Made by a program: the position numbers and the translations under genes. The notes under the pieces are model-generated. The model searched no databases. It had not been told where the DNA came from and saw only the letters and a list, made by a program, of their open reading frames with translations. A stretch of 26,547 bases of DNA from an uncultured archaeon (lineage in GTDB: Archaea; Asgardarchaeota; Thorarchaeia; Thorarchaeales; Thorarchaeaceae), in assembly GCA_964590575.1 (NCBI GenBank), contig CAZPWM010000039.1:1-26547 (forward strand), given 5' to 3'. Positions 1 through 26,547 of this stretch are shown piece by piece (within the stretch, counting starts at the first letter, position 1; every line of letters begins with the position of its first letter).

Positions 1-603
1 GAACAGGACATTGAAGCAGCATTCATTGAAAGTGAAGGTAACCCCCGAGAAGCGATACGATATCTAATTCACCGCTTGGAAGAAATTTTCTTCGATAAAA
101 AAGAGATACAAGTTGCCCCGCAGGAAGATTACGTCATAAAGCTTACTGCCACAGTGGTTTTGAATTCCATCGTGCAAGCACTCACTTTAGCTGCAAAGCC
201 ACTTGGAATTGAGGTTGAGCTTCAGGTGTCTGGAGCAGGATCGCAGAAACAGCAAGCTGCAATTCTCGAACTTACGAAAGAGGGGACAACCCATTATGTT
301 GGAATTGACCTCCCCAACGTGAAGGATTGGAATCGAAGTGGAGGTGTAGCTGCCTACTATTCAGCAAATCGTCTCAAGAAGGTACTTGATGCTGATGCTG
401 TAAAAGCTGCTGTAATTGCTGTACCAGCTCCTACAAAGGGTGCTAAGTTTGAAGCTCTCTTTGAGGAGATTGGAAGTAAGATGCTCACTCTCCGGCTCGA
501 TGAGGAGACCGCAACTCTGTTTGTCCGAGAGACAGGTGAAGGGATTCTCCCGCATGGATATGCAGAGTCCTTCACAGGACTTGTTGATGCGCTATTTGAC
601 TAG
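1..603 (+). CDS. Hypothetical protein, 5'-truncated by the window; possibly the C-terminal part of a P-loop/AAA-type ATPase
   Basis: Frame is open from base 1 (EQDIEAAFIESEGNPREAIRYLIHRLEEIFF...) to TAG at 601-603. 'SEGNPREAIRYL' resembles an AAA+ lid 'GNPR' motif (inference). The ORF-track start at 76 is internal. Confidence 0.6.
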   Translation, partial: EQDIEAAFIESEGNPREAIRYLIHRLEEIFFDKKEIQVAPQEDYVIKLTATVVLNSIVQALTLAAKPLGIEVELQVSGAGSQKQQAAILELTKEGTTHYVGIDLPNVKDWNRSGGVAAYYSANRLKKVLDADAVKAAVIAVPAPTKGAKFEALFEEIGSKMLTLRLDEETATLFVRETGEGILPHGYAESFTGLVDALFD

Positions 604-1700
604 TGATATCTTCTACGATAGTACCAAATGAAGAACAGAAAGACTCCGCCTCCTGCAGCTGCGAGTCCACCTATTCCTAAATAGTAGTTGAAAATATCTC
701 TCTGAAGTTCTCTATATTCTATCCACGGGTCTGTGAACGACAACCTCAAGGAGACCATATCGTCCGGATTTTCTTCGAGGAGGTCAGGTTCATAGTTTAA
801 CTCCTCATTTTCAAAGGTATCGAAGAATATGTACAGATCAGGTTTCCAGTAACCTAAATCTATCCAAAAGTTATACCGATGTCCACTCTCACAAGTGAAC
901 ACACCGCTACAAGAATAATTAGAGAAAGTCCAAAGATAGAGAACCTCCTTGTCTTCCTGCCCATAATCCTCGAAATCAATAATGAACGCTGTCAATGATG
1001 GATAGGGTTCAACATACGGTAAACCAAGAATACCTACGAATAAGTCTGTGGTGTTACCTTTGTTGTAGATCATGAAGTATAGTTCATCGGTCGTGCTATA
1101 GGGAATGTGCTCCACAACAATTCTAGAGTTTCCACTACTAGTAAAACGAAAGAGGTAGGGATTGGTGCTATGGAAATATGTGATTGAGAGTGTGTTGGCT
1201 TGAGGGTCAATAATATCATCAATATCAAACATTGATGTGTATTGAAAATCGATACTATCTGGTGATGAAAAAGTAATGTTATACACAGCATCATCCACAG
1301 GGTCGAGGTTTGTCACTGCCACAACATACTTGTCGTTACTCAACGCATTGAAATTCAATCGACACGTGTAGTTGTCATTCGTTCCACAACTAGCAAGCGC
1401 TCCAGTGTTGTATGAATAGTCGTCATAGTTGAATACGTCGATAACAATCTGAGGCCATCCTGTGGCACCTACAAATTCGAGGACTGTTGCATTTACATCT
1501 AATGACACTATACCTGGACCTCTATACCAGAGGACATAGTACTGAGACGTGCCAGCATTGATACCCTCTAATTCATAATCGATTATCGTGATGCTAGATG
1601 CTTCAACAACAGATACGCTGGTCACTCCAAGTAAACTAAGAACCAATGATAAGGCGAGTAAGATTGTGAAAATACTCTTAGTTTGGAAAACCATATTCAA
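600..1700 (-). CDS. Secreted, C-terminally membrane-anchored hypothetical (cell-surface) protein
   Basis: 366-aa ORF. N-terminal signal peptide (KSIFTILLALSLVLSLLGV...VEA-S), Tyr/Asn/Asp-rich body with N-x-S/T sequons, C-terminal TM helix followed by a basic tail (YYRRRYH). Start is TTG 1700 or ATG 1694. Confidence 0.8.
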   Translation of the reverse strand: MNMVFQTKSIFTILLALSLVLSLLGVTSVSVVEASSITIIDYELEGINAGTSQYYVLWYRGPGIVSLDVNATVLEFVGATGWPQIVIDVFNYDDYSYNTGALASCGTNDNYTCRLNFNALSNDKYVVAVTNLDPVDDAVYNITFSSPDSIDFQYTSMFDIDDIIDPQANTLSITYFHSTNPYLFRFTSSGNSRIVVEHIPYSTTDELYFMIYNKGNTTDLFVGILGLPYVEPYPSLTAFIIDFEDYGQEDKEVLYLWTFSNYSCSGVFTCESGHRYNFWIDLGYWKPDLYIFFDTFENEELNYEPDLLEENPDDMVSLRLSFTDPWIEYRELQRDIFNYYLGIGGLAAAGGGVFLFFIWYYRRRYH

Positions 1701-1720
1701 TCAACAGGAAAAACCACCAT

Positions 1721-2302
1721 TTAGGCATTGAGTACATCACTATCAGGTTCAGATGTTCCTTCTTCAGATTCCTTTTCCTCGTTCTTCTGAGGTAGGAACT
1801 CAGGGATGATCATTATTACGAGCAGTAGAATAATTACTACTGGTAAGACACCAGGCGTCTGTAGGAACAGAGTAATATTTCCTATCCATGGGATTGCGAA
1901 TACAACCACGCCTATAATTCTATCATAAGTGATAGGTACAGGATCTGGGTTAGCATTATTATCCCCTTGTAGAGTGTACCAATATTCTCCGCCAATATAT
2001 TCTCGTTGGACAACTCTGTGTACTACTGGTGCAGTATAATGCCATGTAGCATTGTAGACAACAATGTCTCCAACATTGATATCTTCAGGCGCCTGTGACT
2101 GTAAAACAAGGAGATGGCCTATTTCGAAAGTGGGTGACATCGAGGTACTAGTCACAACGACAAGAGGCGATGAGGTCCCCATTGCAAGTGTGAAAACTCC
2201 ATAACCGGTAAGCGTGACTCCTATGATGAGCACAATGAAGAACCCTGTTTTTCCATACTCAGGCCATTTGTTCCATTTGAGTTTCTGACGAATCTTCTCC
2301 AA
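1721..2302 (-). CDS. Signal peptidase I, archaeal Sec11/SipW type (S26B)
   Basis: N-terminal TM, catalytic Ser in VVTSTSMSP, GDIVVY, VVHRV (His), GDNN..PDP, second TM near the C-terminus. Confidence 0.92.
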   Translation of the reverse strand: MEKIRQKLKWNKWPEYGKTGFFIVLIIGVTLTGYGVFTLAMGTSSPLVVVTSTSMSPTFEIGHLLVLQSQAPEDINVGDIVVYNATWHYTAPVVHRVVQREYIGGEYWYTLQGDNNANPDPVPITYDRIIGVVVFAIPWIGNITLFLQTPGVLPVVIILLLVIMIIPEFLPQKNEEKESEEGTSEPDSDVLNA

Positions 2303-2359
2303 GGTTCTTTCGCCTATTGGGTTCTGGATTTCAGTTCTTTAATAAAAGTGACTAACGCT

Positions 2360-2854
2360 TCAAGACCATCTCTTTGCAACATTCCCGATTAGACCAAGAA
2401 CATCTACCGCCTCACCCTTCAAGTCCGGCTTCCAGTTTCGAACCTCCCGTACATGGTCCGCACCCGCATTAGCAATCAGGAATCGTTCTAGGATTCGGAG
2501 ATTTTGCTCATCCATCTCTGCGGCTTTCATTGCATCCCTCCCGGAGGGAAAACCCCCCTTTGGTGTTTCTGATGTAGCATTGATGTACCAGTAGTTTCTG
2601 ATTATCTTGACTGCGATAACTCGTGCGGGGCATGTTTGTATCTTCTCTTCGAATACTATAGTATCACCAGTTCGGATCTCGCTACCAGCAGGGCGAACCT
2701 CTCCATCCATATCGATGATACGTTCATTATATTCGTACAATATCTTAGTCGCTGCTTTCCTCAGAACTTCAAGTGAAGTGTCAACGACTATTCCTTCTTC
2801 TACATCTAATGATTCACAGTGTTCGTCCATAGCGATTCTATATTGGATTTGCAT
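2360..2854 (-). CDS. Hypothetical protein; N-terminal ~70 aa may be a ThiS/MoaD-like beta-grasp domain
   Basis: 164-aa ATG ORF filling the gap, co-directional with the signal peptidase. The fold guess rests on 'MQIQY...SLDVEEGIVV.TSLEVL...IIDMDGE...IRTGDTIVF'. Confidence 0.7.
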   Translation of the reverse strand: MQIQYRIAMDEHCESLDVEEGIVVDTSLEVLRKAATKILYEYNERIIDMDGEVRPAGSEIRTGDTIVFEEKIQTCPARVIAVKIIRNYWYINATSETPKGGFPSGRDAMKAAEMDEQNLRILERFLIANAGADHVREVRNWKPDLKGEAVDVLGLIGNVAKRWS

Positions 2855-2941
2855 CAGTTTAATCTTTGCCTGTTGAGGGAACTGCTATTATTACCTCACT
2901 TCTTAAAAGCCACCTATCTAGATTCTTTTGTGAGCTCTGAG

Positions 2942-4321
2942 ATGAGAATAAGAACAATAAAATCCGAAGGAATTGCAGCACTCTCATATTTCGTTAGTTC
3001 AAGAAACGAAGCAATGGTCGTTGACCCTCGAAGAGATGCTGAGATTTACAAACATCTTGCTGATGAAGAGAATGTAGAGATTACCCACATTTTTGAAACA
3101 CACAGAAACGAAGACTATGTCACGGGGTCTCTCGAACTGAAGAACATGATTCCTGATGTTCGAATAGGACATTCGAATCAGACGAAATTCCAATATGGAG
3201 ATGATAATCTAGCAGATGATGACGCTTTCACTATAGGGGACATGAGCATCACGTGCCTTTACACACCTGGTCACACTGAAGATAGCATGTGTTATGTTAC
3301 TACTGACCGTTCTGTAGGACCTACTCCAATTGCAGCATTTACCGGAGATACATTGTTCGTGAATGAAGTAGGCAGGACAGACTTAGTTGACATAAAGAAA
3401 CATGAGGAGATGTCAAGAAAGCTTTACAATAGTCTTTATGAAAAACTACTCCCAATAGGTGATAAGGTTGTCATTCATCCCGCTCATGGTGCCGGATCAG
3501 TCTGTGGAGGGGATATCGGAGAACGAGAATCTTCAACAATAGGCTTTGAGAAGGCAAACAATATCTGGCTAAGTATGAGCGAGAATGAATTTGTCGAATC
3601 TAAAGTTCGTCAGCGTCTCACACTTGCTTCATATTTCAAACATTGTGAACATCTGAATACAATTGGTCCTCCTATTATTGCAGACCTTCCTAAGCCTCCC
3701 GAGCTTGATATTGAAACCTTTTGTAAAATAATACAGGATGAAACACATCGTGCCATTGACACTCGCCCTTCAGCTGAGTTTTTGGATAGTCATATACCTC
3801 GCTCGATTAGCTTAAGTATCACGAATATGGGGTTGCTGGCTGGTTTGGCATTGAGACCTAACCAGACTTTCTCCATCATTCTTCGAGATGATGTTAATGA
3901 TTTGGTACTAGCGTCTACAATGCTACATCGGATAGGTTACGACAAGATTCTAGGATTTTTGAGAAATGGACTAGACCAATGGATCTCAAATGGTCACGCA
4001 ACGGATTCCATAGATGTTTTATCACTCGATGAATTTGGTGCCAAGCAGACACGACGTGAGGTTATTGTGATTGACGTTCGCGAAACTCACGAGTATGACA
4101 AAGCACGAATTGAAGATTCAATATCATTACCTCTGACTGGACTGGAAGAAACCTCAAAGAGATTTGTGCCTGATGGACCAGTGGTAACGATATGTCCAAG
4201 TGGTTTTAGAAGCGCAACAGCTGCAAGCATTATCAAGCATCACGGTGTGGATGACATTTCAGTAAACTTGGAAGGGTTGAAAACCTGGAGAGATTATGAT
4301 TATCCTCTTGAAGAGGATTGA
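2942..4321 (+). CDS. MBL-fold metallo-hydrolase fused to two rhodanese domains (persulfide dioxygenase/sulfurtransferase-like)
   Basis: VVDPRRD, ETHRNEDY, TPGHT, FTGDTLF..GRTDL, HPAHGAGSVCG; rhodanese motifs IDTR..HIP and IDVR..ICPSGFRS. The likely start is ATG 2942 (MRIRTI), since the longer 2819 start overlaps the divergent gene. Confidence 0.92.
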   Translation: MRIRTIKSEGIAALSYFVSSRNEAMVVDPRRDAEIYKHLADEENVEITHIFETHRNEDYVTGSLELKNMIPDVRIGHSNQTKFQYGDDNLADDDAFTIGDMSITCLYTPGHTEDSMCYVTTDRSVGPTPIAAFTGDTLFVNEVGRTDLVDIKKHEEMSRKLYNSLYEKLLPIGDKVVIHPAHGAGSVCGGDIGERESSTIGFEKANNIWLSMSENEFVESKVRQRLTLASYFKHCEHLNTIGPPIIADLPKPPELDIETFCKIIQDETHRAIDTRPSAEFLDSHIPRSISLSITNMGLLAGLALRPNQTFSIILRDDVNDLVLASTMLHRIGYDKILGFLRNGLDQWISNGHATDSIDVLSLDEFGAKQTRREVIVIDVRETHEYDKARIEDSISLPLTGLEETSKRFVPDGPVVTICPSGFRSATAASIIKHHGVDDISVNLEGLKTWRDYDYPLEED

Positions 4322-4342
4322 ATCTGATAGGAGTGAATGTAA

Positions 4343-5929
4343 TTGTTTTGGGAAAGACCAACAGGTCGGTCTGATGTAATCGCTTGTAATGGAGTAGTGG
4401 CCTCATCTCAACCCTTAGCCACGCAAGCTGGATTAGAGATTATCAGGAAGGGTGGTAATGCTGTGGATGCAGCAGTTGCGACAGCTGCGGTCCTGGATGT
4501 AGTTGAACCCTTCAGCACTGGTTGTGGCGGTGATGCATTCACACTGATTCATCTATCTGGAAGGTCTCAACCCTTAAGCTATAACGGTTCAGGTAGGTCT
4601 GGGTCGCTTGTTTCTCTGCAGGAACTTCTTGACCTGGGATGGACAGATATACCAGCTCGCGGTGGTCCACCAGTCACTGTTCCAGGTGCGCTTCATCTAT
4701 GGTGTCATGTCATCGAGAAACATGGTTCGCTTGAAATGAAGGAAATACTTGCTCCTGCAATCCACTATGCAAGGAATGGATTCCCAGTTTCCCCTCTCAT
4801 TGGTCAGGGTTGGAAAAGGACTATTGAGGTTCTCAAAAACGATGCTGCTCGCAAGATATATGCCCCCAATGGAAAAGCCCCTAGTATTGGCCAGATTATG
4901 AATAACATAGACCTCGCCATTACCTTCGATAGAATTGTAGAAGAGGGTTCAGATGCATTCTATACAGGTCGAATTGCTGAATCTATTGTAGACACTGTAC
5001 AAGAGCATGGGGGTTTCTTAACATTGGAAGACTTAGCAGCCCACAAGACAGAAGAAACCAAACCAATTTCTGTTTCATATCGAGGAATTGATGTCTTTGA
5101 ACATCCGCCCAATGGTCAAGGATTTGCTGCACTCGCAATGTTGAATATTATGGAGACCTTTGACTTTTCCAAATTCACTTCCTTGAGTACAGAAAGATAT
5201 CACCTGATGATCGAGGCTAAGAAATTAGCCTATGCTGACCTTCACCAGCATAATGCTGATCCTGAGTTCTATAATGTGCCTCTGGAAAAACTACTTGCTA
5301 AATCATATGCAAAGGAGCGAGCTAAGACTATTGATATGCATCGCGCCATGAATGTCTATGCTTCGGGTTTCAAACTAGGTCATGATACTGTCTATCTCGC
5401 TACAGCTGATGGTGATGGAAATGCGGTGTCTTTCATCAACAGTCTCTATATGGGCATAGGCAGTGGTCTTGTTGCTCCTGGAACTGGAATCAAACTCCAG
5501 AACAGGGGTCATTTATTCTCTCTCGACCCCGAGCATCCAAACTCCTATGCACCTAGGAAACTACCATTTCACACCATTATCCCTGGTGCGCTCTACCAGA
5601 ACAAAATGCTGATGGGTGTGTTTGGAATCATGGGTGGATCACACCAAGCACAGGCTCATGCTCAATTCGTTAGTAATGTGATTGACTATGGAATGAGTCC
5701 ACAAGAAGCGCTTGATTATCCCCGATTCGACCATGACCATGAAACGAACAAGGTCGGATTGGAAAATGGTATTCCATCTCAAATACAAGGTGAACTTCGA
5801 AAACGTGGCCATGGTTTCATTCACGAAACCACCTCTTATTTTGGAGGCGGCCAAGCAATTCTCAGGCTCGACGATGCTTGGATTGCAGGCTCTGATTACC
5901 GTAAGGATGGGCAAGCTGCCGGCTTCTAA
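4343..5929 (+). CDS. ggt: Gamma-glutamyltransferase family protein (no signal peptide, cytoplasmic)
   Basis: GGNAVDAAVA, EPFSTGCGGDAF, VTVPG, PPNGQG, nucleophile Thr in HDTVYLATAD, PFHTIIP, GIMGG..Q.Q, SDYRKDG. SD-like GGAGTGA just upstream of TTG. Confidence 0.95.
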   Translation: MFWERPTGRSDVIACNGVVASSQPLATQAGLEIIRKGGNAVDAAVATAAVLDVVEPFSTGCGGDAFTLIHLSGRSQPLSYNGSGRSGSLVSLQELLDLGWTDIPARGGPPVTVPGALHLWCHVIEKHGSLEMKEILAPAIHYARNGFPVSPLIGQGWKRTIEVLKNDAARKIYAPNGKAPSIGQIMNNIDLAITFDRIVEEGSDAFYTGRIAESIVDTVQEHGGFLTLEDLAAHKTEETKPISVSYRGIDVFEHPPNGQGFAALAMLNIMETFDFSKFTSLSTERYHLMIEAKKLAYADLHQHNADPEFYNVPLEKLLAKSYAKERAKTIDMHRAMNVYASGFKLGHDTVYLATADGDGNAVSFINSLYMGIGSGLVAPGTGIKLQNRGHLFSLDPEHPNSYAPRKLPFHTIIPGALYQNKMLMGVFGIMGGSHQAQAHAQFVSNVIDYGMSPQEALDYPRFDHDHETNKVGLENGIPSQIQGELRKRGHGFIHETTSYFGGGQAILRLDDAWIAGSDYRKDGQAAGF

Positions 5930-5966
5930 TAGTCTATTAAGTTGCTAAATATATCATGAAAAAGCG

Positions 5967-7433
5967 GTGAGGTTTATGAATCCAGACGAATCACAATATC
6001 GAGAAGAGAGTGACCTACTAGGGACAAGACTGGTTCCCAAGGATGCCTATTGGGGAATCCAGACGCTACGCGCTCAGGAGAACTTTGGTGTTTCTCTCGT
6101 TCGTCTGTATAACTACTCGACATTAGTTCAGGCTATGGCAATGGTAAAGAAAGCATGTACCCAAGCTAGCCAAGATTTAGACCATATCAACTCAGAATAT
6201 GCTGAAGCAATTATCCAAGCCTGTGACGAGATTATAGCAGGTGGGCTCGAGGATCAATTTGATGTTGATATGCTTCAGGGAGGTGCAGGGACCTCTACTA
6301 ATATGTGTGTTAACGAAGTCATAGCATCTCGCGCTAATGAGATTATAGGCGAACCACGAAATACTATGAGCCCAATTTCCGCGAATGATCATGTCAATCT
6401 CTCGCAGTCAACAAATGATGTCTACCCCACTGCAATTAAAATTGCATCAATCTATGGTCTCCGAGACCTCTCCGTTAATCTTCAGGGATTGATAGATGCA
6501 CTTGATGAGAATGCTAGTGAATTCAAAGATATTCTTAAACTAGGTAGAACCGAAATGCAAGATGCGGTCCCTATCACTTTAGGTCAGGAGTTTGGTGCAT
6601 GGTCTGGTGCGTTAAAGCGAGACCTTCAGAGGCTTGAATGGGCGATTGATATTCTGGAGACTCACAATATAGGTGCAACAGCGATTGGCACCTCTCTCAA
6701 TGCAGATCCGGAGTATATCGAGCTTGCAGAAAAACATCTTCGAGAGGTTACAGGACTAGAAGGGCTCGTAACTTCTGAAAATCTAATTGATGACACTCAA
6801 AATGCCGATGAGTTCGTTCATGCTTCAGGTCTTCTAAGAGTTATGGCAACAAATCTCTCGAAAATCTCTGGAGACCTCATTCTACTATCTTCCGGACCTA
6901 TAGGTGGATTTCATGAGATTATACTACCCCCAGTTCAACCTGGTTCTTCAATCATGCCTGGAAAAGTGAATCCCGTTATTCCAGAGATGATTACGCAAGT
7001 CGCTTTTCAAGTGATGGGCCATGACCTCATCATATCAATCGCTGCACAATCCGGTCAACTTGAACTCAATGCATTCGAACCTTTAATAGCCTACTACTTC
7101 TTCCAAGCGTTGATGATCCTGAAAAATGCAATTCTAATATTCACAGAGACATGCATCAAAGGTATTAGACACAATGCTTCTGGATTGGATGTAGTTCACA
7201 AAAGTATTGGTCTGGTTACAGCGCTCAATCCCATAATCGGATACAAGGCGGCATCACGAGTGGCAAAGATAGCATTGGATACAGGTCGTCCAATTAGAGA
7301 GATAGTCTTAGAGGAAGGCCTCCTAGATGCAGAATGGTTGGATGTAATTCTCTCTCCGAAACGGATGACTCAAGCTGGTATCTTTGGTCATGAACATAAG
7401 ACGACAAAGGAACGCCATGACCTCAAGAAGTAA
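5967..7433 (+). CDS. aspA: Aspartate ammonia-lyase (fumarate lyase superfamily)
   Basis: YWGIQTLRA.ENF, QGGAGTSTNM, HVNLSQSTNDVYPTA, GRTEMQDAVP, signature GSSIMPGKVNP, GQLELNAFEP. The start may be ATG 5976 (GGTGAGG upstream). Confidence 0.9.
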   Translation: MRFMNPDESQYREESDLLGTRLVPKDAYWGIQTLRAQENFGVSLVRLYNYSTLVQAMAMVKKACTQASQDLDHINSEYAEAIIQACDEIIAGGLEDQFDVDMLQGGAGTSTNMCVNEVIASRANEIIGEPRNTMSPISANDHVNLSQSTNDVYPTAIKIASIYGLRDLSVNLQGLIDALDENASEFKDILKLGRTEMQDAVPITLGQEFGAWSGALKRDLQRLEWAIDILETHNIGATAIGTSLNADPEYIELAEKHLREVTGLEGLVTSENLIDDTQNADEFVHASGLLRVMATNLSKISGDLILLSSGPIGGFHEIILPPVQPGSSIMPGKVNPVIPEMITQVAFQVMGHDLIISIAAQSGQLELNAFEPLIAYYFFQALMILKNAILIFTETCIKGIRHNASGLDVVHKSIGLVTALNPIIGYKAASRVAKIALDTGRPIREIVLEEGLLDAEWLDVILSPKRMTQAGIFGHEHKTTKERHDLKK

Positions 7434-7471
7434 ACCGCTATTTTACAGGAGCTGTTCAAATTCAATATGTA

Positions 7472-9097
7472 TCAAGTATCCATGATAACGTCATATGCTA
7501 TATTATCAGCATGGTCGCTGATTCTCTCTAGATTTCTTATAGTTTCAACAAAGACTGTATCAGCTTGAGGATCACACACACCTGTCCTGACACGCTCAAC
7601 GTGGGACGCCTTCAGTTTCCTCTCAAGAATATCGACCTTATCCTCAAGTTGCTCTGCAACCTTTGCCAAGTTCTTGTTCTTTGTTTTGAGAGCATTGACT
7701 GCGGTTGAATATGTTTCCTCCACGAGGTCAAACATTTGATTTAGATCCCTAACCCCTCCTTGAGAGAATGCCACTCCATCCTTCAATGTATCAATCACGA
7801 ATTCAGCAATATTGGATGCCAGGTCTCCGACTCGTTCGATATCTGTAAGAATTGCTAACAACTTAATTCTCCAGATTGCATCCTCATGATTGAGCTCCTC
7901 TTCTCTGATTTTGTCAATAAAATCCTCAGTGCTTCGACAAGCCTCGTCAACTTCATCCTCGAGTTGTAGGACTTTTCTCGCATCATCGAGATTTACTGTA
8001 ATAAGCGCTTTCCTACTGAGTACAATCATCTCAATTGTCTTCTCAGCAGTCCGAAGTGCTTCTCTCTCGGATTCAAGAAGGGCAGCCTGAGGCAGGTGGA
8101 GCATCTCATCATCGAAGAAGTGTTTACCAATGACCTCTCCTTCCTTGTCAGGTATTATCTTCTCACATAATCTGACTAGAAGGCCAACGAGAGGGATAAA
8201 GATCAAGCTCACAATCACATTGAATATTGTGTGTGCATTAGCAATCTGACGGGGAATATTAAATGGGTCTGGATCCGTTAATACAATCAAGTCTGTAAAA
8301 GGACCTAAGAAAGGCAGAAAAATGGCAACTCCTACGACATTGATGATTGTTTGAGCGATTGCAGTACGTTTAGCAGGTGCTGTAGCTCCTATTCCCGCGA
8401 ACAGCTCTAGAAAACAGGTCCCTATATTCGCGCCCATCACAAGAGCGATACCCGGACCTAAGTCGATTGCGCCTACTGCACCCATAGCAATAACCAAGCT
8501 AGTTGTAGCAGAGCTACTCTGCGTCACTCCTGCGATTAGTGCACCAATGAGAATACCAACTATGGGGATTGCTCCGTAATCATTGATGAGATTTCTAAAT
8601 ACCGGATAATCTGACGTGAGCGGCATAGCTCCTTGCTTCATGAAATCCATTGCTAGGAAGAGAAGTCCAAGACTGAAAATCACAGTACCAATCAGTTGTA
8701 GCTTTTCATTCTTCGAAAACATCTTCATGAAAAACCCAATGGCAACCAGTGGCCAGAACATAGCACCAATATTAAATGAAACGAGTTGAGCGGTTACAGT
8801 AGTTCCAATCTCAGAACCAAGCATGACATTAACAGATTGTCGGAAGGTCATCATACCAGCATTTACGAAACCAATCAATGTCAAAACGGTGATACTTGAG
8901 CTCTGAGTCATAAATGTCGCAGCAGTCCCCGCGGCCATTCCCTTAACAGGATTATTGCTAACTTTTTCTAGGATTCGTACAACTCTTTTCCCTGATATCT
9001 TCCCAAGCGTTTCTCTGAGAAGAGTCACACCGTACATAAACAGGGCAAGCCCACCGATGATGTTGAAAGCGATTTCCAGTTCTTTCCACATAGCCAA
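7472..9097 (-). CDS. Na+/phosphate cotransporter family protein with C-terminal PhoU domains
   Basis: Two QSSS repeats (TQSSSITV, TQSSSATT), GSEIGTT/GANIGT, QIANAHTIFN, PhoU motifs DIERVGD and NLERISDHA. Confidence 0.93.
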   Translation of the reverse strand: MAMWKELEIAFNIIGGLALFMYGVTLLRETLGKISGKRVVRILEKVSNNPVKGMAAGTAATFMTQSSSITVLTLIGFVNAGMMTFRQSVNVMLGSEIGTTVTAQLVSFNIGAMFWPLVAIGFFMKMFSKNEKLQLIGTVIFSLGLLFLAMDFMKQGAMPLTSDYPVFRNLINDYGAIPIVGILIGALIAGVTQSSSATTSLVIAMGAVGAIDLGPGIALVMGANIGTCFLELFAGIGATAPAKRTAIAQTIINVVGVAIFLPFLGPFTDLIVLTDPDPFNIPRQIANAHTIFNVIVSLIFIPLVGLLVRLCEKIIPDKEGEVIGKHFFDDEMLHLPQAALLESEREALRTAEKTIEMIVLSRKALITVNLDDARKVLQLEDEVDEACRSTEDFIDKIREEELNHEDAIWRIKLLAILTDIERVGDLASNIAEFVIDTLKDGVAFSQGGVRDLNQMFDLVEETYSTAVNALKTKNKNLAKVAEQLEDKVDILERKLKASHVERVRTGVCDPQADTVFVETIRNLERISDHADNIAYDVIMDT

Positions 9098-9159
9098 CGG
9101 GAAACCACCCGTCTTAATGCTGCATATGAATCTTGTGAGTCAAAAAAGCCACAAGATCG

Positions 9160-9190
9160 AAAAAAGAAACTCCGGGAATGAATCCCGGAG
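9160..9190 (-). terminator. Hairpin plus U-tract terminator after the NIF3 gene
   Basis: Minus strand reads CTCCGGGA-ttcat-TCCCGGAG (8-bp perfect stem, 9190-9170) followed immediately by TTTCTTTTTT, 16 nt after the stop codon. Confidence 0.75.
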
Positions 9191-9206
9191 CGCATACTTT
9201 CTTCAA

Positions 9207-10160
9207 TTAGCTTCTCTTGTGTCGGGTGAAACCTGAACAAGCATATGATTTGATGCCTTCTTTTTCGAGCTCATCTAGAATCAGGTTCATTCCAATGGAA
9301 TCTGAGCTATCATGTCCGGCAATCACAACATAGAGTCCCTCTTCCTCGCAAACTGTCTTGAGGTTATCCGGCATATGCATTGTGACTATTGTACTCACTC
9401 CTGCTCGAGCTAATTTCGGAATCGATTTGGGTCCAGCGGAGGTTCCTCCAGTGAAGAAGACAAATTTCTCTCCGACACTTCCACTTGAGCTACCTACCAG
9501 GATCTCTGGACCTGCTCCTACCTTCTCAGCCTCCTGGTACTCAGGAATCTCAAGCAGGACTTCAACAAGGTCTCCCAAGGTCTGTGGATTATTGTCCATT
9601 AGATATTTGGTGAGAAATTGGTACCCCAGTGAGTCCGCTGGTGTATGTGAACACATGAATGGCATATCAAGCAACTTAGCTGCATCTGTTGTCTGCGTGT
9701 GGTTACTCGCTTTTGTGTTAAAATGCACCTCTTTCATCCGTGCAGCCATAGCTGATTCAGCTTGAGCTATAGGTACACCTAATGCTGCCCATTGTTCAGG
9801 TTGGATTCTCATCACATAGTCTAGATTCGAGATACCAATACCATGTGGATGATGTGCTAGAACCAAATCAACTTGGTCCCCCTTCTGAGTTAATCGGTCT
9901 GCAAGGACAATTTCTCCAGTTCCGATATCAATCCCACAAAGGAGACTAGAAATTTCTCTGTCTTCATCTCCATAAAGCAATCTACAGTCTGTGTAGGGGT
10001 TCCATGTGACATCCTTGTCAGCTAGCTCTTTCTTTCGACCTTCAAGCTTTTCTAGGTCTTTCTTCGATTTCTCTAGAATCTTGTTGACCCTATCCCTTCC
10101 TCTAGGATCTGCCTCGATTCCCATATCGACTATCTTTCGATAAATATTTCCGAGTTTCAT
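9207..10160 (-). CDS. NIF3-like (NGG1p-interacting factor) dinuclear metal-centre protein
   Basis: GIEADPRG, NPYTDCRLLYG, GIDI, AHHPHG, HTPAD, GGT, MHM and IAGHDSSDSIGMN metal-ligand motifs. Confidence 0.85.
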   Translation of the reverse strand: MKLGNIYRKIVDMGIEADPRGRDRVNKILEKSKKDLEKLEGRKKELADKDVTWNPYTDCRLLYGDEDREISSLLCGIDIGTGEIVLADRLTQKGDQVDLVLAHHPHGIGISNLDYVMRIQPEQWAALGVPIAQAESAMAARMKEVHFNTKASNHTQTTDAAKLLDMPFMCSHTPADSLGYQFLTKYLMDNNPQTLGDLVEVLLEIPEYQEAEKVGAGPEILVGSSSGSVGEKFVFFTGGTSAGPKSIPKLARAGVSTIVTMHMPDNLKTVCEEEGLYVVIAGHDSSDSIGMNLILDELEKEGIKSYACSGFTRHKRS

Positions 10161-10264
10161 GATTAAAGCGTTAAGTTACTTCAGTTTGAACCTTTCGACA
10201 AACGCTGAAACTAAAATACGCTACATCGAGATAAAGCTCGATGAACTTTACGTTATGTGATATG

Positions 10265-11284
10265 CTAATACCCGCGCTCAAGATCAACTATGTTTAGAAA
10301 ATCAGTTCTCCCACGTGTGAATCGGGTGATATTCTCTATAACCTCATCCCAACGTTCAAGGTCATCCATTGGAGAAGCCCCGCGGTGTGGTGATAGAACA
10401 ATGTTATCGAGCTCATGGAATGGTCTGTGGAAAGGAAATTTTCGATTGTCAACATCAGGCTCTGGTCTATATTCGTACCAAACATCAATAGCCGCCCCCG
10501 CTATTTTCTTCTCAGACAAAACGTTGAACAACGCATCCTCATCAATCACTGGCCCCCGTGCGATGTTTACTACTAATCCATCATTACCTAGCAATTCCAA
10601 TTCTCTCTGACCAATGAGTCCTAATGTGTCAGGTGTCTGTGGTACAGCCACTATCAGAGTATCGACCTCTTGGAGGAACTCGGTCAGCTGGTTTGTTTCA
10701 TATTTCTTTACAGGTGTTGGAAGAACTTCAGATTTTCCTTCCCAACTATTTCTGCATACGAAAAAATTGACATTGAAACCAGATAGGAGCTTGTGAACTT
10801 TCTGATTTACCGCACCATAACCAAGGAGGCCAATATTCCGATAGCGTAAGGGCTTTGATTTTCCATGACTATCCCCCCGCCTCCAGAGACCTTCTACCAT
10901 CCAGTTGTGATGAGGGATCACTTTGTTCGTCAGCGCCAGCAGTAAAGCAACAACATGCTGAGCAGTGAAATATGTGTTTCCATGGCCATTAACTAGAATC
11001 ACATCCCTCTTCTTCACCAACTCTCTAAATGGTTTGATATGCTGCTGCACACCAACTCCAGGGTTGATAAATAGCCTGAGATTGACTGCAGAATCCAGAA
11101 GCTCCTGAGTAGGACGCCATCCCACGATAATATTGGCATCAGGAGAATGCTTCAGAAATGCTTCTTCTGTTTCTTCCTCCGGAAATATCAGGTTCAAGTC
11201 ATCCACACTCTCAAGTCCACTGCGGAGGTATTTCTCAAGTTCCTCTCGTGGTTTCCAGATGAACAGAACATTAGTTTCTTCCAT
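10265..11284 (-). CDS. D-isomer specific 2-hydroxyacid dehydrogenase (NAD-dependent)
   Basis: IGLLGYGAV Rossmann motif, VPQTPDT.GLI, VNIARG.VIDE.AL, GAAIDVW, LSPH. ATG 11284 is preceded by GGAGGT, so it is preferred over the GTG at 11308. Confidence 0.9.
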   Translation of the reverse strand: MEETNVLFIWKPREELEKYLRSGLESVDDLNLIFPEEETEEAFLKHSPDANIIVGWRPTQELLDSAVNLRLFINPGVGVQQHIKPFRELVKKRDVILVNGHGNTYFTAQHVVALLLALTNKVIPHHNWMVEGLWRRGDSHGKSKPLRYRNIGLLGYGAVNQKVHKLLSGFNVNFFVCRNSWEGKSEVLPTPVKKYETNQLTEFLQEVDTLIVAVPQTPDTLGLIGQRELELLGNDGLVVNIARGPVIDEDALFNVLSEKKIAGAAIDVWYEYRPEPDVDNRKFPFHRPFHELDNIVLSPHRGASPMDDLERWDEVIENITRFTRGRTDFLNIVDLERGY

Positions 11285-11517
11285 GTGGAAAGACCTCCTG
11301 TGTTCCACTTAATAGCTCTTCTACAATTCCGTGTTTCTATGATATGGCAGAATAATCAACCAATCATTACAATTATTATGGAATAAAGATAATAGAATAT
11401 TGCACACTTACAATTTGAAACCGCATTTGTTTATCAGGACTCTCATCGTTAGATGTCAATTCCAAAAATACGCGCAAGAGAATAAAGAAAAGCATCTTTT
11501 TTTCAGATACTAGTAGT

Positions 11518-12759
11518 ATGTCAATCGAGCCCGTCAAACTTCAGTATATGGATAAGATTCGACTCATCAGTCGAGATGCTCGATTGACAATCGCTGCATG
11601 GATGTTTTCAGCTTTTGCTTTTGGGATCAATGATGTCTTGTTCAACCTGTATCTACTCAAGGCTGGTTTTGGTGAGGATTTCCTTGGGTTCTTCCTCTCT
11701 ATCTCTATGTTTCTAGCTGGCGGCCTAGCAATTCCAGCCGGAATGGTAGCTGATAGATATTCACGAAAGAAGGTTTTAATTGTGGCGAATTCCACCCTCT
11801 TTATTGCTATACTCATTCAATACTCTACTCTCTCCCCTCTTTACCTCCTACTATCTCAGCTTCTCTATGGAATTGGCTTTGGATTCACTAATGTCTGCTG
11901 GCAACCGTATACGGCAAGCGTCACAACTGAGGAAGAACGAGTGCATGTATTCAGTGTTCGATACGCTTTCTTTTTGGTTGCTAGTCTTCTCGGCTCATTG
12001 ACTGGGGGTTTTCTGCCAACAATATGGACCAACTTGGGAGTTGCTGTGGATTTACTGACTGCGTACAGATTTTCTTTATGGGCCGCGTTGGTCCCTCTAG
12101 CATTGGCAGTGTTAACCATTATTCCAATGACTACTGACATCGTCAACAAGAAGAGAAGGAGCTTCGGTTTTGGGAATGTCCGTAATCGAGGATTTATTGG
12201 CAAGTATGCATTAGCTTGGACAGTATCTGGTCTTGGTGCTGGCCTGTTCGTTTCTTTCTTCAATGTGTTCTTCAGTCTGGCGTTTAATGCTGACGAAACA
12301 ACCATTGGAATTATCTTCGCGTTCAATACCTTAGTCATGGCTGCAGGAAATTTTGCATCACCTGCCATAGTCGACCGATTTGGAAAGCTTGCAACAATAA
12401 TTTGGTTCCAAGTTGCATCAGTACCATTTCTCCTGTCGCTTGCTTGGTCGCCAATACTCTACTTTGCAGTTTTCGGATTTGTAGGCCGTGCTTTGTTCAT
12501 GAACATCGCATGGCCAGTGATGGATGTCTTCTATATGGAGGGTCTTGAAAAAGAAGAACAATCAACCGCGATGGGGGTCATCAACACAGGAGACTCCCTC
12601 AGTCGTGCTGTAGGTCTAAACATTGGGGGATGGTTGCTGGCTGCTGGATTTCTAAGAGTTCCGTATCTATACGCTACTATCCTTTATACTGCCAGTATTG
12701 TCTTGTTCTATTGGTTCTTTGGAAGATCGAATGTGGATACCCTTTCAGTTGAGGAATGA
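11518..12759 (+). CDS. MFS transporter
   Basis: About 12 hydrophobic segments, with MFS motif A in both halves (GMVADRYSRK; AIVDRFGK). Confidence 0.92.
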   Translation: MSIEPVKLQYMDKIRLISRDARLTIAAWMFSAFAFGINDVLFNLYLLKAGFGEDFLGFFLSISMFLAGGLAIPAGMVADRYSRKKVLIVANSTLFIAILIQYSTLSPLYLLLSQLLYGIGFGFTNVCWQPYTASVTTEEERVHVFSVRYAFFLVASLLGSLTGGFLPTIWTNLGVAVDLLTAYRFSLWAALVPLALAVLTIIPMTTDIVNKKRRSFGFGNVRNRGFIGKYALAWTVSGLGAGLFVSFFNVFFSLAFNADETTIGIIFAFNTLVMAAGNFASPAIVDRFGKLATIIWFQVASVPFLLSLAWSPILYFAVFGFVGRALFMNIAWPVMDVFYMEGLEKEEQSTAMGVINTGDSLSRAVGLNIGGWLLAAGFLRVPYLYATILYTASIVLFYWFFGRSNVDTLSVEE

Positions 12760-12765
12760 AATAAG

Positions 12766-12867
12766 GTGTGGCCAGGAGGCGGCAGAGCTCAATGTGGTAG
12801 GAGGGGGGGGAGTTATGTAATGAGGGCATGTTACGAAAACAAGGCCCTACCGATTCTCTGACCACAC
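12766..12867 (-). ncRNA. Candidate structured small RNA
   Basis: Two nested stems (10 bp and 9 bp) whose three non-Watson-Crick pairs are all G-U only on the minus strand. TATA-like AAGCTTAATA lies about 25 nt upstream. No family recognised. Confidence 0.5.
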
Positions 12868-12888
12868 ATGATGTATGTATTTGGAACC

Positions 12889-12898
12889 TATTAAGCTT
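12889..12898 (-). promoter_or_regulatory. BRE/TATA-like promoter element for the candidate ncRNA
   Basis: Minus strand AAGCTTAATA resembles boxes upstream of other genes here, e.g. AAAGGTAATA (15210-15201) and AAGGTTTATG (20073-20064). Confidence 0.45.
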
Positions 12899-12957
12899 GC
12901 TCTTCTATGTAGAAAGTGATATCGTTATGTACGACTCTACCAATCGCTATTCAATAA

Positions 12958-15183
12958 CTATAGAATGGGTATTTCAATCTCGAATGTTGTTTTCCTTTCA
13001 TTCAGTAGCTTGATAGTCCATCCATGAGCTTCAACAAGATGCTTGACGATAGCAAGACCATATCCTTGTCCGTTTTTGCTTGTAGTGAAACCTCGCTGAA
13101 AGATTTTAGACCGCTGTGTTGCAGGTATCGCTTTCCCATCATTTGTTACTTTGATACGATATACCATATCAGTCTTTGATACTCTCACATCTATGGTACG
13201 TGGTTGTCCATGTTGAATCGCGTTATCGAAGAGGTTTCGAAAGATTTGTGCGACCTTTCGTTGGTCCGCACTAACCATGGGCAGTTCCTCTTGAGAATAG
13301 CATACGTTCTCTGGGATGATTGAATCCGCAACCTCCTTTACTAAAGGAGTCAGTTCAACATTTACCGTTTCTTCAATTACTAGCCCTGCATCAGCAAGCG
13401 CAACCGAGTGGTCCAACATTTCACCGGTTTCATTCAACAGACTCTTGAGCCGCATAAGATGACTGTAATTCTGTTCTTCTTGAGTCAGTTCTATAAAACC
13501 TAGCATATTTTGAAAGATATTCTTCAAGTCATGACTCATACTATGGGCAAAGTCGCTAAGTTCTTCTTTCTGTTTTTTCAACATCTCAAGAGCTTCGTGC
13601 TGCTCTGTGATATCCACAATAACCCCTTCAATGTAACCTCTATCTGGCCAGTGGCTTAGTGAGAACCGCATCCATATATGTTCCCCATCTCTTCTTGATA
13701 CAGGGAGCTCAGTAACAATACGCTGGTCCTCACGAAGCTTGTTCTTCAGATCTTCCCATTCTTTTTGCTGAAGGAGGATGCTCTTGATTGAATTAGTTCC
13801 ATCTATAATCAAACCCTTCTTTTCATAGCCTAATTTCTTTGCAAATTGGTCATTGCACTCCAGAATCATTCCATCTGATATTCTAACCCTAAACAACCCT
13901 ACAAGGGCATTATTGTACAATTCCTTATAGCTCTCTCTACTTTCCATTAGCGCTTTTTCAGCTAGAACTCTATCTGTAACATTCTGTACATGGATAATGA
14001 ATCCTTGGAGGTCTTCTTCTTTCCCATATTTGATTGGTGAATAGACACAATCAATGTGCATGATGCCACTTTTACTCGTCTTATAGAGGTCATGAACTTT
14101 GACTTTCGAGAAATCAAATCGATACTCGGTCATCGCCATCTCTCCCCTACGAAGACTGTCCTTCACAAACTCAGGAGTGTTGGGATCACCGAATAGATCG
14201 AAACCGATAAATTCCTCTAGGGCACTAACCCCGAAAAGTTCAAGGGCGGCCATATTTGCACCCACAAGGATACCATCTGAGTCAAAGAGTTCGATGCAGA
14301 TTGGTGACTCTTCGAAAATCGTACGAAACATCTCTTCGTTAGCACTGAGTGCGTTTTCCTGTAGTATTCTCTCAGTGATGTCTTGGACTATCCCCATCAT
14401 CCGAACTGCTCTGCCTTCATCATCATATGTCACTTCACCTAATTCATGCACAAAACGAACTTTGCCATCTCTGTGCAAAACACGATGATCAATACTGTAT
14501 TTCTGCTTCTCATGAATTGCCTTGTCTACTGATTCATGAACAAATTCTCTATCATCCTTGTGAACTGAGTTCAGAAATGCCTCGTAGGTGGCCTCAAATT
14601 CTTGTGGGGCTAATCCGAATATTCGATAAATCTCATCTGACCAAACGATATTATCCTCAAGGATATTCCAATCCCAGTGTCCTATATGCGCAATCCGTTG
14701 TGCCTCTGCAAGTTTAGCTTCACTCTCTCGAAGTCTGTGTTCAGACTCAACGAGTGCCCTCTCAGTCCTACGTTTCTTAACTGCTGTAAGAATGTAGTGG
14801 GAGAGCTCAGCATACAAGCCTTCAATCTTTGATGAACTTTTTCGGATGTAGTAGTCTGCTCCAAGATTGAGCGCTTGAATCGCTATTTCTTCTCGACTCT
14901 TCCCAGTGAATATGATGACAGGAATATCAATCTCATTAGCCCTGACCTGCCTCAGTATCTCGAGACCTGTTGGTTGGTTCTGGCCAAGGTCGATGTCACA
15001 AACTGCAGCATCGAATTGATCCTCGAGAAGGAGATTCATTGCCTCCTCTGAAGTTTCCACTGGTACAATTTCGTACTCTGAACTCTGACGTTTCAAGAAT
15101 TGCTCACTGAGTTCTAGATGCACGGGGTCGTCGTCAATCATTAGAACACGAATAGCCATCTTTGCTCTCAGCCCCATACACAC
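12958..15183 (-). CDS. Hybrid sensor histidine kinase (REC-PAS-PAS-PAS-HisKA-HATPase)
   Basis: N-terminal receiver domain (MIDDD, CDIDL, FTG, YIRK), PAS/PAC repeats (IGHWDW..WSDEIYRIFG..VHKDDRE), H-box SHDLKN, N-box FRNLFDNAIQH, NDGKAI, GFTTS..GQGYGL. The start may be 15177 or 15159. Confidence 0.95.
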   Translation of the reverse strand: MCMGLRAKMAIRVLMIDDDPVHLELSEQFLKRQSSEYEIVPVETSEEAMNLLLEDQFDAAVCDIDLGQNQPTGLEILRQVRANEIDIPVIIFTGKSREEIAIQALNLGADYYIRKSSSKIEGLYAELSHYILTAVKKRRTERALVESEHRLRESEAKLAEAQRIAHIGHWDWNILEDNIVWSDEIYRIFGLAPQEFEATYEAFLNSVHKDDREFVHESVDKAIHEKQKYSIDHRVLHRDGKVRFVHELGEVTYDDEGRAVRMMGIVQDITERILQENALSANEEMFRTIFEESPICIELFDSDGILVGANMAALELFGVSALEEFIGFDLFGDPNTPEFVKDSLRRGEMAMTEYRFDFSKVKVHDLYKTSKSGIMHIDCVYSPIKYGKEEDLQGFIIHVQNVTDRVLAEKALMESRESYKELYNNALVGLFRVRISDGMILECNDQFAKKLGYEKKGLIIDGTNSIKSILLQQKEWEDLKNKLREDQRIVTELPVSRRDGEHIWMRFSLSHWPDRGYIEGVIVDITEQHEALEMLKKQKEELSDFAHSMSHDLKNIFQNMLGFIELTQEEQNYSHLMRLKSLLNETGEMLDHSVALADAGLVIEETVNVELTPLVKEVADSIIPENVCYSQEELPMVSADQRKVAQIFRNLFDNAIQHGQPRTIDVRVSKTDMVYRIKVTNDGKAIPATQRSKIFQRGFTTSKNGQGYGLAIVKHLVEAHGWTIKLLNERKTTFEIEIPIL

Positions 15184-15298
15184 ACTATTATCTGCCTTCT
15201 TATTACCTTTGACGCTTCAAACTTTATGGGGGTAAATATCTGCAAACCTTATATCTGTCCAGATACTCTCTCCTGTATAGTTAGGGAGGTTACTCTTA

Positions 15299-16687
15299 TT
15301 GGGAATCCCATTCTTTGATGGTATCGGTGTCTTCTTTGGAAAAAGGAGATATCTAGCTTATTTCATTGTGTTTGTCGCAACTACCTTTCTCGGTCTATTC
15401 ATGTCTTGGTTAATGAGTACATACGCTGGCACAGCTCTTGAGGCAACTCTAGTGTACTTGTTTGCTTACATTGGCTCTGCAGGTACAATCTACTTTGCCT
15501 TTGGATCACTACTCACTGGCATTGGTATTGACCGACTATGGATTACAAGACGTGGTCGAGGAAGAACCACTGAACTGAAAGGTCTCAGTTGGATGGCTGT
15601 TTCATTTGCTATCTCGGTGTTCCTTTCAATTTTAACTGGTCCCATTACCATGCTCTTCTTTGCGATTTTCGGCTGGGTTGGTTGGATTGCTTTTCAAGGC
15701 TATCTCTCCACTAGAACAAGTTTGAGAATCGCTACAATTGCAGAACCTAAGAAAGGTGGTTTCCTACTAGGGACGGGGAGCTTTATTCTCCTTCTCATTG
15801 GTCTAGTTTTAATTGGCGCAGAAGCCCTTCTTGCTCTGTATTTGGTTCCAAATAACATACTAGGCATTGGTACTTTAATTGATGGCATCTTTTCGCAAGC
15901 GTCAGCTAATCTTGCTACTCAATTCAACTTTCTAATCGTAGCGTATGCTGCAATGGGTCTGTTTGCACTTGTGATGCTACTCTCATTTATCCGGAATGCC
16001 GGGAAAGGAGCAGCTTTGAACATTGCACTTCTAACCAACTTCATTGCTATCTATTCTGGGTACTTTCTAGTCAATGTGATGAGAAGAAACGCAATATTTG
16101 GAACTTCTCCCGTGGATATTGCTATGTCTTTATTCTTCTTGGCATATGCATTGAGTGGAATTGGTCGAACCGCTACTGAAGCTGCTGAAAAGCCTGGAGG
16201 ACGAACGGGTGATTTTGGACCCCTTGTCACATTCTTCTTGGCGAGCGGTTTCTTCTTTGTAGATAGCATAATCGCTGTAGCTTCAAATCCCGCAACTCTG
16301 ATCTGGAATTGGTTCGATGCTGGTATTCTTGCTGATCCACGATTTCTATTCCTCTTCAGAGACGTCGCGAAATTGATTGCTTTCCCATTAGCTGCCATCT
16401 TTACTGCAGTTTATTATCTACGCCATGAGCGTACAGAACGTATTGTGACTCGAGCAAGGGAAACAGGTGAAACATTTGATCCTGATGAAGTTGACAAAGA
16501 GATTGCGGAAAAAATCCCAGATTCTGGTGAATCTTGGACAAGTGAGAGAGCTGCGGGAATCAAGGAAGGGAAACCTGGACATGATCTCTCCGCACCAGAT
16601 TCACGGAGGTTGTCAATTGACGATAGTCGTCGTCTAGGCAAAGCAAAGCGCCTTGGTGATGACGATGAGGACGACGCAAGCAATTAG
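15299..16687 (+). CDS. Polytopic membrane protein of unknown function with a charged C-terminal tail
   Basis: 462 aa, roughly 10-11 hydrophobic segments, then an acidic/basic low-complexity tail. GGAGG SD at about 15285 and TATA-like AAACCTTATA at 15244-15253. Confidence 0.85.
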   Translation: MGIPFFDGIGVFFGKRRYLAYFIVFVATTFLGLFMSWLMSTYAGTALEATLVYLFAYIGSAGTIYFAFGSLLTGIGIDRLWITRRGRGRTTELKGLSWMAVSFAISVFLSILTGPITMLFFAIFGWVGWIAFQGYLSTRTSLRIATIAEPKKGGFLLGTGSFILLLIGLVLIGAEALLALYLVPNNILGIGTLIDGIFSQASANLATQFNFLIVAYAAMGLFALVMLLSFIRNAGKGAALNIALLTNFIAIYSGYFLVNVMRRNAIFGTSPVDIAMSLFFLAYALSGIGRTATEAAEKPGGRTGDFGPLVTFFLASGFFFVDSIIAVASNPATLIWNWFDAGILADPRFLFLFRDVAKLIAFPLAAIFTAVYYLRHERTERIVTRARETGETFDPDEVDKEIAEKIPDSGESWTSERAAGIKEGKPGHDLSAPDSRRLSIDDSRRLGKAKRLGDDDEDDASN

Positions 16688-16698
16688 TGTACTGGAAT

Positions 16699-16736
16699 GA
16701 GGGTCTCTTATTGACCCTCTCTTCCGCTCTTTTTTA
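16699..16736 (+). terminator. Hairpin plus pyrimidine/U-tract terminator
   Basis: GAGGGTC-tcttatt-GACCCTC (7-bp stem), then tcttccgctc and a T-run, directly after the stop at 16687. Confidence 0.65.
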
Positions 16737-16780
16737 TGACTGCAAAAAATATCCTTCGTATTGCATTATTTCGATTTAAA

Positions 16781-16930
16781 CTACAGAACCATTGCCACCA
16801 TCAAGAAAATCGTGAACAAGATTGATACCAATGCACAGTTAACACAAAGTCCTTCCTTGATTTCTTTCTTGTCTTGTGGGCTCAATTTCTGAGATTCCGC
16901 AACTTCCTCATCTTTTTTCTTATCAGTCAC
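16781..16930 (-). CDS. 49-aa small tail-anchored membrane protein (not in the ORF track)
   Basis: GTG start with GGAGG 7 nt upstream and TATA-like CTTTAATA at about 16977-16970. Translation: MTDKKKDEEVAESQKLSPQDKKEIKEGLCVNCALVSILFTIFLMVAMVL*. Confidence 0.75.
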   Translation of the reverse strand: MTDKKKDEEVAESQKLSPQDKKEIKEGLCVNCALVSILFTIFLMVAMVL

Positions 16931-16998
16931 TTGCAAGCCTCCTGAATACAGAATGATTTGAATAAGGCGTATTAAAGGTACGTGTTCTACTAGAAACT

Positions 16999-17496
16999 CT
17001 ACTTCGTCAGAATTTTCTCGAACTCAATTTCATCAGTTATTGGGATTTCATTTATGCCTATAAGAGGAATCTCAGGCTTTAGTTTCCTGGATCCAGTGAC
17101 CGCATCCTTGTGAACTTTTGCTAGTGTCAACCCCAAGGATCGATAGAAACTCAGTGCCTGTAGGTTGTCGTTTGTTGTGATTACCCAAACGCGATAGCAC
17201 TGAAGAGATTTTGCTTCTTCAAATAATGCGTATACTAGAGCTCGCCCTATTCCCTCTCCTTGTTTGAGAACATTCAAGGTTACTATTTCGAGCATATTCT
17301 CATTTATTTTCCAAGTGATTATCCCGACTTTTTGCCCGTCAATCTCAGCAATGAATCCTGGAAGTCTATCAGCGTGATGAATAGTTCCTCTGGTCACAAC
17401 CCTACTAGATCCCCAATTCTCCCTGAGGATTTTCTGAACCCACTCTTTGTCTGAATCATCGATTTTTCGAATGATGTATTTGTTAGTATGATTCAG
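16999..17496 (-). CDS. GNAT family N-acetyltransferase (start uncertain: CTG 17496, or ATG 17503 with a frameshift)
   Basis: EIVTLN...QGEGIGRALV and VITTNDNLQALSFY. The in-frame upstream segment YIIRKIDDSDKEWVQKILRENWGSSRVVTRG reads as the typical GNAT beta1/alpha1 region. Confidence 0.85.
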   Translation of the reverse strand: MNHTNKYIIRKIDDSDKEWVQKILRENWGSSRVVTRGTIHHADRLPGFIAEIDGQKVGIITWKINENMLEIVTLNVLKQGEGIGRALVYALFEEAKSLQCYRVWVITTNDNLQALSFYRSLGLTLAKVHKDAVTGSRKLKPEIPLIGINEIPITDEIEFEKILTK

Positions 17497-17629
17497 TTTC
17501 CATCCCTATACAAGAATAGTGGAAATTAGAAGATAAAGCCTCTCTAGTGTACACGCCCCAAATGATTTATGCCAACACGTTCTATATGCATTCTGAGAGG
17601 AGGAATCTCTAATTTACAACTACGCTGAA

Positions 17630-18112
17630 GTGACCATACGAAAAGCAGTACTGAGCGAAGTCGATGTAGTTAAGGAGATAGTCAAAGAAGCGTATCAACC
17701 CATTATGAAACAACTCTCACGAACACCAGGAGCTCTTCAAGAAGGTTTGGATAAGATTTCTCGCCATATCCAAATGGGTAACCAGTACGTAGCTCTTGTA
17801 GGTGAAACAATAGTTGGGACGATGAGAGTGCATCTTCGAGGTCAAAATGGCGTGATAAGTAGAGTTGCTGTTCGTTCCGAGTTTCGTGGTCGCCGAATCG
17901 GGACAATGCTTGTGGATTATGGCGAAAACCTACTAGCGCATATGAATGCTCAACGAATAGAAATTGAGATCTATGGGGCTGTTGAGGATCAACTTTCATT
18001 TTATGAACGTGGGGGCTATATTGAAACCGGACGAACGGAACGAAACGGTGAAGTCATAGTTATAATGCAGAAGGACTTGACAGAGAAAGCAATGCAAGAA
18101 GAAGATGAGTAG
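17630..18112 (+). CDS. GNAT family N-acetyltransferase
   Basis: TIRKA, ISRVAVRSEFRGRRIGTMLV (acetyl-CoA motif A), FYERGGY. Confidence 0.9.
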   Translation: MTIRKAVLSEVDVVKEIVKEAYQPIMKQLSRTPGALQEGLDKISRHIQMGNQYVALVGETIVGTMRVHLRGQNGVISRVAVRSEFRGRRIGTMLVDYGENLLAHMNAQRIEIEIYGAVEDQLSFYERGGYIETGRTERNGEVIVIMQKDLTEKAMQEEDE

Positions 18113-18114
18113 AC

Positions 18115-18900
18115 TCAGTGTTTCTTCTTCGCACATCTTTTTGCTATCAGAGCTGCAACTGAACCTGCACCTAATCCGTTACCAATATTGACAACTGCAA
18201 GACCGGGTGAACATGACTGTAGCATCGATGCCAGTGCTGTTTCTCCTTTGCCTCCGTATCCATATCCTGTTGGGATGGGTACGCCTATGACTGGAATATC
18301 AATCAGTGCTGCAACTACTGTAGGCAAAGCTCCCTCCATCCCCGCAAGAACAACCACCGCATCCACATCCTCTTCTATGATCTTCTCGACCGGCTCTATT
18401 AGTCTGTGAATTCCTGAAATACCCACATCATAGAAGGTCACTGTTTCAACACCCATCAATCTAGCTATTGCCTCTGCTTCACGGGCATAAACAACATCTG
18501 AAGTACCCGCTGTAAGAACCGCAATCTTGCCTTCTGTTGGTGGTTCGGACCATGCTTTCGAATACACGAAAACTGTAAGGTGTTCCTCTGAGCCTTTTGA
18601 TTCAATTGTGAGCTTTGGAAGTGCTTTCTGAAGACCTTCAAGTTTATTCTGATTCATTCTAGTGAGTAAAACTACACCATTTTTCTCTACAAGTGTTTCC
18701 ACAATTTGGACTAGGCTGTCAATTGTCTTAGTTTCCGCAAAAACAACTTCAGGCACACCACTCCTTTCTTGTCGATTATTATCCACAAGACCAATATCTC
18801 CAACCTTCGTAAACGCTAGCGATCTTAGCTCTTTTTCTGCTTCTTCAATGGAGATTTTTCCCGCTGCCAAGTCCTCTAATACGTCGCGTGTGGAAGTCAT
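18115..18900 (-). CDS. larB: Nickel-pincer cofactor biosynthesis protein LarB (PurE/AIR carboxylase-like)
   Basis: R..RSGVPEVVFAETKT, TAGTSD..YA.EA, DVGISGIHRL, AGMEGALPTVV, PVIGVP..GYG, MLQSCSPG.AVVNIGNG.GA. Confidence 0.92.
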   Translation of the reverse strand: MTSTRDVLEDLAAGKISIEEAEKELRSLAFTKVGDIGLVDNNRQERSGVPEVVFAETKTIDSLVQIVETLVEKNGVVLLTRMNQNKLEGLQKALPKLTIESKGSEEHLTVFVYSKAWSEPPTEGKIAVLTAGTSDVVYAREAEAIARLMGVETVTFYDVGISGIHRLIEPVEKIIEEDVDAVVVLAGMEGALPTVVAALIDIPVIGVPIPTGYGYGGKGETALASMLQSCSPGLAVVNIGNGLGAGSVAALIAKRCAKKKH

Positions 18901-18943
18901 CGTCTTTCACCGTTGCGGCGATACATTCCGTTATGTGCCTTTC

Positions 18944-20026
18944 CTAAGGTACAATCTCGCAACCATTGTTGTACTCAGGGTAGTCTAGTTCCTCAATGGA
19001 AATTACTCCTTTCTCAATTAGTTCTTTCACACGAGGGACATTCTCTTTCAAGGTTTTAATGAGGTGTCGTGAAATCTCACAGATTTTTTCAAAACCCTCA
19101 TCTCCCCAGAGTCTTTCCTTATTGGCGAATAAACACCTTCCTCCACAGATCTCGAATTCACCACATGATGGACAGGGTTCGTCAACTCTCATGACATTCC
19201 TTAGTTCTTGAGGTTCCGAGTCCCAAATATTGCCCACTATTGAAAAATCCCAATCTGGAGAAATTGGACAGACACCAATCTTACCATCAACATGAATTGC
19301 AAACGTGTCCAACCCAGACCCGCATCTCATCTCAACTCCTTCACCGGTGAGCAAAGACAGCATTAGAGGTTTGAAGGGGACAATTCCCTCAATAACTCCA
19401 TCCTCCATCTTCCTGACCCACTCTTCAACGAGTCGAGTTATCCCTGGATTGTAGACCTCTATCACCCATTTGTCGAAATCATGCCAGTTATCCTCAGCAT
19501 CCCAAACAACATTAAGCTGCCAATGGACGTTATCGAATGAAGGGTTTCTCAAGTCAATCAAATGTCTGACATCTCTATAGATGTCTGACTGTTCTGATAC
19601 TACCATTCTAGCAACGATGTCTCCCTCATAGTCAATCTCTCGTAGCCACCTGACATTCTTGATGACCTTCTGATAAACTCCCCTAGAGCGATAGCTATCT
19701 GTTGTTTCCTCAGTACCATCAATGGACACAAGGATTGAGTGAAATCGCCTGACATAATCTTCAGGAATCTGATTGAGAAGAAGAGCATTCGTTTGAAGCA
19801 TGAACCGTGCCTGGGGAAAGCGGTCCATCAGTTTGGTGATAAGTGGAACTCTAAGTGTAGGTTCACCACCATAAAGCATGAGTTGAATTTCATTGTCCTT
19901 TGCTAGAAACGATGCAAGATCATCAAGCGAGTATTGAATCTCTGTATCTGATTCGATATACTCGCCGCCATGGCAATAGAAACAGTTGAGATTGCATCTT
20001 CGAGTTAAGACCAGATGATAGTTCAA
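18944..20026 (-). CDS. Radical SAM/SPASM-domain protein, AF0577 (TIGR04084)-like
   Basis: CNLNCFYC, YGGEP, LQTNA, VSIDG, VHWQL, SPASM cysteines (CGSG..VCP..CPSC...ICGGRC..IC), C-terminal EIVP. Confidence 0.88.
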   Translation of the reverse strand: MNYHLVLTRRCNLNCFYCHGGEYIESDTEIQYSLDDLASFLAKDNEIQLMLYGGEPTLRVPLITKLMDRFPQARFMLQTNALLLNQIPEDYVRRFHSILVSIDGTEETTDSYRSRGVYQKVIKNVRWLREIDYEGDIVARMVVSEQSDIYRDVRHLIDLRNPSFDNVHWQLNVVWDAEDNWHDFDKWVIEVYNPGITRLVEEWVRKMEDGVIEGIVPFKPLMLSLLTGEGVEMRCGSGLDTFAIHVDGKIGVCPISPDWDFSIVGNIWDSEPQELRNVMRVDEPCPSCGEFEICGGRCLFANKERLWGDEGFEKICEISRHLIKTLKENVPRVKELIEKGVISIEELDYPEYNNGCEIVP

Positions 20027-20089
20027 TGGAACTGCGCTCCAACCCCTCTCTACTTATCAAACGCATAAACCTTCTTGCTACTTAACGAA

Positions 20090-20542
20090 TCAAGAGAACT
20101 TCAGTTTCCAGAGTCGATTTGTTTCAAACCACGCAAAAATAGCACCTGCAACTCCTACACCAAGACCGATATAGCGATCGAATTGACCCAAGGGAATTCC
20201 CAATGTCATTAAGAAATAGCCCAAGGTATACACTGAGAAAAAGATTGCCACAAATGAATATCTTGGAAGCATAACTCCTCTGAATGCAATGAAATTCTGA
20301 AGTATTCCGACTTTGACTAGTTTCCTTAATTCATATGTATTGTCAGGATTTTTCTGAATGAGTTCGAGCGACTCTAATTTCCCGAGATGGTGACTTGCTA
20401 CTGAAGGACTCGACATACCAATCGCTCTTTGAACCTCTCTTACACCTACTGAAGAGTTCTTAGATAACAGATACCAATAGACCCTTAGAGTATTACCCCG
20501 GAGCTCAGGTTCAAGGTCGCGCTCCTCTGATTTCGAGTCCAT
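20090..20542 (-). CDS. Winged-HTH transcriptional regulator with two C-terminal TM helices
   Basis: LRGNTLRVYWYLL...VGVREVQRAIGMSSPSVASHHLGKLESLELI wHTH, then PRY followed by two hydrophobic helices. Confidence 0.85.
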   Translation of the reverse strand: MDSKSEERDLEPELRGNTLRVYWYLLSKNSSVGVREVQRAIGMSSPSVASHHLGKLESLELIQKNPDNTYELRKLVKVGILQNFIAFRGVMLPRYSFVAIFFSVYTLGYFLMTLGIPLGQFDRYIGLGVGVAGAIFAWFETNRLWKLKFS

Positions 20543-20673
20543 ATACCACGCCGTATTCTCATGGAAGAATCAGGATTAATGTCTTATCCTATCCTCTATC
20601 TGTTCTAGTTTCAATACAGAGTGAATAGATATCTTCGAAAAGTGTTCTATTCCATGGTACTAAGTAGAATTGT

Positions 20674-22917
20674 ATGATAGAGATTGACATGTTCCCTCAG
20701 TTGTTATCACAAGCACTTGATACTCAGACAAAGAGGAAGGTCATAGCAGGTGGAATTGCGTCCTCTCTTCTGGCGATGAGTTTAGTTGTGTCTCTTGGTG
20801 TACTTGGCGGATGGAATTCTGAGCGATATTCACACACAGGACATCCGAATAGTCCTGTTTTCACAATCGATTTCACTGTATCGAATGACTTTGCTGATTT
20901 CATCCCATATTCAGAAGAGTTCACACCAAACGTCCCGTGGTATACAATCTCTGAGGGTTTGGGCAATGTTGTGAATCTCTATAAGTTTCCACAGCTGACA
21001 ATTGCTCAGCGTGCATTAATTCAAACTAATGGATTCACTTCTGTCCCAAGCGGATATGATCAGATATATGACATTCTCCTTAGTAACAAAGATAATGATA
21101 TACCTAGTTTTGTAAGCTCTGACGCGGTCTTGCATGCATTTCACATTCTATACGATTTAGCTCTTAGAGCGACCGAGGTTTACACATTTTGGGATTTGCT
21201 AGGAAATCTCACAGCCTCTTTGGTCAACAGCTCGTATGACCAATATCAGACCGCTCCCGAAGGTCGATGGAAAGATGCTGCTTTGAGAAATGTGATGTAT
21301 TTTTCTGTAGCCCAGTACCTACTAGATAACCAGACAATCCTTTATCCAGAGGTCGTAGACGAGGTTACAACTGTCCTTGCTCTGATCGAAAATCACTCCG
21401 AGATATCTTCTGCTTGGTTCCAGAATTATAAGGAGGATTTCAGTCAGTACGTTCCCCGAGGACACTATACTCGGACTGACAAGTTGAAACATTTCTTTAT
21501 GGCAATGATGTGGTATGGTCGAATAGCTTTCCGTTTACAGCCTGGTATCTCCCCATCTGGGATAGAGAAAGGTAAGAACGAAACAGCTCAAGCCATTCTC
21601 CTAACACTCGCATTGGAAGAAGAAGTAGAAGGTCTTGCACCTGGAACTGAGGGATACACAGTATGGGATGCAATTTACGAACCTACACGTTTCTTCGTTG
21701 GCGATGCTGATGACCTTCTTCCAAAAGAATATGGTCCATTAATTGATGATGTGTGGGGTGCTATATCTTCACTGAATGACTTAGACAATGAGGTTCTTCT
21801 TACAGATTTCATTGACTCTGCACTAGTCCTTCGTCCGCCACTCATTCTGTCATCTGTCATTAATGATACTCAGAATATCAATGACACAATGGGTTTCCGT
21901 TTTATGGGACAGCGATTTGTACCTGATAGCTATTTCCTGGGCCAGCTTGTCTATGACAATGTCGGAACGCAAATGCACCCAAGAGTACTTCCGAAGGGTC
22001 TAGATGTTATGGCAGCTCTTGGGTCAGATCGTGCATGGGAGTTGCTTGATGATCAGAAGGACTACTATCATTATATTGAACAAATGGAATTCCTGTGGGA
22101 CTCCGTTGAGAACATAAGCGCATCAGAATGGACTCACAATCTTTACTATCTTTGGCTCTATTCTCTTCTGCCACTTCTTAATGATCCTGGTGATGGCTAT
22201 CCAATGTTTATGCAGAGCGAAGCTTGGGTGGACAAACAACTGATGACTAGTCTTGCATCATGGACCGAGCTCAGGCATGACACAATTCTGTATGTCAAAC
22301 AATCGTATACGGTCGGTCCTACTTCTATAATGCCGCCTCCTCCTCCGAGGGTTATTGGATATGTTGAGCCCGTTCCTCGTGTTTATGCGCGCTTAGCCAC
22401 CTTGTGTGATATGATGATTGAGGGATTGACAAATCGAAGTATTGCCTCTGAACGAATTTTATCCAGATTAAACCAGCTTCATGACTTTTTACTTGAACTC
22501 AAAACAATCTCTGAAAAAGAACTCGCAGGTCAGCTCCTTACTGATGATGAAGTGGACCTCATAAAATATAGTGGTCGTTCTTTGGAAACAATCGCTTCAA
22601 TTGATGATTTTGAGGATTTGACCTCGGCAGCGGATGAAAAGATGGCTGTTGTCGCTGATGTGCATACCTACCCTGATCCTACAGAACCTGTAGTGCTTGA
22701 AGAAGCAGTTGGAAATGCTATGGTCATTTATGTGGCTGTCGAGATAGAAGGAAGAATTGTCCTCACCCGTGGAGGTATCTTTTCCTACTACGAATTTACT
22801 CAACCTCTAGATGACAGATTGACCGATGAAGCATGGCAAGAAATGCTAGCCTTAGGAACTGTTCCTGCAATGCCACTTTGGGTTGGAACCTTCGTTGCAG
22901 ATGCTGATATGGATTAG
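20674..22917 (+). CDS. DUF3160 domain-containing exported/membrane-anchored protein
   Basis: N-terminal hydrophobic helix; family-type motifs EDFSQYVPRGHYT, AMMWYGR, GFRFMGQRFVPD, PKGLDVMAALG, SWTELRHDTILYVKQSY, GYVEPVP, VADVHT, FSYYEF, RLTDEAWQ. Exact start uncertain. Confidence 0.88.
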   Translation: MIEIDMFPQLLSQALDTQTKRKVIAGGIASSLLAMSLVVSLGVLGGWNSERYSHTGHPNSPVFTIDFTVSNDFADFIPYSEEFTPNVPWYTISEGLGNVVNLYKFPQLTIAQRALIQTNGFTSVPSGYDQIYDILLSNKDNDIPSFVSSDAVLHAFHILYDLALRATEVYTFWDLLGNLTASLVNSSYDQYQTAPEGRWKDAALRNVMYFSVAQYLLDNQTILYPEVVDEVTTVLALIENHSEISSAWFQNYKEDFSQYVPRGHYTRTDKLKHFFMAMMWYGRIAFRLQPGISPSGIEKGKNETAQAILLTLALEEEVEGLAPGTEGYTVWDAIYEPTRFFVGDADDLLPKEYGPLIDDVWGAISSLNDLDNEVLLTDFIDSALVLRPPLILSSVINDTQNINDTMGFRFMGQRFVPDSYFLGQLVYDNVGTQMHPRVLPKGLDVMAALGSDRAWELLDDQKDYYHYIEQMEFLWDSVENISASEWTHNLYYLWLYSLLPLLNDPGDGYPMFMQSEAWVDKQLMTSLASWTELRHDTILYVKQSYTVGPTSIMPPPPPRVIGYVEPVPRVYARLATLCDMMIEGLTNRSIASERILSRLNQLHDFLLELKTISEKELAGQLLTDDEVDLIKYSGRSLETIASIDDFEDLTSAADEKMAVVADVHTYPDPTEPVVLEEAVGNAMVIYVAVEIEGRIVLTRGGIFSYYEFTQPLDDRLTDEAWQEMLALGTVPAMPLWVGTFVADADMD

Positions 22918-22982
22918 TGATTAAGGTCCTTATCGGTATCCTTATGATTCAATACACAATCAGGTCAGGTGAGTTGACACCT

Positions 22983-24467
22983 GTGAAGCCTCGTTCCATT
23001 GCAGTATTGACTTTCATCACACTTATTGTATTGCCAATATCTGTATGTGAACCAGTTACGGTTATTGACAATCATACTTCATTCACAGTTGCTGATGCAG
23101 GGCTCCTCCCGAGTCATGGGTATGTCTGGCAGGAGATAAACGGATTTTGTGCTTGGGCTGCAACCACCATGGCCATGCAGTATGCAGGTATTGATCTATC
23201 AATGTATGATGTGTTTGCTGCATCAACTATCGGTTTTTCATTCGCCTACTTCAGATTCGATGATACTTTTCTCATGTATCCGGGTGCCCTGTACACTCAG
23301 GTTGAACCAACACAGTTTCTCGCTGATATTTATGGCGTGAATTATACGCTATATGTTGGGGCTGACATTCCTGCATTGGAGCAGAATGTCCAGGTATGGG
23401 AGAGCGAAAATATCCGGGTGGGGGTTCTAGATGGTCAGGTTGAAGCCTTTGATTTAATGCGCCAGACTATTGACCGCGGGTATCCGCTTCTTATCAGTGT
23501 TGACCCCGCATATCTGCCAATCTACGACTATGACTTCTTGAGAGCTGAGCAACTCGCTGGAGGCGGACATGGGATTCTCATTGTGGGATATAACGACACA
23601 GAAGCTTCCGCAACAATAATCGATCCAGGAGTGGGTTCATTTGGTGAAGATTTCGGATACCCTGATGATGGTCGAGGAAATTATACTACTATCCTATACA
23701 CGACTCTAATCGACGCATGGTCTAATAGATATTATATTTCAAACACGTTTTTCCCTGGAGTGCCACCTGCAACAGGATTAGATGACAAACTGGGTCCTAT
23801 GGTCCGAGATAAGCTACTTGGGGTCGGTTCAATTTACTCTCCAAATAGTGCAAATGCTTATGTTGGAAACTTCGGACAAGCAGGATTTCGTCAGATGAGC
23901 TCAGCCATAACAGTGGATGGCTTGAAATCATATCTAGGCTTTTTCGATGGTATTGATGATGAAACCAACTTCAAAGCATCACTTCTTTTCTTCATTGGTG
24001 CAGGTCTTGAGGCTCAGGTGACTCTCCAGTATTTGTCATATCGCACAGCATTAGAAAGTCTGCCCACGTTGATGTCTGAAACAAATCTCACAGATTTCAT
24101 AGAAGCAGGCGAAAACGCACTTCCTGCGTTTGATAACCTCGCGGATAACTCCTCTCTGATATTTCCTGGAAACCTAACGCAAATGACTGGATTTGTAGCA
24201 ACAACATTTCTCGAAATTGCAGAGGCTTTCAATGCATCTGGAGATATTGATGCAACATTAGCTCCGTATGAAACTACTTTGAATTCAATCTCAGCAGATC
24301 TTCTAATAATTGCTGATTCATGGCGAGATGCTGGTAACGCTCTTGCCAAAATCTGGCCAAATGACTTCCTAACTGTTTATGGACCTGCCCTTGCATTTTC
24401 CATAGGCGGTGTAGTGGTTCTCATAGTTGGTGTGATTTGGTGGATGGGACGGAAACCTTCTCAATAA
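22983..24467 (+). CDS. Secreted, membrane-anchored C39-like (papain-fold) cysteine peptidase
   Basis: Signal peptide; Q..GFCAWAATTMAMQY (Cys), GHGILIVGY (His), IIDPG (Asp); C-terminal TM followed by RK. GTG 22983 follows AGGTGA. The alternative start is GTG 22917, which overlaps the upstream stop. Confidence 0.8.
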   Translation: MKPRSIAVLTFITLIVLPISVCEPVTVIDNHTSFTVADAGLLPSHGYVWQEINGFCAWAATTMAMQYAGIDLSMYDVFAASTIGFSFAYFRFDDTFLMYPGALYTQVEPTQFLADIYGVNYTLYVGADIPALEQNVQVWESENIRVGVLDGQVEAFDLMRQTIDRGYPLLISVDPAYLPIYDYDFLRAEQLAGGGHGILIVGYNDTEASATIIDPGVGSFGEDFGYPDDGRGNYTTILYTTLIDAWSNRYYISNTFFPGVPPATGLDDKLGPMVRDKLLGVGSIYSPNSANAYVGNFGQAGFRQMSSAITVDGLKSYLGFFDGIDDETNFKASLLFFIGAGLEAQVTLQYLSYRTALESLPTLMSETNLTDFIEAGENALPAFDNLADNSSLIFPGNLTQMTGFVATTFLEIAEAFNASGDIDATLAPYETTLNSISADLLIIADSWRDAGNALAKIWPNDFLTVYGPALAFSIGGVVVLIVGVIWWMGRKPSQ

Positions 24468-24477
24468 CAGATTTGAC

Positions 24478-26547
24478 TCATTTACTCTCAATACTAAGGA
24501 GCTTCAGCAGTTGCTCATTATCCGTTGTAGGCAGTTTACAATTGTAATCTATACATACATGAGCAGTTGCTTTCCCACCTAACGTATCATGAAACTTTGC
24601 GAATGGAGCGAGTCGAGAAACCTCGTCTGACTGATGTTTAGTTCCCTTCAAGAGAATCACTTTGTTGGGGATGTAATGTTGACGAATTGTTTCGAGCATT
24701 TTCTGCGTGTCTGGTCTATCAGGATCTCCTGCAATGACAATCTCATAGGACTCTCCCTGAGCAAACTCCAATGCATTAAGCATCATGGAAAAACCTGAGG
24801 GAGCTCTTGGAATGATTCCTGAGAATGCCTTGATTGTTTCTGCTGCTTTCTCCTCTAGTTCTGGGTTTCCAAGAAATCGAGCAAGACGCACTAGATTCAA
24901 TGCGGCCACTGAATTTCCTGAAGGCATAGCACCATCGTAGGCATCCTTTTTCCTCACAAGTAGTTCTTCTGAATCCTCACTAGTGAAGTAGAACCCTCCT
25001 TCTTCTTCATCCCAGAATTTCTTGATCATCTCCATGGTTAGATTCTTCCCAAGTTCGAGATACTCAGGTTTGAAGGTCGCCTCATAAGATTCAAGGAGAG
25101 CCCAAACCAGATACGCATAGTCATCAAGGAACGCGCCAATTGCAACCTCTCCATCCTTATATCTGTGGAAGAGACCCCGTTTCTCATCGAACATGGTGCC
25201 AATGATAAATGCAAGTGCCTTTTCAGCAGCTTCAATGAAATTACTGTCATCAATGACAACCGATGCTTTCGCCAAAGCCGCAATCATGAACCCATTCCAG
25301 TCCGTCAGAATTTTATCATCCAGACTTGGTCTCACTCTTCTAGCTCTGCGATTGAATAACTTTATTCTAGCTTTTTCTATTTGAGATTTAAATTCCTCTT
25401 TGCTCACACTTACAGAATCTGTACTTGCATCAATGGATTCTTTGAGGTGAAGTATGTTGAGTCCGGTCTTCCCTTGAGATACCTCATCTTCGAAATTACC
25501 CTCCTCGCGAATATTGAACATTTGCAAGAAGACTGATGATTCTTCCTCATCGAGGGCATCTTTGATCTCACTCTGAGCCCAGGTGTAGAATTTGCCCTCT
25601 TTCCCCTCAGAGTCGGCATCTTCTGCTGAGTAGAATGCTCCTTCGGGACTGGTCATATCTCGTGTGACATACTCGAATATTTCTCGGACCACATTAGCGT
25701 ACTCCTGCTTTCTTGTTATTTGATATGCTTCGGTGTATGCCATCATGAGACTTGCTTGATCGTACAGCATCTTCTCAAAGTGAGGTAGCAACCAATCCGC
25801 ATCAGTGGAGTATCTATGAAACCCAAAACCAAGGTGGTCAAAGAGACCTCCAAATCTCATCCCTTGGAGTGTTTTTTCAACCATATGGAGTGCCCTTTCG
25901 TCTCCCGTTCTTTTCCAGTATCTTAGAATCAACAACAAGTTATGGGGCGAGGGAAACTTTGGTGCAGAACCGAAACCCCCTCTCTCCTCATCAAATTTCT
26001 GTGATAGATGCGAGTATGCCCGGTCAACCTCATCAAGCGTGAGATCGTCTTTCAGCACACTCTTGTTAGATACTGAGAGTCCTTCTTCAATCCGATCAAT
26101 CACATCTTCGATATTGGCTTGATCAGTTTCCCAGAGCTCCTTGATTCGCGGAACAAGTTCCTTCATTCCCAGCATATTGTACCTGCTCTCTTTAGGTATG
26201 TAGGTTGCCGAATAGAACGGTTTCTTATCAGGGGTCATGATGATTGTTAGTGGCCAACCTCCTCTACCAGTTATCATCTGAGCCACCTCCATATACACAC
26301 CGTCTATGTCTGGTCTTTCCTCTCTGTCAACCTTGATGTTTACAAAAGCGTCATTCATCAAACGAGCCACCTTTTTATCTTCAAATGACTCATGAGCCAT
26401 TACGTGGCACCAATGACAGGTGCTATACCCGATTGAGAGGAAGACCGGTTTGTTTTCCTTGGAAGCACGTTCAAAGGCTTCTTCTCCCCATGGATACCAA
26501 TCAACGGGATTCTCTGCGTGTTGTAGTAGGTACGGACTTTTCTCTTC
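24478..26547 (-). CDS. YyaL/SSP411 (DUF255) thioredoxin-domain protein, 5'-truncated by the window
   Basis: Frame is open to the window edge: [25 protein letters not shown]...[62 protein letters not shown]. Confidence 0.95.

Follow-up and report, generated by a model that had tools for sequence, protein, structure and literature searches.

A predicted, uncatalogued family of sibling small RNAs across the order of Thorarchaeota, and a mechanism proposed for it

Our analysis of a 26,547-nt stretch of DNA from an uncultured member of the Thorarchaeaceae (the window, hereafter) identifies an uncatalogued, order-wide family of predicted sibling RNAs in Thorarchaeota, for which we propose a mechanism. 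Four paralogues are present in this genome, labelled A (the window copy), B, C and D, and 1-9 copies per genome are found at conserved, unrelated loci with a common loop. The predicted architecture is a terminal rod exposing a nearly invariant, C/U-rich loop of ~45 nt (Table 1). On sequence evidence this is a real RNA gene with its own promoter, and the independently promoted sRNA that a preliminary description of this DNA had suggested is upheld by the conserved spacing of the TATA box, by covariation and by the siblings at unrelated loci. That description overlooked the sibling family and the invariance of the entire loop, beyond its CCUCCU motif. An Rfam scan of the window returned 0 matches at the gathering threshold and one chance match (E 8.8) on the opposite strand. 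In the literature, no regulatory small RNA was found described for Thorarchaeota among sources in which subscription journals were sparse and whose supplementary motif tables could hold the RNA.

Table 1. Positions of the predicted RNA gene, its parts and its neighbours in the window
Feature	Position	Strand	Details
Small RNA gene, class A copy	12764..12865	minus	~102 nt; covariance-model match 106.5 bits
TATA box TTAATAG	12888..12894	minus	its first T lies 29 nt before the RNA's first base
BRE-like purine-rich bases	12895-12904	minus	next to TATA box
P1 5' arm GUGGUCAG	12858..12865	minus	96.7% of cells paired, 30 orthologues
P1 3' arm CUGGCCAC	12768..12775	minus	partner of P1 5' arm
P2 5' arm CGGUAGGGC	12844..12852	minus	7/10 P2 pairs change on both sides
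P2 3' arm GCUCUGCCG	12780..12788	minus	partner of P2 5' arm
Loop box 1 UUUUCGUA	12832..12839	minus	family form UUUU(C)GUA
Loop box 2 ACAUGCCCUCA	12821..12831	minus	UGCCCUCA part invariant
Loop box 3 AACU-C(5-9)-UCCUACCAC	12794..12814	minus	predicted unpaired
Unpaired 3' overhang ACCU, then U-rich run	12764..12767	minus	
REC-PAS-PAS histidine kinase, upstream	12958..15183	minus	Pfam; not part of RNA
MFS transporter, convergent	11518..12759	plus	Pfam; incidental neighbour

The two helices of the rod lie exactly where they had been placed before, and the minus-strand polarity claimed for them is borne out (z -4.4, with 0/200 shuffles as good, versus z -1.6 on the plus strand); the gene as now delimited folds with z -3.6 on the RNA strand versus -1.3 on the opposite strand. 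Its boundaries were adjusted. The length of ~100 nt holds, but conservation begins at G12865 instead of near 12867, and the first stem is trimmed to 12865-12858 with 12775-12768, leaving 12767-12764 as an unpaired ACCU tail; the MFS stop codon said to adjoin the 3' end does so, ending at 12759. In the class A rod (30 sequences), 88.3% of cells pair and 8 pairs change on both sides, a score reached by 0/500 shuffles, while slid controls pair at 28-44%; in class B/D stems (39 sequences) 12/14 pairs are compensated, and these figures are not probabilities because the sequences within each set are related. RNAalifold, unaided, recovers the identical rod. Thus, as judged from these alignments, the sequence of the stem drifts while its pairing is retained. 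Finer details of the earlier fold fared less well: the UGUU/AACA hairpin lacks covariation, its outer pair being possible in only 8/30 orthologues, and of the two CCUCCU motifs invoked, the second sits in the stem and is present in 1/36 class A copies. A switchable fold is possible in the sense of being compatible with the data. GGUAGG/CCUACC is exact in 15/36 copies with 81.7% of cells paired. For a possible alternative pairing of AGGGC (top of P2, RGGGY) with loop GCCCU, 94.7% of cells are compatible, all changes being one-sided and none compensatory. Box 1 may also take part, with UUAC/ACGAAAC, in a weak inner helix without covariation.

Promoter and loop are conserved in a distinctive pattern. 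A TATA-like hexamer lies 27-33 nt upstream of the stem in 57/59 leaderless copies, at exactly 29 nt in 42, and this spacing backs the TATA box proposed earlier, four similar boxes of which occur elsewhere in the window. Pairwise identity among 22 orthologues is 0.84 in the TATA box, 0.41 in the spacer, 1.0 at +1 to +8, 0.96 in the loop and 0.31 downstream. When orthologues were selected by the kinase alone, the RNA followed in 22/23 within the genus, with boxes 1 and 2 essentially unchanged; box 2 is unchanged in 30/30 orthologues and in 22/22 copies picked by kinase synteny. Our claims of invariance rest on these 30 orthologues and the kinase-synteny copies, and motif counts found through the boxes themselves, being circular, were not used. 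A variable spacer separates box 2 from box 3, and the latter has a predicted mean unpaired probability of 0.8-0.99. Within box 3, CCUCCUA (12804-12798) matches exactly the final 7 nt of the 16S tail, which end in this sequence in 6/6 family 16S loci. ACC-N 3' ends are found in 45/48 class B and 4/4 class D copies, and the SRP RNA of the same genome also ends in a stem and ACCU. A protein-coding reading was rejected, as the 62-codon GUG frame from +1 is broken by non-triplet indels and by variation of the C-run (6-9) among orthologues. A tRNA or tRNA-like identity was likewise rejected: ARAGORN called no tRNA or tmRNA in the window, and 33/33 called tRNA genes of this genome (G000) encode NCCA, whereas the RNA mostly carries ACCU. 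ARAGORN places introns in 17 of these tRNA genes, several at non-standard positions, and calls a tRNA-Sec. A scan of sigma-70 promoters and terminators, with models unsuited to archaea, was blank. Elsewhere in the window, a DUF3160 protein is encoded at 20674-22917, and long frames at 600-1700, 9207-10160 and 15299-16687 (366, 317 and 462 aa) have no Pfam match.

The family extends over nearly the whole order. The two-box pattern was found in 85/87 genomes of the order, including 24/24 of high quality, with 276 matches versus 9 for the reversed pattern. Conservation, proposed earlier as a check, is confirmed by BLAST, which finds the element in 36/36 family genomes, and the covariance model matches in 26/26. 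In the sister family, represented by a single genome, one divergent copy (E 0.005) retains TATA box and stem; the model gave 0/123 matches in other Asgard genomes under strict filters by which weak matches may be lost, and viral contigs gave 0 matches to the RNA. A scan of genome collections returned at least 80 titled matches, and among those listed all are archaeal, mostly named Thorarchaeota. One class B subfamily (L058, L083, L118, L128, L422-L424, L431, L435), whose members have nearly the same promoter and GAGUAGGAG leader, is represented several times per genome; its contexts vary, some copies lie in tandem, and it looks like a recent expansion. In at least 10 genomes (L240-L269 and model matches) a copy lies 5-35 kb from the porA operon on the same contig, which is probably plain synteny.

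Mobile elements are known to integrate into tRNA genes. Here the sequences at two junctions indicate that the RNA gene serves as the integration site for two related integrases, an observation new to this study. In one genome (G033), an element of ~24.7 kb lies between an intact RNA copy and a duplicate of its 3' part, with a 50-bp direct repeat common to both; it carries a tyrosine integrase, whose frame starts at the duplicate, and a ParB-like gene. This element (L272:948-1082, L273:4933-6224; G033:C119:24447-49223) also encodes a 1182-aa protein and several membrane proteins with no Pfam or PHROG match, and is possibly a thorarchaeal provirus or plasmid. In a metagenome locus (L500:1-634), a related second integrase (54% identical to the first over residues 24-101) stands beside a 3'-part RNA copy in the same type of junction. 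Both junctions hold extra GCCCTCAT repeats beside or outside the core, possibly integrase binding sites. In one integrase survey, just 1/16 integrase loci abuts the RNA. Duplicates of the 3' part in which no integrase was seen (G011 and G002; L270:871-970 and L006:2878-2913, 5.1 and 1.3 kb downstream of intact copies) are likely decayed islands. Another genome (G001:C7:28603-31574; L209, L210) has a pair of RNase P RNA genes separated by 2.3 kb, of which the second is decayed at its 3' end; this arrangement may mark another integration event.

The genes around the copies bear on whether the RNA is a cis element or a repeat, both of which the preliminary description had named as alternatives. 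In other genera, class A is divergent to a gene different from the kinase, and its downstream neighbours mostly differ from genome to genome, which fits integration at the RNA gene. The conserved neighbour of class B is a radical-SAM gene, that of class C a small divergent gene that we take to be OsmC-like, and class D copies directly follow the stop of a ~125-codon frame. That frame (L238:2948-3337; G000:C79) is conserved without a Pfam match, and in this genome and L070 its early codons include UGAGGGC, the complement of box 2. Since the classes keep their own conserved neighbours, the RNA is neither a MITE nor the kinase 3' UTR. Were the RNA a cis element, belonging either to the 3' UTR of the kinase or to the MFS terminator, this would agree with its position 92 nt past the kinase stop, oriented like the kinase, in 22/23 genus orthologues, and with the class D copies directly after a stop codon; such a reading is nevertheless very improbable, as the RNA has its own TATA box at a fixed spacing, the kinase synteny is confined to this genus, the MFS neighbour is not conserved, class A adjoins another gene elsewhere and the neighbours of B and C are unrelated. 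We give as little credit to a dispersed repeat, MITE or mobile-element remnant, a reading that synteny and covariation already largely refute. In its favor are copy numbers of up to 9 per genome, a subfamily in varied contexts and two integrases abutting copies, but classes A-D keep their neighbours across genera, the stems show G-U pairs and compensatory changes, viral contigs hold no match, and integrases at 3'-part duplications are the pattern of insertion into a host RNA gene.

The leaders of class B provide the main argument that the loop base-pairs. Between the predicted start and the GGCG stem of these copies lie 19-63 nt, complementary to box 3 in 31/44 leaders and to box 2 in 17/44 (z<-1.65); control flanks are complementary to box 3 in 13/131 cases downstream and 6/68 upstream. 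All these leader counts exclude copies without a TATA box at 45-100 nt; for the motif counts, 26 mutually dissimilar leaders were retained out of 62. GGTAG/GTAGG occurs in 12 of them (2.6 expected) and GGG[CT]A/GAGGG in 15 (4.2 expected), while a canonical 16S-type SD occurs in 1 (1.4 expected). What the leaders complement is therefore the loop of the RNA itself and not 16S. These complements of both boxes suggest pairing by the loop, although the leaders are related and the complement could in part be left over from a duplication of the 5' arm. The leader is lost in one class B copy (L443), and the class A copy of the window is leaderless. In several genomes, hairpins are inserted at fixed positions between the loop boxes, and the 3' side of box 1 accepts such insertions (L025:1531-1658, L028:1531-1660, L030, L034, L109, L122, L271, L454, L461, L483 and L488; one copy at L034 has three). 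Their position between boxes fits modular single-stranded seeds; against the pairing model, two orthologues carry a hairpin inside CCUCC|UACC. Moreover, ~40 invariant bases and near-universal retention exceed the usual needs of a seed, which counts against antisense action. The variable leader, G-start stem and ACC overhang of classes B and D suggest 5' maturation by RNase P, whose RNA (type A) was found in 56/59 genomes.

The mechanism that we tentatively prefer is bipartite antisense action by a trans-acting, stand-alone sibling sRNA of Thorarchaeota, with masking of Shine-Dalgarno (SD) sequences as the favored outcome. The rod would be a stabilising handle presenting two seed boxes, the C-rich CCCCUCCUACCA and UGCCCUCA, which would pair with a bipartite purine-rich site, GGUAGG(A)/GGAGGG followed after 2-9 nt by (U)GAGGG/GGGCA. 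Because this site resembles a ribosome-binding region, bound mRNAs would lose 30S loading, and every sibling promoter might feed its own signal into one common output. The class B leader carries such a site, with which it could hide the loop or exert feedback before its removal, probably by RNase P in view of the G-start stem and ACC overhang. Precedents for this mechanism are the LhrC siblings and C4, compared below.

The SD motif is in use in this genome: GGAGG precedes 9.0% of 1610 starts, compared with 1.1% of 7913 internal ATGs. Genome-wide start regions gave -0.54 kcal/mol with box 3, no better than shuffles (-0.08 to -0.85), and -0.89 kcal/mol with the 16S tail, better than shuffles. 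Strong SDs are not extended toward the ACC of the loop, G preceding TAGGAG in 12/71. In 714 orthologue pairs with a second genus, a comparison that took in 2.0 Mb of the 3.16 Mb of a single genome there and annotated-style start regions from -35 to +25, the best conserved site (-17.6) was within shuffled-box controls (-14.7 to -19.2). By gene family, none was prominent except strongly SD-led operons, and cell-surface families reached at best z -2.1 among all families of at least 4 tested. Pairing to a specific mRNA ribosome-binding site thus gave no target above controls, in tests that short seeds could escape. Several individual candidates were rejected. Neither porA nor cdhC explains the invariance. 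The porA site is private to this genome (1/30). The top conserved match, cdhC, is not significant, and the gene is present in only 26/59 genomes; its GTAGGAGG occurs in 14/26, for which Val-Gly codons and 16S pairing also account. The geometry of an anti-start CAU 8-10 nt before the anti-SD applies to classes A and C but fails in the other two, B and D; starts of the form GGGC-AUG show no enrichment (6/5313 versus 10/6048). For an rRNA guide RNA (C/D, H/ACA or U3-like), the longest Watson-Crick loop match of 7-9 nt is within shuffles, and the internal-loop pocket is the variable part of the RNA. An 8-nt identity with 16S (UCGUAACA) is at chance level, and comparison with 16S, 23S, SRP and RNase P RNA gave no long complementary stretch beyond shuffles.

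Since no mRNA target beat shuffled controls, a protein decoy or scaffold stays a strong rival, which we consider plausible if somewhat less probable. Of the two earlier proposals, SD masking is our best guess as well, and a protein sponge is plausible. The invariant loop would bind a conserved protein acting in translation, hibernation or RNA decay, perhaps a reader of the 16S tail or of poly(C), and the siblings would titrate this protein under different promoters, with the class B leader hiding the site before processing. Titration of proteins by RNA siblings is known from Csr/Rsm and Y RNAs. This reading draws on the long invariant loop, with a C-run variable in length but fixed in identity, on retention in nearly all genomes of the order and on the negative outcome of every target search, long complements included. 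It has to reckon with the lack of a partner among the candidates sought (Ro60/TROVE in 0/61 genomes, with a search control positive in 2/14) and with leaders that retain Watson-Crick and wobble complements in shifting registers, which pairing explains more directly. It is unlikely, by comparison, that the RNA is an order-wide housekeeping RNA copying the 16S 3' tail as a general throttle on SD-led translation; having no dedicated target, such a throttle would account for the failure of any one target to stand out. Passing bound mRNAs to RNase P may be a further role, since ACCA comes directly after the anti-SD CCUCCU, the layout of engineered external guides. In an external guide sequence, an anti-target stretch followed by an ACCA-type end directs RNase P. 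A narrower link to this enzyme seems quite improbable: loop UACCA would mimic the RCCA end of pre-tRNA and pair with the GGU of L15; the RNA would then either inhibit RNase P or, if an SD were paired to CCUCCU, act as a natural external guide sequence. The L15 of thorarchaeal RNase P RNA reads GGGUAG in 31/31 parsed, complementary to loop CUACC, and UACCAC stays intact where a hairpin is inserted before it; a synthetic L15-directed oligo ending in CCUACCC inhibits E. coli RNase P (PMC6658616). However, the complement exceeds 5 nt in some genomes only (13/31 continue GAGAG), P15 covaries internally while the small RNA is unchanged, the sister-family copy has UAACCG, and boxes 1 and 2 are left unexplained.

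An order-wide sibling family with a housekeeping-like invariant loop suggests a so far unrecognised level at which translation is controlled. Its Asgard hosts are relatives of the eukaryotic ancestor, and the RNA is found across almost the whole order of Thorarchaeota. For uncultured cells it provides both a lineage marker and a target for probes, and its use as an integration site offers a handle on thorarchaeal mobile elements that tRNA-based searches would miss. If the throttle reading were true, the RNA would be a natural RNase P guide RNA or a mimic of the ribosome's tail in an Asgard lineage.

Among known RNAs, Y RNAs of ~100 nt have paired ends, a pyrimidine-rich loop, paralogues, a bulged-C helix, a GGUC start and Ro60 as partner. 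The thorarchaeal RNA resembles them in length, paired ends, pyrimidine-rich loop and paralogues. A Y RNA identity was rejected, given the Ro60/TROVE result, the absence of a bulged-C helix and a class B without GGUC start. LhrC of Listeria comprises multi-copy siblings of 105-121 nt whose unpaired C-rich motifs pair with AG-rich SD regions (PMC8079631); this genome similarly has 4 copies, with an unpaired ACUCCCC in each. As described in the same source, LhrC is built of two stem-loops with a single strand between them, its UCCC motifs are short and its targets are known, whereas the RNA reported here has a single terminal rod (PMC8079631). It further differs by its ~45-nt invariant loop, its archaeal promoter and the lack of an Rfam match.

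The leader of the C4 antisense RNA of phages P1 and P7 contains copies of the target boxes. Class B leaders likewise hold complements of two exposed boxes, and an RNase P cut is suggested for classes B and D. C4 has a G-start closing stem, two exposed boxes and a precursor leader, and RNase P cuts at the stem's 5' end (PMC5320573). In that account C4, of phage origin, folds into three stem-loops and its loops vary (PMC5320573); here we find one rod, an invariant loop and variable stems, in a gene that is chromosomal, order-wide and unmatched in Rfam, and no C4-style target boxes were found downstream of the RNA. The Cuckoo/RSs0680 (CcsR) RNAs share an anti-SD-like loop motif, variable stems and paralogues, and have 2-4 adjacent hairpins with CCUCCUCCC in each loop (PMC4615179); the thorarchaeal RNA differs in its one rod with a single CCUCCUACC and two further boxes. 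In archaea, sRNA154 and sRNA41 of Methanosarcina mazei are intergenic sRNAs that mask ribosome-binding sites, and sRNA41 represses ACDS genes, according to the text available from PMC5867862. The likeness to sRNA41 lies in cdhC, the top, not significant, conserved match of our RNA; sequence and fold are different as far as Rfam shows, and that available text describes no siblings (PMC5867862). Thus, although its structure departs from that of each of these families, the thorarchaeal RNA may act like LhrC, C4 or sRNA154/41.
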